From Theionarchaea archaeon (lineage in GTDB: Archaea > Methanobacteriota_B > Thermococci > Methanofastidiosales > SZ-28-30), in the NCBI GenBank assembly GCA_018992685.1, contig JACVGT010000021.1:1-64000 (forward strand): DNA of 64,000 nt, written 5' to 3'. Of this stretch, positions 1 to 64,000 are shown piece by piece. The notes below the pieces were generated by a model. The model searched no databases, had not been told where the DNA came from, and saw nothing but the letters and a program-made list of their open reading frames with translations. The position numbers and the translations under genes were made by a program. How positions within the stretch are numbered: position 1 is the first letter of the stretch; every line of letters begins with the position of its first letter.

Positions 1-70
1 CTTCTGTCACTGTGAGGTGTTCTTCCTCTGGCAGTTGGAGTAATTTCCATCGTTCTGTTACCACGTCCAA
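1..70 (-). CDS. N-terminus of putative IS481-like transposase (partial)
   Basis: GAAGGTGA RBS, then TTG start reading (M)DVVTERWKLLQLPEEEHLTVTE, resembling the lead-in to the IS481 N-terminal HTH. Confidence 0.55.
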   Translation of the reverse strand, partial: MDVVTERWKLLQLPEEEHLTVTE

Positions 71-142
71 TGGGATCACCTTCTGCCAAAGTGTTACCCA
101 TGTCTCTACTTACTTTTGTTACCCATGTCCCTACTTATTACA
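1..142 (-). mobile_element. Left end of an IS481-family-like insertion sequence (runs off the window start)
   Basis: Minus strand begins TGTAATAAGTAGGGACATGGGTAACA. Two 21-bp direct repeats TGTTACCCATGTC(T/C)CTACTTA lie at 92-112 and 117-137. A TGT terminus with repeated binding sites is typical of IS481-type ends. Confidence 0.7.
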
Positions 143-181
143 GTGTACCGCAATCACCAAGCAACCCCAATAATCCCCCAG

Positions 182-523
182 TCACAGGAGAGACAGGTTA
201 CCAGTAATGACATCAATTTCCTCAGCTCTTGCGGGTCCAATTCCCACTGCAGTCTTGGTGCCAGGAGGGATCTGAGTGAGGCCGGCATCTTGAATTAACG
301 TGGTAGGCAGCCCTGCGCGTTTTGCCCTGTCAAAAATGATGACCAGATCATATTCACTTTTTACCTTGAGAACCACTTTTTTCTGATTCTCCTCAATCCA
401 CGCTTTCTGATCTTTCTGCGGGGCTCTCACGTATGCCTCCAGAGAAGCGTGTGCCACCTGGGCAGCCAATTTCCCTTTCCCCAGTTTCAGGTCTGTTCTT
501 ACCACAATCACCTGTTTGAACAC
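182..523 (-). CDS. pth2: Peptidyl-tRNA hydrolase Pth2
   Basis: KQVIVVRTDLKLGKGKLAAQVAHA and DAGLTQIPPGTKTAVGIGP motifs; start placed at GTG 523. Confidence 0.95.
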   Translation of the reverse strand: MFKQVIVVRTDLKLGKGKLAAQVAHASLEAYVRAPQKDQKAWIEENQKKVVLKVKSEYDLVIIFDRAKRAGLPTTLIQDAGLTQIPPGTKTAVGIGPARAEEIDVITGNLSLL

Positions 524-675
524 GCTTCTGTATGTCTGCTGATTATATAAATATTGCATATGGTCACTCTCTTCACGTTCCCCACATGCATGAAGATTGG
601 ATCAAAGTCGGGGAAAAGTGAGAACCGTGAGGAACCGAGAGTAAAAGTTTAAATGATCGTTTCGCTAGCACAATT

Positions 676-921
676 ATGAGTGAAGAAGCTTTTTCCGTAG
701 ATTTTTCCCTGTATGTACTCAACCTGGTTACTACAGCACTGTACCATTTTGGAGATCTGGGAGATAAAAAGGATACTGAAGCTGCGAGATCAGTTATTGA
801 CATCCTGCTGATGTTAAAGGAGAAGACAAAGGGAAATCTGACTTCAGAAGAACAGAAAACATTAGATGAATCCATACATGATCTCCAGATCCGATATCTT
901 CAGGAAATCAAGTACCTCTGA
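676..921 (+). CDS. DUF1844 family protein
   Basis: IDILLMLKEKTKGNLTSEE...L..RY signature. Confidence 0.8.
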   Translation: MSEEAFSVDFSLYVLNLVTTALYHFGDLGDKKDTEAARSVIDILLMLKEKTKGNLTSEEQKTLDESIHDLQIRYLQEIKYL

Positions 922-1398
922 TAGGACATTGATGAAGGAATGAATGTTATGGTGAGTTTCAGTAAATTTCTCGTAATTCTACAGAAGTAGAGAGGGACAT
1001 TACGTCCCTCTGAAAAGGGAGATGAAAGATGTTGAAATACTAACGTGTTTAACACATAAATAGAGACTTCTCTATATATAAACAATAGTATGCCATTTTT
1101 TTATAACCATGGAAAAAAAGAAAATCATCCTCATAAAATCATGATTGAATCTTGATTTAAGGGAAAAAGAAGAAAAAAGGGAGGTGAAGATGTAAGCGTA
1201 GGGAAAACACTAGAGATACCACAGAATTCTGGCATTACTTTCTCATTCCGTGATCTTCTCCTGTGTTTGTCATCTACTATATCATAGGGTAGCAGGAAAT
1301 ATAAACAATGTTACAGCGAAAAATTATAACCATGAGAAAAGACGATTTTTGAATGTTGACCTTCGATGAACGAGCTTCTTCCCCTCTCATTTGAGAAA

Positions 1399-1472
1399 TG
1401 GGCCCGTCGAGATTCGAACTCGAGACCTCCGCCTTGTCAAGGCGACGTCATAACCACCTAGACTACGGGCCC
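1399..1472 (-). tRNA. tRNA-Val(GAC)
   Basis: GGGCCCG acceptor stem, anticodon arm TCGCC-TTGACAA-GGCGG, T arm GTTCGAATC; TTAAATA box ~25 bp upstream. Confidence 0.97.
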
Positions 1473-1593
1473 TACAACACCATGCGGATGTTCCTATTTA
1501 AGCTTTTGCCCTTTTCTGCGAATAGTAACAAGCAAGACAAACAAAAATCACTATCAGGATAGCACTTGCCCTAGGAGATAATTACTGAAGGAT

Positions 1594-1821
1594 TCAGGAC
1601 GCAATGAGAGTTGATGTCAGTTTTATGTTTTTCATTTTTCTCAGCCTCTGAGTGAGGAATGCGTCCAGGTCAGTGAGGCTTTCCACCTTGACTCTCAGTA
1701 TGATATCCCACTCTCCGTATAAAATGTCAGCGAATTCTACTTCTTTCATTCTCTCCAGTTCCTCTGCAACCACCTTTTCTTTCCCTATGGTGGTAGCAAC
1801 CAGGATATATGCTGTGATCAC
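1594..1821 (-). CDS. Lrp/AsnC ligand-binding (RAM) domain protein
   Basis: AYILV...LYGEWDIILRV...TSTLIA stand-alone RAM pattern. Confidence 0.9.
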   Translation of the reverse strand: MITAYILVATTIGKEKVVAEELERMKEVEFADILYGEWDIILRVKVESLTDLDAFLTQRLRKMKNIKLTSTLIAS

Positions 1822-2147
1822 GCAACCACTGTTTCGTGCTCTTCATGTAAGACTTAAAAACCTTTCTGCTGATCGGATTCTGAGATCAAGAATGAGATTT
1901 CTTATGGCATCTTCACAACTTATCCACCGTGTACTGAATATATATCACCAAGATGATTATCATGCTAGAAATACGTACTGAGAGCAGAATAACAATCATT
2001 TTTTCCGTTCCTTGTCCGTATTCTATAATTAAAATGGAATCTAATTCATTTTTCAAGAAATTACAACAAAAAAGAAACTGCATGAGATATACACAACTTT
2101 TCAGAAGGTTTAAAAGCCCGAACATCAAGAGCTATGCAGGTGATCCT

Positions 2148-2504
2148 ATGATCCTTGATATTGACAATGTCTCCCACCCTGTCAAGAATCTGGAAAGAGC
2201 AGTGGTATTCTACAGGGATGTTCTGCAGCTTGACCTTCGGTTCATAGCGAAGGAGATGGGCTGGGCCGAATTCGATGTGGGAGGCTCCACTCTGGCATTG
2301 AGGGAAATAAAGTCTGGATTTGTTCCTTCTCAGTCATCGATTTGTTTTCTGGTGACTGAGATAGAAGAAGAAGTAGAACGGCTCAAGAAGGAAGAGACAC
2401 ATTTCTTAGGCGAGATTGAAGACATACCCGGTGGACAAGGGCGCGTTGTGGGATTCCTTGATGTTGATGGAAACAGACTCGATTTTTATGAACCACCTCA
2501 GTAG
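2148..2504 (+). CDS. VOC/glyoxalase family protein
   Basis: IDNVSHPVKNLERAVVFYRDVL and DVDGNRL motifs; AGGTGA RBS before ATG 2148. Confidence 0.9.
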   Translation: MILDIDNVSHPVKNLERAVVFYRDVLQLDLRFIAKEMGWAEFDVGGSTLALREIKSGFVPSQSSICFLVTEIEEEVERLKKEETHFLGEIEDIPGGQGRVVGFLDVDGNRLDFYEPPQ

Positions 2505-2508
2505 ATGA

Positions 2509-3663
2509 CTATTCTTCTACAAATGCTACGAGGAGTGCTGCCACCGTTGATGTCGCCATGGCGAACATAAATGGTGCAGTCATTCCATACGTGTCCCAGA
2601 GCAATCCAGCAATCATGGAGGCAGCAAAAGCACATAGCCCCATGACCATCTGGTAGGCCCCCAGTATAGAAGCTTTTCTGGAAGGTGGAGCCAGCTCTGA
2701 CACCAGGGTTCTTTGTACTGGATCTAGGGCGCCTTTGTGCATGCCGTACAGGAAAAGCAAAGGTATGATGGCATATGCACTTTTCTGGGGATCAGTTCCC
2801 CCACAGACTGCAAATCCAGCACACAAAAGCCCGAATAGCGCAAATGCAATCATGAGTACGGTCTTTCTACTGGTTCTGTCTGCCATTTTTCCAAAGGGAT
2901 AGGAAAAGGCTGAAGCTGTTGCAGTGAAAATAAGATACAACACAGGGATGAATCCAGTAGAGTATCCTGAATCCCTTGCAAAGATCAACATGAAGGAATA
3001 GCTAAATGCACCTACAGCAAATATCGCAGAAAGAATGAAGAACAGCTTCAGGTTTGGCGTAAGATCTTTCAGGGAGAGACTGACATAGGCACTACCAGTT
3101 TTTCTTTCCTTAACTAGGTAGAGAATGAAAAACGCTCCCAGCAGGGATGGGAATGCTGCTACAAAAAACAGGGGCCTGTAGCCGATTTTCTGCACCACAG
3201 CAATGCACACCAGGATGCCACATACAGCTCCTAGATTGTCCAGGGTGCGCAAGAAGCCGAAGGCTGCTCCTCTTGTCTTTCTGGTGGACAAATCTGCCAG
3301 CATGGCGTCTCTGGGTGCTCCTCGTATCTTACCCAGCCGATCCATTATTCTGAAAGGCACCAGGTGATAGATAGAAATTGATGCAGCATACCCAATACGG
3401 GATACTGAAGCGAAAACATAGCCCAGCCAGATGAAGACTTTTCGCTTCTGGAGCCTATCAGAGAGGAATCCGCTGCCTGCCTGTGAAAAAGAGACTAGTG
3501 CCTCCCCCAGTCCATCCAGAAATCCAAGAAAGGTCATACTTCCTCCCAGGACAGAGGTAACAAAGAGGGGCCACACAGGATACACCATGTCTGATCCCAG
3601 GTCATTGAGAAAGGAAGCCAGCGCAAAAGCTTTTAGAGTCCTCCTGCTTCGGTTCTCATTCAT
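2509..3663 (-). CDS. MFS transporter
   Basis: About 12 hydrophobic segments; GFLSDRLQKRK and DRLGKIRGAPRDA motifs. Confidence 0.92.
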   Translation of the reverse strand: MNENRSRRTLKAFALASFLNDLGSDMVYPVWPLFVTSVLGGSMTFLGFLDGLGEALVSFSQAGSGFLSDRLQKRKVFIWLGYVFASVSRIGYAASISIYHLVPFRIMDRLGKIRGAPRDAMLADLSTRKTRGAAFGFLRTLDNLGAVCGILVCIAVVQKIGYRPLFFVAAFPSLLGAFFILYLVKERKTGSAYVSLSLKDLTPNLKLFFILSAIFAVGAFSYSFMLIFARDSGYSTGFIPVLYLIFTATASAFSYPFGKMADRTSRKTVLMIAFALFGLLCAGFAVCGGTDPQKSAYAIIPLLFLYGMHKGALDPVQRTLVSELAPPSRKASILGAYQMVMGLCAFAASMIAGLLWDTYGMTAPFMFAMATSTVAALLVAFVEE

Positions 3664-3704
3664 GGGGGGAGAAAAGAGCCACTGTCTTATAAAGGTTAGG
3701 CTGT

Positions 3705-3960
3705 TCCGCAGGTTTACCCGCTATCGCAGCTCAGTAGATTTGAGAGGTCGCTGAATGAATATGTTACCTCAAATCTCTGCTGGAGGACAGCAGATCAATG
3801 CAAACTTCAACATGAGGGTTCTCGTCCTTCTGTCCCTATCTTGGGCGTCTGTTGCTGGCCCTGAACCTACCTCCCCACCAGTTGTTTTACCGAGTACCAA
3901 CGGAATACTCCAGTAGTCGCAGCTAGCTCGCCTTTTCGGTAAGGCGTTGGTCTGGGTGAT
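3705..3960 (-). ncRNA. Candidate structured non-coding RNA, family not recognised
   Basis: Six consecutive stem-loops in a gene-free gap; G-U pairs favour the minus strand. Confidence 0.4.
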
Positions 3961-4059
3961 TCCTGATTCATGTCACAAGAAAAGTCCTGGCAAGATGCCT
4001 AATCCTAAGAATATGCGATGATGAGATAATCTTATAAAGTTCGTCTGATAACCAATTTC

Positions 4060-4365
4060 ATGATCAGGAGAATTCCGGCCGCCATTAGACGTATCGAAGA
4101 CATTTCCGACGAGCCCAGAGTCAGTGTGGTGGGGACCGTTATCAAGCGTGGGGAAGCGGAATTCATCCTAGATGACGGCACTGGCCAGCTGACTGTAATC
4201 ACATCGGAAGACCCAGCAGTGAAGGAAAGGGAAATCGTGAGAGTCATTGGGAAAGTATACGGCACAACACTCGAGGCTGAAATTGTTCACCCCCTCAAAA
4301 ACATTAACATGCAGCTCTATCTCAAAATGTACGAACTGAGAAAGAAGGTATACGGTAGTCAGTAA
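4060..4365 (+). CDS. Small OB-fold protein, RPA14/RPA3-like subunit
   Basis: RRIPA...RVSVVGTV...ILDDGTG...VRVIGK...AEIV, matching Thermococcales RPA14. Confidence 0.8.
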   Translation: MIRRIPAAIRRIEDISDEPRVSVVGTVIKRGEAEFILDDGTGQLTVITSEDPAVKEREIVRVIGKVYGTTLEAEIVHPLKNINMQLYLKMYELRKKVYGSQ

Positions 4366-4424
4366 CCATGATCCAATATCCAAACCGTGAAATCCCAGAT
4401 ATCAGCAGGAAGAGCCAACATGTT

Positions 4425-4757
4425 TCACATCTGCAGTAAGGAGTCTACTTCTTGCCGAATGATCAACGGCGAAGTGTGTTCATCCATCATGATCCCGATG
4501 AAGTAGTCCTGATGCTTGATGATCATCATGCGATAGTCTGAACCTTCTATGATTACCTGTTTAACGTCTCCAAGATCCAGTGAATTGGCAATCTCTTCTG
4601 CAGTGGCTCCTGCAAAGACTGATATTGCTCCTTCACTTTCGGGATCTTTCAACGTGGACGCCAAAACCACGCCGTCTCTGGCTACCACAACGGCCCCATT
4701 TACTCCCTCAATTCGGGACATGTCGTTGACAAGCCGTTTCAAAACTATATCCGCCAT
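4425..4757 (-). CDS. Roadblock/LC7 domain protein
   Basis: GVNGAVVVARDGVVLAS and LGDVKQVIIEG pattern. Confidence 0.9.
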   Translation of the reverse strand: MADIVLKRLVNDMSRIEGVNGAVVVARDGVVLASTLKDPESEGAISVFAGATAEEIANSLDLGDVKQVIIEGSDYRMMIIKHQDYFIGIMMDEHTSPLIIRQEVDSLLQM

Positions 4758-4761
4758 TTCA

Positions 4762-4962
4762 TCACCACAGTTTGAGATTCCTAAATTCCTTTATATCCTC
4801 AGCAAGCTTATATAGCTCTTCATCTGTAATTTCCATCTTCCGCTTGAGGTCGGTGAGATCTTTTGTCAGTTGCTTGATCCTAATATACAAGATGGCGATT
4901 ATCAAAAGGGCAATCAACGTTTCCATGATCAGTACGATCAAGAGAGTTTCCGCGCTTATCAT
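4762..4962 (-). CDS. Small single-TM coiled-coil protein in the minD operon
   Basis: N-terminal hydrophobic helix plus heptad tail; 1-bp gap after minD, 4-bp gap before roadblock. Confidence 0.75.
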   Translation of the reverse strand: MISAETLLIVLIMETLIALLIIAILYIRIKQLTKDLTDLKRKMEITDEELYKLAEDIKEFRNLKLW

Positions 4963-4963
4963 A

Positions 4964-5749
4964 TTACTCACCAAATATTGATCTCACAAAGCGAGAGACA
5001 ACACCTTCCTCTCTCTCTGTTTCTGGTTCTGCAAATTCCTCTCCAATCATTTTCGTTGCCAACCGTCGATATGCAATGGCAGCAGGAGAATCTTCGCTGC
5101 GTATGACAATAGGAGTCTTGAAAGCAGAAGACCGCCTTACCTCTGGATCTTCTGGAATGATTTCCAGAATCTTAACACCCAAGATCTTTTCCACTTCTCG
5201 CATAGACAGATCAGTCTTCTCGAAGTTGGCACGATTCAGTATTGCACCCGAAACACGAGAACCCACCATCTCTGTCATGATCTTGGTTTTTAGAGCATCT
5301 GCCATAGATGATATTTCAGGGTTGACCACTAGAACAACCTCATCCGCAACAGCCAAGGGTATCACGCCGTCCCTGGACAGGCCAGCGGGTGCATCGATAA
5401 GCAGAAATTCAGTTCCCTTGAGCAGCTCAATCATAGCATCTTGAAGCTTCTCCGGATTGGACTTCTGAAATCCTGACAGTGAAACGCCGCAGGGGACTAC
5501 AATAACTCCACCGGGTCCTTTGTACATAGCATCCTTGATGTCTGCCTCGCCAGCCAGCACTTCGTGAAGCGTGACCCTGCTCTTTTCCATGCCGAGGATG
5601 AGAGCAAGGTTGGCCATGGCAATGTCAGCATCGAGGATGATGGTCTTCTTTCCCAGCAAAGCTAAAGCTGTACCTAGATTTGCAGTGGCAGTAGTCTTTC
5701 CTGTTCCCCCTTTTCCAGATGCAATGGTAATTACTCGAGGATTGTACAT
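4964..5749 (-). CDS. minD: Archaeal MinD/ParA-family ATPase
   Basis: Deviant Walker A SGKGGTGKTT, DADIAMANL, IDAPAG, C-terminal amphipathic helix. Confidence 0.92.
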   Translation of the reverse strand: MYNPRVITIASGKGGTGKTTATANLGTALALLGKKTIILDADIAMANLALILGMEKSRVTLHEVLAGEADIKDAMYKGPGGVIVVPCGVSLSGFQKSNPEKLQDAMIELLKGTEFLLIDAPAGLSRDGVIPLAVADEVVLVVNPEISSMADALKTKIMTEMVGSRVSGAILNRANFEKTDLSMREVEKILGVKILEIIPEDPEVRRSSAFKTPIVIRSEDSPAAIAYRRLATKMIGEEFAEPETEREEGVVSRFVRSIFGE

Positions 5750-6487
5750 ATTGGGCTTTTTACTGGTAAAGTATATATATCTTTTGGTTCACACAGCATT
5801 TCTTCCCGTAATATGTATGTATAAGATCGGGTGACATGGCAGTATTGAGTGGACATGAGAAGTTACATGCCAATAAGCTGGTGTTATTCTCACCACAGGG
5901 AGAGGACGGGAACATCGCTGCATTTTCAGGGGGAACCTCCCTCATGAAATGACAGGTATCCGCCGAGAATCGGCAGATTCTGCTGATGAAGGCACAGTAA
6001 TCAAGGTGTTGAACATTTTCCATTAAGAGATATGTTTATATACAATGAATTATAACTTATACAGGGTTGAAAGACTTTAACAAGCAATAGTCTGGACAGA
6101 ACAGTGGAGGTGTTCACAATGAGCAGAAGACCAAAGTATAGAACAACACGATTGCCTGGGAAGGGCTCTGAAAGACTTCCTGAACCATATGTGCTTTTCC
6201 CATGAGATTGAAGGGGCAATTCAGACCAAGGGGCAACCAGATGCGTGATCAGTGAACGTTTGGGGATGGAGAAGAACGATCTTCAGTTGAGAGGACATGG
6301 TAAAGGGGAGTCTGTATGAGGGAAGCTGGATTCTCATCAGAATGGCTAGTCACCCTTTGTTGATGTCTGGCCAAGGAACCCCGGGGGGTGCACTATGACA
6401 CCCCTGCCTCAGGCTAACTAGTGTTACGTTTTCTCTGACACGGGACAATTCCAGCGAATTTGTAAATTCACGTTCTGAGAATAATCA

Positions 6488-7103
6488 ATGAAGAAAGTTG
6501 TGATAACGGCACGAAAAAAAGACATCCATAATATGGAGGAATTGCTGAAAAATTCCACTTCTAGGACCTATCTACGCATTTTCTGTCTGTGTGGCCTTAG
6601 GAAGAGTCAAAGATGTTCTGAAGACTGTTGGGAACCTCACTGGTCTTCTCTTCATGGTAATTGTTGTTTCCTGTATTGCCACTATCCTGTTATCACACGT
6701 AACAGACCTCTCCTTAACAGCTGAAATCAGAGCCCGAATGGATTCAAACTTCATATATATTCTCATGGCCATCCTCCTGGGATTTGCCACCATGTGTGCC
6801 CTCTCCAAGGATATCTCTGAGAGTATTGCTGGGGTAGCCATTGCGGCGGCGTTGCTGCCACCTGCTGTGGTGTCAGGCATAAGCCTGGTGCTCTATCCTG
6901 AAGAATTCATAACGCCTCTCGTCCTCACCCTAGAGAATGTCCTGGGGCTCATGGCGGGAAGTCTGGCCGCCACTTCCATACTCCACATCAGGCCCAGGAG
7001 AATCCACAGAAAAGCGGTAGCTAGACGTCTTATTTTCAGAACAGCATCTGTATTGGCTGTTCTTCTTTCCTTACTGATCTTGGTCTCAATCTTTCTGGAC
7101 TGA
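6488..7103 (+). pseudogene. TIGR00341/DUF389 membrane protein with internal deletion and frameshift
   Basis: N-terminus MKKVVITARKKDIHNMEELLK in one frame jumps at ~6552 to IPLLGPIYAFS...GVAIAAALLPP in another frame. Confidence 0.7.
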
Positions 7104-7241
7104 TGGAATCCTTGAAAGCTGGTGACCATCAGGAAGACGAAGATCATGAGGATTCGGCAGCCACTACCAAGAAGAGTATTTTCATGGGGGACGCATATCG
7201 AAATCAAAAAGTATTTAAGAATTAGAAATATCTCTTCTTGT

Positions 7242-8189
7242 ATGGAAGAAGTCACTTTAAAAATTCAAAAAAGGGCGGTTAAAAGCCGTGGTAGGGCCAG
7301 GTTGAACAAATCAATGCTTTCAAGACTAGGCACAGAAGAAGAATCTAAACTGGAGATTATTAACAGTGCAGCTGATAGATCTGTGACGGTCACGTTGTTT
7401 GCTGATTCCATGGTTGAAGAGGGCTTTATTAGGCTGAGTGAAGAGGATCTGGAAGCTCTGGGACTCGATGAAGGAGATACTGTTGTTATCAGGAGAAAGG
7501 CACCCATTTCTGAACAGGTTAGAGATCGTGCCGAAGAAGCTGCAGAAAAGATCTCTGAAGGAATAGACAAGATTGGAGAGCGGGCCACAGAAACTGCAAG
7601 AAAAGTTGGTGAAGAGATTGATGAAGTGGAAGAATCAGTACGCGAAGGAATTGGTAAGGCACGGGTCAGCACCTCTCAAGCAGCAGATGTGGTAAAAGAA
7701 ACTGTTTCGAAGGCATACGGAAGGGTGGTTGTGGAGACAGCACCGGTGACGGGGCGGATTGAAACTGCAACCAAGGAAGCAGTGAGCAAGATCAAAGAAG
7801 GAGTCTCTCCCACAGCAGAAATGGCTGAAGCAAAAGCAAAAGAGGTCTATCAGAGAATCGTGGATGACCTGCCCTCTCTCAAAGATCGGTTGTCCAAAGC
7901 AGCAGAACCGGTGGTCAATCGGTTGAGGCCCGACCAAGGTACAAAGCTGCTGGAGGCCCTGAGGGGCGCTGAAGGTGTTATCCAGACAGCCACCATAAAG
8001 TCCGATGCTGTGGCTGATAAATTGATTAGAGAGCTTGAGCTTCCCGCAGATGTGGTGATTTCTGCAGTGCAGCGCAATCAGGAGATTGTCATTCCCAAAG
8101 GAGAAACGCGGCTTGTGAAGGGTGACATTGTTTACCTCGTTGGGAAAGAGGAACCAATCGCACAGAGCATCAGGATGATGGAGGGGTAG
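7242..8189 (+). CDS. CDC48_N-like double-psi beta-barrel + amphipathic helical repeats + TrkA-C (RCK_C) protein
   Basis: GRARL...LG / GFIRL...LGLDEGDTV duplication; Ala/Glu/Lys-rich middle; IRELELP..VVISAVQR....VIPKGETRLVKGD; TATA at 7212. Confidence 0.8.
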   Translation: MEEVTLKIQKRAVKSRGRARLNKSMLSRLGTEEESKLEIINSAADRSVTVTLFADSMVEEGFIRLSEEDLEALGLDEGDTVVIRRKAPISEQVRDRAEEAAEKISEGIDKIGERATETARKVGEEIDEVEESVREGIGKARVSTSQAADVVKETVSKAYGRVVVETAPVTGRIETATKEAVSKIKEGVSPTAEMAEAKAKEVYQRIVDDLPSLKDRLSKAAEPVVNRLRPDQGTKLLEALRGAEGVIQTATIKSDAVADKLIRELELPADVVISAVQRNQEIVIPKGETRLVKGDIVYLVGKEEPIAQSIRMMEG

Positions 8190-8190
8190 C

Positions 8191-8571
8191 ATGGATCTGG
8201 TGCTCACCTCTGATGAGCTCATCACTGTTGGCGTCATTCTCGTAGCCCTCATCTTCGTGTATTTAATAATACGGGAATTCCGGCTCATGAAAACTGATGC
8301 TCGAAAAATGGAAATAGAGCTTGACAGAGAGAAGTTGAAGCTTTTGCAGCAGGATGTGCTCTCCAAGGGTTACCCCTTCACCAGAATGACCTCAGAACAG
8401 TTGAACTACCTCAAGGAAATTGATGAGCAGAATTTTGTGCTGGAAACAGATATCTACGCTAGAGAGAAATCAGCAGAATCCCGATTGAAACGACTCGAAA
8501 ACTATGTTAAACTGGAGAAACTGGATCGATTGCTGGAAAGAATAAAGAAGGAAGAGAAGAAAATAAGGTGA
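8191..8571 (+). CDS. Single-TM coiled-coil hypothetical protein
   Basis: N-terminal TM helix, charged heptads, 1-bp gap to upstream gene. Confidence 0.8.
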   Translation: MDLVLTSDELITVGVILVALIFVYLIIREFRLMKTDARKMEIELDREKLKLLQQDVLSKGYPFTRMTSEQLNYLKEIDEQNFVLETDIYAREKSAESRLKRLENYVKLEKLDRLLERIKKEEKKIR

Positions 8572-8575
8572 ATCC

Positions 8576-8884
8576 ATGTATCCAACAACCACGAGAACGA
8601 GATTAGGAGATTCTCCTCATGTGAGGAGAATATACGGCCTCCCCTCATCACTTGGAGACAGAATACCCACTCTTGAGAGGACGCTTGATGCGTACTTTGA
8701 CATTCACTTTGAAGACATCATACATGAGTGGCAACTGTTGACAGACAATGACCTGCGTGATCTGGAATCGAGGCTTGACCACGTAACCAGGGAGATCACT
8801 GCGTTATACACACAGAAATCTGATCTGGAAAAGAGAGCTGATGCCTTGAGAAAGGAGCTCGAGAACCTGGAGGGATCACCATGA
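8576..8884 (+). CDS. Coiled-coil paralog 1 (LDxYxD...I.EW.L motif)
   Basis: LDAYFDIHFEDIIHEWQLLT then coiled coil. Confidence 0.8.
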   Translation: MYPTTTRTRLGDSPHVRRIYGLPSSLGDRIPTLERTLDAYFDIHFEDIIHEWQLLTDNDLRDLESRLDHVTREITALYTQKSDLEKRADALRKELENLEGSP

Positions 8885-9105
8885 AAGTAATTGACGACTA
8901 TCTTGATGAATATCTGGATCGCAACATGGAATTCCTCATTGAAGAATGGGATCTGGCATCTACAAGGAATATTTCAAGCCTTTCTCGCCGAATACGAGAG
9001 CTTGAGGGCGGTGTGGATCCTGTGAAAGATTTTTGTGACCAGGCGTCCCGGAGACTCGGTGAGCTTGAAGCACGACTCAAAAAATTAAAGGAGGGTTCAC
9101 CATGA
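8881..9105 (+). CDS. Coiled-coil paralog 2
   Basis: LDEYLDRNMEFLIEEWDLAS; ATGA overlap with upstream gene. Confidence 0.8.
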   Translation: MKVIDDYLDEYLDRNMEFLIEEWDLASTRNISSLSRRIRELEGGVDPVKDFCDQASRRLGELEARLKKLKEGSP

Positions 9106-9464
9106 CAGTTGCTGAAGCCCTGCTCTTCCTCATTATACTGGGTATCATCCTCCTGGCGGCTTACTACTTTCTCAAGGGTTCGTCAGGAAGAGTGGAAATC
9201 ACCCGCCCCATTGAAAGTCGCATCGATGAGTACCTTGATCAGAGATTCGACTCCCTCATTTCTGAATGGAGGCTGGTCAGCCGGTCCAGAGTCAGGCGGT
9301 TTGAGAATGAGAAAGCCCCTCAACTTCACGAAGATGAATCACGCATGGCTGAGCTCAGGGCCTTTGAATCGCAGATGAAGGCCACCTTGGATAACCTGGA
9401 GGAACGACTTGATGTCCTTGAAAAGGAAATGGCCAAAGCGGGAAAGGGAAAATCCAAGAAATGA
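9102..9464 (+). CDS. Membrane-anchored coiled-coil paralog 3
   Basis: N-terminal TM, IDEYLDQRFDSLISEWRLVS; ATGA overlap. Confidence 0.8.
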   Translation: MTVAEALLFLIILGIILLAAYYFLKGSSGRVEITRPIESRIDEYLDQRFDSLISEWRLVSRSRVRRFENEKAPQLHEDESRMAELRAFESQMKATLDNLEERLDVLEKEMAKAGKGKSKK

Positions 9465-9711
9465 ACCTGATCTGTTTGCCCAGCTAAGAAGTGAGATCCA
9501 GGCAGTCAGGGAGCAGGGCGAACCTGCACAGAAAAATCCCTCAACCTTTTCCCAGTATCTCTGTGATCTGTGCAGTACATCTCACCCCATATCGGCCCTC
9601 AAGCAGTGTGCAGTGTGTGGCAGGTGGGCATGTCCAGATTGCTGGACTGATACATACTACGTATGTGATTCCTGTGGTGGGATAATTGCTATGAAGAGCA
9701 TAAAGCTTTAA
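9412..9711 (+). CDS. Cys-rich zinc-finger protein
   Basis: CDLC, CAVC, CPDC, CDSC (four CxxC pairs); start uncertain. Confidence 0.75.
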   Translation: MSLKRKWPKRERENPRNEPDLFAQLRSEIQAVREQGEPAQKNPSTFSQYLCDLCSTSHPISALKQCAVCGRWACPDCWTDTYYVCDSCGGIIAMKSIKL

Positions 9712-9734
9712 ATAGTCTGAAGGAAGCGGTATTC

Positions 9735-10211
9735 ATGGAAGAATCTTTTGAACTGGCCGATCGATGGGAACGAATTGCAAAACGGTATGAAGAAGATAAC
9801 TTCCTACTGGAAAAACAGCTGGTAGAAACGAAGATTGAACGCGACCAGTGGAAAAGACAGTATGAAAGTGAGAAAAAGAAGAGCTGGGGCTGGGCTCTGG
9901 CTCTGCTTTCTGTGCTGCTCATTCTTTCTGCGGCCGGGCTTGCCTACTTTGCCACTGAATACGATCGGTTATCCAAGGAAAATCGCAGCCTGCAGTCTCA
10001 ATTGGACGCGGAACAACAGGCTCGCATATCGCTGGAGACGGAGTTGTATGCCGAGATTGATCAGCTGGAAGCTGAAATTGCTGCACTGGAATCAGAGAAT
10101 GCAGTCTATGAGTCCCAGGTTGCGCAGCTGCAACGAGAAGTCGATGATAAGAAGAAGCTCGTCGAAGAACTGCAGAAAATCATTAAAAATCTGCGAGAGG
10201 AGGAGTCTTAG
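9735..10211 (+). CDS. TM-anchored long coiled-coil protein
   Basis: Central hydrophobic helix flanked by heptad repeats. Confidence 0.75.
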   Translation: MEESFELADRWERIAKRYEEDNFLLEKQLVETKIERDQWKRQYESEKKKSWGWALALLSVLLILSAAGLAYFATEYDRLSKENRSLQSQLDAEQQARISLETELYAEIDQLEAEIAALESENAVYESQVAQLQREVDDKKKLVEELQKIIKNLREEES

Positions 10212-11607
10212 TTAGGAACTGATGCCTCTTCCTCAGAATCTGGTAAGCAAAGGCAAGATCTTCTGGTTTGTCAAAATTAAGTACGAATACTTTCTGGAAC
10301 TTGTCTCTGATTATTCTCGCCAACTCACCCCCGACACTGGCTATTATTACGGGTTTCCCATACTCTACCATGAGGCGGGCTGAGTCCTTCACCAGTTCCT
10401 CTCGCAGCGACGCTGGTTCAAAAGAGGGAATACTCAGAACACAATCCACATTGTCTTCTGCAAGAAGAGTTTCCATGACTCTGCAGTATGTTTCTGAGGA
10501 AGCGTCACCCACAATGTCCAAGGGGTTGGTGACAGTCACGTTGGGAGGCAGGATCTTCTCCAGATCAGATACAACACTGGGTGACAATACACTGAGAGTT
10601 GACTCAGGTACGTGGTGCTGCCGCAGTGATTCAGCCAGGAGCACCTTGAACCCACCTGCATTGGTGATGCCCACACAAAAGAAGTGATCCCTGTTGAGGA
10701 AACGATCAGAAACCATGGAGTGGGTCATTATGGCAGCGCAAAACTCTCCATAGTTATGAGCCCTATTCACATGAACCTGCTTCAGGGCACCATCCAAGAT
10801 AGCATCATTGGTCGCCACACTGCCCGTGTGAGACAGAGCTGCCTTGGAAGCCAGCTCGCTGCCAGGCTTGAGAATGACCACAGGTTTTTTTTCATTAAGG
10901 CTCCGGGCAGCTTTCATGAATCGCCTGCCATTCCTGATCCCCTCAATGTAAACCCCCACAACATCACATTCCGTGTCCTTCTGGAAGTATTCCATGAAAT
11001 CAGTGGCCACCAGGTCAATACCATTTCCGTAATTGACCAGTTTATTCAATCCCAACCCCTGTTCTTCCAGCCACGCGGTAAGCAGTCCTGAGACGGACCC
11101 CGACTCACTGATGATGTTAATGTTGCCCTTGGGAGGAATGGGCATGCCCTCCAGGGTGAAAGGACTGTAATCCGGAAGGAAGGTACTATTGACAAAGGGA
11201 ATATTCAATACACCAATACAATTTGGCCCCACAATTCTCATCCCACTCTCTCGTGCTGTCTTCGCAATCTTCTGCTCAAGGATCTTACCTTCTTTGAAGC
11301 GAGCCGCTTCACCAAATCGTGAGGTAACGATAATGAGAAACTTGACCTTTGTTTCTCCACACTCTCTGGTGATCTGCAGTGTGTTGTCAGGACCCACGAC
11401 AGAAATCGCCACGTCGATTTCATCCGGAATGTCGCGGACAGAACGGTATACTTTGCGGCCCATCACCTCATCGTATTCCGGGTGAATCGGGTACAATTCA
11501 GCCTTCAGATGAATATTATTCTGCATGACATGATATCCCAGACTTCCTTCCTTGTGAGAAGCCCCAATCACAGCCACCGTCCTCGGATAGAAAAGATCAT
11601 CCAACAT
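10183..11607 (-). CDS. Acyl-CoA synthetase (ADP-forming) alpha subunit
   Basis: VAVIGAS, GPNCIG, SHTGS phospho-His, NAGG, NPLDIVGDA. Confidence 0.92.
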   Translation of the reverse strand: MLDDLFYPRTVAVIGASHKEGSLGYHVMQNNIHLKAELYPIHPEYDEVMGRKVYRSVRDIPDEIDVAISVVGPDNTLQITRECGETKVKFLIIVTSRFGEAARFKEGKILEQKIAKTARESGMRIVGPNCIGVLNIPFVNSTFLPDYSPFTLEGMPIPPKGNINIISESGSVSGLLTAWLEEQGLGLNKLVNYGNGIDLVATDFMEYFQKDTECDVVGVYIEGIRNGRRFMKAARSLNEKKPVVILKPGSELASKAALSHTGSVATNDAILDGALKQVHVNRAHNYGEFCAAIMTHSMVSDRFLNRDHFFCVGITNAGGFKVLLAESLRQHHVPESTLSVLSPSVVSDLEKILPPNVTVTNPLDIVGDASSETYCRVMETLLAEDNVDCVLSIPSFEPASLREELVKDSARLMVEYGKPVIIASVGGELARIIRDKFQKVFVLNFDKPEDLAFAYQILRKRHQFLTKTPPLADF

Positions 11608-11721
11608 GACATAGTAGAGAAATCAGGCTTTATAAGAATAAGGAACTCTTCTCCCCCTTGTACTTCATTCAGTGGTAATTATACTTTAGTACCACCAAGA
11701 GATTCAGAGTAATCCTAAATG

Positions 11722-11758
11722 AGAAAAAAAGGAAAGAAAGTCCCTCTTTAAGGGGGAC
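11722..11758 (-). terminator. Hairpin plus pyrimidine tract terminator
   Basis: GTCCCCCT-TAA-AGAGGGAC followed by TTTCTTTCCTTTTTTT on the minus strand. Confidence 0.5.
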
Positions 11759-11825
11759 ATCTTTCACCTCCCTTCGAGACCAGCTTCCATGTGTGTATCT
11801 CCTGTCCTGTTCTTGCTTGAAGGAG

Positions 11826-11840
11826 TATATAAATCTTTCG
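11826..11840 (-). promoter_or_regulatory. BRE-TATA promoter of a short transcript
   Basis: Minus strand CGAAAGA-TTTATATA. Confidence 0.55.
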
Positions 11841-12013
11841 GTTACAGAGTTATTGAATGTTGTAAATTTTACTGAAGCCCTGCTCTTGTATTCGAAACTC
11901 GGTGGATTAAATTGAGTTCTCACTGAAGAAGAGCTTACCCAGCTTAGTGAGATATTACCTTATATAATGAAAAGAAAACTGTACCTTGGACAGTGAATCG
12001 TAGATGTAATATA

Positions 12014-13297
12014 CTAACCGACCAGAACATCCACGACACTGGCTGTTGATTGATCCACGAATTTGACAACAATGGTTACAGGTTGTATGGTCTGTTCCTG
12101 CCCCATGAAGATCCAAAGGAGAAGCTTGTCCAGTTCAGTAAGCAACTCCTGTCCCTCAGCTCCCTCCTTGAGAATCTGCTTTAATTTCAACCCTGCTGCA
12201 TACGTTCCTTCCCTGGCATTTCCCGCAATCACCAGCATACACAGTCTCTTGTCGCCTCCAGTTATAGAATGAATGGCAGAATCATCCAACCTGTCGAACA
12301 TGGGGATCAGGGCGATTATGCCGTACTCTGAGTCGCTGTATGAGAACCCTCCGGGTTCCTGAATGAACCATTTGTTGGCGAGATTCCGATTTTCTATGAA
12401 CTTGGTGGACAAACTGGAATTGTACCGCAGCATGGAAGTATTGACTTCTGGTCCTCCAACAATGACGGTAAAAAACCCTGCTTTCTCCAGGTTCGCATTG
12501 TCATTGACGATCTCCACAGTCTGCAGCTGATCCAGCGTGGTAGCACTAATGGAAGTGTACCGGTCTTTGAACTCAGGCACTTTCTCAGTAATCCGAGGGT
12601 CTGCTTCTTTGATCCAGGTGAGGAGAGCACTGCGCACCTGGAGAGCTGTGACTCCATCCATCTGGTTAGCCTCAACTCCCACTACAATGATTGAGCCTGG
12701 GTCAAATTTCACCCCACTCTGCAGGAGAATAGACGCTTTTGGTCTTTCTGTAGTCTTTACTATGATCTCCAGGTCCTCACCGGGTACGGCTTCAAACCGC
12801 TGCTCGGGGTAGTCTGTGACAATGAGAAAGCATGTTCGGTCAACGCTCACCTCAAAATCAAACCGGGAAGTATCATCGGTTACTGAAAATCCAATACTCT
12901 CATTTCGAATGGCATCAAAGAACTCGATCACGTAACCCGCTCCCGCAAGAGTATCAGTTGAATTGAAATATAGGGTGCCCGAAATATACCCTGTCTCTGA
13001 TGAATACAACACTACCTCGTAGCTCGTGGGATAGGGGGGGTTTAGAATTGCCCCATAGCTCTCATATCCATCCTTGTTGACCACGAGGCTGATGGGGACA
13101 GTGTACTGCTGAGGAATTTCCATGACAGCTATTCCCTCTGCATTCGTTTTCTTTTCGTCATACGCTACTTTCACATTGGCCCCTTCTATGGGATTCCCGT
13201 TAATGTCAAACACGCGAATAGTAAGAGCGTAGGCCGTAACCGAGTAGATACTAGTTATGAATAGGAAGATAATGAGCAGTATCTTGAAGATTCTCAT
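12014..13297 (-). CDS. Secreted surface protein (carboxypeptidase-regulatory-like beta-sandwiches, S-layer C-terminal-like region)
   Basis: Signal peptide; GNPIEGANV, TNAEG; IVGGPEVN and IAGNAREGT motifs. Confidence 0.7.
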   Translation of the reverse strand: MRIFKILLIIFLFITSIYSVTAYALTIRVFDINGNPIEGANVKVAYDEKKTNAEGIAVMEIPQQYTVPISLVVNKDGYESYGAILNPPYPTSYEVVLYSSETGYISGTLYFNSTDTLAGAGYVIEFFDAIRNESIGFSVTDDTSRFDFEVSVDRTCFLIVTDYPEQRFEAVPGEDLEIIVKTTERPKASILLQSGVKFDPGSIIVVGVEANQMDGVTALQVRSALLTWIKEADPRITEKVPEFKDRYTSISATTLDQLQTVEIVNDNANLEKAGFFTVIVGGPEVNTSMLRYNSSLSTKFIENRNLANKWFIQEPGGFSYSDSEYGIIALIPMFDRLDDSAIHSITGGDKRLCMLVIAGNAREGTYAAGLKLKQILKEGAEGQELLTELDKLLLWIFMGQEQTIQPVTIVVKFVDQSTASVVDVLVG

Positions 13298-13481
13298 ACT
13301 CTAATCATTGAGAGGACCTTTTTAAACATTACCATAAAACAGGTTGCCCTAGGGTGGGATTTTCGATTTTACAGGAATCAAATGGGACTATTGGGGAGAA
13401 AGGTCTCTTTCTGATGTCAGACAGAACCATGGGCAGCAGGTTGGGAACATCTTTTTATATGGAAAGTCCCTAAGAGAATCA

Positions 13482-13785
13482 GTGGGCGGTCTGCGGCTTC
13501 GGACGCATGTCTGAGGAAGTTCTGTCCATGGGGCTGGGACCGTAGCTCCTCCGGAGCCTGGCGAAAGTCAGGGTAAAGCACAGAAACAACACGGCCATCA
13601 CCTGATGAGAATGAGACAGCCCATCTGTCGACGAATGTGGTGGAAGCGGTGAAAAGCTCCCTTACGGTCATGCAAGACCAAATGTTGCCAATGAATCCCC
13701 AGCTAGAGGCAGAGGTAGGTCGCTTAGTGGAATGCCGCACGTGATCTCTTGATCACATACAGAAGACAGGCTATAGACCGCCCAC
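13482..13785 (+). ncRNA. rnpB: Archaeal RNase P RNA (type A)
   Basis: P1 GTGGGCGGTCT/AGACCGCCCAC; P4 GAGGAAGTTCTGTCC and ACAGAAGACAGGCTA; P7, P8, P9 (GCGAAAGT) present; TATA at ~13453. Confidence 0.95.
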
Positions 13786-13906
13786 CTCTCTCTGGTTTTT
13801 GCGATTCTCGCCGTTACTGGTCATCAGTTACACAGGCTGCTTCCTTGAGATTGCAGATTCTCGCAATGTATATAAGGACTGAAGAACGAATGAGTACGGT
13901 GATATC

Positions 13907-14074
13907 ATGGCCTTAACGCCACCCAAGAAAACCACATGGTATCTGTGCATTCTGTTGTGGATCATTGGCGTAATTGTGACCTTTGGAGTTGCTGACTACC
14001 AGCTGTATGGCTCTCTTATCCTGGCTCTTTCAGGGATAATATTGATTCTGGCAGTGTATTTCAAAGGTATGTAA
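13907..14074 (+). CDS. 55-aa two-TM membrane protein (below the ORF-track cutoff)
   Basis: MALTPPKKTTWYLCILLWIIG...YFKGM; TATATAA upstream, GGTGA RBS, T-tract downstream. Confidence 0.75.
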   Translation: MALTPPKKTTWYLCILLWIIGVIVTFGVADYQLYGSLILALSGIILILAVYFKGM

Positions 14075-14217
14075 ATATCTCTTTTTTTTGACTTTTTTAT
14101 TTTCTTACAGACGCTTCAGGGGAGGAGTGGCAGTTCGGAACCTACACGCAGTAGCCCACCGCTGCCGGAGTGGAAGCCGACCAAAGAGTTATAAGGGTTG
14201 ATCTCTTACCACTCGAC

Positions 14218-15891
14218 ATGAATATTGACCAGATCTTCTCGCAACTTGAGGGGAAGATTGCTAAGAATGAGCTTGATCAGAAAATACGAGAGAAGATCGA
14301 TGAATTTGGCGGCCTTTTGTCTGAAGAGGGAGCGATTTTGATAGTTGCAGCAGATTTAGGGATAGATCTGAAACTGGAGCACCCCCGTGAATTCATGGAA
14401 ATCAAGGACCTGAGCGTGGGTATGAGCGACATCTGGCTGTGTGCCAGAGTGATCTGCATTTCGTCCATTAAAGTCTTCCAGAGAGATTCTGGCATCGGGA
14501 AGGTGGCCAATGTGGAGGTCATGGATGGGACGGGGAGTACCCGCGTGGTGTTGTGGGATGATCTGGCAGACCTTGCTGTGAGACTGACCAAGGGAGAAGT
14601 CGTTGAGGTAAAAGGTGGGTACATCAAAAAAGGATATAGAGAAGGATTGGAAATCCATCTTTCCCCTTCTAGGAGAGGGAGTATTACTACGAAATCCGAG
14701 ATTGAAAAGGATCTACCTGAATGCAAGACTGAATATACTCCTATAGCGGAATTAGAAGAAGAAATGGCAGACGTTGATGTCGCTGGAAGAGTGGGCCAGT
14801 TGTTTGGGATCAGAGAATTTCAGAAAAACGGAGGAACAGGGAAAGTTGCCTCATTATCACTGGTGGACGACACTGGTGAGATCAGGCTGTGCTTATGGAA
14901 TGACAAGGCGGATATTGCCCAGCGACTGAAACGGGGAGATTTAATTGCTGTGGAGGGCGGGTACACCAAGATGGGATTGAACGAGCTGGAACTACATTCA
15001 GGCTGGAGAGGGCGCATTGTGTTGAACCCTGCCATTTCAGTTTCAGAACTGCCTGAATTGGAACGAGTTGATCTCATTGATCTCGAACCCGGCCAGTCGT
15101 ACAGTGTTTCGGGCACCATAGCTGAGGTAGGTGAGAGGCGTTCCTTTGTCAAGAGCGATGGTTCACCTGGTCAGCTGGCCAGTTTCATCCTCCAGGACAA
15201 GAGTGCAGAAGTCCGAGTCGTATTATGGAATGAACAGGCGGATTTGGTGGATGGACTAGTCCAGGGGATACGTCTCAGTATTGACAATGGATTTGCGAAA
15301 GAGGGGATGCAGGGTCTGGAACTCCATGTCTCAGCTCTGGGACAGGTTACGATTGAAGAAGAATTTACCATTGAGCAGAAGATTTTCAATGTGAAAAAAG
15401 GTTCCGTTGTCTTGACGGGGAGGTACTACAAGGGAGAGCTGATTGATGAGTCAGGAAGAATTCGCGTTGACCTTGATACTACTGTGGAAGACGGTCAGCT
15501 CTTGAGGATTGAGGGAATCTATGACACAGAAATGACTGTCAAAAGCGTTGAGAAGATCACCGATGAGTTTCCATCACTGGAATCATTGTTGCACCCTCCC
15601 CGGAAGCGTCTGGCAGCCCTTGAGGAAGGAGACTTTGTAGAGGTCTATGCCCTGGTGAGAAGAGTTCTGGAATTCAACACCTACGCCAGGGTTACTTTAG
15701 ATGATGGCTCAGGGGAAGCAACGGGCATAGTGGTTGGAGACATCAAAGAAGGCGAAGAGTATTGCTTTTACACAAGGATTTATAAACGGGAGACAGGAGT
15801 AGAATGCGTCTGCTACCAGTTCCACATTGTGGAAGCAGAAAAGGAAGCTTTCGACGTGATTAAGGAACTGGAAGGACTAGTGGAGGTCTAG
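14218..15891 (+). CDS. rpa: Replication protein A, multi-OB-fold
   Basis: Repeated OB folds ([36 protein letters not shown]); adjacent to radA. Confidence 0.9.
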
Positions 15892-15892
15892 G

Positions 15893-16831
15893 ATGCCAAA
15901 TATCGAGGATTTACCCGGAATTGGTCCCAAGACAGCAGAAAAACTGCGAGAAGCGGGATATGCAACGGTGGAGAAGATTGCAGTGAGTTCACCGAAAGAT
16001 CTCAGTGAACTGGCTGACCTGGGTGAAACTATTGCCACCAAGGTCATTGAGGCTGCCAAAGAGATGGCAGATGTGGGTGGATTCATAACTGCAGAGGAGC
16101 TGCAGGAAAAGAGAAAAAGTATCGGACATATTACAACGGGAAGCAATGATTTGAATGAGCTCCTGGGAGGGGGTGTGGAGACGCAGGCCATTACTGAAGT
16201 ATTTGGTGAATTTGGCTCTGGAAAGTCTCAACTGGCCCATCAACTATGTGTGAATGTCCAGCTTCCCGAGGAAAAGGGTGGACTGAACGCGGGAGCCATC
16301 TTCATTGATACTGAAAACACCTTCAGACCGCAGCGTATTATTCAAATGGCCGAAGGACTGGAACTTGATACTGCTGCTGTTATGAAGAAGATCAGGGTGG
16401 CCCGGGCGTTCAACTCTTCGCACCAGATTCTTCTAGCTGAGAAATCTGAAGAACTGCTTCGCCAGGGAGGGATTAGGCTCTTGGTTGTGGATTCTCTCAC
16501 AGCGTCCTTCAGAGCAGAATACATTGGAAGAGGTACTCTGGCTGAGAGGCAGCAACTGTTGAATAAGCACCTGAGGACTTTGCACGAGATGGCAGACCTG
16601 TATGATGTGGCAGTGTTTGTCACCAACCAGGTTTCAGCCAGGCCAGATGCATTCTTCGGAGATCCCAATAAACCTATTGGGGGACACGTTCTGGGACATT
16701 CAGCCACTATGCGCGTCTATCTGAGAAAGTCAAAGAAAGGCCAGCGAATTGCCCGGCTGGTGGATTCACCTAACCTCCCCGAGGGTGAGGCCATCTTTGT
16801 GGTGACTGAACAGGGAATAATTGACAAGTGA
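15893..16831 (+). CDS. radA: DNA repair and recombination protein RadA
   Basis: N-terminal Hh[29 protein letters not shown]. Confidence 0.98.
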
Positions 16832-16836
16832 TCTGA

Positions 16837-18195
<1,359 letters not shown>

Positions 18196-18271
18196 CTCAT
18201 GGAATCACATCGTATCCCCTGCCCGATCAATAAGGGGATACCTTTTTAACACTAGAGAGTACATCCATACT

Positions 18272-18892
18272 ATGGAAATCGGGCCCATAGACATGCTGAT
18301 GTCACTGGTCTTTGCCCGTGAAGTGGATCCCTGGAATATTGATATTGTAGAATTGACGGAAAAATATCTGGAACAGATACAGAGGGCAGAAGAGTTGGAT
18401 TTACGATTATCTGGAAAGACATACCTAGTGGCTACCATTCTCCTCAGAATGCAATCTGAATCCTTTTTCATTGAAGAGAAGGAGGTAGAAGAAGAGGAAG
18501 AAGACGAACTTGATTTTGAGCCGTCACCCATCCTTCCTCCTCTGAGGCGAAGAAGTGGCAAGATCACCCTTCCGGAGTTGCTGAATGCCCTGCTCTTGGT
18601 ACTGGAGGAACGCGAAAAGCGAAAAGACAGGCCTAAAAAACCCCCTGAACGTCACGTCGTCCGGGTGGATGTCTACAGAGTAGATGTCAAGAAATATGTT
18701 GATGAGCTGTTTTTGCGAATCAAGATGATGGCGAACGGTGAGATCATAACCTTCTCTCAGTTGCTCATAGACAAATCGCCCTTATTTATAGCACGAACAT
18801 TTTTATACCTCTTGTTCTTAGAAATGAACCAAAGAGTAGAAATCTGGCAAGAAGCAGAATTCGGTGAAATCTATATCAAGGTGATAACGTGA
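18272..18892 (+). CDS. scpA: Segregation/condensation protein A (kleisin)
   Basis: DPWNIDIVELTEKYL and FLYLLFL...QEAEFGEI. Confidence 0.92.
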   Translation: MEIGPIDMLMSLVFAREVDPWNIDIVELTEKYLEQIQRAEELDLRLSGKTYLVATILLRMQSESFFIEEKEVEEEEEDELDFEPSPILPPLRRRSGKITLPELLNALLLVLEEREKRKDRPKKPPERHVVRVDVYRVDVKKYVDELFLRIKMMANGEIITFSQLLIDKSPLFIARTFLYLLFLEMNQRVEIWQEAEFGEIYIKVIT

Positions 18893-19299
18893 AAGACCCT
18901 TATATTCTGGTCAGAGCCGACAATTCACAGAAAGCAATGACAGCCTTGGCAGATCTGGAACGATATGCCAACATCCGGATCAACGAACCCCGGTTAATGC
19001 CCAAACACATGGCGGAGGATCTGATATCAGAATTCCTCAATCTGAAAAGCGAGAAGAGGGTGAATTTCGTAGTTCAAGTCCACATGAATCCAGGTGAGGT
19101 TATCAAGAGGGTGCGGAAAATCAGACCTCCTGCCCACATTGTGGTGGTAACTGACAGGTACCGAACTTACGAGATCATGGAAGCCAACTATCAGGAATTT
19201 CCCAAGATTGAAGGATTCGTCCCGCCAAAGCCAGCGCCTCCGGGAAGAAAACAAGGAAGAGGGAGAAGCCCCGGAAGACCCTACAGAAAGAAGTACTAG
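18889..19299 (+). CDS. DUF356 family archaeal protein
   Basis: ILVRADN..KA..ALADLERYA, IRPPAHIVVV. Confidence 0.8.
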   Translation: MKDPYILVRADNSQKAMTALADLERYANIRINEPRLMPKHMAEDLISEFLNLKSEKRVNFVVQVHMNPGEVIKRVRKIRPPAHIVVVTDRYRTYEIMEANYQEFPKIEGFVPPKPAPPGRKQGRGRSPGRPYRKKY

Positions 19300-19358
19300 G
19301 TGAGCCTGAGAAAGTGGTGGATAACGCGGCGAAATGGATCGTGCCACTGGCGGTACTT

Positions 19359-20267
19359 CTACCTTTCTTTCATTTTCTTGATGGCTTCCAGCATGCTACA
19401 TGTCTTGCAGACCGTGCCCACAGTGGGCTCGCCGCATCGGCTGCACAGAGAAATGGGACAGGTGAACTGTTCCTGAAAATAGGGGACAAGTCTGTCATAA
19501 CTTTTGAGCAAGCTGTATTTGGTAGTTGGTCTCTTTGATTCCATGGAGTCCAGAAAATCCCTGATATCCCCTCTCAAAGCTTCAGAAGCGTAGGGACAAA
19601 CTGAATGGTCCACGTCAATCCTGGCCAGAACAGCGTACAGCATTACCTCCTTTTCCAGAATCGTTCTGAGAGGTTTGATTCTGGGGACAAAATGGGGAGA
19701 TTCAGTATAAGAAGGACCCGTTCTGCCAAACCTGAACAGGTCACCCCGCAGGAAGTTCATGAGCACTGATTGTACTTCATCATCCAAGTTCAGGCCTACC
19801 GCGAGCTTTCCTGCTCCGAGTTCTCGTGCTTTCTGGTTTAACAGGTACCGTCTCAAGACCCCGCAGAACGAACAGTGGGAACAGACATTGGGATCACATG
19901 CATCGATGGTAATTCCAAACTCCTGCTCAAAAGAGAAGATATGGGACTCCACTCCTAAAGTGTTACAATTCTTGACAGCTGCTCCAATCGTCTTCTCTCT
20001 GTAGTTGGAAATTCCTTCATCAATGATGATGGCAGCCATCTCGAAGGGACGGTCCTTCTGTAAATCCCAAAGCAAGTGCAGCAAGACGGTACTGTCTTTC
20101 CCCCCTGAAAGCGCCACTGCAATGGTGTCCCCCTTCTTGATGTAGTTGTAAGCACGTATGGTTTTTCTGAATTTCGAGTGGATACTCTTTGAAAAACATG
20201 TACTGCACAGATACTGTCCTGATTGTCTTCTGTGGTAGACTGCCGTTCTTCCACATCTACATCTCAT
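19359..20267 (-). CDS. tRNA 2-thiolation protein (TtuA/NcsA, TIGR00269)
   Basis: PP-loop SGGKDS, CSFCGVLRR, zinc fingers at both termini. Confidence 0.92.
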   Translation of the reverse strand: MRCRCGRTAVYHRRQSGQYLCSTCFSKSIHSKFRKTIRAYNYIKKGDTIAVALSGGKDSTVLLHLLWDLQKDRPFEMAAIIIDEGISNYREKTIGAAVKNCNTLGVESHIFSFEQEFGITIDACDPNVCSHCSFCGVLRRYLLNQKARELGAGKLAVGLNLDDEVQSVLMNFLRGDLFRFGRTGPSYTESPHFVPRIKPLRTILEKEVMLYAVLARIDVDHSVCPYASEALRGDIRDFLDSMESKRPTTKYSLLKSYDRLVPYFQEQFTCPISLCSRCGEPTVGTVCKTCSMLEAIKKMKER

Positions 20268-20456
20268 TCAACCACCAGAAGCCACAGGGAGGAGTTCAAC
20301 TGCATCATGGTCAGAAATATCATCTTCAACTACCACAGAACCCTCCTTCAGAAGGATGACGCTCTCAATGGGGTAGCCACATTGTTCCAGGATGTGCTCG
20401 ATAGACTGCCCCTCTATCCAGTTCGTTTTGCCATCCACAGTGATCTGGACTTTCAT
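20268..20456 (-). CDS. Ubiquitin-like sulfur carrier (ThiS/SAMP2 type)
   Basis: 62 aa ending PVASGG; abuts the thiolase. Confidence 0.9.
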   Translation of the reverse strand: MKVQITVDGKTNWIEGQSIEHILEQCGYPIESVILLKEGSVVVEDDISDHDAVELLPVASGG

Positions 20457-21532
20457 ACAATCACATTGCCTAGCAGGTTGATGGCCAGGATTCCTAAGGC
20501 GAGAACTCCAAATGCTGTCGACAGCCTCCTGGAGGTGGTGTCTGAGAAGAAGTGCCGCAGTATTTCGTCAGTGATTTTTCCCCCATCAAGAATGTTGGAA
20601 ATAGGAAACAAGTTAAACAAGGCAACGCTGAGGTTTAACATAGATATCCAGCTAAAAATATCGAGAATCATGAAATACTTGAAGTGCTGGATGGGATAGA
20701 CTCCCATATACCCCTGGCCCTCTTCATCTGGATGATCTGTTAAAGTGAGAGTGAGAGTCCCCCTGTTTGTTGCCAAGGCCAGTTCGTCTCCCGAATGATA
20801 CTTCTCGAGTTCTTCTGAAAACTGTTCATATGTATCAATCTGTGAATCATTCATCTGATAAATGATGGCTCCCTCCAGTCCTATCTGATCGGCAGGCGTG
20901 TCTGGTATGGTCTCATAGATCTGGACACCGTCAGGGACACGAGGGATTGACATCAGCAATACAAGGAAGAATGCAGCCACCACAAAGTTGGCCATGCTCC
21001 CTGCAGAGTATACTTTCACCCTGGACAAGGCAGGTTTTTGTTTCATTTCCTCTTCATCTGGTTCCACAAAAGCTCCCGGTATGATGATCAAAAGGAGGAG
21101 CCCCATTGACTTCAATGAAATGTTCTCTCTCCGAGCCACGATTCCATGAGAGAATTCATGCGCAAAGAAAATGATGATTATGCCGATGATGAGCCCCCAG
21201 GTAACCTTAATGGTAACGCCTGGTATGACAGGGATGACTGCGGTGGCCTGCTGGGGTGCAGAGAGTACCTTATACGCATTCCAGGCAAAAAACCCCATGG
21301 AGACGGGGATACCCACTACGGACACGGCAACTCCTGCCAGACTGTACCCCGTCCAGAAGGATTTTGCCTTTTGGGCCAGTCCATCCACAATGTGTAAGAA
21401 CCTCCTGGTTCTCACCATGAAGAAGAACAGAGGCACCATGGTTACTCCATGCTCTTCAAGATTGAATTTCTTTACCAGTAAGATCAGTGTCAGCCAGAGA
21501 ATGGCTATCCCTAAGAGTATGTATTCTATCAT
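20453..21532 (-). CDS. Site-2 protease (M50) with PDZ domain
   Basis: HEFSH, GAFVEPD, NLFP...LDGG. Confidence 0.93.
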   Translation of the reverse strand: MIEYILLGIAILWLTLILLVKKFNLEEHGVTMVPLFFFMVRTRRFLHIVDGLAQKAKSFWTGYSLAGVAVSVVGIPVSMGFFAWNAYKVLSAPQQATAVIPVIPGVTIKVTWGLIIGIIIIFFAHEFSHGIVARRENISLKSMGLLLLIIIPGAFVEPDEEEMKQKPALSRVKVYSAGSMANFVVAAFFLVLLMSIPRVPDGVQIYETIPDTPADQIGLEGAIIYQMNDSQIDTYEQFSEELEKYHSGDELALATNRGTLTLTLTDHPDEEGQGYMGVYPIQHFKYFMILDIFSWISMLNLSVALFNLFPISNILDGGKITDEILRHFFSDTTSRRLSTAFGVLALGILAINLLGNVIV

Positions 21533-21653
21533 GAACAGTAGAGTCAGCAGGTGTTGACTTATATACGTTTCTGTATGGCTGGATCCTGATAAACTGGTGC
21601 AGGTTACCGCAGTGAAGGAACGGCAGTGATAGAACGCACAGCAGACCCGTCAT

Positions 21654-21995
21654 TCACTGGTTCTCCAACCTGTGCCGCAATAATGATAATTCTTCATTTA
21701 GCACAGATATCTGCCTGTACAGATCTCTGTTGAGAGTGTGCATCCTGAACATGAGCAAGTACAACAAGAAGATGGATAGGGCAAAAATGGTATTGGTTCT
21801 GGTCCTGATACTGAGATATTCTGCAAGAAGATCCCCCACCTGGGGAACAGCAGATAGGACAAGAAGAGATGCACCGACTGTACCCCACACCAGAAAATCC
21901 TGGACTTCTTCTTTCTTGTTCTTTACCAGGAGGTAGCTTCTGAGAAGGAAATAGCACCCCAGCAGAAATCCACCAACATGTATCAATGAAACCAT
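21654..21995 (-). CDS. DUF2304 family membrane protein
   Basis: Three TM helices plus coiled tail, downstream of a GT2 gene. Confidence 0.8.
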   Translation of the reverse strand: MVSLIHVGGFLLGCYFLLRSYLLVKNKKEEVQDFLVWGTVGASLLVLSAVPQVGDLLAEYLSIRTRTNTIFALSIFLLYLLMFRMHTLNRDLYRQISVLNEELSLLRHRLENQ

Positions 21996-21999
21996 GGTA

Positions 22000-22674
22000 T
22001 CACCTGAATATTAAGATCTTGATAATACAGTCAACCATCTTGAACGGATACAAGGCGTACGTTTCCAGGTCGAATTGGGACCTTCCCTCGCCCCGCACGG
22101 GCATTTCTACAGATATTTCCTTTATGGTCATTCCTTTTCTGGCGGCTTCCAGAGTCTGTTCCAGAGCCCAGTGCTGATCAGTCAGCGGTGTCAACTGTCT
22201 GAGAGCAGAGGCACGATAACACCTGAACCCGGAAGTAACGTCCGTCACAGAAAGAGAACCGAGGGTGTTTGCCACCCAGGAAAAAAACTTTATCCCCGAA
22301 CGCCTGGTCAAATTGTAATTCTTGTGAGAGGGGTTGAGAAATCTGGAGCCGATTACTATGTCGGATTTCTCAACTGCTTCGAGAAGTCGCGGTATATAAG
22401 ACGGATCATGCTGGAAATCTCCATCAATCTGGATAACAACATCAGGGTCACGGTTGAGAGCTGCACGGTACCCTGTCCTCAGAGCCGCCCCAACCCCTCT
22501 GTTCAAAGCGTGGGAGACGACGGCGGCACCTGCCCCTAGTGCAGTATCTCGTGTACTGTCAGTAGAACCATCATCGACCACTATGATTTCGTGAACGTAT
22601 TTTTTCACTTCGGCCACTACTTTCTGAATGGTTTCAGCCTCATTATGAGCTGGTATTACTGCAATAGTCTTCAT
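22000..22674 (-). CDS. GT2 glycosyltransferase (DPM1-like)
   Basis: IPAHNE, VDDGSTD, DGDFQH, DVTSGFR. Confidence 0.93.
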   Translation of the reverse strand: MKTIAVIPAHNEAETIQKVVAEVKKYVHEIIVVDDGSTDSTRDTALGAGAAVVSHALNRGVGAALRTGYRAALNRDPDVVIQIDGDFQHDPSYIPRLLEAVEKSDIVIGSRFLNPSHKNYNLTRRSGIKFFSWVANTLGSLSVTDVTSGFRCYRASALRQLTPLTDQHWALEQTLEAARKGMTIKEISVEMPVRGEGRSQFDLETYALYPFKMVDCIIKILIFR

Positions 22675-22825
22675 GCCACTTGGGTTGGTAGAGCTTGGAT
22701 TTATATGGTTTTGCATTCTCAGTACTTCCGAATGTAGAAAATTATTGCACACTATAGGGGATTTTTTCATTTAATTTACTAGTATTTTCATATATCTAAA
22801 TCAAAACTAATGGAGGTGATAACCT

Positions 22826-23485
22826 ATGAATAAAGAAACTAATGAACAAAACAGAAACGAAAAGAATATAAGCCACCGCATTTTATCATGGTGCGGTGAG
22901 CAAAAGATGAAATTAATAATAATCGTTGCCATTCTAGGGATAGGGCTAGCAGGAATTGGACACTGGTATCAAGTCCAAGAGCAGTGCACAGATTTCACAT
23001 TGAACATAAGTTGGGATACAACAGAAAGTGGCCAAATCATAACTGATACTGACCCGGAGATTAAGATAGGTCATCTTCATGGCGCCAAATTAGTTATCAA
23101 CGTTGATACCCCAAGAGAAGGAACTCTTAAAGTTTCTGCCGATTCCCCAGATAAGGACATAGAAATCCGCATTGGGGAGAGTAGCAGCATAGAGAAATTG
23201 CCATGCACAGTACGAGAGCTGTATGTCTTGAAAGGGAAAAATCAAGAAGTCTCCACTTTACTAATCAATGCGCCCTTGAGACCTACCAAATATGGCATCA
23301 CTGTATGCGCCACTTTGAATGGCCAATGCCAAATTTGCAGGAATGCTTATATCACCGTAGTCAGTGAGAATGATCTTACACCAGCTCCAACTGAGACGGA
23401 AGAATCTGATGGTTCGTGCTTGGGTACGAGTTTCATTGCAATATTGGTAGTACTCTACACGGTAATTGGCAAAAAGAATAGATAA
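22826..23485 (+). CDS. Surface protein with C-terminal CLGT-TM-basic sorting-like tail
   Basis: N-terminal TM; PAPTETEES linker then GSCLGTSFIAILVVL...KKNR; GGAGGTGA RBS. Confidence 0.7.
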   Translation: MNKETNEQNRNEKNISHRILSWCGEQKMKLIIIVAILGIGLAGIGHWYQVQEQCTDFTLNISWDTTESGQIITDTDPEIKIGHLHGAKLVINVDTPREGTLKVSADSPDKDIEIRIGESSSIEKLPCTVRELYVLKGKNQEVSTLLINAPLRPTKYGITVCATLNGQCQICRNAYITVVSENDLTPAPTETEESDGSCLGTSFIAILVVLYTVIGKKNR

Positions 23486-23559
23486 TCTGGGCTTAAACAT
23501 GGAAAATAGAATCAACTTTCATTCTCTTTCTTTTTCTTTTTATCGTCTCACCAATCCAT

Positions 23560-23682
23560 CTAACAGAGTTTGCGTTCCACTAATCCTCTGTAGACCATGC
23601 TCACGTATTCACCTTTCCCGATGATAACATGGTCTAGAATCGTGATTCCAAGATAATCACATGTTGGCAAACGTTTGCTTAC
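23560..23682 (-). pseudogene. RadC/JAB-domain C-terminal remnant
   Basis: Translates as VSKRLPTCDYLGITILDHVIIGKGEYVSMVYRGLV, matching the RadC LGI..LDH.IIG...Y.S end; no start or upstream domain. Confidence 0.75.
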
Positions 23683-23759
23683 GTAAACTAGAAATCCCCA
23701 ACCTCCAAAAAAACATAACTTTTTAAAAACTACTTTGGATTATTAGGCGAGGTGAAAAG

Positions 23760-23948
23760 ATGAATAAGAATATACTTGCTATAGTGTTTGCCGCCCTCAT
23801 CTTATTGGGGGGAGTTTCAGATCTATTGGCTGAAACACCAAATAACCCCACTGAGAATAGTTGCGGAATAGTCGTGTCACTTGCATCACTCCTAGATTAT
23901 CCACTCACTCTTTTGGGTATCGGGAATGGTGGGGGAAATCCTGGATAG
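23760..23948 (+). CDS. Small secreted peptide with Gly-rich C-terminus
   Basis: GAGGTGA RBS, signal peptide, ends GIGNGGGNPG. Confidence 0.65.
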   Translation: MNKNILAIVFAALILLGGVSDLLAETPNNPTENSCGIVVSLASLLDYPLTLLGIGNGGGNPG

Positions 23949-24882
23949 TCCATTTCTTGGTCCAGTTGGAAATTGGAACAGAATACTTATACTCCTCTAC
24001 AAACCCAGAAGTACTCATGAGGTTGAGAAAGTCAAAAAAGACATTTTGCAGGAAGTTCCGTTCTAACAAGATGTAGGCATAAATCCACCTATCAACTTTA
24101 AGGATGGAACAGTGCACAGGCATTTTCTTCAGCATATCCACTAGCTGTCCCTCATAATTCGTTTTAAACAATATAAAATAACCATTGTAATTCATGTATC
24201 CACGTGGATAATACGGTACCCATGCTGTACATTTATCCATGACATTATGAAGGTGGTCATAGAATACTGATTTAGAAAGACCAAAGCAGCGAATAATCTC
24301 AATATATTTCATTCTCAAGTTATTTTTCAATAACCTGAACAAAGAGAGGTCCTGCTCATCCCATATTAATTCATTTCTAACTGGGAACGTCAATTCTGAC
24401 CTGATGAACTCCCCTGTATCTAAGAAATCTTGGAACTTTGTGTAGTACTCATCCATAGACCTTCTTTCTACTTTGTTGTATATGAAATCGCTTCGAGGTC
24501 CACTCAAAACAAACCCATCAAATCCCTTTTCCATGGAGAAATCAATCTTCTCACGAGACATCACCATGAGGTCGAATGCGCCAGAGCAATGTGCTGCATA
24601 GACAATGCGTGGGTTCTCAGTCATTTTCATGAAGAGTAATTGTGCATCCTTAACCCTCATGAAGTATGTGTACTCCTGATAATTAAGGAATATATTCAAT
24701 CTGAGAAATGGTGGAGACATCACTCCTTCAGCTAAAGCCCACCTGTAAAGCTTTGCAGCACTCTTATCATTGATACTAAGGTTTCTTCCGATTTTAGAGA
24801 AATTCTGCCTCGCATCATTCAATAACAGGAGATACAAAGAGTGGTAATAGTCTTCTATTTGTACTCTCGACCACTTCGGCAT
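23905..24882 (-). CDS. Tandem wHTH (Lrp/AsnC-like duplicated) transcriptional regulator
   Basis: NDARQNFSKIGRNL and NNLRMKYIEII..FGLSKS HTH segments; GAFDLMV RAM-like strand. Confidence 0.7.
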   Translation of the reverse strand: MPKWSRVQIEDYYHSLYLLLLNDARQNFSKIGRNLSINDKSAAKLYRWALAEGVMSPPFLRLNIFLNYQEYTYFMRVKDAQLLFMKMTENPRIVYAAHCSGAFDLMVMSREKIDFSMEKGFDGFVLSGPRSDFIYNKVERRSMDEYYTKFQDFLDTGEFIRSELTFPVRNELIWDEQDLSLFRLLKNNLRMKYIEIIRCFGLSKSVFYDHLHNVMDKCTAWVPYYPRGYMNYNGYFILFKTNYEGQLVDMLKKMPVHCSILKVDRWIYAYILLERNFLQNVFFDFLNLMSTSGFVEEYKYSVPISNWTKKWTIQDFPHHSRYPKE

Positions 24883-24989
24883 GTTAAATCACCGTAACTG
24901 TTATCTAGCTCTCGCTTATAAACCTATCTGTCGTGGAGATTTCAAGCCTCAACCAATGAAAATCCGAAACAAAAATAGGAGGTAGAAAT

Positions 24990-25121
24990 ATGGGTGAATC
25001 AATCATGCCGGATGACTCGGAAAAGAAGAAAACCAGTGAAAGAGAGGATAACAACCCAGAAAAGGAAGAAAAGAAGAAAAAAGGAAGGACATATCCACGC
25101 ATCGGAGAAATCCCTGGATAA
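24990..25121 (+). CDS. 43-aa charged peptide
   Basis: AGGAGGT RBS; MGESIMPDDSEKKK...YPRIGEIPG. Confidence 0.4.
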   Translation: MGESIMPDDSEKKKTSEREDNNPEKEEKKKKGRTYPRIGEIPG

Positions 25122-25732
25122 TTACCTTCTCACATAGTACCGCAAGAATCGAATCGGACAGAGGCCGAAAGGACTTTTACCGAGTGGGACAGCAGAGAGC
25201 CTGTAAACACTTCTAGTCTTTCACCCCCCTCAGGCTCTCTGTTCTTTTTAATAGAAATGGTCATATGGGAATTAACCTCTAGTTTTCCCATGAGAGATGA
25301 GAGAGATAGTCTAGCATCTGTTGGGATATGCGATTTATTTCATTTCTTCATTGGCAGCTTTCAGTACCATTATCTTCTGAATAACATTACTATATAAACG
25401 AAATCTGTCGGAGCACAGGAAAAGTAATATTAAATGGAATATAGTAAATGATGAATCTATAGAATTTTCTCATTTCGCATATTGTGTTAATATTGATTAG
25501 AGGAACTATAGAAAGCATTGTTTTATGGAAATTCATGTAGATAAGGTGTTGAATTGTTCAAATAGAATATCTGTTCATAATACTAATATTGATAATGTAA
25601 TCTGTTGAATTGATAGATTATAAGAATATTCATGATTCTGTACATTATCTCTTTTGGTAGAAAATGATTTTCCTTTAATAATTTCTATGCGATAGAACAA
25701 GAGTTTATATAGTATAACTTCAAAAGAGTAAT

Positions 25733-25951
25733 ATGGTTAAAACAGTAGAAACCGCAACTAGGAAATACATCAGAGGATTACTCTGTGCGCCTTTCGTTCC
25801 ATGCCCCGTATGTAACAAGAAAACTAGGGCAATGTATACAAATACTTGCCAGTGGTGCAATGTTAAATGGAATGAAGAGCAATTGGAGGAAAGGGAAAGA
25901 CTCAGAAATGAGCAAATTGAAATATCTCGGAAGATGGGATTGTTAGAATAA
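25733..25951 (+). CDS. Small zinc-ribbon protein
   Basis: CPVC...CQWC; TTTATATA about 25 bp upstream. Confidence 0.65.
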   Translation: MVKTVETATRKYIRGLLCAPFVPCPVCNKKTRAMYTNTCQWCNVKWNEEQLEERERLRNEQIEISRKMGLLE

Positions 25952-26114
25952 GTAAGACTCTTCCCATCTCAGAGGTTCCAAGAGTCAATATTCTACATAT
26001 TCATATTTAATTTATCTTTGCGAATTTCGCAATTAGTGTGCAGTAATTTTCTACATTCGGAGTTACTGATTCTCCATCCCTGATTGCAGTCGAGAGTCAA
26101 TTCCGGCTCGAGAG

Positions 26115-27212
26115 CTATCTCAGCCCTAGGAACGCCTTCAGGAACTCAATAAATCGATCCCACAGCCCTTTTTCTTCGGGGAGGTTTAATCTCTCCTTCA
26201 CGACTTCAAGAACAGTAATGGTGAATGATGTTTCCTGGTAGCGCTGTCTGTTGAAATCGTCAACAAACCCCATCTTCATGGTAAAATAATGTTCTCCTGG
26301 TACAGAAGATGTCACATCTGACTCAAACGTGTCAAAGTCACCCGCTTCCAGACTACCAATGTAATAGGAGGTGTACTCCCAATCCATGTCACTCATGACT
26401 TCCAGGTAAATTCCATTGACAGCGAATCGCCCTCCATTTGCCACGTCCACAGAAAACGTGAAAGTCTGTCCTTGATCCAGTTCCCGAGGGTAGCTGATGT
26501 TCAGCAATTTGAGCAGCAGTTTTCTCCTGATAGAAATACTCACTGTCTCCTGAGTTGTATGAGATGTTATTGAAGGGTCCTGATAGGAAATTGTCAATTC
26601 CAGATCATACACCCCTGAAGGAGCCTCTCCGGAAACAGCATACCTTTGGTTCACTGATACAGCTCGTCCAACGTCCACTCGGTTGAAATATGCTGAGCTT
26701 GAGGGCTGTATGGGAGAGAAAAACTCAGTTGAGGCAAAGAAAATGGTGACATTTAAGGCATCTCCCGTTCCTTCATTTTCTATCACGAGAAGGAGCTCGA
26801 ACTGTTCTCCCGGACCCACGTCATCCGGCTGAATCGTGAATCTCGTGACATGCAGCTCAGGCAATGGCTGCTGGTATTCCATGACCACGGCAAACGTAGT
26901 ATCTTCTTCCAGTTCGACAAGCTCACTGTGGGGTGAAAACCCTGCTTTCACCACAGTAACATAGTACGTCCTATAAGCTTTCAACGTAAAGGACGCAGTC
27001 CCCTGGACTGTGAACTGATCTGGGATGGATGCATCTTCTGGTCTGGGATATTGGTAGGAGACAGACACGCGCACATTATCAAGAGGGTTGCCGTACACAT
27101 CATGTACAGCAACAGTCAGGACAGCATACGTCTCTGATGTGACCTGAACCATGCTGACACCAGCACCTGCGAGAACGAGCACGAGCAGAATACCTATCCC
27201 CAATTGCTTCAC
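26115..27212 (-). CDS. COG1361-like S-layer/Ig-fold secreted protein
   Basis: Signal peptide; VGPGEQF.L...IENEG, SGVYDLEL.ISY. Confidence 0.8.
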   Translation of the reverse strand: MKQLGIGILLVLVLAGAGVSMVQVTSETYAVLTVAVHDVYGNPLDNVRVSVSYQYPRPEDASIPDQFTVQGTASFTLKAYRTYYVTVVKAGFSPHSELVELEEDTTFAVVMEYQQPLPELHVTRFTIQPDDVGPGEQFELLLVIENEGTGDALNVTIFFASTEFFSPIQPSSSAYFNRVDVGRAVSVNQRYAVSGEAPSGVYDLELTISYQDPSITSHTTQETVSISIRRKLLLKLLNISYPRELDQGQTFTFSVDVANGGRFAVNGIYLEVMSDMDWEYTSYYIGSLEAGDFDTFESDVTSSVPGEHYFTMKMGFVDDFNRQRYQETSFTITVLEVVKERLNLPEEKGLWDRFIEFLKAFLGLR

Positions 27213-27898
27213 GTTTTGACCTCCTCAATTCTTGTAACCTGCCCATCAGTGAGGTAGATAATTCTGTTGCCATAGTGGGCCACATTCATGTCGTGGGTGA
27301 CTACCAAGAAGGTCTGCCCTTTCCTGTTTAATGCATAGAGGACTTCCATTATCTCTTCAGAGGTCTTGGAATCCAGGTTGCCGGTGGGTTCGTCAGCAAG
27401 AATGATCTCTGGATTATTAATGATGGCTCTGGCTATGGATACCCGCTGCTGCTGTCCTCCTGACAGTTCAGTAGGATTATGGTGTAGTCTATCCTCCAGT
27501 CCCAACTCAGTAAGGAGAGTGGTCACTCTTTTCTCTCGTTCCGATGCAGAAGCGTTGCTGAATACCAGAGGGAGCTCCACGTTCTCCACAGCAGTCAATG
27601 TACTCACAAGGTTAAAAGACTGAAACACAAATCCAATGTATTTCCTCCTGAACAGGGCAAGGTCGTTCTCATTCAGTTTGGTTAGGTCTTCCCCCTTTAC
27701 CCACACCTTCCCTTTGCTGGGTTTCATTAACCCTCCCACCAGGTTGAGCAGGGTGGACTTTCCGGAGCCGCTGGTTCCTACAATAGAGACAAATTCACCC
27801 TCCTCCATGGAAAGTGACACTCCCCGCAGAGCATTGACCATAGTATCACCCATGGTGAACTGCATTTCCAGATCTTCAACCTGCACAGCGAGCATCAT
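27209..27898 (-). CDS. LolD/MacB-type ABC ATPase
   Basis: [28 protein letters not shown]. Confidence 0.95.
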
Positions 27899-28563
27899 AT
27901 ACCTCCTGCCACCTGACTGCCTACAGAAGACATGAGAAATCCCAGCAAGAAGTAGAGAGCATACGGTACTGCAACTGCAACGAAAGCTCTTCCAGTACTC
28001 AGGGTATACTGCTCTCTTACTGCAATGACCATGAGCACAAGAGCCCAGAGAAAGAAGATATTGTGATCTCTTACGAAGTCCAGAAGGATATCTGGATTCT
28101 CTACCTGCCTCACAAACTCTTCATATGGCGGAGGAGAATAGGTTAATCCCCTGAATACATCCAGAAGCCCCTTGAATATGAAAGGAATATATGTGTATGC
28201 GATCACATGAATGGTGGATGAGATTGAAACATCAGTACCACCCAGAATCCTGGAACTCATATGGAATGCAAATGACTTCGCAGCCCAGGCGACCCCTACA
28301 GAAACAATGCCTATAATCACGCTTATCGTGGTCATAAGTCCCTGTATGCTCTGCATGGCCTCCTTCTGCTGGTCGGTGAGGGTGATCATTTCCCCTGTGT
28401 ACTGATTTGTTAGCTCCTGGGATTTCTGCTGAATCATGGCATTTCCTGCTACGGTCAATACTCCTGGTATGAAGACCAGGAGCAGCGCAATCACCCATTT
28501 TCTTTCTGATTTCAACTTCTGGAATTGGTCTTTAGCCCTGAACGGATTGACAATTCCAAGTAT
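27895..28563 (-). CDS. Yip1-family membrane protein
   Basis: Multiple TM helices; reading frame extends to an ATA just after GGAGGTG. Confidence 0.75.
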   Translation of the reverse strand: MLGIVNPFRAKDQFQKLKSERKWVIALLLVFIPGVLTVAGNAMIQQKSQELTNQYTGEMITLTDQQKEAMQSIQGLMTTISVIIGIVSVGVAWAAKSFAFHMSSRILGGTDVSISSTIHVIAYTYIPFIFKGLLDVFRGLTYSPPPYEEFVRQVENPDILLDFVRDHNIFFLWALVLMVIAVREQYTLSTGRAFVAVAVPYALYFLLGFLMSSVGSQVAGGI

Positions 28564-28574
28564 GGTACCACCTC

Positions 28575-29321
28575 CTATTCTGCTTTGTTAAAGGCCGTCA
28601 CTGCAACGGCCGTCATAATAATAGCGAACCCTGCCAAAAAAAGAATATCGGTGGCTAGAGCATGTTCATGAATGCCCAGGATGACACCTCGCAATGCATC
28701 CACCCCATAGCTCAGTGGATTGACTGCGACAATAGATTTCATCCAGGCTGGCAGCCCTGAAATGGGAAAGAAGGCACCACTCATGAGAAACATGGGCATG
28801 ACAAGGAAGTTCATGATGAGGTTGAACCCTTCAAATGACACCATCCGGGATGCTATCAGTAACCCCAAGGAGGTCAAGGCAAAGGATATCAGGAAAATGA
28901 TCGCCAGCACCTTGATAATAATCAGGGGAGTCAGGGTCACATCCACAATGAAGGACAGAACCATGATGATCGAGCCCTGGATCATTGATTGGAAACATCC
29001 CGACAGTGTTTTCCCTACAGCAATGGAGGTTCGAGACACAGGAGCAACAAGCATTTCCCTGAGAAATCCGAACTGGCGGTCCCATATCACGGAAACTGCA
29101 GAGAATACGCTGGTAAATAGCACAGTCATGCCAATAATTCCCGGGAACAGAAACTGAGCATAGTTTCCTGCATCAGGTGATCGAAAAACCGTGTTGAATC
29201 CTGTCCCCATGATGGCCAGCCACAAGGCGGGTCGAGCAATTGACCCGATTATCTGGGACTTCTCTCTGAAAAACCGGCGGATATCCCGGAGGCAAATCAC
29301 ATACACTGCTTTCCAGAACAT
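28575..29321 (-). CDS. ABC-2 type permease
   Basis: FLFPGIIGM, DRQFGFLREMLVAP, NPLSYGVDALR. Confidence 0.95.
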   Translation of the reverse strand: MFWKAVYVICLRDIRRFFREKSQIIGSIARPALWLAIMGTGFNTVFRSPDAGNYAQFLFPGIIGMTVLFTSVFSAVSVIWDRQFGFLREMLVAPVSRTSIAVGKTLSGCFQSMIQGSIIMVLSFIVDVTLTPLIIIKVLAIIFLISFALTSLGLLIASRMVSFEGFNLIMNFLVMPMFLMSGAFFPISGLPAWMKSIVAVNPLSYGVDALRGVILGIHEHALATDILFLAGFAIIMTAVAVTAFNKAE

Positions 29322-30283
29322 TAATGCCCACCTCTCATTCTCATTCGCATCCTGTCCCTGGCTGACGCTTCCTCCGTTCTGATTTCATGGCCTGTCAACT
29401 TCAGGAAGACATCATCCAGAGTGGGACGCCTCAGGTGAATGGAGTTGATCTTCGTGGAAAAGGAAGAAATGAACTGTGGAATGAATTCTTCACTGTTCTC
29501 AATCTCGAGGTGTATACCTGCTTCATCTCTTCTAACGTTCAAATTGTATTGTTCACCTATTTCTTTTTCTGCCTTCTCATCATCAGTGGTTCTTATTGTG
29601 ATGACATCTCCTCCCACAAGCCTTTTCAAATTGTCTGGAGTGTCCAGAGCCACAAGTTTTCCATAGTCAATGATGGCGATACGATCACAATTTTCGGCCT
29701 CATCCATGTAGTGCGTTGTCATGAAAATGGTGATCCCCTGGTCTTCCCTGAGCTTATTGATGTATTTCCAGATGTGGTTCCTGGTCTGGGGATCAAGGCC
29801 CAGAGTGGGCTCGTCCAGAAAGAGGACTGTGGGCCGGTGAAGCAGTCCTCTGGCAATCTCTAGCCGACGCTTCATACCACCAGAATACGTCTTCACCACA
29901 TTCTTCCTTCGTTCCCACAGGTCTACCATCTCAAGCAACTCCTTCTTCCTTTCTGTTCTGATATCCTTGGGAACATCATAGATAATGCCATGGAAATCAA
30001 GGTTTTCCTCTGCAGTCAATCGATCGTCCAGGGACGGCTCCTGGAAAATCAACCCAATGGATTTTCTCACCTCACTGGGATTCTTGGTAACATCGTACCC
30101 ATTAACCTGGGCCTCTCCCGATGTTGGAGTCAATAATGTGCACAGTATATTGATGGTGGTGGTTTTCCCAGCTCCATTGGGTCCCAAGAATCCAAATATC
30201 TCACCTTTGTCCACTGAGAAGCTCACACCGTCCACCGCTTTTACCCCATCAAAATACTTGCATAAGTCAACGGTCCGAATCAT
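29321..30283 (-). CDS. DrrA-like ABC ATPase
   Basis: GPNGAGKTT, YSGGMKRRLEIA, LDEPT. Confidence 0.95.
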   Translation of the reverse strand: MIRTVDLCKYFDGVKAVDGVSFSVDKGEIFGFLGPNGAGKTTTINILCTLLTPTSGEAQVNGYDVTKNPSEVRKSIGLIFQEPSLDDRLTAEENLDFHGIIYDVPKDIRTERKKELLEMVDLWERRKNVVKTYSGGMKRRLEIARGLLHRPTVLFLDEPTLGLDPQTRNHIWKYINKLREDQGITIFMTTHYMDEAENCDRIAIIDYGKLVALDTPDNLKRLVGGDVITIRTTDDEKAEKEIGEQYNLNVRRDEAGIHLEIENSEEFIPQFISSFSTKINSIHLRRPTLDDVFLKLTGHEIRTEEASARDRMRMRMRGGH

Positions 30284-30744
30284 GAAAATTCCTCCAAAAG
30301 TTGTTGTAGTGATTTCTTAGCCCTTTCCTTATCTGGTGCTTCCATCACTTTTCTCCTTAAGGCAAAAAAGAGCTCAGCCAGTTCAGCTTCCTCCGGGGGG
30401 AAGAAGGTCTCAAAAACCAACTTCCTGAAGGTATTGAAGCGTTCATTAATCTCTTTATGGCGTTCCTTCAAAAGATCCAGCTCCTTTTTCCCTTTTTCGG
30501 TGATGGTATAGAGTTTCTTGGAGCGTTCCCCAACTTCAAGTACCTCAATCAGCCCTTTCTCTTCCATCCTGTTCAGTAGAGGATACACCATTCCCTTGGA
30601 AGGAACCCACTTCCCATCAGTCCTCTCCTCAATGTCCTTTATGAGGTCATATCCGGCACAGGGGGCCTGTGACAGAATCCTCAGGGTATAGAGTTCCAGG
30701 AATGTATGTTCCTTCCCTACAGACGCTCTACTCCAAAGGGTCAT
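30280..30744 (-). CDS. PadR family regulator
   Basis: GYDLIK, PSKGMVYPLL, YTITEKG. Confidence 0.92.
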   Translation of the reverse strand: MTLWSRASVGKEHTFLELYTLRILSQAPCAGYDLIKDIEERTDGKWVPSKGMVYPLLNRMEEKGLIEVLEVGERSKKLYTITEKGKKELDLLKERHKEINERFNTFRKLVFETFFPPEEAELAELFFALRRKVMEAPDKERAKKSLQQLLEEFS

Positions 30745-30920
30745 ATCTGAACAGTTCAGATATGGACTATATAAAGGTTTCATCACATAATCGATTTACG
30801 GTGGATAAATAAGAAGTGATGACGTTGACTGGGGGTCTTGAGGTTTGATCAGAGACTGTCAATCTCAGTGCTGGATGAGGGTACGCATAGCCTTAAGAAG
30901 TTGGAAAATCTATCTATAAC

Positions 30921-32687
30921 ATGAAATCTGTGGAAGAAAGCGAGTATTTCGATATGGTGAAATCTTTGTGGTCTGTGCCCCGTGTCTCGAATGTTGTAGG
31001 GGCAAGAACGCGCACTGAATTCCTCTATACCGATACGAGATCAGGGGTTCCATCACTGTACGTGTGGAACAGCGGTGAATGCGTGGCAGTTTCCCGCGAC
31101 AGTAACCCTGTGACAGGGTTATATGCTCTCCACAATGTGAAACCCTGGGTTGTTTTCGCCAGAGACGAAAAGGGAAATGAAAATTTCTCTGTGTATGTGG
31201 TGGATTATGAAACCCGTGAAGTAGATAGAATTACACAAGGCGGCATCGGCCGGCTAACAGAGCTATTCTGGGTTTCAGATGACGAATGGCTGGTGATTGG
31301 ATGTAACGATCAGGAGTACTTCATCACACTGCTGCATAGGGATGGAACCCGGTGCAACCTGTATGCTACTGACGAACAGATCGTGACTGCAGATTATGAT
31401 GACAGGAGAGAACTGGTGGTGGCTTCCGTGGGGAGAGGACCAGGCAGCAGGATAGCTTTAATGAACATTAGAAAAAGGAATATCGCGTGGATTTCTGAAT
31501 CAGATATATCTGAGGACACGTTCCCAAAGGTATTTCCTGAGAAAGGATACTATGCCTATGTGACTGATGTTGAAGGCGAATCTGAGGTCGTTGTGCGGTT
31601 CGTAGATACCCACGAAATAGTCAGCCGGGTCTCTGTGTCTGGTGATATTCAATTCCTGCCAGGTAGGGGCAACCTGGAATGGTTGGATGAGACCACCTTG
31701 TTTGCGGCTCCAGGTCAAGATGCTGAGTTGTCTCCCCGGTTAGTGGACATTGAGGAGAAGGTGTGTTCTGATCCCTTGACTGGGATTTCTGTCACTAGTT
31801 CTACACGGATTGGAGAAGGTGTTGTGTTTGCAGGGAGCACCCTGTCGTGTCCTCCCGCCATCCAGTCCTTCAAGAAGGGAAGAGTTGCAACTGTAGTTCC
31901 ATCATGTGCCAACAGCTACAGCTCCTACGAATCTCACTGGTATCCTTCATTCGATGGCAAGCAGATTCAGGGGTGGCTGGTGAAAAGCAAAAAGGAGAAA
32001 GCGCCATTGGTAGTCTACTGTCATGGGGGACCTAATTTCGCAACACTGAACATATGGGACCCCGAGTTGCAGGCACTTGTCAAGGCGGGTTACCACGTGT
32101 TTGCTCCTAACTTCAGAGGTAGCACAACCTTTGGTTCTGCTTTCAAGAACCACAATACTGGGGACATTGGAGGAGGAGACATCAAAGATGTGTCATATGG
32201 TGCGAAATATGCATGTAAGGTGCTTGGAGTTGAAGGCAAGCCTGCCATTGCTGGTGGAAGTTATGGTGGATATTTAACCTTGCAGGCTCTGACCACTCAG
32301 CCTGAGGAATGGGCTGGCGGAGTGGCTCTTATCCCTTTGCTCGATCTTCTGGGAACTTACGAGATGGTCGATGCCCACTACAGAGCGTTGTTGGTCTATT
32401 TACTGGGGGGAACTCCAGAAGAGAAAAGAGATCTTTACAGAGAACGATCCCCAATTACGCATATAGAAAACCTGAAAAGTCCCGTTCTGATACTGGCTGG
32501 TGAAAATGACTCCCGCTGCCCTCTAGAACTCATCCAGAGATTCCATGAAAGGGCAACCCAGTTGCACCTGCCCGTGGAGCTAGAGATCATGAAAGAAGAA
32601 GGCCACGTGGGATTCCATCTTTCCAGTCTTATCAGAACATCGGTGTTTCAGCTTGAATTCCTCAAGACCCTGTTCTTTCATGACTGA
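30921..32687 (+). CDS. S9 prolyl oligopeptidase / acylaminoacyl peptidase
   Basis: HGGP, GGSYGG, D.RC, EGH catalytic motifs. Confidence 0.93.
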   Translation: MKSVEESEYFDMVKSLWSVPRVSNVVGARTRTEFLYTDTRSGVPSLYVWNSGECVAVSRDSNPVTGLYALHNVKPWVVFARDEKGNENFSVYVVDYETREVDRITQGGIGRLTELFWVSDDEWLVIGCNDQEYFITLLHRDGTRCNLYATDEQIVTADYDDRRELVVASVGRGPGSRIALMNIRKRNIAWISESDISEDTFPKVFPEKGYYAYVTDVEGESEVVVRFVDTHEIVSRVSVSGDIQFLPGRGNLEWLDETTLFAAPGQDAELSPRLVDIEEKVCSDPLTGISVTSSTRIGEGVVFAGSTLSCPPAIQSFKKGRVATVVPSCANSYSSYESHWYPSFDGKQIQGWLVKSKKEKAPLVVYCHGGPNFATLNIWDPELQALVKAGYHVFAPNFRGSTTFGSAFKNHNTGDIGGGDIKDVSYGAKYACKVLGVEGKPAIAGGSYGGYLTLQALTTQPEEWAGGVALIPLLDLLGTYEMVDAHYRALLVYLLGGTPEEKRDLYRERSPITHIENLKSPVLILAGENDSRCPLELIQRFHERATQLHLPVELEIMKEEGHVGFHLSSLIRTSVFQLEFLKTLFFHD

Positions 32688-32739
32688 ATGTACGTCAGTT
32701 GACGGTAGGTGGCCCCGGCACTTATAGCAGCCGGGCGTC

Positions 32740-33414
32740 TCACCTATCTCTCTGCACCGTCACTGTTAAGACCCCGATTCCCTCTATGCCTGCCTCAACA
32801 ACATCTCCATCTACCATGGGACCAATGCCTTCAGGAGTCCCCGTGGCCACAACGTCCATGGGTTCCAGGGTCATGATGTTAGAAATGTGAGAGATCAGCT
32901 CATTCACAGAGAAGAGCATGTCCCGTGTAGTGCCATGTTGCCTGTAGATACCATTTACTTTCAACCAGATATCCAGATCACGTGGATCGATTTCCTCTTT
33001 GGATACAATATTCGGTCCAATCGGGGCAAATGTGTCAAACCCTTTTGAAATTGCCCAGGAAAGTCCTTTTTTCTTTGCTTCAGCCTGTAGATCGCGTGCC
33101 GTTACGTCGATGAACACGGTATATCCCAGAATAAATCTAAGAGCTTCAGGGGCAGATACCTTTCTGCAGCGGTCCTTCATGACCACTGCCAGTTCTACCT
33201 CATGGTCCACCCGCTGGGATGCAGCAGGCAGTACCACAACACCAGTATCACCTATCAAGGAAGAAGGAGGTTTCAGGAAGAAAGTAGGAATCTCGGGCAC
33301 AGCTGATCCCATCTCCTGCGCATGAGCTCTGTAGTTCCTGCCAACAGCCACAATCTTTGTAGGAACAAGATCTACCCAGGTGTTCTCGAACTTGAGTATC
33401 AAGAACCTCACCAC
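32740..33414 (-). CDS. Fumarylacetoacetate hydrolase family protein
   Basis: KIVAVGRNY..H, HEVEL, KGFDTF, TGTPEG; start uncertain by a few codons. Confidence 0.93.
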   Translation of the reverse strand: MVRFLILKFENTWVDLVPTKIVAVGRNYRAHAQEMGSAVPEIPTFFLKPPSSLIGDTGVVVLPAASQRVDHEVELAVVMKDRCRKVSAPEALRFILGYTVFIDVTARDLQAEAKKKGLSWAISKGFDTFAPIGPNIVSKEEIDPRDLDIWLKVNGIYRQHGTTRDMLFSVNELISHISNIMTLEPMDVVATGTPEGIGPMVDGDVVEAGIEGIGVLTVTVQRDR

Positions 33415-33512
33415 ATAGATTTAGCCCTCTGATTATAAAAGTACTCTCCCTGTCATGTCCTCTACGGCTGCCCCTTACCTGAACCAGCAGCCACATGGCC
33501 TGTGGCAGGTGC

Positions 33513-34241
33513 CTACTCTTTCTCTATGACGACACAGTAGGTGCCCTGTTTCGCTTCGATGAATCGGTTAATTGCCCAGCCGGTACCTGAAACAATATCC
33601 TGCATCTCGTCTTTTGAGACTATCAAATAGTCAAACCATGGCGTGACATATTTCTTGTAGTGTACTCGTAATCTCATCTGTCCCGCCATTCTGCCTCTTT
33701 TTCTGTTAAACTCGTGGTACTCCAAGTGTTCGGGGACATCAGTCTGGTACGGGTCTCGACTTTCAGCGAGTATTCGTGCTGTGTCACTGGTCATGGTGGA
33801 AAACTTCCTTAAGTACGCCTTAGCCTGCTCATAGCCCTGCAGGAGTCCGAAATTATTCCCAAACATAATAATGGTGTTGAATACACCTAATTCCGGTCCA
33901 ATTTCAGCGATAGACCTCACCTCTGCTTCTTTCAGTCCTCGCAACTTGCAGGTCCTGATGGCCAGCGGCGAAATATCGATGGCCACCACATCATGTCCAT
34001 GTTCTTGTAAGTACAGCGAGTGTCTTCCCGCCCCACATCCAATGTCCAAGACACGTCCTTCAGCATGGGTTATAACCTTTTTCTCACGATCGCTCCAGTT
34101 CTTATATTCGGAGAAATATAGATCGGGTCCTGAAGATACGTCAAAGTAGCCGTCATCCCGTTCTGTGATCTCATATCCGCCCTGCCCATTGAAGTGGTCG
34201 AACATGGCATGTCCATATGCATCTTCAGAGTCTTTCAACAT
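33513..34241 (-). CDS. Class I SAM-dependent methyltransferase
   Basis: VLDIGCGAGRH. Confidence 0.9.
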   Translation of the reverse strand: MLKDSEDAYGHAMFDHFNGQGGYEITERDDGYFDVSSGPDLYFSEYKNWSDREKKVITHAEGRVLDIGCGAGRHSLYLQEHGHDVVAIDISPLAIRTCKLRGLKEAEVRSIAEIGPELGVFNTIIMFGNNFGLLQGYEQAKAYLRKFSTMTSDTARILAESRDPYQTDVPEHLEYHEFNRKRGRMAGQMRLRVHYKKYVTPWFDYLIVSKDEMQDIVSGTGWAINRFIEAKQGTYCVVIEKE

Positions 34242-34586
34242 GGTATCCCCCTCTGTAAATCCTTCATGTCACGTCTGGCGTTCAGCTTCCTACGAGTTGA
34301 TCTCTCTTGGAGGTTTCTCTGCTTTTCTCCTCCTGATTCAGTACCTTCCTTGCCTTTCCTGTGAGTGGCAGAAGAATCTCGGATTGCTACACTGGACAAC
34401 TCTTTCCTGTTCTGGATGAGAATTTCACACTTCAGCATACAACATCTTGTCATATCAGCTCTTAAGTGTTTTGAAGAGATCCCATCCACATTATCCTTCT
34501 CTCAGGGCGGCGAATACGCTTCCAGCAGGTGATTCACGACAAGAAGTCTACAAAATGCTTATGAATGACGGAGTGAAAAAGGGGGT

Positions 34587-35267
34587 ATGAACCTCGGCGT
34601 TCTGTTCTCTGGTGGTAAAGACTCCACTCTTGCTCTGTTCAAGGCACAGCAGACTGACACTGTGGTATGCCTCATCTCTCTGCTGTCCAGCAATGAGGAG
34701 AGCTACATGTTTCACACACCAAATATTGATATTACCCGATTGCAGGCAGAAGCTGTGGGATTGCCACTCATTCAGGAGACAACTGAGGGAGTGAAAGAAA
34801 AGGAATTGATTGACCTGGAGAGAGCCATAGAAAAGGCCAAGTCCGTGTACAATATTGAGGGCGTGGTAACGGGAGCTGTTGAATCTGTATATCAGGCCGA
34901 AAGAATACAGAAAATATGCCACGGATTGCAGGTGTGGTGTTTTAATCCCCTGTGGCTGAAGAGCCAAGAAGCCCTCCTCCGTGAAATTGTTGAGGATGGG
35001 TTTCACGCAATCATCTCTGGAATTTTTGCGTATCCTTTAAGCGAGGAGTGGCTGGGCAGGTCGCTGGACGAACCCGTCATCAACACATTGATACAACTGC
35101 AGAAAACCCACGGGATTAGTCCCTCCGGCGAGGGGGGAGAGATTGAGACCACTGTCCTGGACGCCCCTTTCTTTAAGAAGAGAATCGCAGTTACAGATTC
35201 CGAGATAGTGTGCGACAAGTATTCAGGAGTCTACATCATACAGAAGGCTGATCTGGTGAAAAAATGA
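34587..35267 (+). CDS. dph6: Diphthine--ammonia ligase family (Dph6)
   Basis: FSGGKDS, SYMFH, GEGGEIET.VLDAPFF. Confidence 0.88.
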   Translation: MNLGVLFSGGKDSTLALFKAQQTDTVVCLISLLSSNEESYMFHTPNIDITRLQAEAVGLPLIQETTEGVKEKELIDLERAIEKAKSVYNIEGVVTGAVESVYQAERIQKICHGLQVWCFNPLWLKSQEALLREIVEDGFHAIISGIFAYPLSEEWLGRSLDEPVINTLIQLQKTHGISPSGEGGEIETTVLDAPFFKKRIAVTDSEIVCDKYSGVYIIQKADLVKK

Positions 35268-35812
35268 TCTTGATCATGGATTTGAACCAGACGAGCCTGG
35301 GGTCTTGTGAATTCTGCCTCCCTTTGTACAGTATTGTCAGTGAGATAGAAGAATGTGTAATCCAGCACCACACCACAGCACAATCCTTCTCACCCTACAG
35401 CAAGATCATTCTGTCCGGCACTCCCTTGATGGACACTGAATACCTGGACCATGTTGATAACTTCCACTGGTTGGAGACCTGCAATATTCCTGTCCTGGGT
35501 ATCTGTGCCGGCATGCAGGTTATGGGGCTTGCCTTTGGTTCTGACCTGATACCCTGTCTGGAAATCGGGATGACACAGATCACTCCTCTGAAAGAGAATG
35601 CATTGGTTTCCCGCTCTTTTTCTGCCTACTCACTTCACAGGTATGGGATCTGTCCCAGCAGTGATTTCGATGTCCTGGCCAGGTCAGACCTCTGTGTCCA
35701 GGCAATAAAACACATACACCTCGACCTGTATGGGGTGCTGTTCCACCCTGAAGCGAGGAATAAAGAAGTGATCCAGACGTTTGTCCGTGAAGGGAGTACC
35801 TGTAGCAGGTAG
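35264..35812 (+). CDS. Class I glutamine amidotransferase
   Basis: ILSG, LGICAG nucleophile, FHPE. Confidence 0.88.
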   Translation: MILIMDLNQTSLGSCEFCLPLYSIVSEIEECVIQHHTTAQSFSPYSKIILSGTPLMDTEYLDHVDNFHWLETCNIPVLGICAGMQVMGLAFGSDLIPCLEIGMTQITPLKENALVSRSFSAYSLHRYGICPSSDFDVLARSDLCVQAIKHIHLDLYGVLFHPEARNKEVIQTFVREGSTCSR

Positions 35813-35908
35813 GGGAGAATTGATCTTTTCTGCACGCTACTGTCGATATAACGTGTCTCTGTGAAGCTCAAAGGAAAGATTTTTGTGCTGGTCATTCCAG
35901 ATATCTGT

Positions 35909-38473
35909 ATGTATGTCTGGCTGGGGACTATCATTCTCTTAATTGCACTTGAAATTGCGTATTTCCGAGCGGGCAGGAGAAATAAGGTAATTGATCAATT
36001 CGAAAGTGACATACGAATCCTCCTTCTGATTGTCGTCATTGTGGGCTCCTACATTCTATTCCTCAGTATTTCCCTCTATCATATCACAAGTTTCATTGGC
36101 TCTGGCGAACTGAAATATCTGGCGTGCTCTCTCTACTTTCTATCTCCTCCTCTCCTTGGAGTCCTCCTGTATCTTTTCTTACCTCAGATATATGGGAGAT
36201 CAATCGTGTCGAAGGATGTGCCCGCCCCGGATGTACCACCAACCGACACTGTCCCCACCTTGAGCAGGCTCTTGGGCCTTGAGACTATCCCTCACATCAA
36301 GAAATGCTCATCCACGAGCTCTCCCGCAATGTATGGAAGAAATGCAAGAGGTTCAGTCCTCATACTTGGCGACATGCACTTCCTCACTGAAGAAGAGCAG
36401 AAAGCAGTTATTGTCCATGAACTCTCCCACATAAACCAGGGGGATATTGGGTTCTACACCTGGCTCACCCTGCTCTTGAAAGCATTTTCCTTCTGGATGC
36501 TCCTGTACCCTGCAGCAGTTTATTTCAGATACAGAGTTCCTCCCCTTTTCGCCATTGAGACCTCAGGGTTCGTTGTGTTCATCCCTGTTTTGTTCGTGCT
36601 GCTTTTTCTCCTGAAGAATTCCCTTTTCAGAATCAGAGAATCAATAGCAGATGCGTATGCAGTTCTCCACGGGATGGGGGATCCTCTGGAAAGAGCATTG
36701 ATAAAGTATTCAACTCTGGAAACGTCGAAGAAGAGGGGCTTCAGTCTACACTTTTACAGTGGAGTCACCTCAAGCAGTGTGATGGCAGGCCACCCCCCTC
36801 TCCTCAATCGACTTCACAACATCAAAGCCCGAACTTACCTCACCGAGGCGAGCACCAATTTATCCACTGAAGCCGCCCTGTGGACAGGCATTGCTGCTGC
36901 ATTCTTCTATCACTGCATGGTTCGAAGCTTCATATATATCCATACAGGTGTTGTGGACTCTCTTCCTTCTGATACACTATCACACATGATGTGGCTTGTC
37001 CTCTTCTTGTCGATAGTCAATGTGGTGGGAGCTTCATACGCGGTTCCTGCTTCTAAGGCTTCGATGCTCTTCATGGATCTGGGACACGGGGACTTTGTTG
37101 TACCACTCCTGAGAAACATGGGGATCACCCTGGCAGCTGCTGTGGTTACCGGCTATGTTCTCTCCCTATCCACGCAGTTCACCAGCCAGATCATATCCGG
37201 AGTGGTGGGTGGATTCCTATTTTGGGTCTTGGGATTTGTAGGAGCCCGAAGAACAGATTTCAGTCATGGGGATACATATCTGGTGCTTGCTCCACTATCA
37301 CAGGCACTCATCTTCTGGTACCCGCTGAAGAAGATATATTCTCTTGCAGGGATGCAGCTGGACGCACAGTTTTACTTTTCATTGCTGGCAATACTCGTCC
37401 TGTCTTTAACAGTGGTGCTTATCCTCACCGTGAAGGGTATGCTTCTCATGGAAAGGAATGACAGAATCCTCATGCTCTTTAAGAAGACAAAGGAATTCCC
37501 TGGAACAAATGATCTCATCTTCATCATACTGGTGGTACTCACCCTGTTAGTTCCTGGAGTGGTGGCCTTCGGAACATATATGATTTCCTTTCTTGTGGAT
37601 GGATTGAATATTTTCCCCTTCAGAAATATACCCATGTACAGTATTATCGCAGTTCTTGGGATTTATGGACTCAAGAATGCAGACATACTGTTCTTCAGCA
37701 AGCTGGCTTTCCTTGTAGATATCCTGTCTGGAAAAGGCATCGATGACACTGACCGGAGGTTCATTGGCCACGTAATTGAGAAGTATCAATCACCAGACGG
37801 TGGATTTGACTATGCTGGAATTGGATTCTCCAATCAAAAAGATACTTACTACTTTGCCAGGACGGCTGAAATCTTGAACCTCCCATTGGACATCCGGAAG
37901 ATAGAGAGGTGGATAAAATCCACGGAAACGCATACGGGAGGAGTCGCACTATTTGCCGGGGGTAATCCGAGGATAGAGGGGTTGTACTACGCTCTGTTAA
38001 CATCAAACGTCCTCCATCCGGATGAATCCCTGGAAAAGGAAATGCACAAGAAATGGGTAATCTCCCATTTCAACGGCCATTGTTTCGATTTTGAGTATGA
38101 TACAGCTCCACGGTTCCTCCAGACATGCTGGGGTGCACAAGTCTTGTACTTGCTCGGTGGTACAACGGAAATTGATACGAATGGCCTGGCACAATGGATT
38201 ATTGCTCAGTTCAATAGAAATTCCACTCCTCGAGAAGCTTTTTTTGCTGCATGTACCCTCAAAAGCCTGAAGGCGTCACGAGACCCAGCGCAGCAGTGGC
38301 TCTCAGCCAATACCAGCGTTCTGCACACTCGCGTCGACAAGAACTTGGAGGATATCTACTACTACATTAAGGTGATGAGAGCAGGTGGTGAGGCTCCCCC
38401 TCCCTTGGTATTGGAGCAGGCATTGCGGGACCTTGTGAAAACAAGGAAAGAGTATTCTAATTCTGGGTCATGA
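35909..38473 (+). CDS. M48 metalloprotease - multi-TM - prenyltransferase/squalene-oxidase-repeat fusion
   Basis: HELSH, RESIAD, HPPL..RL; C-terminal QSPDGGF and TYY/LYY/TCW repeats; start 35909 or 35861. Confidence 0.8.
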   Translation: MYVWLGTIILLIALEIAYFRAGRRNKVIDQFESDIRILLLIVVIVGSYILFLSISLYHITSFIGSGELKYLACSLYFLSPPLLGVLLYLFLPQIYGRSIVSKDVPAPDVPPTDTVPTLSRLLGLETIPHIKKCSSTSSPAMYGRNARGSVLILGDMHFLTEEEQKAVIVHELSHINQGDIGFYTWLTLLLKAFSFWMLLYPAAVYFRYRVPPLFAIETSGFVVFIPVLFVLLFLLKNSLFRIRESIADAYAVLHGMGDPLERALIKYSTLETSKKRGFSLHFYSGVTSSSVMAGHPPLLNRLHNIKARTYLTEASTNLSTEAALWTGIAAAFFYHCMVRSFIYIHTGVVDSLPSDTLSHMMWLVLFLSIVNVVGASYAVPASKASMLFMDLGHGDFVVPLLRNMGITLAAAVVTGYVLSLSTQFTSQIISGVVGGFLFWVLGFVGARRTDFSHGDTYLVLAPLSQALIFWYPLKKIYSLAGMQLDAQFYFSLLAILVLSLTVVLILTVKGMLLMERNDRILMLFKKTKEFPGTNDLIFIILVVLTLLVPGVVAFGTYMISFLVDGLNIFPFRNIPMYSIIAVLGIYGLKNADILFFSKLAFLVDILSGKGIDDTDRRFIGHVIEKYQSPDGGFDYAGIGFSNQKDTYYFARTAEILNLPLDIRKIERWIKSTETHTGGVALFAGGNPRIEGLYYALLTSNVLHPDESLEKEMHKKWVISHFNGHCFDFEYDTAPRFLQTCWGAQVLYLLGGTTEIDTNGLAQWIIAQFNRNSTPREAFFAACTLKSLKASRDPAQQWLSANTSVLHTRVDKNLEDIYYYIKVMRAGGEAPPPLVLEQALRDLVKTRKEYSNSGS

Positions 38474-38568
38474 TGCAGGAGCAATCCAAGGGATCGAGAA
38501 TGAATCAGTGAAAGCCTCCAAGAAAGGCAAGGTGACAAACCTTATAAGCCGGTTAGCAAAGCTACTGC

Positions 38569-39639
38569 ATGCGGCAGAACAGAACCATCCGCCTGATTGT
38601 CCTTGTCCTTTCCATCTACTGTTTCTTGCTGAGCATTGATATCATGGGCGGAGCATTCAAGCTGCTCGGGGAAGGATTTTCCCTCAAACTCATTCAGATG
38701 ACCTCCAGTCCCTACGTTGGGCTTGTAGTGGGTATCTTATCCACGTCTGTTGTCCAGAGCTCCTCTGCCACCACTTCTGTGGTAGTATGTCTCGTGGGAG
38801 GAGGGAGTCTAACCATTTCGAACGCAATTCCCATAGTCATGGGGGCCAACGTTGGAACAACTGTTACCAATATCTTCGTTTCCTTTGGCCATGTCAGTCG
38901 GAAAGAAGAATTCAAGAGAGCCTTTGCTGGGGCGACGGTCCATGATTTTTTCAATTTATGCGCCCTACTGGTGTTGTTTCCTCTTGAAGTGAAATTTCAC
39001 TTCATTGAGAAGATGGCTTCCTTTATGGCAGAAGCGTTCAGCGACATGGGTGGACTGACTGTTGTCAGCCCGCTAAAACTGATCATTGCTCCCGCCAGTT
39101 CCAGGATTCTTCATATTCTGGGTCCCAAGATCGGCATTATTGCTGCGCTTATCCTCCTGTTTGCAGCCCTCAGGTACATTGTATCAAGCATGCGATTTTT
39201 CACCCTTGATCGATTCCAGGTGCTCCTGGACAGATTCTTATTCAAAAATGATGCTTCCAGCTTTGTCGTGGGGACTGTCACCACAGCAATTGTGCAGAGC
39301 AGTTCAGTGACCACATCCCTCATTGTCCCACTTCTGGGCTCTGGGTTGCTTACCCTGGAACAGGTCTATCCCTACACGCTGGGGGCCAATGTGGGCACCA
39401 CAGTGACCGCAATTCTCGCTTCATTGGTTACCAACCAGGTAGCTGGGGTGACGATAGCTTTCTCCCATCTCTTGTTTAATGTGTTCGGGATTACTCTGTT
39501 CTATCCTCTGAGAAGATTTCCCATCTTTTGCGCCCGATGGCTGGCTGGGTTAGCTGCAGAAAAAAAGATAGTTGCAATTCTCTTTGTGGTGATTACCTTT
39601 TATGTAATTCCTATTCTCTTGGTGTTCCTCAGTCCTTAG
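38569..39639 (+). CDS. Na/Pi cotransporter
   Basis: Duplicated QSSS.TTS and GANVGTT motifs. Confidence 0.95.
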   Translation: MRQNRTIRLIVLVLSIYCFLLSIDIMGGAFKLLGEGFSLKLIQMTSSPYVGLVVGILSTSVVQSSSATTSVVVCLVGGGSLTISNAIPIVMGANVGTTVTNIFVSFGHVSRKEEFKRAFAGATVHDFFNLCALLVLFPLEVKFHFIEKMASFMAEAFSDMGGLTVVSPLKLIIAPASSRILHILGPKIGIIAALILLFAALRYIVSSMRFFTLDRFQVLLDRFLFKNDASSFVVGTVTTAIVQSSSVTTSLIVPLLGSGLLTLEQVYPYTLGANVGTTVTAILASLVTNQVAGVTIAFSHLLFNVFGITLFYPLRRFPIFCARWLAGLAAEKKIVAILFVVITFYVIPILLVFLSP

Positions 39640-40306
39640 AGGCTGCTTTTTTCTTGTCGAACCCGATCCTATCAAATGGCTGCACCACGGTGGAGGCGAT
39701 ATTCTGCAGGTGGGCAGAAATTCTCCTGAGATACTCAGTGAGCAGTGCATAGACAATGGCTGTCTTGACGTCTACTGATTCCTCGCCATTCAATTTCCTC
39801 ACGACCTCTGTATGGAGTTGCTTCGTCTCCACGTGCATGGTCATCACGACTTGGGCCTTTTCCGCATCAGATTCTTCCAGTGCCCGGAGAGTGAGATCAA
39901 ACATGGAACTGATATTCTCGTGCATTTTTGAAAAGATGTCGAAATAGGGGGAAGGGTTCAGTGAGGTGGGATACATCAGCCCCAGCTGAGCGATGTTCTT
40001 GCAATAATCTCCGATACGCTCATAATCCACCGCAATGGCCAGCAGTACGAGAGAGGTTGAGATATCGGGAGCTGAGTTAATGGCCAGATACTGCAAGATC
40101 TCCCTGCGAACTTCCTTTACAGACGTATTTATCACTCGATCTTCTCTGCTAATGTCTTTCGCAATCTCATCTTTGTTTTCCACCAGGCATTTCACTGAAA
40201 GATCGTACATGCTCCTGGCCTGATTGTGCATTCGTTCAACTGCATTGAGGGCAGACTTGAGGATAGAACCCTTGAAAACTGCGTCGAAAAGCTCCTTGAA
40301 CATCAT
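39629..40306 (-). CDS. PhoU domain protein
   Basis: DYERIGDYCKNI and LRRISAHLQNI repeats. Confidence 0.9.
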   Translation of the reverse strand: MMFKELFDAVFKGSILKSALNAVERMHNQARSMYDLSVKCLVENKDEIAKDISREDRVINTSVKEVRREILQYLAINSAPDISTSLVLLAIAVDYERIGDYCKNIAQLGLMYPTSLNPSPYFDIFSKMHENISSMFDLTLRALEESDAEKAQVVMTMHVETKQLHTEVVRKLNGEESVDVKTAIVYALLTEYLRRISAHLQNIASTVVQPFDRIGFDKKKAASKD

Positions 40307-40766
40307 GCTAGTAACTACCCACAATAGCTTAAAAGACTTTGTGAGCCTCAGGCCTCTCTGGGATGTCCCTGGCGAAGGAAGAATTGAAGAAGAGCCTCAC
40401 TATGATGGACTTCTTTTTGTATTTTATCCGGGATGGACTTCCCTGAGAACTCTGGCCAACAAAGCACTCAAGATCTTGAGGTGGAAAGAAAAAACCAGGC
40501 AAGAGAAACGACTTAGGAAGGAATTTTCACTGAATGAAACCTTCGTAATTGAGCATTAATGTTAATAACCTGATGATGAAATGAATATATCTTGGAAAAT
40601 TTCCTAGAAAGGTGGTATTTCTGTGATCTGAAGACACGTTTGACATTTCAAGTGGTATTCGATATGCAACACTCGCCATATACCAAGTTTGTTTTCGCGT
40701 AAATACGGAATGGATATTTTCAGCAAAGTATTTATATACAGCTTTCTAAGAGAGGCAGGGAATCCA

Positions 40767-41504
40767 ATGAACACATACATCGTGTCCTTGTTGAGCAGAA
40801 ATGGAAAGAAGGCTGTCGAATCGCTCAATTCCAATCTCAATTCAAAAGATCTGTTTTCTAAGATGCCTTCCACCATGAGCTTCGACGTAAAGTTCGATGC
40901 GGATGATGGCTACATTTTTGTTCTATCGGATGAGAAAGTGCCACTTAGCTTTTTCTACCTGAAAGAAGAACGATTCTACGACTTGAATACAGTGAATATA
41001 TTAAATTTAGATAGAATGAACTTTATGCTGAGTTTCGTAAAGGGAATTGGAATTTTGAGGCGTGGTGATCCCCTCAAGTACATTTCATCAGAAATAAATC
41101 CATTAATTGGTAGCTCTCTATTCAACGATCCAAGTATTCTTGAAATAAGGCAATTCAGCGACAAGGAGATGCAGTGGCAAACCTGGAAAGGAGATTTGGT
41201 GAGCATTACTCTCGAATTGCCCGATGCCAAGGTTATCTCAGTAAGAGGAAGAGAAATAGAATCAAAAATAGAGGAATTAGAGCTTTATCCGAATAATAAC
41301 AACAAGATAGCAGAAATCAGGATCCATAATGCGGATTTCAATAGATATATCACGATAAGAAGAAACGGAAAAATGAGGATTGCGCTATGGCCAGGTGAAA
41401 TCAAAATGGAAGATCTGAACGAAAAAACGTTATTCTCTCGATTCTCGAAAAGAATGATTAATCTTTATGAATACGTGCAACAGGCTGTGGGTGAGGAGCT
41501 GTGA
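40767..41504 (+). CDS. Hypothetical protein, island gene A
   Basis: TTTATATA at 40731-40738; open 245-aa frame; GTGA overlap with next gene. Confidence 0.75.
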   Translation: MNTYIVSLLSRNGKKAVESLNSNLNSKDLFSKMPSTMSFDVKFDADDGYIFVLSDEKVPLSFFYLKEERFYDLNTVNILNLDRMNFMLSFVKGIGILRRGDPLKYISSEINPLIGSSLFNDPSILEIRQFSDKEMQWQTWKGDLVSITLELPDAKVISVRGREIESKIEELELYPNNNNKIAEIRIHNADFNRYITIRRNGKMRIALWPGEIKMEDLNEKTLFSRFSKRMINLYEYVQQAVGEEL

Positions 41505-42670
41505 TAGATTTCTATGAGCTGAGCTTCTTGATTCCATTGATACTTCTACACGCGAGAGAAAACTCGATAAGGGGAGGTTTGGGTCGTTTCCAGATTGCAA
41601 AGATCTCGGCGTGGCTTCTTGTGAATTCAGGAATTTGTTCACTTCAAGAAAGAGTTTTCATATATAAGTTCGGCCCATATATCTCCGGATTTGAGAATGC
41701 ACTAGCTGATTTGATAAGACGCAACATAATTGAAATCATAATTGATAGTGAGGGGCAAACAAGATTCTGTATCACGGAGGATGGAAAAAGATGGATAATG
41801 TCTCGTCTCAGGGATCAAGATTCTAGTGGGAGTGAGGTCAAAGCAGCAGAAATCGATCGAATACTATTCACTCCGCTTTCTGACCTGATAGTGGATCTTG
41901 TAGAAAAGTCTCCTTTCTTCAAACCAATTAAATATGTTATTGGGGATAAAGAACTGATTAGGATATTCGATTGGACTAATTTCGGAGATGGCAGAATTCA
42001 TTCATATCATTATACACTCTTGCGCTCATTTTACCGATTGGAGGATTACTTCGACAGAGAGCGTTATGAAGCCGAAACGAAAATGACTGAGAATGATACA
42101 GACTATCAATTGAGGATAATAGACAATTCCGCCATACCAAATACTATGCACTTGGAAGATCTCATCCAAAATTGCAAAGAAAAACATACAATACGCTACA
42201 TTTTCAACAAGGAGAATCCTAGGAGTGTTGCAGAAGACAAGTTTGAGGGGAAGAATTACATTGGACATCTCTGGTATGTGTATAGTGCTATTGACATCAT
42301 TCACACACTGGCCGGATTAGCTCCGACTATAGATGAGATTGCTAGAGTTTGTCTTACAAATTATGAATATTCCATAAAAAAAAGACATGATTATTCCAAG
42401 AGAAGGAAAATGAGAGAAGGGGCTATCCGCTCTGACATGCAGAAATTGGTTAAATATGGTATCCTGAATAGAGGGAAAGTAAATAGGATGTTCATCTACA
42501 GTATTAGAGCAAGAAGAATAGTTGACAGCTATACCTCACAGACCTACTCACTGTTGAATCCTGAGAAGATACGAAATCTATATGAAGAAGTAATTAGACC
42601 TTCCCCCGCAAATGCCGAAATAATCAAGCAGATAATTGCGGAAGGAACGGAAGCGGCAATGGAGGTTTGA
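41501..42670 (+). CDS. YwgA/Panacea(DUF4065)-like wHTH protein with second C-terminal wHTH, island gene B
   Basis: QIAKI..LL...YKFGPY...ENALADL..RNII...FCITEDG; C-terminal PTIDEIA...DMQKLVKYGIL...YSI. Confidence 0.65.
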   Translation: MIDFYELSFLIPLILLHARENSIRGGLGRFQIAKISAWLLVNSGICSLQERVFIYKFGPYISGFENALADLIRRNIIEIIIDSEGQTRFCITEDGKRWIMSRLRDQDSSGSEVKAAEIDRILFTPLSDLIVDLVEKSPFFKPIKYVIGDKELIRIFDWTNFGDGRIHSYHYTLLRSFYRLEDYFDRERYEAETKMTENDTDYQLRIIDNSAIPNTMHLEDLIQNCKEKHTIRYIFNKENPRSVAEDKFEGKNYIGHLWYVYSAIDIIHTLAGLAPTIDEIARVCLTNYEYSIKKRHDYSKRRKMREGAIRSDMQKLVKYGILNRGKVNRMFIYSIRARRIVDSYTSQTYSLLNPEKIRNLYEEVIRPSPANAEIIKQIIAEGTEAAMEV

Positions 42671-42674
42671 TTAG

Positions 42675-44393
42675 ATGAATGAAGAACTTGACGAGTTGTT
42701 GAAATGCTTCTCTCGAAAACGTGTGATAAATTATTATCGAAGAGAGAGGGAAGCACAAGAATCAACCGACGGAGAATCACTGGAGGATATTCAACAAACG
42801 GCAGAAGAAGTGGACATGAAACTCCTCGATGATTTCTTACATTTCATGCAAACTAGAAATATTAACAAACTTGATGATAGTCTCTCAAAAAGAATTGAAG
42901 AATTCAGAAATTTTCTCACAAGAATCGAAGAAGAAATAAAAATAGAAGTCTCTTCAGCTACTCCTGAACAGAACGAGTACTACCAAGAGCTTATTCGAAT
43001 GCTTGAGAAACAGAGGCATTCAGTGGAACTCGTGAAGCAGACTTTTGGATCCTTGGAACCATTTGAATTATCAGGAGCCCTTCTAGACTACTTCGAAATG
43101 CTCAAGGAATTTCAAGAAGCAAGCTTTAAATATCAGCAAAACTACAGAGATCATTTGATTCATTCTCTGCGGGTTTTCCTCTTGATTATCTCGATTCTCA
43201 ATGCAATGGGTGATATTTGGATTTGTATTCTGAGAAGATTCCTTTGTAAGAATCTGCGAAATCTGGGCATAAGGATTAGTAAGAAGCAGTTTGCTGAAGT
43301 TCTCAATCCGGAAGAACTCTGGGATTGTTCAATACAAGGAGTTTCAATAATGTCTTTTTTCCATGATATCGGGATGGTCTATTCCAGATATAGGGAAATG
43401 GTGGATGGCTTGGAAGAAAGGATTTTTGCGGATAGATCTCGCACCGGCATGGAGGGAGACAGATCGATATTTACCTATAAGCCAATTCTTCGCTTGAAAC
43501 ATGAAGCTGTAGGGGAAATAAAAGGAAGAATATCCATTTTCAGTGAAGCACTGGGAAAAATGCATCCAGAATACGAAGAACTTACTACAATCTTAAATCA
43601 CGTGTTCGGGAGCATTGAGAATTCCGAGAAAGAAACTGAAGAAGCGGAAAGTGAGTCTCCTGCGTCCAATGACAAGAAACTCCACGGAGTTTATGCTTTG
43701 CTGAATATTTATACCTATCAAGTCATAGAGAGGCGTTTTCTAGATAGTATTAGAGATCTCGAAAGAGAATCTAAGGAAGTAGAGAGATATAGAAGCTCTG
43801 CTTTCAGAGCATATAGGTCAAATCTAGAATCTGGGGCTAAGATTCCTCCGGATACCCTGCTTGACAACGAATCAAGGGGAAACATAAATAAACAGAAGGA
43901 AATCCTTCGGACGCTAATTCTTTGCGAGGTGTTCAATTGTATTCTGATCCATGATATGGATGGATTTCCATACATGTCTCCGCTTAGTGAGCTATTGATT
44001 TTTGCTGACAACGCTCAAGAATGGAATCGGATTGCATTCGAAGGAGGGTGCAAAAAGCAATATGAAAAAGATCAGATAGAAATCTGCATCAACAAGTGTG
44101 AAAAGGCATGTTTGTTAATTCTAGACTTCTATGAAAAGAAGATGTTTGAAGGATCAGAATCTCTGAATACGCTAATGGATATGTGTACGAAAAGATACAG
44201 TTGTGAGATTGAAGCAGGCGTGTTTGGTATCTTCTATCGCATAAAGGCTAGTGATTACGAAACAAGACGTCCTTCCCAGGCAGTCTTTGTTTGTCCACAT
44301 CTGGAGGTGGGCAAAGGAAGAATTCCACTAGAGGACACAGGAGACATCAGCCTAGACATGTTTTGTCAATATTGTCAATACACTGATAGGTGA
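42675..44393 (+). CDS. HD-domain metal-dependent phosphohydrolase, island gene C
   Basis: RDHLIHSLRV, FHDIG, LHG, IHD, LIFADNAQEWNR. Confidence 0.85.
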   Translation: MNEELDELLKCFSRKRVINYYRREREAQESTDGESLEDIQQTAEEVDMKLLDDFLHFMQTRNINKLDDSLSKRIEEFRNFLTRIEEEIKIEVSSATPEQNEYYQELIRMLEKQRHSVELVKQTFGSLEPFELSGALLDYFEMLKEFQEASFKYQQNYRDHLIHSLRVFLLIISILNAMGDIWICILRRFLCKNLRNLGIRISKKQFAEVLNPEELWDCSIQGVSIMSFFHDIGMVYSRYREMVDGLEERIFADRSRTGMEGDRSIFTYKPILRLKHEAVGEIKGRISIFSEALGKMHPEYEELTTILNHVFGSIENSEKETEEAESESPASNDKKLHGVYALLNIYTYQVIERRFLDSIRDLERESKEVERYRSSAFRAYRSNLESGAKIPPDTLLDNESRGNINKQKEILRTLILCEVFNCILIHDMDGFPYMSPLSELLIFADNAQEWNRIAFEGGCKKQYEKDQIEICINKCEKACLLILDFYEKKMFEGSESLNTLMDMCTKRYSCEIEAGVFGIFYRIKASDYETRRPSQAVFVCPHLEVGKGRIPLEDTGDISLDMFCQYCQYTDR

Positions 44394-44397
44394 TTCT

Positions 44398-45606
44398 GTG
44401 ACAATGGAATTGAGAAGACCAAGTAAGATCCAGGAAAAAATCAATGAGGTCGAAAATGACTTGGCGTGTCTATTCTCTGAGATTGCAGAAAAAGAGAATC
44501 TCGACTTCGCGGAAATCGCCCTAATACCTTTGCCGAGAAGGGGGGCCGGTTTGCTGCCCGATATAAAGAGAATCGATGGCGAAAGAAGTAGCCTCATTAG
44601 CATCCTTGAAGAGTTCGGGTATCTTGAGGAATACCCTTTGTTCCCTCTATTTGAAAGGATTTCGGACTTCAGAATGATACTCATTTTTGATGACCTTTGT
44701 AGAAGAGGAACTCATTTTGCCGAATATGGAGAATATCTGCAGGAGCTTGATAAGATATTCGGGTTTATGAACGAGAAACGTATAGTCCTGGCGACTTATC
44801 TATTACACAAGAATAGATGGAATAGAGAAAAAAATCTCAAACAGGGAATTTACGCAAAAAAAATTCTCGATAAGGAGCCTTTTGATCGAGAAGTGTCAAA
44901 TATATTTTTGACAATAGCATGCAGAGGGGAAATCATCGATGCAGATCATGAACTTATTGAAGCTGAATTTTCAGAAAAGCAGGAGTTCTTTACACTGTGG
45001 AAGGAACTCGAAAAGATTGCAAAGGAGAATCACTGCGAACTTGTAGAAGACGGTATCGATTTTCTTCATCCAAAAAGAAAGAAACTGAGTTTTTTTGTTA
45101 GTGGTGATGAGGCATCGCTGGAGAAAAAAGAGGTTTTGGAAGAACATATGGATCTCAGATTTCCCAAGTTTATTGAAGGAATCAAAATTGCCAAATTTAG
45201 AATGGTTTTCGAGCTTGAATTGTCCGAAGATTGCAAAGGAGTCTTTACCACAAGACTTGAAGCAGTTCCAATTCTTAATCCGATTATTGACAACACTAAG
45301 TTCTCTCCCGAGCTTTGCCGTAAATATTGGAAACCCTACTGCGGGTTCTGTAAAGAAGGCGTAATCTCCGAGGAAGAGTGTAAGAAAAAACAGAAGCCAA
45401 GAATAGATTTCCTGAGGAAGTACTACCATAACCCTGGGTACGACTGCATGATTTGTAATCTTGTGGAGCCTTTTTCGAATCATTTCTGCAAAGAAATCGG
45501 AGACTTGTTTAAAGAGAGTGTTCTCAGGGGCGGGATAACCTTCAAGAGTAGATGGCTTCACCGTGACAGATTATTCGAATTCTGGAGAAAGCTGAAAGCT
45601 CCATAG
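44398..45606 (+). CDS. Phosphoribosyltransferase-like protein with Cys-rich C-terminus, island gene D
   Basis: LIPLPRRG loop and ILIFDDLCRRGT PRPP-binding-like motif; CGFC and DCMIC. Confidence 0.7.
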   Translation: MTMELRRPSKIQEKINEVENDLACLFSEIAEKENLDFAEIALIPLPRRGAGLLPDIKRIDGERSSLISILEEFGYLEEYPLFPLFERISDFRMILIFDDLCRRGTHFAEYGEYLQELDKIFGFMNEKRIVLATYLLHKNRWNREKNLKQGIYAKKILDKEPFDREVSNIFLTIACRGEIIDADHELIEAEFSEKQEFFTLWKELEKIAKENHCELVEDGIDFLHPKRKKLSFFVSGDEASLEKKEVLEEHMDLRFPKFIEGIKIAKFRMVFELELSEDCKGVFTTRLEAVPILNPIIDNTKFSPELCRKYWKPYCGFCKEGVISEEECKKKQKPRIDFLRKYYHNPGYDCMICNLVEPFSNHFCKEIGDLFKESVLRGGITFKSRWLHRDRLFEFWRKLKAP

Positions 45607-45691
45607 CTTCGTGGATGGAAATGTAGAAACTCATTTCTTTTGGGCGTTGTTGAAGTTCTGTCGGTTTTGAGACAAGTAGAATTCCATAGTG

Positions 45692-46141
45692 CTAGCTTGA
45701 ATTGTCTAGACTATCAAAGAGTCTCACATTTTCTTGAGTATCCCCAGCTCTATAATTCAAATACACTTTCCCAAGGAATTTAGAAGCTTCACTTCTATTG
45801 TGAAATTCCCGGAAGAATTTCCCTTTCTTCTCGACCCATTTGGGCTTGACAAATCCGAAATCCAGCGAAATATCCAAAGCACGACCTATTCTTATTTCAT
45901 CTAATGTAAACCCATCAAAGTATTTGTCAAAATGCCTTTTGAATTTCTCGAATCTTCCTCTCAGACGATTGGTTACCATTAGGAAAGAGAACGTCTCGAA
46001 TTGAAGTGTTTCCAAGACTAAATAGAAAGATCTGCCTAATATGGATAGCCCGATTTCCTGATATGGTTTAAGGCTCTTCTCCACAACGATACATGGGAGT
46101 ACCTCCTCACTCCTTTGATCTATACGCTTCACTTTGACCAC
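45692..46141 (-). pseudogene. Hypothetical ORF, possibly the 3' part of a decayed gene
   Basis: 149 open codons starting right after a TAG; interrupted protein-like frames upstream to ~46340. Confidence 0.35.
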
Positions 46142-47298
46142 CTAGCAATCATTTTTCCATACTCTTACGTTCTTTCTGTTTTTGTTTGAGTATGACACGT
46201 CAGTATTTCTGAAGCAATCAAGCTCCTGATCTGACTTCAGAGTTGAATGCAATATCATAGCGCAAATCTGACCTCTTTGAGAAGTCTGAAAGTCTCTATG
46301 ACCTGCCTATCATGAAACCTCAAATCCACTTTCTGAAATGTTTCGACGTGGCTATCGTTTCTCTTTTCTATCCATATAAAACTTTCGGTGAAAGCATCTC
46401 ATTCTGAATTTTTTACACAAATGCTTAATTTGTAAAAAAGTGAGAATTCTCTTGATATCCACGATATGAATAAATTTCAACGCATTTCTTTGCAGTGCAT
46501 GCAGTCGGAGAGGCTTACAGTATACTATACTGAAAAGAGAATTAGACAAGTGTTAGAAGCGCAGAATTCAACAGGTCACAGTATATACAGAATCCTCTGG
46601 AGAACCAGGTGATCTCTGCAGCTCTTAATCTGTTGAGTATGTAATCGGCAAAATCAAGACAATTTCCATGCTCTCTTGCACAAACAACCAGAGCAACTGC
46701 TTTCATGAGCGTTCTGTTAAAGGATATTAGAACACATTTCTATGAAGGCGGTGGATGTGCAAGACGTCCTTGCATAGATCTGCTGCACCTGGACAGCTAG
46801 TTGTTGATTTCGTGAAAGGGTTCCATATTTCTTCAAGTGTGAAGTCAGTATTAATTTCGTAATGAAAGGGAAATATGTCATGAAATTGTGAATGGTCAGA
46901 AATGCCCATGATTCAGACATGGAAAAAGAAGAATCCGAGATATCAAATAAAGAAGTAGTTGAGATCATCAGATTACAAGTCTTTGACCCATCTACCAATG
47001 AAATAAAGAAGCTTTTCAAGGAGAAATATAACCTCTCTTAGAATACGGGGAACCTGTTTAGGAAAGGCGTTCTAGACAAAGCACTAAGACTGGCCAAACA
47101 TCATGCTGGCCACATAGCCAAGAAGAAAAACAAGGATGGGTATATAAAGTTATTTAATAAGAAATATGAAAGTATCACATTTTACAACATTTTTTAGCCT
47201 TTAAAGCCTTCTATAAGCGATCAGAGCTTTCTAGGAAAACTCCATGGCATTAAAATACATAAAAAAAAGGGAAAAAGGCTCAAAAACCTAAATCTGAG

Positions 47299-47372
47299 AG
47301 CCCCGGGAGGGATTTGAACCCTCGACCAACTGATTACAAGTCAGTCGCTCTACCGAGCTGAGCCACCGAGGC
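47299..47372 (-). tRNA. tRNA-Thr(TGT)
   Basis: GCCTCGG acceptor, ACTGA-CTTGTAA-TCAGT anticodon arm, GTTCAAATC T loop. Confidence 0.97.
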
Positions 47373-47434
47373 CTACAGCTTTCTCTTTACCCAGATTTAT
47401 AAACCTTTCTTTTTCGTTTCAGTGTCTCATCCCA

Positions 47435-48724
47435 TCAGAATTTCAGCACTTCCTGGTACCCCGTCAGGTCAAGCAGCCCATGGCCTGAAATATTGAACGC
47501 AATAACCTTTTCTTCATTCTTCTTCTTGCATTCCAGAGCCTCATCAATTGCACAACATATACTGTATGCCGACTCAGGCGCTGGCAGGAAGCCTTCCTTC
47601 TGGACGAATAATTGGGCCCTTTCAAAGACCATTTTTTCATCAGGTGGATACGCAATTGTATCGAGTAATCCTTCATGTCGCAGCAGACTCAGTATGGGAG
47701 AACATCCGTGATAGCGCAGCCCATCTCCTCGTATGGGCACCATCTTTGCCTGGTGACCAAGGGTGTACATTTTCAGCATGGGAGTCATTTCAGCATGGTC
47801 TGCAAAGTCGTACCGATACTCACCCTGCAGATTGGGAGCAGCCTGACTCTGAGCAGCTATAAACCTGATCTGCTTCTTCTTTGTCAATAAATCCTGGTAA
47901 AACGGGATGGCAAATCCACCAAAATTAGACCCACCTCCCAGACATGAAATCACAACATCCGGATAGTCATCGACTTTCTCAAACTGCTTCTTGGTTTCCA
48001 ATCCAATGATAGTCTGGTGCATCAACACGTGGTTCAACACAGATCCCAGAGAATATGCCACCGTATCACTTGAGGCCGCATCTTCCAGTCCTTCAGAGAT
48101 GGCAATCCCCAACGAACCCACATGTTCCGGGTCTTCCTTCAACAATTCTCTTCCAACTTTGGTCTTGTCACTGGGAGAAGCGAACACTTCAGCTCCCAAC
48201 ATCTTCATGAAACTCCGTCTCTCAGGTTTCCAGTTGTAGACTGCCCTCACCCAGTAGATCGTACATTCCAATCCAGCCAGACGAGACGCATACGCCAGAG
48301 CAGTTCCCCACTGTCCTGCTCCCGTCTCAGTCGTCAACCGTTCCAGTCCCTGTTTCTTGGCATAATATGCCTGTACCAGAGCAGTATTTACCTTGTGTGA
48401 TCCTGTAGGAGAGTAGAACTCCGCTTTGTAGTACATTCTGGCTGGAGTCTTCAAGTACTCTTCCAGCCGCCGGGCCCTGAACAACTGCCTGGGCCTGCCT
48501 GCCTGCTCATATAATTGCAGAACACCTTCAGGGATATCTATCCACCGTTCCTGGGACATCTCCTGCTTTAAACATTCACCTATCAATACTTTCTGCAGAA
48601 AATCCAGTCTGGATTCTCCTTCCTCGGGGTTCTTGGGAGGAGGTAGAGGTTGTGGTAAATCGGGAACAATATTGTACCATTTAGTGGGCAGTTCATCTGG
48701 AGAAAGAACAATTTCTGTATGCAT
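47435..48724 (-). CDS. trpB2: TrpB2 (stand-alone tryptophan synthase beta-like)
   Basis: GSHKVNTA, TETGAGQWG, GSVLNHV, GGGSNFGG, SGHG. Confidence 0.95.
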   Translation of the reverse strand: MHTEIVLSPDELPTKWYNIVPDLPQPLPPPKNPEEGESRLDFLQKVLIGECLKQEMSQERWIDIPEGVLQLYEQAGRPRQLFRARRLEEYLKTPARMYYKAEFYSPTGSHKVNTALVQAYYAKKQGLERLTTETGAGQWGTALAYASRLAGLECTIYWVRAVYNWKPERRSFMKMLGAEVFASPSDKTKVGRELLKEDPEHVGSLGIAISEGLEDAASSDTVAYSLGSVLNHVLMHQTIIGLETKKQFEKVDDYPDVVISCLGGGSNFGGFAIPFYQDLLTKKKQIRFIAAQSQAAPNLQGEYRYDFADHAEMTPMLKMYTLGHQAKMVPIRGDGLRYHGCSPILSLLRHEGLLDTIAYPPDEKMVFERAQLFVQKEGFLPAPESAYSICCAIDEALECKKKNEEKVIAFNISGHGLLDLTGYQEVLKF

Positions 48725-48818
48725 GCTGTCACTTCCGAGAGGAGTTTAAAAGATTTACGTTTCCACCTGGTATGAATCGCATCACCACAGTCCCCGGCCA
48801 CGTACGAACTCTATACTT

Positions 48819-49658
48819 CTATTCAAATGCATTCACATCGAGTTCACAATAGGTAAAATTACCATCCTTTTCTCGTTTGATGATTCCTCTCTTCTCCATC
48901 CGTATCAGCAGTTTGGAAAGACTGGTCTTGGGGATGCTGCATGCTCGAGAAATCTTTATCTGCCGTGATCTCCCTCTCTCGTGCAAATACTCAACTACCT
49001 GTATCTCCCGTTCATTCAGGATAGAGAGAACTGCTTTGTTCAGGGGAGCTGCTTTGTATTTCTTTCTCTTGAGAAGGTTCCTGCTCATGTAGAGCACGAC
49101 TCCTGCTGCTCCCGCCAAACCTGGCACCACACCCCATGTCCAGGTTGCAGCAGGTTGGCCATCCAGCGACACTTCATAGTAAATATATACCTCATCAGAC
49201 AATTCGTCCCAGAAAAGGGTGATTTTCCTCTCCTCTTCAGAAATCTGCGGAAAGGGTGAGTCTGTCACCATGTAGGAGATTACAGCACCCTCCGGCATCA
49301 GCACTGTTACCCCTGCTTCATTGGGAGGCAAATACAGCCACCATTCAGCCCCCTCCTTATGGATTATATCCCAGCTATAATACTCGGGAAATACATATGC
49401 AGATTCTCCTTTCTGAAGAGATATATGCAGTGTAATCTGAGTTTCAGTTCCGAGCACAGTGAATTCGCTCTGGACTGTCCTATCAGAATAAACCTCCAGA
49501 TGGGTTATGGGAAAAGGTATGACATAGGAATAGGTGTCCATGTCCTCCTCAGCTGTAATGATCACCTCATGTGAGATTACGGCATACCCGGTCCCTGAAA
49601 CATCCACTGTGTACCCTGTGGTCTGCACCGCAAGGAGAAGAAGCAGGATGGTCCACAT
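48819..49658 (-). CDS. Membrane-anchored regulator: external domain, TM, C-terminal MarR-like wHTH
   Basis: Signal-like N-terminus; TM; LNERE..VVEYL...RQ..I....IPKTSLS.LL.RME.RGII. Confidence 0.8.
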   Translation of the reverse strand: MWTILLLLLAVQTTGYTVDVSGTGYAVISHEVIITAEEDMDTYSYVIPFPITHLEVYSDRTVQSEFTVLGTETQITLHISLQKGESAYVFPEYYSWDIIHKEGAEWWLYLPPNEAGVTVLMPEGAVISYMVTDSPFPQISEEERKITLFWDELSDEVYIYYEVSLDGQPAATWTWGVVPGLAGAAGVVLYMSRNLLKRKKYKAAPLNKAVLSILNEREIQVVEYLHERGRSRQIKISRACSIPKTSLSKLLIRMEKRGIIKREKDGNFTYCELDVNAFE

Positions 49659-49712
49659 ACAGGGGAATACTACTCCCCCTTTTTAACTGTTCCCACCTCG
49701 ACCCACACTGCG

Positions 49713-50336
49713 TCACCAGACTTTCGGCAGAAACATGCCCACCTCTTTCTGATATTTTCTGTATTTTTCCCCGAATTTCTGGATCAGTATCTTCTCTTCT
49801 GCTGTGGCAATGCCGTAGTACCCCGGGATGCCCACCAGCAACAGCAGGAGCGGCACACTGAGCAGTGCCAGTGGCAGTCCAATGAAAAACAGCCAGTAGG
49901 ACATGTAGAGTGGGTGTCTCATCACACCGTACGCTCCCCGGGTTGCGAGAGTGTAATCACTGGGCATGGGGCCAGAAGGTGCAATGACTCCTCTGGAAAC
50001 ACGTCCCCAGTCAGCCAGCACGACACCGCCCAGTATCACCAGGAGACCTGCCACCTGAATCACATCTTCGTGAGGATTCCTGAACAGGAGGAAGGTCAAC
50101 TCCTGGTAATACCATCCCCTGTATAACAGGAGGGGACTGATCAGAAACAGAGCCCAAAATACAAGGGAGGGGGGAAATGCCAGAGCTTTGGCCCATCCAG
50201 GAATGGGGAATTCACGGTCACGAGAAGACGAATTCCTTCTCGATCGAGCCATTCTCAAATCCATATATATATGAACTGAAAAAAACAACGCCACAAGCAA
50301 TGTCAGGACACCTGCCATCAAACTCTGATCAATCAT
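49713..50336 (-). CDS. Isoprenylcysteine carboxyl methyltransferase / PEMT family
   Basis: L.TRGAY..MRHPLY, EE..L...FG..Y..Y. Confidence 0.9.
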   Translation of the reverse strand: MIDQSLMAGVLTLLVALFFSVHIYMDLRMARSRRNSSSRDREFPIPGWAKALAFPPSLVFWALFLISPLLLYRGWYYQELTFLLFRNPHEDVIQVAGLLVILGGVVLADWGRVSRGVIAPSGPMPSDYTLATRGAYGVMRHPLYMSYWLFFIGLPLALLSVPLLLLLVGIPGYYGIATAEEKILIQKFGEKYRKYQKEVGMFLPKVW

Positions 50337-50452
50337 GTGAGCACATTCCCTGCACAGTAAAAAAGGTTATCCTACCCCTTACCTCCTCGATCCTTAAACA
50401 TCATCCCAAAAACTTTTATATTCTAAGATAATAGGATAGAAAGGTGTGTCAA

Positions 50453-52396
50453 ATGAAAAAAGCTTTGTGGTACCCTTCTGAAGAACGCAAAAGGAATGCG
50501 AATATGACACAGTATATGAATTCCCTGAGCGAGACGTATGGACTGACGTTCAGAGACTACCATGAACTCTACGAGTGGTCTGTCAGAAACAGGGAGGATT
50601 TCTGGTCTTCACTGTGGCATTTTTTCGATGTACGAGCTTCTCGTCCGTATGGTACAGTACTGGAAAATCCTGATGACATGCTAAAGTCCAGATGGTTTCA
50701 GGGTGCCACGTTAAATTTCGCTGAGAACCTGTTGAGACACACTGACCAGCACACTGCACTCGTCTTCAAAGGTGAAACCCAAGACCCGATTTACGTCACC
50801 TACGGGGAGCTTTTCAGAAAGGCGGCGTCCTTGGCTGCTTCTTTGAAGGAATGTGGAGTTGCTGCAAGAGACAGAGTCGTCGGATTCATGCCCAATATGA
50901 TTGAGACTGTTGTGGCCATGCTGGCAACTGCCAGTCTCGGGGCTATATGGTCATCCTGTTCCCCAGATTTCGGAATCAAAGGCGTCCTGGATCGATTCGG
51001 ACAGATAGAACCCAAGGTACTGTTTACAGCAGATGGGTACAGCTACAAGGGGAAGAGGATTGATTCGCTTGAGAAAATTTCCGGTATCCTGGAGAAGATT
51101 CAATCTATTGAAAAAGTGGTAGTGGTCCCCTATGCAGAAGAACCCACGATCACTCTTCCCAAAGCAATTCACTATGAAGATTTTCAGACCAGTGCGTCCA
51201 GCATCCAGTTTGAACAGGTACCATTTGACCATCCTCTCTATATCCTGTATACATCTGGGACAACCGGTGCTCCCAAGTGCATGGTTCACGGGGTAGGGGG
51301 CACCTTGCTTCAACACATGAAAGAGCTGGTCTTACACACCAACCTGAAAAGAGATGATACCATTTTTTATTTCACCACGTGTGGGTGGATGATGTGGAAC
51401 TGGCTGGTGAGCTCGCTGGCTGTAGGCAGTACTGTGATCCTGTTCGACGGGAACCCCTTCTACCCTGATGAAGGAGCGCTCTTTCAACTGGCAGAAGATA
51501 CAGGGTTAAGTGTGTTTGGAACCAGTGCAAAGTACTTGGCTGAAGTGGAGAAGGCCGGACTAATCCCCTCAAAGGAATTTGACTTGAATGCATTGCAGAC
51601 AATCCTATCCACGGGATCTCCTTTGTCTGTGGAGAGTTTTGATTATGTGTATAGAAGCATAAGAGAGGATGTACAGCTGTCCTCGATATCGGGGGGATCT
51701 GACATCATTTCATGCTTTGCCCTGGGGTGTCCTCTCCTCCCTGTGTACCCGGGTGAACTGCAGTGCAGAGGGCTGGGGATGAAGGTAGAAGTACTTGATG
51801 AGAATCAGAAAAGCGTGGTAAATAGAAAGGGGGACCTGGTGTGCGCTGCATCATTTCCTTCCCAACCGATTTTTTTCTGGAATGATCCTTACAGCGAGAA
51901 GTACAAGAATGCCTATTTTGATGTGGTGGACAATGTGTGGGTGCACGGTGATTTTGCAGAAATCACTGACCACGGTGGCGTCATCATCTACGGGAGATCA
52001 GATGCCACCCTGAATCCTGGCGGGGTGCGGATTGGAACGGCTGAAATCTACAGGGAAGTGGATACGTTTCCAGAGGTTGTGGACAGTATCGTGGTTGGAC
52101 AACCCTGGAGGGGCGATGTCCGGGTTATTCTCTTTGTCAAGATGCGTGAAGGTACAACGCTGACAGACCAGATGAAGGACAAGGTGAGAAAGACGATCCA
52201 GGAGAACTGTTCTCCCCGTCACGTTCCCAGCAAGATCATCGGAATAGAAGATATCCCCTATACAATAAGTGGAAAAAAGGTGGAAGTTGCTGTGAGGAAG
52301 ATCATTGAGGGACGTCCTGTGTACAACAGAGATGCACTCAGTAATCCTGAAGCTCTTGACCTGTACCGGGACATACCTGAGCTTTCAACTGAGTGA
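50453..52396 (+). CDS. Acetoacetate--CoA ligase
   Basis: LNFAENLL, TSGTTGAPKC, SISGGSD, GRSDATLNPGGVRIGTAEIY. Confidence 0.95.
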   Translation: MKKALWYPSEERKRNANMTQYMNSLSETYGLTFRDYHELYEWSVRNREDFWSSLWHFFDVRASRPYGTVLENPDDMLKSRWFQGATLNFAENLLRHTDQHTALVFKGETQDPIYVTYGELFRKAASLAASLKECGVAARDRVVGFMPNMIETVVAMLATASLGAIWSSCSPDFGIKGVLDRFGQIEPKVLFTADGYSYKGKRIDSLEKISGILEKIQSIEKVVVVPYAEEPTITLPKAIHYEDFQTSASSIQFEQVPFDHPLYILYTSGTTGAPKCMVHGVGGTLLQHMKELVLHTNLKRDDTIFYFTTCGWMMWNWLVSSLAVGSTVILFDGNPFYPDEGALFQLAEDTGLSVFGTSAKYLAEVEKAGLIPSKEFDLNALQTILSTGSPLSVESFDYVYRSIREDVQLSSISGGSDIISCFALGCPLLPVYPGELQCRGLGMKVEVLDENQKSVVNRKGDLVCAASFPSQPIFFWNDPYSEKYKNAYFDVVDNVWVHGDFAEITDHGGVIIYGRSDATLNPGGVRIGTAEIYREVDTFPEVVDSIVVGQPWRGDVRVILFVKMREGTTLTDQMKDKVRKTIQENCSPRHVPSKIIGIEDIPYTISGKKVEVAVRKIIEGRPVYNRDALSNPEALDLYRDIPELSTE

Positions 52397-52451
52397 CATC
52401 CCGCTGCTGAGAAACCAAATGTATAAGTACATTCAGAGAGAAAGGGAGACT

Positions 52452-54671
52452 ATGATCTACGGTTGCGATTACATTGGCCGTGACCATGCCATCATCAGGT
52501 TGTTCAGCAAGAACGGAACAAAGCATGTGGACTATGATGAGGATTTCTTGCCGTATATTTACGGGATTGGCTGTACCTGTCAGGATTTGTCCGCGGTTCG
52601 GGGCATTAAAGAGTGTGAGCCTGTCTCCAGAACCTTCAAAGGTGAGAAGGTGGAGGCTGTGAGAATTGTCTTCCACTTTCCCAAAGATGTCCCCCTCTAC
52701 AGAGAGGAACTGCGCTCCTACTGCAAGATTTACGAGCACGACATTCCCTTTGCCCGGAGATATCTTATTGACAGTGATACATATCCCATGAGCGGTGACT
52801 GTGATCTGAAAGTCCTGGCCTTTGACATTGAAACATACACAGAGACATATCCTGATTCCAGGAAAGATCCCATAATAATGATTTCTCTGGCAACAAACGA
52901 GAAGAGTGCTGTTATCACGTACAAGCACAGTGAGAAGGATTTTGTTGAGGTTGTAGAGAATGAAGCCCTCATGCTGACCCGGTTTTTTGAATTGATACAG
53001 GAGATTGATCCTGACGTTTTGGTGACCTACAATGGGGATTCCTTTGATCTCCCCTACATTCTGGACAGAATCAAAATTTTGAAAGTTGAATGCCCTCTAG
53101 AATTCAGGATCCTGGGCAGGGGGGTCACCACCAAAGTCCGTGTCCCTGGGTTCTGTCACGTTGATCTTTTCCCCATTTCCAAGCGACTGCTGAATCTCAC
53201 CAATTACACACTGGAAGCTGTGTATGAAGAGATCACGGGGAGAAGAAAATCGAAAATCAGGGGCGATCACATATCCCAATACTGGGACAAAGGAGGTGAG
53301 CCCCTGGCTCAACTCATCGAGTATGCCAGAGAAGATGCGGAAGCAGCCCTGGCCATTGGTGAGAAGTTTCTCCCCCTCCAGTATGCACTCTCCCGAATTG
53401 TGGGGCAGACGCCCTTTGACATTTCCAGAGCGTCCAGTTCTGCCATGGTGGACTGGCTCCTCCTCCGAGAAGCGCACAAGAGGGGGGAAATTGCACCAAA
53501 CCAGCCTCACGGTGGAGAATATGAGAAACGGGCCTCTCAGAGTTACGAAGGGGCCTACGTTCTGGAGCCTGAAAAGGGTCTGCACGAGAACCTGGTCCAA
53601 CTGGACTTCAGGTCCCTGTATCCTTCCATTATCATAACCCACAATATTGATCCTTTGACTCTCGGGTGTGATTGCTGTGAGAACAATACATCTCCTGCAG
53701 GATATACCTTCTGCCTCAACAAGAAAGGGTTTATCCCAGAAATTCTAAAGACGCTTCTCAACGAAAGAGCAAAAGTCAAACAACAAATGAGAGAATCAGA
53801 TGACAGAATGCTGGAATTCCAGCAGTGGGCTCTCAAGATACTTGCCAACTCCTTTTATGGGTACATGGGCTACCCCCGGGCACGCTGGTATTCACTGGAA
53901 TGTGCTGAATCCACCACAGCCTGGGGGAGAATGTACCTGAAACAGATTATTGACATGGCGAAAAAGGAAGACCTGAGAGTTATTTACGGGGACACAGATT
54001 CCGTTTTTATTGCCATGAAAGACGCCAACATTGAGATGGCACTGACATTCTTGGAAACAGTCAACAGTTCTCTTCCCGAGTCCATGGAACTGGAATTCGA
54101 AGGATTCTACCCTCGGGGATTATTCGTAACCAAGAAAAAATATGCGCTGCTTGACGATAAGGGCACTTTCATCACCAAGGGGTTGGAGATTGTAAGAAGA
54201 GACTGGGCAGACATTGCCAAGAAAACCCAGCAGGACGTGCTTGAGATCATCCTGCGGGAGGGCAACCCTCAAAAAGCTGCACAGATCGTAGAACAGGTCA
54301 CTCACAGACTGAAACAGCGCCAGGTGGACCTGGAAGACCTGGTAATATACACTCGATTGACCATGCCCTTATCCCAGTACAAACAGATTGGCCCCCACGT
54401 ACAGATTGCCCAGAAGATGAAGCAGCAGGGAGAAGACGTGGGAGTTGGCTCCACCATTGCCTATATCGTGAAAGAGGGAAGAGGGCTCATCAGAGATCGC
54501 GTTGTACCCTATGAAGAAGGTGAATCCAGAGACATTCAGTACGATGCTGATTACTACATTGAGAACCAGGTGCTCCCTGCAGTAATGCGGATCATGACGG
54601 CTTTCGGATTCAAGAAAGAGGACTTAATCTATCAGAAAACAGAACAGATGTCTCTGGAAAAATGGTTCTGA
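52452..54671 (+). CDS. polB: Family B DNA polymerase
   Basis: FDIET, YNGDSFD, DFRSLYPS, KILANSFYGY, YGDTDS; C-terminal PIP box QMSLEKWF; no intein. Confidence 0.97.
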   Translation: MIYGCDYIGRDHAIIRLFSKNGTKHVDYDEDFLPYIYGIGCTCQDLSAVRGIKECEPVSRTFKGEKVEAVRIVFHFPKDVPLYREELRSYCKIYEHDIPFARRYLIDSDTYPMSGDCDLKVLAFDIETYTETYPDSRKDPIIMISLATNEKSAVITYKHSEKDFVEVVENEALMLTRFFELIQEIDPDVLVTYNGDSFDLPYILDRIKILKVECPLEFRILGRGVTTKVRVPGFCHVDLFPISKRLLNLTNYTLEAVYEEITGRRKSKIRGDHISQYWDKGGEPLAQLIEYAREDAEAALAIGEKFLPLQYALSRIVGQTPFDISRASSSAMVDWLLLREAHKRGEIAPNQPHGGEYEKRASQSYEGAYVLEPEKGLHENLVQLDFRSLYPSIIITHNIDPLTLGCDCCENNTSPAGYTFCLNKKGFIPEILKTLLNERAKVKQQMRESDDRMLEFQQWALKILANSFYGYMGYPRARWYSLECAESTTAWGRMYLKQIIDMAKKEDLRVIYGDTDSVFIAMKDANIEMALTFLETVNSSLPESMELEFEGFYPRGLFVTKKKYALLDDKGTFITKGLEIVRRDWADIAKKTQQDVLEIILREGNPQKAAQIVEQVTHRLKQRQVDLEDLVIYTRLTMPLSQYKQIGPHVQIAQKMKQQGEDVGVGSTIAYIVKEGRGLIRDRVVPYEEGESRDIQYDADYYIENQVLPAVMRIMTAFGFKKEDLIYQKTEQMSLEKWF

Positions 54672-54896
54672 ATGCAGTCTTCCAGAGATGACTCTTGGTT
54701 TTCAGGAGGAGTTGCCTGGTACGCAGAAGATGATTCCCAGCCCATCCCTTTCGACATCCTATGTATTCTTTCTGTCTATAATACTTCACCCCTTTTTCGA
54801 CAATTGTTGATATAACAAGAGGCGAACACCGAAAGAAATATATAGGTACACTCATAGTTGAGGCAATCAATTATAAATGTTTCCAAAGGCGGTGCC

Positions 54897-55682
54897 ATGC
54901 ACGATTATGATTATACAACACTCGATGTGAAATCCACGCAAGGGGTTCTGCATGTGGTGCTGGACAGACCAGAAGTTTATAATGCGTTTAATGAGCAGGT
55001 GGTAGAGGAACTCACTGAATGCTTCGCGAAAATATCGCAAGATGAAGGGTACTGTGTGATACTGACAGGAAATGGACGCCATTTCTGCGCCGGTGCAGAC
55101 CTCGGCTGGATGCAGAGGGTTGCATCATATACGAGAGAGGAGAATATGGAAGACTCCAAGAAGATGGCATTGATGTTTGATACTATTGACAGGTGCCCTA
55201 AGCCTGTGGTTGGGCGAGTCAATGGTTCTGCATTCGGTGGTGGGGTGGGACTGGTGGCAGTGTGTGATTACGTGGTGTGCAGTGAGAATGCTCAGTTCGC
55301 CTTCAGTGAGATCAACCTGGGTATTGTGCCTGCTGTTATCTCTACATATGTTCTGCCCAGGATAGGGATCTCTCGTGGAAGAGCATTGTTCCTGAGTGGA
55401 GAACGCTTCACTGCTCATGATGCACTGGCCATGGGGCTGGTTCATACTGTATGTCCTGCTGAAGAGCTGGACGGTGTATGTGAAGAAAAAGTTCAGGTGC
55501 TTGAGTCAAGCAGTCCCAGGGCAATGGCCGCAGCCAAAGAAATGATGAGGAAGTGGTCAGTGCTGCCCAGAGAAGAGTATAGAGAGTATACGACTGAGCT
55601 GATTGCCGGTCTGCGTGCTTCTGAGGAGGGGAATGAAGGGATATCAGCTTTTTTGGAAAAGAGAAGACCTGTATGGAGGTGA
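54897..55682 (+). CDS. Enoyl-CoA hydratase, methylglutaconyl-CoA hydratase (LiuC)-like
   Basis: FCAGADL.WM, GGGVGLVAVCD, SEINLGIVPAVIS; context. Confidence 0.88.
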   Translation: MHDYDYTTLDVKSTQGVLHVVLDRPEVYNAFNEQVVEELTECFAKISQDEGYCVILTGNGRHFCAGADLGWMQRVASYTREENMEDSKKMALMFDTIDRCPKPVVGRVNGSAFGGGVGLVAVCDYVVCSENAQFAFSEINLGIVPAVISTYVLPRIGISRGRALFLSGERFTAHDALAMGLVHTVCPAEELDGVCEEKVQVLESSSPRAMAAAKEMMRKWSVLPREEYREYTTELIAGLRASEEGNEGISAFLEKRRPVWR

Positions 55683-55686
55683 TCAA

Positions 55687-57192
55687 ATTCTGGAAAAGGT
55701 TTTGATAGCCAACAGGGGGGAAATTGCAGTTCGTATTTTGACTGCTTGTCAGGAATTGGGAATCAAGACGGTGGCAATCTACTCTGATGTGGATGCGAAT
55801 TCACCCCATGTTCGGAATGCAGATGAAGCGTATTGCCTGGGTGACCCTGAGCCACGTTCCAGCTACCTAAATGTGGATAAGATCATAGCAGCGGCAAAGG
55901 AAATGGGAGCTGAAGCAATTCACCCGGGATATGGATTTCTGGCTGAGAATCCAGAGTTTGCCAGCCGGTGTGAAAAAGAAGGCATCATCTTTATTGGTCC
56001 CAGCAGTGAGGTCATACGGCTGATGGGCCACAAAGTGGAGGCAAAGAGTACCATCAAGACAGCAGGAGTCCCCGTGATTCCCGGATATCATGGCGGGGAT
56101 CAGAAGAGTGAAGCCCTGGTTGAAGAAGGGATAGCCATTGGATTTCCCCTGCTGATTAAGGCAGCTTCAGGCGGGGGCGGGAAAGGTATGCGCATCGTGC
56201 GAACAAAGGAGGAACTGCCGGAGCTTATTGAAAGCTGCAAACGTGAATCTCTGAAAGCATTTGGGGATGAAACTGTCTTTCTGGAAAAGTATCTGGACAG
56301 GCCCCGCCACATTGAATTCCAGGTTCTGGGAGACAATCACGGTCACATGATCCATCTGTTTGAGAGAGAATGTTCCATCCAGAGGCGGCACCAGAAGATC
56401 ATTGAGGAAACTCCTTCCACAGCTCTTGACCAGTCTCTCCGCAAAACCATGGGGGAGGCAGCTACCAGGGCAGCCGAGGCTGTGGGCTACACCAACGCGG
56501 GGACTGTAGAGTTCATGGTGGATGCTGAGAAAAATTTCTACTTCCTGGAAATGAATACCCGACTGCAAGTGGAGCATCCCGTAACTGAATTCGTTACTGG
56601 TGTAGATCTGGTAAAATGGCAGCTACGGATTGCGTCCGGAGAGCCCCTGACCCTTGATCAGGCAACAGTTGCCCAGAGGGGGCATGCTGTGGAATGCAGA
56701 GTCTACGCAGAAGATCCCCAGAATGAATTCCTTCCATCTACCGGCATTATCCACTACGTGGAGCTTCCAGAAGGAGTTAACATACGGAATGATTCTGGTA
56801 TCGAATCTAACATGAACGTAACTTCCCACTACGACCCTCTTCTGGCCAAGCTGACAGTTTACGCTGAATCCCGCTGTGAAGCAGTTGAAAAGATGATGTG
56901 GGCTCTTTCCAATTATGTTATTTTGGGTGTGACTACCAACATCAGTTTTCTCAGACGAATTCTGGCTCATCCTGACTTTAGAAATGGAAATATTACCACT
57001 CATTTCATAGAAGAGCATGAAGAAGTATTTCAAGAGCCTGAAATCCCCCATGAAGCACTTATTTCCGCCGCAATGGCAGAAAAACTGCGAGTATCTCCTC
57101 AGAAAGTGTCAGTTGAAGGTGCTGCATCACTGTCAGGAACAGAGGACCCCTACTCCCCCTGGAAAATTAGGAGCAACTGGAGTAATGTGTGA
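55687..57192 (+). CDS. Biotin carboxylase subunit (methylcrotonyl-CoA carboxylase alpha, BC part)
   Basis: VLIANRGEIA, HPGYGFLAEN, GGGGKGMR, EMNTRLQVEH; likely ATT start after GGAGGTGA. Confidence 0.93.
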   Translation: MLEKVLIANRGEIAVRILTACQELGIKTVAIYSDVDANSPHVRNADEAYCLGDPEPRSSYLNVDKIIAAAKEMGAEAIHPGYGFLAENPEFASRCEKEGIIFIGPSSEVIRLMGHKVEAKSTIKTAGVPVIPGYHGGDQKSEALVEEGIAIGFPLLIKAASGGGGKGMRIVRTKEELPELIESCKRESLKAFGDETVFLEKYLDRPRHIEFQVLGDNHGHMIHLFERECSIQRRHQKIIEETPSTALDQSLRKTMGEAATRAAEAVGYTNAGTVEFMVDAEKNFYFLEMNTRLQVEHPVTEFVTGVDLVKWQLRIASGEPLTLDQATVAQRGHAVECRVYAEDPQNEFLPSTGIIHYVELPEGVNIRNDSGIESNMNVTSHYDPLLAKLTVYAESRCEAVEKMMWALSNYVILGVTTNISFLRRILAHPDFRNGNITTHFIEEHEEVFQEPEIPHEALISAAMAEKLRVSPQKVSVEGAASLSGTEDPYSPWKIRSNWSNV

Positions 57193-57201
57193 GGTGGTGA
57201 A

Positions 57202-57711
57202 ATGGAAATGTACTTTGAACACAAGAACGCAATCCATAAGGTGGATGTGGAGCAGCGCTCAGATGCCTGGGAAATTCGGATTGGAGAACAGGTGTATAAC
57301 GTTTCCGCATCCCAGATAGGGGAAGCCCATCTGCAAGTTTCCGTGAATAATGCTTGTTTCCAGCCACGAGTTTTCTGTAATGGCCAGAAGCAATTTGTGT
57401 TCTGCAACGGAGAAACCTACTGCCTGAAAAGAGCTATTCGCAGCTCCCAAATTCACGATCATGTTGAAGGGGAGATCATTTCTCCTATTGGAGGCAAAAT
57501 AGTTAAAGTATTTGCCTCCGAAGGTGATATTGTGGAGAAAGGAGAAAACCTGGTCATCATTGAATCAATGAAAATGGAGCACAGAGTGAAGGCCCCCATG
57601 AAAGGAACAGTGATGAGACTCCGGTATGGAGAGGGAGCCATTGTAGACACTGGCGAGGTTTTAGTAGACATGGAGCCAGACAGAACTGCCACCGGACAGG
57701 CAGAATGGTAA
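57202..57711 (+). CDS. Biotin carboxyl carrier protein (BT + BCCP)
   Basis: ESMKME biotinylation motif. Confidence 0.92.
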   Translation: MEMYFEHKNAIHKVDVEQRSDAWEIRIGEQVYNVSASQIGEAHLQVSVNNACFQPRVFCNGQKQFVFCNGETYCLKRAIRSSQIHDHVEGEIISPIGGKIVKVFASEGDIVEKGENLVIIESMKMEHRVKAPMKGTVMRLRYGEGAIVDTGEVLVDMEPDRTATGQAEW

Positions 57712-57754
57712 CGACTCCAGTGAAAGAATAGAAGAATAAGGAAATGGTGATTTC

Positions 57755-59362
57755 ATGGAAGTCATAGAAACCCAGATAGACCCTGATGATCCAGAATTCA
57801 AGGAAAATAGAGAGCACTACCTCAAATTGTTGAAAAACCTGAATGATACCCTAAACAGGGTAAAAGGAGGAGGCAGCGAGCAGGCCTGTGAACTGCATAA
57901 ATCCAGAGGAAAAATGCTGGTCAGAGACAGGATTAAAACCCTCCTGGACAAAGATAGCCCTTTCCTGGAATTCAGTACACTGGCTGCATACAATATGTAC
58001 AATAATGATGCCCCCTGCGCAGGCATTATCACAGGGATTGGGATCATCCATGGAAAGGAAGTGGTCATTATTGCCAATGATGCCACAGTAAAGGGGGGGA
58101 CCTACTACCCAATGACAGTGAAAAAGCATTTGCGAGCTCAGGAAATCGCCCTGGAGAACAGACTGCCCTGCATATACCTGGTAGATTCAGGGGGAGCTTT
58201 CCTCCCCATGCAGGACGAAGTCTTTCCTGATCGAGAGCACTTTGGCCGCATCTTCTACAACCAGGCAGTAATGTCTTCAAAACAGATCCCCCAGATTGCA
58301 GTGGTCATGGGGATGTGCACAGCAGGTGGCGCCTATGTTCCTGCCATGTCGGATGAGACTATCATTGTCAAGGAGACGGGAACCATTTTCCTGGGAGGAC
58401 CTCCTCTGGTGAAAGCTGCTACCCATGAAGATGTCACTCCTGAGGAACTGGGTGGTGCTGATGTCCATTGCCGGATTTCCGGGGTGGCTGACCACTATGC
58501 CCATGATGACATGCATGCTATCCAGATGTGCAGGTCCATTGTGGAGAACCTAAACCGCCCCACCAAGACCTTTCTGGATGTCAAGCCCCCGGAAGATCCC
58601 CTCTACCCGGTGGAGGAAATCTACGGGATCATCCCGAAAGATTCCAGGGTGCCCTTCGAAGTGAGGGAGGTCATTGCCCGGTTGGTGGATGGCAGCGAAT
58701 TCCATGAATTCAAGAAGGTGTATGGTACCACGCTGGTCACCGGATTTGCCAGAATCATGGGGTATCCGGTAGGAATCCTGGCCAACAATGGTGTTCTACT
58801 CAGTGAAAGTGCTTTCAAGGGGACGCATTTTATTGAGATCTGTTGCCAGCGGAGAATCCCTCTAGTATTCCTGCAGAATATTACAGGATTCATGGTGGGA
58901 AGGCAGTCTGAAGCAGGTGGAATTGCCAAGAATGGTGCTAAGATGGTATCTGCAGTTGCTGTGGCTCAGGTGCCCAAGTTTACGGTGATCATTGGTGGTT
59001 CTTTTGGGGCAGGTAACTACAGCATGTGTGGACGCGCGTACCAGCCTCGCCAGCTGTGGATGTGGCCCAATGCCCGAATTTCTGTCATGGGGGGGCAGCA
59101 GGCTGCTACGGTGCTCCTCACTGTGAAAAAGGATCAGTTATGGAGAAAGGGAATAGAATTGTCTGAAAAGGAAGAAGAAGCCATCGTAGAACCCATTATG
59201 GAAAAATACGAGAATGAGGGGAACCCTTACTACAGTTCATCCAGGTTGTGGGATGATGGTATCATCAATCCGAAAGACACTCGACTGGTGCTGGCCCTCG
59301 GGATTTCTGCTTCCCTAAATGTCCCTATACCCGATCCACCCTTTGCCCTGTACAGAATGTGA
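57755..59362 (+). CDS. Methylcrotonyl-CoA carboxylase beta (carboxyltransferase)
   Basis: [46 protein letters not shown]. Confidence 0.94.
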
Positions 59363-59813
59363 TGAGAACGTTTCTGATCATTAACCCTGAGAAGAGAGCC
59401 TCGATGGAAAGGTAATCGAGGATGGTACCACCATGGCAATAGATCTTATGTTGAGATACTAACTCTGAAACCCCTCCTGTGTCAAAAGCCCCTGAAACGT
59501 ACCCGCTGTTCCACATCAAGAGAAGGGAATTTCGCATAAGGAACGTGCGGAAACCGTCTGTAACATCCAATCGCCGCCACCATCTCAGAACTCTCTCCCA
59601 TTCAGGATTGTAGTGACACAGAAATTTCACTTCAACAAAAGATGTTTAGGTTACAATACAACAGTAAATATCGCTAGAAAACTACAATATCATCAAAGAA
59701 TCTGTTAAATTTCCAACATAGTGCCGTTGTTACGGTTTATAGCCACCGAAAGGTATTTAAGCATAATGATGTACCGTGGTACACATTCAATAACTTTAAA
59801 GGGAGGTGAAAAC

Positions 59814-62012
59814 ATGAGGAAAGAAATGAGTCTAGTGCTGATAGGTATACTGGTTCTCGCAATCTACGTGCCGGTTAGTGCTCCAAGTGGTGAAGATGTG
59901 CACTTGATCTTCGAGACAACTGACAAGGCAGGATTAACCAATGTTATTAACGCTGCTGGCGGTCACGTTACCACTGAATTTGTCACAGTAGACATGCTGG
60001 CTGCTGAGATTCCATTCAGCGCCCTGGAGGACGTTCTTGGTAGCTCATACATTGTTTCAGTGTGGAAGGACCGCGTACAGACATTGCCAGAAGTTCCTGA
60101 AACTACAGACGGTGACAACTTCGAAACTACTGAAGTCATGGACATATCAGCACAGATATCAGGCTCTTACACACTTGAGGATATAGAGAGCTTACCGGAA
60201 GACTACTACAACTACATGGTGACTGGAGCTCAGGAAGTATGGTCTGAGACCAATGCTGGTGCCGGAACCCTGGTAGCTGTCATTGACACTGGTACGTTCC
60301 CATACCACCCGTGTCTGTATCCCCGTGTGATCGGTGGTATCAGCTTCGCACCTGACGAGCCCTCTGACTCCTGGGGCGACCCTGACAATCACTACCACGG
60401 AACTGTTTGTGCGGGTATTGTTGCATCCAACGCTGCTGTTCTCCTGCCCAAGACTCACCTGTGGGGTCAGGCTATCATGAGATATGCACCAGCCGAGAGC
60501 TGGATTGACTACGACGAAGACTACATTCTCGTCCCACTTCTGGGAATGGCTCCACTGGCTGAGATCTATGCCATCAAAGTCTTCCCCAAGTCAGGTGCAG
60601 GTGTGCCCACGTCAGTAGTCATGCAGGGAATTGACCATGCCATCTACATGAGACAGCTGTATGATGCCACTGGTGGTGCAGAAGGACTGCCCATTGACGT
60701 AATCAGCATGAGTCTGGGAGGAGCCACTGGCTACGATGGACATGATGCTGAAGACAAGCTGGTAGATAAAGCCACAGAGGTGGGTATAGTTGTGTCAGCC
60801 GCTGCTGGTAACAGTGGCCCTGCACTGAATACGATAGAGGCACCCGGAAATGCCAACACATCTCTTGCTGTAGGTGCAGCAGCTGATCCTATCCACACAA
60901 GAGTAGGATCGGATATTGCATACGGCATACCCGGCATTGGAGCAGACATGTTTCCCTACGATGAGCAACAGATCATCTACTTCTCCAGCCACGGACCCAC
61001 CAGTGACGGCCGTCTGGGCCCGGATGTTCTGGCATGCGGTGTCTATGCCCTGTCTGCCTTCCCACCGTACTCAATCGGAATCATGTCAGGAACGTCATCT
61101 GCTTGTCCTGCTGTATCCGGTGCAGCTGCGCTGCTGGTGAGCTGGCAGAAGACAAACCTGGGTGCTGCCAATCCCTACCAGATCAGGAACGCCATCATTG
61201 AAGGAGCTGTTCCACTTACCAAGCCCTACGGCATCTATGCTCAGGGTAACGGGTACCTGAATCTGCCCAACTCGCTGAGCTTGCTGCAAGGCGGAATCGA
61301 TGATGGACTGCACCTGCACAAGAGCTACACCTATGAAGCAACTGACCTTCATGGCGGTACCCAAACGTGGTTCACTGGGACCTTGGAGCCCGGAATTGCC
61401 TACGACCTGACCATTGCTGTTGATGAAGACACTCAGAAACTGGACATCTCTCTGACCGACGTTACCTTCTCCGGATCACAGAATCCCTGGCTGGGAGACT
61501 CTATCGAGTTCTATGTCCAGGATTCAGTCCGAACAAGTGATGCCTTTATTTACAACAGTATCAATGTCTACGGTGACGCCGACTTCACTGCCTACGAGCC
61601 GAGCCCCGGTAAGGTCAGAATCGTCATCGAGGCTGATTGGACGAACTGGGGAACCCTGTCCTGCAATATTACAGTCACGGAAACAGAAAGCCAGGAAAAC
61701 AACGGCGGGCCCAAAGAAGTTATCGGCTTCGACGAATGGCACCAGTACAACATCGAAGTTCCTGAAGGTCTGAGCTATGTGGTCTTCGAACTGTGGTGGT
61801 TGCACGATTGGTCTATGTGGCCCACGTATGACCTGGACATGTACATCTTTGATCCCAACGGCTACTTGTACGTAGATGGTGCGACACTTGCATCGCCGGA
61901 GAAGCAGGTCTTTGCTGCTCCTGTACCAGGTACCTACATAGTCTTAGTCTACGGCTACGATATCTACCACGGGAAGGATCCGTACCAGCTGAGAGTTCAA
62001 TTCATTGAATAA
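59814..62012 (+). CDS. Secreted S8 subtilisin-like protease with C-terminal PPC-like domains
   Basis: Signal peptide; VIDTG, HGT, AAAGNSG, SGTS; GGAGGTGA RBS. Confidence 0.94.
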   Translation: MRKEMSLVLIGILVLAIYVPVSAPSGEDVHLIFETTDKAGLTNVINAAGGHVTTEFVTVDMLAAEIPFSALEDVLGSSYIVSVWKDRVQTLPEVPETTDGDNFETTEVMDISAQISGSYTLEDIESLPEDYYNYMVTGAQEVWSETNAGAGTLVAVIDTGTFPYHPCLYPRVIGGISFAPDEPSDSWGDPDNHYHGTVCAGIVASNAAVLLPKTHLWGQAIMRYAPAESWIDYDEDYILVPLLGMAPLAEIYAIKVFPKSGAGVPTSVVMQGIDHAIYMRQLYDATGGAEGLPIDVISMSLGGATGYDGHDAEDKLVDKATEVGIVVSAAAGNSGPALNTIEAPGNANTSLAVGAAADPIHTRVGSDIAYGIPGIGADMFPYDEQQIIYFSSHGPTSDGRLGPDVLACGVYALSAFPPYSIGIMSGTSSACPAVSGAAALLVSWQKTNLGAANPYQIRNAIIEGAVPLTKPYGIYAQGNGYLNLPNSLSLLQGGIDDGLHLHKSYTYEATDLHGGTQTWFTGTLEPGIAYDLTIAVDEDTQKLDISLTDVTFSGSQNPWLGDSIEFYVQDSVRTSDAFIYNSINVYGDADFTAYEPSPGKVRIVIEADWTNWGTLSCNITVTETESQENNGGPKEVIGFDEWHQYNIEVPEGLSYVVFELWWLHDWSMWPTYDLDMYIFDPNGYLYVDGATLASPEKQVFAAPVPGTYIVLVYGYDIYHGKDPYQLRVQFIE

Positions 62013-62252
62013 AGTTTCCTTTTTTCTTCTTTTCCTTTCTTTTCTCTTCCCGCCTATTACTTTCTCTTGGTTCATTCTGCCTTGGTTGTTTTCCTTTTCA
62101 ATCACAGTCGACTTTTCCTTCTGTGAGCGTTTCAGCAGCCATTCATCGTTAGGTAAAACGGAAGGTTGGAGATACTTTTGCATGGAACCACCACAACTCT
62201 GCATCAAAGAGTGCAGGGAAAAGAATTTAAAACGCTGCACCAACCTCATACC

Positions 62253-63365
62253 ATGACATACAAGATCGCTGTTCTGCCAGGTGACGGCATTGGCAATGAT
62301 GTTATGGATGCTGCCAAAATCGTGCTCGACAAGATCAATCTGGATGCAGAATACCTCCATGGCGACGTTGGATGGGAATTCTGGTGTAAGGAGGGTAATC
62401 CTCTCCCGGAACGTACTATTACTCTTTTGAAAGAAAGCGATTGCTGCCTGTTCGGAGCAATCACCTCAAAACCAAAAGAAGAAGCAGCTAAGGAGCTCGC
62501 TCCTCACCTGCGTGACACAGGCCTGTCCTACTACTCTCCCATTGTGGCCATGAGACAGCTGTTCGGTCTGTACGTAAACATGAGGCCCTGCAAGTCCTAT
62601 CAGGGAAACCCTCTCAATTATCGAGATGACATTGACATTGTGGTATTCAGGGAGAACACGGAAGGACTGTACGCAGGCGTTGAATTTCACCCCGTCCCTG
62701 ACCAGGTGAGGACCGCATTGTCCGTGCATGCCAAGATGGCAGCCTTCAAAGATGTGGCTAATGAAGATATGGCAATTTCCTGCAGGATCTTCACTCGAAA
62801 AGGCTGTCAAAGAATTGTGAGAGCTGCTTTCGAATACGCAAAGAAGTTCAACAGGAAGACCGTGACAGTCATTGAGAAACCCAATGTTATCAGGGAAACC
62901 AGCGGACTCATGATCCGAGAAGCCAGGAATATTGCCCGGGAATACCCTGATATCGAGATGTGGGAGACAAATGTCGATGCCATGGCCATGTGGTTGATAA
63001 AGAATCCCCAGGACTACTCTGTTCTGGTCACTTCGAATTTGTTCGGAGATATCATCTCTGACTTGTGCGCTCAGTTAGTGGGAGGCCTCGGATTCGCCTC
63101 TGCGGCTAATATGTCAGAATCTTTTGCTGTCTTTGAGCCCACACATGGATCAGCTCCAAAGTACGCGGGGCAGCACAAGGTCAATCCCACGGCGATGTTA
63201 CTAGCTGTGAAATTAATGCTGGACTGGTTGGGAGAAAAGGAGGATGCTCGAGCTCTGGAGCAGGCCATAGCCACTGTTGTTAAAGAAGGGAGGTTCAGGA
63301 CATACGACATGGGGGGAACAAGTTCAACCCTCGAAGTGGCCCAGGAAGTAGCAAATAAGCTGTAA
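62253..63365 (+). CDS. Isocitrate/isopropylmalate (homoisocitrate-like) dehydrogenase
   Basis: LPGDGIG, RENTEGLY, NLFGDIISD, FEPTHGSAP. Confidence 0.93.
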   Translation: MTYKIAVLPGDGIGNDVMDAAKIVLDKINLDAEYLHGDVGWEFWCKEGNPLPERTITLLKESDCCLFGAITSKPKEEAAKELAPHLRDTGLSYYSPIVAMRQLFGLYVNMRPCKSYQGNPLNYRDDIDIVVFRENTEGLYAGVEFHPVPDQVRTALSVHAKMAAFKDVANEDMAISCRIFTRKGCQRIVRAAFEYAKKFNRKTVTVIEKPNVIRETSGLMIREARNIAREYPDIEMWETNVDAMAMWLIKNPQDYSVLVTSNLFGDIISDLCAQLVGGLGFASAANMSESFAVFEPTHGSAPKYAGQHKVNPTAMLLAVKLMLDWLGEKEDARALEQAIATVVKEGRFRTYDMGGTSSTLEVAQEVANKL

Positions 63366-63455
63366 CCTGCAGTCAGTACATATGAGTGTGTCCAGAAGAA
63401 ATCTGGGAACAGAAGAGTTATATATACTAACCAAGAGGACTAGCAGGTGATGAAC

Positions 63456-64000
63456 ATGTGGATACTTGCACCGATAACTTCGGTGATTGCACTGGTGTTC
63501 GCCAGTGTCATCGCGTATAGACTCATGAAGTTAGATCCTGGTACTGAGAAAATGAAAGAGATCTCAGAAGCAGTCCACCACGGAGCTATGACCTTCCTCA
63601 ATAAGGAATACAAATTCCTGGTCATATTTGCCGCGGTGGTCACTGTTGCTATCGCTCTGACTATTAATAGGGAAACCGCAGTCTGCTTTGCTGTGGGAGC
63701 CCTATTCTCTTCACTTTCTGGCAATATAGGTATGCGGATTGCCACTGCTGCCAATGCCAGAACTGCCCAGGCTGCCAAGAGCAGCATCACTGCTGGACTC
63801 CGAGCGGCGTTCAACTCTGGGACAGTCATGGGGATGTGTGTAGTGGGGTTGGGACTCCTGGGAGTGAGCATATTCTACTACATCTACGGGAATCCAGACA
63901 TCATCTACGGGTTTGGATTTGGAGCATCTTCCATTGCGTTGTTTGCCAGAGTAGGAGGCGGCATCTACACGAAAGCAGCTGACGTGGGTGCTGACCTTGT
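63456..64000 (+). CDS. hppA: Membrane Na+/H+-translocating pyrophosphatase (partial, runs off window)
   Basis: GTEKMKEIS...GAMTFL..EY, GMRIATAANART, ALFARVGGGIYTKAADVGADL. Confidence 0.95.
   Translation, partial: MWILAPITSVIALVFASVIAYRLMKLDPGTEKMKEISEAVHHGAMTFLNKEYKFLVIFAAVVTVAIALTINRETAVCFAVGALFSSLSGNIGMRIATAANARTAQAAKSSITAGLRAAFNSGTVMGMCVVGLGLLGVSIFYYIYGNPDIIYGFGFGASSIALFARVGGGIYTKAADVGADL

Follow-up and report, generated by a model that had tools for sequence, protein, structure and literature searches.

A six-gene set of methanogens and related archaea whose most likely product is a three-stranded stalk, anchored in the membrane and bearing a zinc-finger protein together with a Cdc48-like binding domain

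Seven tightly packed open reading frames (g1 to g7) occupy positions 7242-10211 on the forward strand of the window, by which we mean the whole 64,000-nucleotide stretch of Theionarchaea DNA that was analysed. This reading agrees with an earlier note on the same DNA that described seven closely packed genes, and its account of the neighbours of three central paralogs was also accurate: g2 and g7 combine a transmembrane (TM) helix with coiled coil, g6 carries four CxxC pairs and g1 contains a TrkA_C domain (Table 1). TM helices and topology were assigned by eye with the positive-inside rule. The g1 frame itself opens at 7122; because its orthologs begin at MEEV, the start was taken at 7242.

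Table 1. Coordinates of the genes and of the candidate promoter element in the window
Feature	Positions	Strand	Description
TATA-box-like candidate element	7205..7222	+	A-rich stretch plus TATTTAAG at 7212-7219; from sequence
g1	7242..8189	+	315 aa; start set by ortholog alignment
g2	8191..8571	+	126 aa; N-terminal TM helix, then coiled coil
g3 (paralog A)	8576..8884	+	102 aa; soluble
g4 (paralog B)	8881..9105	+	74 aa; minimal domain alone
g5 (paralog C)	9102..9464	+	120 aa; N-terminal TM anchor and domain
g6	9412..9711	+	99 aa; basic N-terminal tail and Prok-RING_2 binuclear zinc finger
g7	9735..10211	+	158 aa; coiled coil, TM helix, coiled coil

The sequence TATTTAAG lies about 26 nt upstream of the g1 ATG and, judged by the spacing rule for archaeal promoters, this putative TATA-like element would give the operon an mRNA that is leaderless or nearly so. 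Short metatranscriptome contigs map to g1 and g5, covering parts of two genes and with DNA contamination possible, and are a weak sign of expression. The junctions between g3 and g4 (GAGGGATCACCATGA, 8870-8884) and between g4 and g5 (GAGGGTTCACCATGA, 9091-9105) are near-identical, as had been observed before; EGSP is the C-terminus of both upstream proteins, and stop and start codon overlap as ATGA each time. The earlier note took this likeness as a mark of duplication. The paralogs did arise by duplication, but an ancient one, since separate orthologs of A, B and C are found at every locus, and the EGSP ending is conserved only among the closest relatives in the ortholog alignment; a GGAGG-type ribosome-binding site plus the overlap therefore accounts for the look-alike junctions, and recent duplication does not. 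Across loci, a 4-nt start/stop overlap occurs at 36 of 43 g3/g4 junctions and 26 of 44 g4/g5 junctions. The end of g5 is overlapped by g6 over 53 nt in the +1 frame in the window, and an overlap of 32-95 nt at this place is kept in 45 of 46 loci.

The proposed relationship among g3, g4 and g5 as tandem paralogs with a shared motif is well founded. All three contain the D.Y.D...I.EW.L motif, with D38, Y40, D42, I49, E51, W52 and L54 (g3 numbering) invariant in the alignment, and their similarity is significant both in pairwise BLASTP (E 3e-6, 2e-5 and 7e-5) and in hhalign comparison of ortholog profiles (A/B 98.8%, E 1.1e-16; A/C 97.9%, E 3.1e-13; B/C 98.5%, E 3.3e-15). In g3, an N-terminal extension with a conserved P-T turn precedes the motif helix, which is followed by the coiled coil. 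Among the paralogs a hydrophobic N-terminal helix is read from the sequence just in g5, in line with the claim that only the third is anchored, and in g2 and g5 alike such a helix is kept in all orthologs, which speaks for the suggested association with the membrane. We regard g5 as the putative ancestral-type member of the trio. For the A/B/C domain, the searches made returned no Pfam family, NCBIfam family or solved relative.

Structure modelling of the trio, one of the checks put forward with the original observation, predicted a complex. The A+C+B model, with g4 as the scored partner, reached an ipSAE of 0.80 in three runs versus 0.15 for the best control, with a partner pLDDT of 88 and at least 95% of contacts common to the runs. 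Among solved complexes 116 of 157 attain this mark, against 2 of 215 mismatched pairs, counts that hold only roughly here because our own alignments were supplied and three chains were submitted. The modelled assembly is a parallel, in-register heterotrimer in which the predicted contacts of g3 span residues 36-98, contacts recur with a spacing of 3-4 and homologous positions oppose one another (A67/B38, A84/B55, C78/B41 and C92/B55). Coiled coils are easily mis-paired in structure models. The invariable single trio, the conserved start/stop overlaps and a heterotrimer model well above its controls argue together for the hetero-oligomeric assembly first suggested from the window.

Mapping of operon conservation revealed the g1-g6 order in two lineages, Theionarchaea-type MAGs on the one hand and Methanoregula, Methanolinea and Methanospirillum on the other. 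The order is intact in 16 of the 21 archaeal loci found via the zinc finger, the remaining five being truncated by contig ends with their retained genes in order, and likewise in all 30 loci (29 genomes) found via the A/B/C profile. The family is present in exactly three adjacent copies in every positive genome (4/4, 29/29 and 3/3), g2 is conserved in all complete loci, and the flanking genes vary between loci. Homologs of g7 are present at five loci, all Theionarchaea-type (L001-L003, L013 and L014), while the Methanomicrobiales loci examined have none; the family matches of g7 are coiled-coil noise only, and it appears to be a lineage-specific addition. Our literature searches, whose scope did not extend to the 2011 study (Mol Biosyst 7:2261) said to have defined the Prok-RING families, returned no functional description of the module, and within that scope the g1-g6 gene set of methanogens and their relatives is so far undescribed.

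A simpler version of the system is found in the Methanobacteriales, where a two-gene core consists of a g2 homolog followed by a single C-like protein. In 24 of 30 metagenome loci of the Methanobacteriales type, the gene directly upstream of the C-like one is the g2 homolog, the same adjacency is seen in consecutive NCBI locus tags, and the core occupies a stable frh / map / dnaJ-dnaK neighbourhood (Pfam content of locus L067, with matching ORF layout elsewhere). Paralog C aligns with the single Methanobacteriales protein across 107 columns, TM helix included (hhalign 98.1%, E 7.4e-14), and the 136 relatives of the C-like protein are all unannotated. The g2 family comprises 688 widely distributed archaeal members, the named ones all hypothetical or membrane protein, and has no detectable paralogy with A/B/C (hhalign 7.7%).

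The six-gene form is patchily distributed: in the window's phylum it is limited to one genus (finger in 3 of 133 genomes, A/B/C in 3 of 41 relatives), and A/B/C is found in 29 of 401 genomes of the phylum of Methanoregula, Methanolinea and Methanospirillum. A mobile defence or conflict system, horizontally acquired and housed in variable genome islands, could produce such a pattern, and Eco57I-type and N6/N4 DNA methylases neighbour the module in four Methanoregula-type loci, while a DDE transposase splits g2 in locus L015. This explanation is nevertheless quite unlikely, as the loci with methylase neighbours belong to genomes related to one another and do not count independently, the Methanospirillum and Theionarchaea-type flanks are housekeeping genes, and the two-gene core resides in the stable setting described above. 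The module has no nuclease, NTPase, protease or other effector domain, no relative was found on viral contigs, and PADLOC-DB 2.0 yielded low-scoring coiled-coil matches only (ZorA tail, LmuB and PbeC; best E 2.5e-6, 24.6 bits, on a helical stretch).

Bitopic coiled-coil membrane proteins in fixed proportion are also reminiscent of the bacterial divisome, and the module might accordingly be a cytoskeletal, division or envelope-positioning scaffold with the barrel of g1 and the finger of g6 as adaptors. Weak matches of g7 to FtsL, DivIC and HemX-type anchors point this way, as do a MinD/ParA-type ATPase and a Roadblock/LC7 protein encoded 1.5-2.8 kb upstream in the window. However, matches of this kind, all of them sub-cut-off, are usual for any coiled coil. 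The predicted location of the g2 and g5 coils is the cytoplasm, in contrast to FtsL/FtsB; the MinD neighbour is not kept in other loci, and the module has no linked gene for tubulin, actin or ESCRT. A scaffold of this type is therefore a doubtful reading.

The coil of the A/B/C proteins had further been likened to UbiK/BMFP and PhaE/phasin-type proteins, and the module would then encode a coat or organiser, similar to phasins, for lipid or polyhydroxyalkanoate granules, with kinship to PhaF/PhaI, PhaE or UbiK. The phasin family PF05597, that of the PhaF/PhaI-type granule proteins, is the most-hit Pfam family (16 of 52 A/B/C members at E <=0.1, best 3.2e-4); the match is weak but recurrent, always pairing the EW.L.T..DL..LE.RL helix with the C-terminal helix of the model. 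Scores are 15.1 bits for g3 and 18-20.5 bits for the Methanobacteriales relatives (E 5e-4 to 3e-3), and the long helix of g1 has an apolipoprotein-like composition and 11/3 periodicity. Yet the best score, 20.5 bits, is short of the PF05597 cut-off of 28.8 bits, which no member reaches, and PF04380 (UbiK/BMFP) and PF09712 (PhaE) are absent from the 25 most-hit families of the 52 members, PF04380 giving no match for g3, g4 or g5 at E <=1. Searches for PhaC and PhaE families (TIGR01836 and PF09712) found neither in genome G000, which is 91% complete, and the PHA synthase domain PhaC_N (PF07167) was found in none of five module-bearing genomes, although it was detected in the Caulobacter positive control. 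Two subunits bear TM helices, and the A/B/C members are themselves anchored or part of an anchored trio, which indicates the cell membrane rather than a granule surface. A granule role is highly improbable.

The first 88 residues of g1 form a double-psi beta-barrel (DPBB) of the Cdc48/p97/VAT N-domain type (AF2 pLDDT ~90). Foldseek returned 264 PDB matches at E <=1e-3, the top ones being p97 N domains and stand-alone DPBBs of VCP-like ATPases (rmsd 1.1-1.5 A, 82-90 columns), with E 1.3e-7 for p97 N and a TMt of 0.85 at 26% identity for 7dg9, one of the stand-alone barrels; the Pfam CDC48_N match (22.1 bits) is below its cut-off of 35.1. Residues 88-235 constitute the long, charged, amphipathic helix, whose hydrophobic periodicity peaks at 3.67 residues. 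A C-terminal TrkA_C domain (RCK_C, PF02080) follows at about residues 251-308 of the model (45.9 bits versus a cut-off of 27, E 5.3e-12; pLDDT >90). As this domain is present in 7 of the 17 aligned g1 orthologs and missing from the other 10, it is an accessory, and the idea that the assembly is gated by an RCK_C subunit is not supported.

The zinc finger of g6 belongs clearly to Prok-RING_2 (PF14445; 95.7 bits versus a cut-off of 22.4, E 1.8e-27, model positions 2-55 of 56), and its orthologs in genomes G001 and G002 are also above the cut-off. Eight cysteines, C51, C54, C66, C69, C74, C77, C85 and C88, are invariant in 37 sequences and are the putative zinc ligands of a binuclear cross-brace finger. 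The 12 nearest folds of the g6 model (pLDDT 84) are FYVE or FYVE-related (VIA-align, Z 4.6-6.2), and no classical RING E3 is among the 50 matches listed. FYVE_2 is the sole Pfam FYVE model matched, below its cut-off (E 0.012, 16.3 bits versus 27.2). The spacing C-x2-C-G-x3-C-x2-C matches that of FYVE; g6 lacks R(R/K)HHCR, the basic signature with which FYVE binds PI3P, and has L-K/R-Q in the stretch preceding the third cysteine. No known ligand motif was found in the g6 finger or the g1 barrel.

Prokaryotic RING-finger families, Prok-RING_2 included, were reportedly defined by Burroughs, Iyer and Aravind in 2011, and these authors are said to have linked some of them to E1/E2/JAB/Ubl genes. 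The g6 protein could by extension be a RING E3, tethered to the membrane by the stalk, that places a small archaeal modifier of the SAMP type onto barrel-captured substrates and so feeds a Cdc48/VAT-proteasome route, and the barrel fold of g1 is indeed the one used by Cdc48/p97 for adaptors and ubiquitin-related domains. Such a conjugation system is improbable. The 35 flanking ORFs of eight loci include no E1, E2, JAB or Ubl family, and the nearest listed folds of g6 are of the FYVE type, although a RING-like fold beyond the listed matches may still be close. UQ_con, Prok-E2_A and Prok-E2_B were found in none of five module-bearing genomes, with control genomes likewise giving no match, so that this negative carries limited weight.

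The gene set most likely builds a membrane-anchored three-stranded stalk that carries a zinc-finger protein and a Cdc48-like binding domain. We give roughly even chances to a more specific form, in which a single stoichiometric complex sits on the cytoplasmic face of the membrane, the heterotrimer stalk serves as docking platform, and barrel and finger bind ligand. The ancient core would be a single-pass pair, g2 and a C-type D.Y.D...EW protein, with cytoplasmic coiled coils, and the Methanobacteriales have this pair alone. Triplication of the C-type gene in the six-gene form has produced A, B and C, which are predicted to assemble as a parallel, in-register, pseudo-threefold heterotrimer, in which three short motif helices lead into a coiled coil of three strands, with the TM helix of C as the probable anchor. 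Two peripheral subunits would have been added: the compact FYVE/RING-like finger of g6, its translation presumably coupled to that of C through the conserved overlap, and the Cdc48-N-type barrel of g1 on its long amphipathic helix, supplemented in some lineages by a putative ligand-binding RCK_C domain. From the gene order we infer that g1, g2 and g6 bind the A/B/C stalk. The stalk may then act as a membrane-proximal docking platform on which the ligand of barrel and finger, a protein or a lipid headgroup, would be bound at the surface of the membrane, and, by analogy with the same domain types elsewhere, the role may be membrane-protein surveillance, or membrane-stress sensing and scaffolding, and not a step in an enzyme pathway.

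Characterization of this gene set would be of value for several reasons. Its core spans the Methanobacteriales although neither Pfam nor NCBIfam has a family for the A/B/C domain, and the six-gene form is intact in two distant archaeal lineages. It would offer a clean case of the passage from a homo-oligomer to an obligate heterotrimer through gene triplication, and it would bring a FYVE/RING-like finger together with a Cdc48-N-like barrel to the membrane of an archaeon. Genetic tools now exist for Methanothermobacter; if they hold, the core pair is directly testable, and three small soluble fragments suffice for a structure of the trimer. A bolder and rather unlikely extension is that the module is an ATPase-independent archaeal counterpart of hubs for membrane-protein quality control or tethering, assembled from parts usually regarded as eukaryote-type: a pseudo-symmetric three-helix stalk derived by triplicating one membrane-anchored subunit, much as SNARE-like and other paralogous bundles arose, a FYVE-like membrane reader and a Cdc48-N-type client holder. 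Its core would then be a universal yet overlooked membrane component of Methanobacteriales, including gut Methanobrevibacter.

Several parts of the proposed complex resemble known systems. The g1 fold is that of the Cdc48/p97/VAT N-domain (5epp, 7dg9; E 1.3e-7 to 2e-7, TMt <=0.89, 13-26% identity), but unlike the Cdc48/VAT unfoldases g1 has neither AAA+ ATPase domains, as judged by family searches, nor the second N-subdomain, and its barrel continues into a long amphipathic helix and, in some orthologs, RCK_C. The g6 finger retains the eight cysteines of Prok-RING_2, but in the loci examined it is flanked by no ubiquitin-type partner genes and is invariably the sixth gene of a membrane coiled-coil set. 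FYVE domains are otherwise a eukaryotic family, and the FYVE and FYVE-related fingers of endofin (3t7l), Hrs (1dvp) and EEA1 (1joc) and of the Rab effectors melanophilin (2zet), RIM (2cjs) and rabphilin (1zbd) are the closest listed folds of the g6 model (Z 6.2 to 3.9 over 46-64 residues); the Z values are middling, however, and the last loop of g6 is far shorter. Small bitopic bacterial assemblies such as PspB/PspC and FtsL/FtsB/DivIC consist of short single-pass proteins whose coiled coils hetero-oligomerise at the membrane, and they provide an analogy for the proposed single-pass coiled-coil hetero-oligomer, which is unrelated to them in sequence, all matches being below cut-off, and differs in its partners and in coiled coils that are predicted to lie in the cytoplasm.

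The seven genes considered here (g1 to g7) lie on the plus strand between 7242 and 10211 with nearly no spacers. A single nucleotide separates g1 from g2 and 4 nt separate g2 from g3, an ATGA is common to the g3/g4 and g4/g5 junctions, and g6 overlaps the last 53 nt of g5, read in the +1 frame. A TATTTAAG element about 26 nt 5' of the g1 ATG is compatible with an archaeal promoter and a leaderless message, as far as such a signal can be read from sequence. A long ORF opening at 7122 was rejected as g1, as all orthologs begin at an MEEV-type start.

Features of the operon and of the neighbouring minus-strand cluster
Feature	Position	Strand	Basis
Roadblock/LC7 protein	4425-4757	-	1.2e-9
70-aa TM coiled-coil ORF	4762-4974	-	no family
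MinD/ParA-type P-loop ATPase	4964-5749	-	CbiA 2.9e-22
g1 (barrel protein)	7242-8189	+	ORF map
g2 (TM and coiled coil)	8191-8571	+	ORF map
g3 (paralog A)	8576-8884	+	ORF map
g4 (paralog B)	8881-9105	+	ORF map
g5 (paralog C)	9102-9464	+	ORF map
g6 (zinc finger)	9412-9711	+	ORF map
g7	9735-10211	+	ORF map

The three motifs that the earlier note had quoted from consecutive ORFs are present as given, the three proteins share invariant D, Y, D, I, E, W and L positions when aligned, and the proposed paralogy of A, B and C is significant (pairwise match E values of 3e-6, 2e-5 and 7e-5). Comparison of ortholog profiles with hhalign (43, 44 and 46 sequences for A, B and C) gave 98.8% for A/B (E 1.1e-16), 97.9% for A/C (E 3.1e-13) and 98.5% for B/C (E 3.3e-15); g2 was rejected as a fourth paralog at 7.7%. 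No Pfam or NCBIfam family matched A, B or C above its cut-off. Their commonest sub-threshold match was to Phasin (PF05597, 16 of 52), which bears on the lipid-granule association suggested previously and on a phasin or PHA granule function in general. Every such match stays under its threshold, and no PHA synthase family turned up in the genomes searched, the PhaC_N search having a working control; the granule association is not supported and a phasin-type role appears barely credible. A PDB relative was sought with the alignment profile (E up to 1) and rejected, all 213 matches being designed or natural coiled coils. The ESM Atlas provided leads only, comprising archaeal clusters without a name at 0.88-0.89 for one distant family member and one bacterial cluster without a name at 0.82 for g5; cluster look-up for ten distant family members returned no names.

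To model the complex, A (28-102), C (30-120) and B were each supplied with an ortholog alignment, and B was scored. The score was 0.80 in three runs versus 0.15 for the best control, with a partner pLDDT of 88 and at least 95% of contacts common to the runs. Of 157 solved complexes 116 attain this mark, as do 2 of 215 mismatched pairs, counts that are only roughly valid here because the job ran on three chains with alignments of our own. Contacts in the model span the whole length with 3-4 spacing and oppose homologous residues, and the predicted arrangement is therefore a parallel, in-register, pseudo-threefold trimer. The heterotrimer anticipated in the earlier note is thus returned by modelling, which supports putative binding among A, B and C, as judged against the controls.

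Conservation of the module was mapped in several genome sets. The best database matches, at 85-91% identity, are proteins of MAGs labelled Theionarchaea. The zinc-finger alignment, searched over one genome per species, located 24 loci, 21 archaeal and 3 from Comamonas; the latter were dropped as ComF-like double-zinc-ribbon phosphoribosyltransferases with chance Cys-rich matches. The archaeal loci derive from Theionarchaea/Thermococci-labelled MAGs, Methanoregula, Methanolinea and Methanospirillum; two of the Methanospirillum genomes are complete. At 16 of the 21 loci all of g1-g6 occur in one order, and the remaining five are cut by contig ends with the order of surviving genes kept. Across loci A, B and C each match their own ortholog best, and g7 is confined to Theionarchaea-type loci among those compared. 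In one Methanoregula MAG (L015, 3446-5160), g2 is broken in two by a DDE transposase on the opposite strand (3659-4816), and the other five module genes are intact beside it. Of 401 genomes in the Methanospirillum phylum screened with a 52-sequence A/B/C profile, 29 were positive, each with exactly three adjacent matches, and g1-g6 stood in order at all 30 loci of these genomes. Among 41 relatives of the window's genome, the only positives were the three members of its own genus, which likewise carry three matches apiece, and the zinc-finger family occurred in 3 of 133 genomes of its phylum. Co-inheritance, fixed order, a single copy of each paralog and reading-frame coupling are directly seen.

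The coupling extends across loci, as 4-nt overlaps occur at 36 of 43 g3/g4 and 26 of 44 g4/g5 junctions, and g5 and g6 overlap by 32-95 nt at 45 of 46 loci, although over-long ORF calls may explain some of the longest. The near-identical junctions and EGSP tails reported previously are present in the window, but beyond it they occur only in its closest relatives. Since the triplication dates far back, the look-alike junctions are best read as a ribosome-binding site with a stop/start overlap. The zinc-finger protein begins with a peptide of the type M-x-L-W/K-K-x-x-W, whose codons lie in the +1 frame of the g5 end (9412-9464, and at orthologous loci), and at nearly all loci the conserved g5 end LE.RLD.LEKE and the g6 N-terminus share the same 32-53 nt.

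Flanking genes vary by lineage. The patchy distribution of the module and the methylases among some neighbours would fit a defence island, which we nevertheless judge very unlikely given that no effector, PADLOC match or viral copy was found; viral contigs yielded 12 pattern matches and no relatives. Within the window, a tight minus-strand cluster with overlapping ends (4425-5749) might form a small module for positioning or GTPase regulation. Its MinD-type member, which is not conserved as a neighbour, together with coiled-coil noise is all that speaks for a division or cytoskeletal scaffold, and we consider this role unlikely. Just upstream of the operon, a DUF389/TIGR00341-family membrane gene (6488-7103, plus strand) looks truncated or frameshifted: the ORF at 6591-7103 spans only model positions 160-324 of 325, and its beginning is shared with a short out-of-frame ORF (6488-6724), leaving either a pseudogene or an assembly error. 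Downstream, a convergent minus-strand gene for an ADP-forming acyl-CoA synthetase-like protein (CoA_binding_2 and Succ_CoA_lig, 10183-11607) runs 29 nt into the end of g7 (10183-10211), and this neighbour is also kept at the related locus L014.

The motif family is wider than the orthologs of A, B and C. Searched against 1.84 billion representatives, the A/B/C profile gave 619 matches with E no higher than 1e-3, 82 of them no higher than 1e-10; true relatives are short proteins that match in a single stretch, and long matches made of several stretches are coiled-coil noise. Further subfamilies (among P0075-P0156) include a soluble one with RIEKYLDEHFDEYIEEYGLVTE and a TM-anchored one with LYFDENFRNIIDEWDL, the latter containing P0136 (250-aa, multi-TM) and P0098 (216-aa, with an extra C-terminal region). 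A subfamily of 136 relatives from Methanothermobacter, Methanobacterium and Methanobrevibacter matches C at 98.1% (E 7.4e-14) over 107 columns including the TM helix. A g2 homolog lies directly upstream of this C-like gene at 24 of 30 metagenome loci (E 1e-9 to 1e-14), consecutive NCBI locus tags agree with the pairing, and no barrel or finger gene was present in the metagenome loci fetched with the C-like protein. The pair of g2 and a single C-type protein is therefore the older arrangement, and the six-gene form elaborates on it. The g2 family has 688 members, none annotated. At a Methanothermobacter-type locus (L067, 3597-9656) the pair lies between frh hydrogenase genes/methionine aminopeptidase and a convergent dnaJ-dnaK-grpE cluster identified by Pfam; other loci match this setting by ORF layout alone. 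When the Methanobacteriales-type clade is taken as the root of a g2 tree, the Theionarchaea pair falls in a polytomy with the Methanospirillum, Methanoregula and Methanolinea groups, and no donor can be named for a transfer between the two lineages.

In the g1 model, the N-domain (pLDDT about 90) and C-domain are confident and the linking helix is of low confidence. Foldseek matched the N-domain to p97/Cdc48 N domains and to the stand-alone double-psi barrels that occur in VCP-like ATPases of archaea (E about 1e-7, TMt up to 0.89). The helix has an apolipoprotein-like composition and a hydrophobic periodicity sharp at 3.67 residues (power 205 versus 91 at 3.6 and 40 at 3.5). TrkA_C (RCK_C) is clear in the window's g1 and found in only 7 of 17 aligned orthologs, and the Methanoregula and Methanolinea proteins terminate after the helix. 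The g6 product is a Prok-RING_2 protein far over the family cut-off, with eight invariant Cys in the alignment and a model pLDDT of 84. Foldseek found no match for this model at E up to 1e-3. An all-against-all structural alignment placed twelve FYVE or FYVE-related Rab-effector fingers at the top (Z 6.2 to 4.6), a likeness that is a lead only because the Z values are middling. Classical RING E3 proteins were absent from the best 50 rows. An E3-type conjugation module is judged very unlikely: its partner genes are not linked to the operon (no E1, E2, JAB or Ubl families among 35 flanking ORFs at 8 loci), and searches of 5 genomes, run without a positive control, returned no E2 family.

We favor a membrane platform, with the heterotrimer, barrel and finger as modelled. 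The g2 and C proteins would be embedded in the membrane, their coils facing the cytoplasm, because acidic residues precede each helix and Arg/Lys come after; the finger and barrel proteins would dock on the stalk, the whole binding a protein or membrane-surface ligand, and RCK_C could add ligand control in some lineages. We rate this reading as a whole at about even, its structural part higher, and a surveillance or scaffold function much lower. Short metatranscriptome contigs with 0-1 differences (two runs, one study) cover parts of g1 (7251-7424, 7473-7615, 7649-7805) and g5 (9210-9355), a hint of expression that is weak because DNA carry-over is possible; DNA and RNA contigs leave long operon parts uncovered, and these gaps are no sign of absence.

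The earlier note had allowed for a prior functional description, and none of the module was found in the literature searched. Burroughs et al. 2011, reportedly the paper defining the finger family, lay outside that search and may already depict this gene neighbourhood. The module as a whole fits no known system; prokaryotic RING families, the Cdc48 N-domain, phasins and FYVE fingers come nearest, each covering one part only.

Follow-up and report, generated by a model that had tools for sequence, protein, structure and literature searches.

Rare genes of a low-GC islet in a Theionarchaea archaeon: a possible new module for virus defence or of the toxin-antitoxin type

Introduction

What is the function of a compact run of genes in an AT-rich stretch of the genome of an uncultured Theionarchaea archaeon? 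The genes are located on contig JACVGT010000021.1 (assembly GCA_018992685.1), of which positions 1 to 64,000 were analyzed; this stretch of 64,000 nucleotides is referred to as the window. In a first-pass annotation, made from the letters alone, four co-oriented genes were read as an archaeal antiviral or toxin-antitoxin operon encoding an unknown protein, a YwgA/Panacea-like double wHTH protein, an HD hydrolase of the HD-CE type and a PRTase-like protein of the PRTase-CE type. To our knowledge, few archaeal antiviral systems have been characterized beyond CRISPR and restriction. Nicastro et al. reportedly predicted in 2023 that HD-CE and PRTase-CE proteins of immune systems break down free nucleotides by cleaving either the phosphate or the glycosidic bond; the term 'PRTase-CE' was not met in the literature searched.

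Results

Layout and setting of the locus

Features of the locus are listed in Table 1. Genes A to D are co-oriented behind a TATA box, as annotated before; a fifth conserved gene, E, had been overlooked. The ORF of gene A was listed from a TTG at 40689, the ATG at 40767 being the likelier start. Because the TATA box ends 28 nt before this ATG, the spacing implies that the operon would have a leaderless or short-leader mRNA. The octamer TTTATATA is present in nine copies in the window versus 0.84 expected, and none of 100 shuffles reached nine. The overlap and the two 4-bp gaps previously given for the gene junctions were borne out by direct reading: A and B share GTGA at 41501-41504, B and C are separated by TTAG, and C and D by TTCT.

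Table 1. Features of the islet and its border (positions in the window)
Feature	Coordinates	Strand	Description
TATA box TTTATATA	40731-40738	+	ends 28 nt 5' of gene A ATG at 40767
Gene A, 245 aa	40767-41504	+	orphan family of RdgC/RexA-like fold; homodimer by prediction; presumably a DNA-binding sensor
Gene B, 389 aa	41501-42670	+	N-terminal GPY motif like Panacea core; central block; C-terminal wHTH-like region
Gene C, 572 aa	42675-44393	+	divergent HD phosphohydrolase; helical N-terminal region; C-terminal C/H..CxxC tail
Gene D, 402 aa	44398-45606	+	divergent PRTase-like N-terminal domain; C-terminal domain conserved, its four Cys invariant
Gene E, 149 aa	45692-46141	-	small protein convergent to D; same position in L003
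Gene-poor low-GC spacer	46150-47297		between E and tRNA-Thr
tRNA-Thr(TGT)	47298-47372	-	3' end abuts low-GC islet; 1.7 kb past operon 3' end

The G+C content is 0.37-0.41 over positions 40500-47499 versus 0.44-0.52 in both flanks, in agreement with the AT-rich character noted earlier. The operon had also been placed downstream of tRNA-Thr. Only the adjacency stands: the tRNA borders the low-GC stretch with its 3' end, and in the sense of transcription the operon does not lie downstream of this tRNA. This tRNA was the sole match in the Rfam search. The tRNA-proximal ~400 nt of the spacer are common to elements adjoining tRNA-Cys and tRNA-Ser in the same genome, and a small spacer ORF (46892-47197) is broken by a stop.

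Integrases were sought in all frames of 45600-47400 and none was found. The islet contains no capsid or replication gene, and its ORFs include no transporter or further biosynthetic enzyme. A repeat of the tRNA arm (att-like) was not found; a 19-nt repeat (46963/47324) does not exceed in length the other two-copy families that arise by chance. No island-less variant was seen among the relatives or contigs compared, and no joint spanning the islet among read-derived contigs. In an empty-site comparison, the PhoU flank of one relative had different neighbors; in this and a second relative, contigs stop at the tRNA. In relatives, assemblies break at the edges of the islet and at the tRNA. Recent mobility thus gains no support from these comparisons.

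The 52 other window ORFs of at least 90 aa that were scanned were all housekeeping or unassigned, with no known defence gene among them. Screening against PADLOC-DB v2 yielded no system model for C, D or E and chance-level matches only for A (PtuB, E 0.0078) and B (LmuC, E 0.022) at E<=1, so that the first-pass view that the arrangement is no named system held. NCBIfam and PHROGs gave nothing for the cassette proteins. Since there is neither a PADLOC match nor a nearby defence gene, the locus gains no guilt by association. Among PDB sequences, nothing meaningful was matched by the profiles of A, B, C and D or by gene E.

Genes C and D

The HD ligand set annotated for gene C (RDHLIH, HD, HG, HD, D..QEW.R) proved invariant in all four aligned C-family sequences, corresponding to H163, H230-D231, H337, H426-D427 and D445. 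Judged by these residues, gene C is a divergent HD phosphohydrolase with an apparently intact HD metal site. HD-CE (PF24391) was its best Pfam match, in line with the type proposed earlier, at a score below the cut-off of 27 (18.8 bits by hmmscan, 19.6 bits in the genome search), and matched one of four family members. PF01966 (HD) likewise matched one of four, at E 0.1 and 13.4 bits, short of the gathering value of 22 bits. Alignment by hhalign of the C profile with a true HD-CE protein of related archaea was uninformative (E 0.14). The first-His motif HSLRV and FHDIG of C resemble HSLG and HDIGH of the genome's own SAMHD1-like HD protein, a likeness to HD enzymes of the dGTPase/SAMHD1 type, which act in nucleotide-depletion defence; however, hhalign aligned only the HD motif (probability 1.5%) and PADLOC gave no match.

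For gene D, the annotated PRTase motif and Cys-rich tail were confirmed: R47-R48-G49 (PPi loop), F97-D98-D99..C101..G104 (PRPP motif) and C307, C318, C328 and C350 are invariant in all eight D-family sequences. Pribosyltran (PF00156) matched seven of the eight below its cut-off of 26.3 (best 22.8 bits), D itself not among them. PRTase-CE (PF24390) matched six of the eight below its cut-off of 27 (best 20.3 bits), and the search of the genome's own proteins gave no match to D at E<=1. When D was aligned by hhalign with the genome's orotate PRTase, PPi loop and PRPP motif were paired in order (E 0.0038, probability 8.7%), whereas with a true PRTase-CE the PRPP motif alone was aligned, which is uninformative (E 0.016). 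The ESM Atlas gave no score of 0.9 or above for D; the weak leads (0.76-0.77) were clusters with 15% PRTase-CE-bearing or 14% Pribosyltran-bearing members. From its conserved motifs, gene D encodes a divergent PRTase-like protein.

Genes A, B and E

The predicted model of the gene A product is similar to the RdgC/RexA fold over most of its chain. BFVD yielded 14 matches at E<=1e-3, of which seven bear the name RdgC or are labelled recombination-associated. The A-family profile was absent from all 132 other genomes of the phylum. Modeling predicts a symmetric dimer. The homodimer prediction reached 0.44 (best control 0.00) and barely passed the mark of 0.42. Of 30 proteins whose solved structure is a pair of one chain, 20 attain this mark, as does 1 of 23 solved as single chains; runs agreed in at least 82% of contacts, with a partner pLDDT of at least 82. 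Because RdgC dimers are solved, this pass may only mirror likeness to them.

Gene B is the most conserved component. Its central block, FDW..GDG..H.YHYTLLRS, is invariant in the family, and wHTH matches are scattered, all of them sub-threshold. The claimed Panacea likeness found partial backing. In hhalign, B residues 1-115 scored 25.1 against eight Panacea ORFs over a 33-column GPY stretch (E 0.0027, probability only 11%), versus a mean of 12.5 (sd 1.9, maximum 16.9) in 60 column shuffles. On the other hand, none of the 18 sequences of the B family was matched at E<=10 by Pfam SocA_Panacea (PF13274, gathering 25.7 bits); at E<=1e-5 this model had no match in this genome and matched 8 of 133 phylum genomes. 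The B motif, hydrophobic-x-Y-x-x-GPY...F...L..L, aligns with the core 'GP' motif of the Panacea antitoxin domains (bioRxiv 10.1101/2021.05.07.442387). Typical Panacea proteins are 160-200 aa long, whereas B has 389 aa and two extra conserved regions that they lack. The structure model of B, built with 18 homologues, was of low confidence (pLDDT 37.3), and no ESM Atlas score reached 0.9.

Gene E had no family match in Pfam, PADLOC, NCBIfam or PHROGs. It is 40% identical (E 2e-29) to an ORF in L003, which represents at least one related, short locus from metagenome contigs. In L003, a C homologue is represented by just its final ~127 residues, followed by D and a convergent E, and the co-occurrence of homologues proposed as a check was thus observed for C, D and E. 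Judged from this shared position, gene E is a component of the putative module.

Rarity and co-occurrence

The families of all five genes are very rare and went undetected in the relatives that were searched. Among 5.8 billion proteins, homologue clusters numbered 17 for B (53-66% identity), seven for D and three for C. The A homologues, too, fall into 17 clusters. C and D homologues at 33-57% identity keep the catalytic residues invariant. B homologues were found on contigs equal in size to those carrying D and/or C homologues in six cases (19988, 11508, 6105, 11607, 6658 and 5847), which indirectly indicates co-occurrence; 11 of the 17 B clusters had no size-matched D or C contig, several contigs being too short to tell. 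None of 40 relatives has C or D, which marks the cassette as accessory rather than core; the outcome named beforehand as a refutation, genes core and syntenic in all relatives, was thus not observed. Neither B nor D turned up in a collection covering 185,579 species with a single genome apiece, and tblastn of both against 50,697 records of phages and 72,556 of plasmids found none; B, C and D were absent from 2.9 million viral contigs. The datasets listed as containing the cassette sequence comprise 14 of DNA and none of RNA, and the sequence occurs in sediment habitats. An identical 6323-base contig is present in a sequencing run from another study.

Discussion

The five genes may form a horizontally acquired, nucleotide-targeting module of the abortive-infection or toxin-antitoxin-like kind, a putative reading that we consider evenly poised between right and wrong. 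In such a module, control of the effector pair C and D would fall to A and B as presumed DNA-binding proteins: A, as an RdgC/RexA-like DNA-binding ring or clamp, would together with B sense foreign or abnormal DNA or neutralize the enzymes. Once triggered, the two enzymes, C as an HD phosphohydrolase and D as a PRTase-like protein, would jointly act on PRPP or free nucleotides. The PRTase reaction could be pulled forward as PPi or the product is hydrolyzed; alternatively, C could free NMP and PPi, after which D would cut the glycosidic bond. By either route, nucleotide pools would collapse or become distorted, and replication of virus and host would stop. E could be a small regulator or antitoxin-like accessory. 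A more specific version is doubtful, namely an undescribed archaeal abortive-infection system in which the A ring and a Panacea-like, multi-wHTH B detect viral replication or recombination intermediates and free a C-D cascade. This cascade would either drain PRPP or destroy nucleotides by breaking both their phosphate and their glycosidic bonds, and the system would be a split analogue of ShosT without homology to it, made of orphan families throughout. It counts against a conflict module that RdgC-fold proteins serve ordinary recombination control too, and that neither C nor D reaches any of the curated Pfam cut-offs.

Among tested systems, the anti-phage toxin-antitoxin system ShosTA comes closest: a PRTase domain and a phosphoesterase of ShosT disturb nucleotide metabolism, and a pull-down with ShosA recovered RdgC among other proteins (PMC11961720; PMC12961424). 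The neutralizing or sensing partner is a DNA-binding protein tied to recombination in ShosTA and would be one in the cassette. The enzyme domains of ShosT are fused and the pyrophosphatase is of the HAD type, whereas the cassette has separate genes and an HD enzyme; ShosA is DprA-like and gene A RdgC-like; and ShosTA has two genes, the archaeal cassette five. Beyond the two chance-level hits, no PADLOC model matches the cassette proteins at E<=1, and the library presumably includes ShosTA models. HD-CE and PRTase-CE are the best or near-best Pfam matches of the C and D families, all below curated cut-offs, and true members in related archaea occur in other contexts (an AAA ATPase fusion, a protein kinase cluster, beside MazE-PIN). 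In PUA-Cal-HAD, a two-enzyme phosphoesterase cascade drains dNTPs (bioRxiv 10.64898/2026.01.15.699771). RexA, the sensor of lambda Rex exclusion, is described as RdgC-like and DNA-binding (PMC11077077). However, gene A has no detectable sequence similarity to lambda RexAB or E. coli RdgC and is shorter (245 versus about 300 aa for RexA and RdgC); a RexB-like membrane protein is missing from the cassette, where the partners are enzymes.

The general importance is possibly small, the cassette being extremely rare and the organism uncultured. If the module reading is true, archaea would gain a nucleotide-targeting system with a sensor of the RexA fold, RexA itself, from classical lambda Rex exclusion, being still poorly understood. 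The pair C and D would then be a second, independently evolved toxic PRTase-phosphoesterase pair and help to define how PRTase effectors act, and the orphan families A, B and E would be given a first context.

The same genes could be cargo serving a mobile element or virus, with the RdgC-like modulator and wHTH regulators steering the element's DNA and the HD and PRTase enzymes tuning nucleotides or countering a host depletion defence. The end segments shared with the elements at tRNA-Cys and tRNA-Ser, the frequency of RdgC-like proteins in phages (the 14 BFVD matches, seven so named) and the assembly breaks of relatives at the islet edges and tRNA are consistent with this, yet an islet devoid of integrase, capsid and replication genes, with homologues absent from the viral, phage and plasmid collections searched, makes cargo unlikely. 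Quite improbable is a regulated metabolic pair, in which the PRTase would use PRPP to form an unusual nucleoside 5'-monophosphate, to be dephosphorylated next by the HD phosphatase (for a nucleoside analogue, salvage or signal synthesis), B and E being transcription factors. PRTase followed by phosphatase is a standard nucleoside route, and both the intact catalytic motifs of C and D and the wHTH-like hints in B would suit it; however, such a pathway has no place for an RdgC-fold protein, the islet offers no transporter or additional biosynthetic enzyme, the cassette is extremely rare and patchy, and the nearest Pfam families of C and D are conflict-effector versions.

A decaying, non-functional remnant of an old insertion would account for the missing att repeat and integrase, the stop-interrupted spacer ORF and the reduced C homologue of L003. 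We regard it as very improbable, as the five ORFs are intact and tightly coupled, the catalytic residues remain invariant across the divergent homologues, and the same contig recurs in the run of the other study.

Gene arrangement and base composition

The window is contig C6 of an archaeal assembly of 3.03 Mb in 45 contigs, 91% complete. Genes A to D are four co-oriented ORFs, as the first-pass annotation had read them: A and B overlap by GTGA, which contains the stop codon of the former and the GTG start of the latter, and the gaps between B and C and between C and D measure 4 nt each. A fifth gene, E, convergent to D, had been overlooked. The octamer upstream of A, previously called a TATA box, is present in 9 copies in the window versus 0.84 expected, a number reached by 0/100 shuffles, and thus behaves as a real promoter element. 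The start of A was taken as the ATG, not the listed upstream TTG; the nearest A homologue likewise begins MNTY. The G+C fraction is 0.37-0.41 over 40500-47499 versus 0.44-0.52 on the flanks, in agreement with the AT-richness noted before. As the tRNA-Thr gene lies on the minus strand, this low-GC stretch abuts its 3' end. The operon itself stops 1.7 kb from the tRNA and is not transcriptionally downstream of it.

Features of the five-gene cassette and its surroundings in the window
Feature	Position	Strand	Description
TATA-box octamer TTTATATA	40731-40738	+	ends 28 nt 5' of the ATG of A
Gene A	40767-41504	+	ORF, ATG start, 245 aa
Gene B	41501-42670	+	ORF, GTG start, 389 aa
Gene C	42675-44393	+	ORF, 572 aa
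Gene D	44398-45606	+	ORF, 402 aa
Gene E	45692-46141	minus	ORF, 149 aa, convergent to D
tRNA-Thr(TGT)	47298-47372	minus	

Proteins C, D, and E

The HD ligand set previously assigned to C is complete, the following residues being invariant in all four C-family sequences: H163 (RDHLIHSLRV), H230-D231, H337-G338, H426-D427, D445, and Q448-E449-W450..R452. The top Pfam match of C was HD-CE (PF24391, a conflict-effector family) with 18.8 bits (E 0.0014), or 19.6 bits in the whole-genome search, versus a cut-off of 27. Of the other three family members, none matched HD-CE and one matched the generic HD model (E 0.1).

D itself matched no Pfam family. Within its family, residues ∼20-170 matched Pribosyltran in 7/8 members (best 22.8 bits, under the 26.3 cut-off) and PRTase-CE (PF24390) in 6/8 (best 20.3 bits, under the cut-off of 27). 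Alignment of D to the orotate PRTase of the same genome using hhalign (E 0.0038, probability 8.7%) placed the PPi loop (LIPLxRRG vs GIPLA) and the PRPP motif (IVIFDDVCxxG vs VLIVDDVITTG) in the correct order, which bears out the PRTase-type DD motif noted before. The Cys-rich tail was likewise recovered, as four invariant Cys within a strongly conserved C-terminal region of 230 residues. Searches of Pfam, PADLOC, NCBIfam, PHROGs, and PDB sequences gave no match for E.

Proteins A and B

Searches of Pfam, PHROGs, PADLOC, and PDB sequences returned nothing for A. Its structure, predicted from an alignment of 18 diverse sequences, was confident (pLDDT 87.1, pTM 0.86), and the model has an RdgC fold. 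The top Foldseek hit was E. coli RdgC (2owl_A, E 3.1e-6, TMq 0.55), followed by the kinetochore proteins CENP-L and Iml3. VIA-align comparison against 48,161 chains gave paired values of 11.5 (rmsd 4.4) and 216 for RdgC, 9.0 and 183 for CENP-L, about 8 and 114-172 for CENP-N and Iml3, and 6.7 and 132 for Lambda RexA. For RexA, the sensor component in Rex exclusion, PMC11077077 reports a DNA-binding dimer with structural homology to RdgC. In a viral library 14 proteins matched A at E<=1e-3, seven of them named RdgC or recombination-associated protein. Homodimer prediction gave 0.44 versus 0.00 for the best control, narrowly passing a mark reached by 20/30 proteins solved as one-chain pairs and 1/23 solved as single chains. 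Runs agreed in at least 82% of contacts, with partner pLDDT of at least 82 and a symmetric interface at residues 151-171. Because RdgC dimers have already been solved, this is a likeness and not proof of dimerization.

The predicted structure of B was of low quality (pLDDT 37.3). Among 18 B-family members, Pfam searches yielded sub-threshold winged-helix matches only (Penicillinase_R in 3/18; PaaX, DUF4364, and HTH_27 in 1/18 each) and none to Panacea, a model also without a match in this genome, versus 8/133 positive genomes in the phylum. The eight true Panacea ORFs from those genomes were aligned and set against the B profile. Residues 49-81 of B (VFIYKFGPY..F..AL..L....I) aligned to the Panacea core with a score of 25.1 (E 0.0027), versus a mean of 12.5 (sd 1.9, maximum 16.9) over 60 column shuffles; for the profiles of A, C, and D, E was 0.42-0.47. 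Of the earlier YwgA/Panacea-like double wHTH reading, an apparent local motif similarity is therefore kept, but not family membership, and the wHTH matches are scattered. The most invariant block of B, FDW.NFGDG..H.YHYTLLRS, has no family assignment.

Rarity and co-occurrence

Searches of 5.8 billion proteins returned 7 homologue clusters for D (38-57% identity to the window's protein), 17 for B (53-66%), and, with the best 7996 candidates scored, at least 3 for C (32-36%). For A, an HMMER search run exhaustively over 1.84 billion representatives gave 17 proteins at E<=1e-3, three at 50-56% identity and the others at 24-30%. C and D were found in 0/40 relatives, including two same-genus genomes (88% and 84% completeness), so these genes are not core and syntenic in all relatives. 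The A profile matched 0/132 other genomes of the phylum, and a set of 185,579 species, each represented by a single genome, contained no relative of D or B.

Co-occurrence of the cassette genes was borne out in part. The one related locus retrieved, 2206 bases of metagenome sequence (L003), carries the C-terminal ∼127 residues of a C homologue, followed by a full-length D homologue and, convergent to the latter, an E homologue (40% identity, E 2e-29). Six 'longest contig' sizes (19988, 11508, 6105, 11607, 6658, and 5847) coincide between B and D and/or C homologues, indirect evidence that these share contigs. The remaining 11/17 B clusters had no D or C homologue with a matching contig size; four of these lie on contigs <5 kb. 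Within shared contigs B is far better conserved than C or D (identity on the 11508 contig: B 58%, D 44%, C 36%).

Genomic setting

The cassette is directly flanked on one side by genes for a Na/Pi cotransporter and PhoU and on the other by tRNA-Thr and a TrpB-like gene. No known defence gene was seen nearby: because the other scanned ORFs of the window are housekeeping or unassigned (e.g., RadA, RPA, PolB, adenylosuccinate synthetase, acyl-CoA carboxylase), the cassette is an isolated islet outside any defence island. Elsewhere, at 8191-10208 (+), a 100-aa Prok-RING_2 protein (E 1.8e-27) lies among four small ORFs without Pfam match.

The tRNA-proximal ∼400 nt (46937-47289) are 75-83% identical to segments beside tRNA-Cys (C27:70817-74200) and tRNA-Ser (C1:8428-11276) of the same genome; no repeat of a tRNA arm was found. 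In the same-genus genomes G001 (C14) and G002 (C283, C37), contigs end a few to ∼60 bases from tRNA-Thr. In G002 an RNase Z-like gene, and not the cassette, comes next after PhoU, so the PhoU flank is not syntenic within the genus. An identical 6323-base contig in another study's metagenome run (X3) spans exactly 40333-46655, and no contig joined across the islet. Taken together, these findings suggest, but do not prove, that the islet was inserted long ago at a hot spot linked to tRNA genes.

Over contigs of four metagenome runs, summed depth of 46575-47387 was 70-278 in runs X3 and X7, whereas for the cassette it was about 11 or 0-6; the tRNA and adjacent repeats are thus common to many genomes or copies. 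Contigs C5, C3, and C4 carry shorter copies as well, matching the ∼110 nt nearest the tRNA. On C27 and C1 the repeated segments enclose a low-GC element. It codes for a protein of 664-669 aa, with weak hints of wHTH domains at most, and for a small HTH protein; the window has neither. At 46892-47197 (+) lie two short frames, of 49 and 51 codons, with one in-frame stop between them; they resemble the halves of a disrupted small gene and matched no PHROGs family.

Proposed function and comparison with known systems

That the cassette is a conflict module is, on this analysis, about evenly balanced. C and D would form a two-enzyme effector acting on nucleotides or PRPP, A and B would check or trigger it, and E would be an accessory regulator. 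This arrangement is proposed because of two precedents. ShosTA (PMC11961720; PMC12961424) is a tested combination of PRTase, phosphoesterase, and DNA-binding partner, the last of these being ShosA, which also engages recombination proteins; the cassette, judged by its sequences, would likewise combine PRTase-like D, phosphoesterase C, and a presumed DNA-binding partner. PUA-Cal-HAD (bioRxiv 10.64898/2026.01.15.699771) has two phosphoesterases in a sequential nucleotide-depleting cascade controlled by a sensor domain. The specific C and D cascade is itself rather doubtful.

The islet beside the tRNA gene might instead hold cargo serving a mobile element, which we consider unlikely; no integrase was found in the islet, D, B, and C were not found in viral contigs, and B and D were not found in phage or plasmid records. 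The enzyme motifs of C and D would also suit a regulated nucleoside pathway, a reading less probable again; the families are rare. Decay to a remnant is very improbable, and the catalytic motifs are intact.

As a conflict module, the cassette would be a nucleotide-targeting system of orphan families with an RdgC/RexA-fold component, new only if Nicastro et al. 2023 and its supplements, from which the HD-CE and PRTase-CE (CE, conflict effector) families stem, do not list the arrangement. No PADLOC model matches it, and the first-pass annotation likewise did not recognise it as a named system. The term 'PRTase-CE' was absent from the searched literature, and one search on RdgC combined with anti-phage, phosphoribosyltransferase, and HD domain gave the ShosTA paper and two surveys only. 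C and D both fall under the curated HD-CE and PRTase-CE thresholds, and true members in related archaea have other architectures. One ORF, cut short where its contig ends (G101:C103:2-1852), joins an N-terminal AAA/STAND-type ATPase to a PRTase-CE domain (72 bits), and a 274-aa HD-CE protein adjoins a MazE-PIN pair (G025:C60:630-2619). Another HD-CE protein (75 bits; G095:C19:1199-8696) is the first of seven co-directional ORFs, among them a hexapeptide-repeat protein, a Ser/Thr protein kinase, and three proteins without Pfam match; this run may represent a conflict system distinct from the present one.
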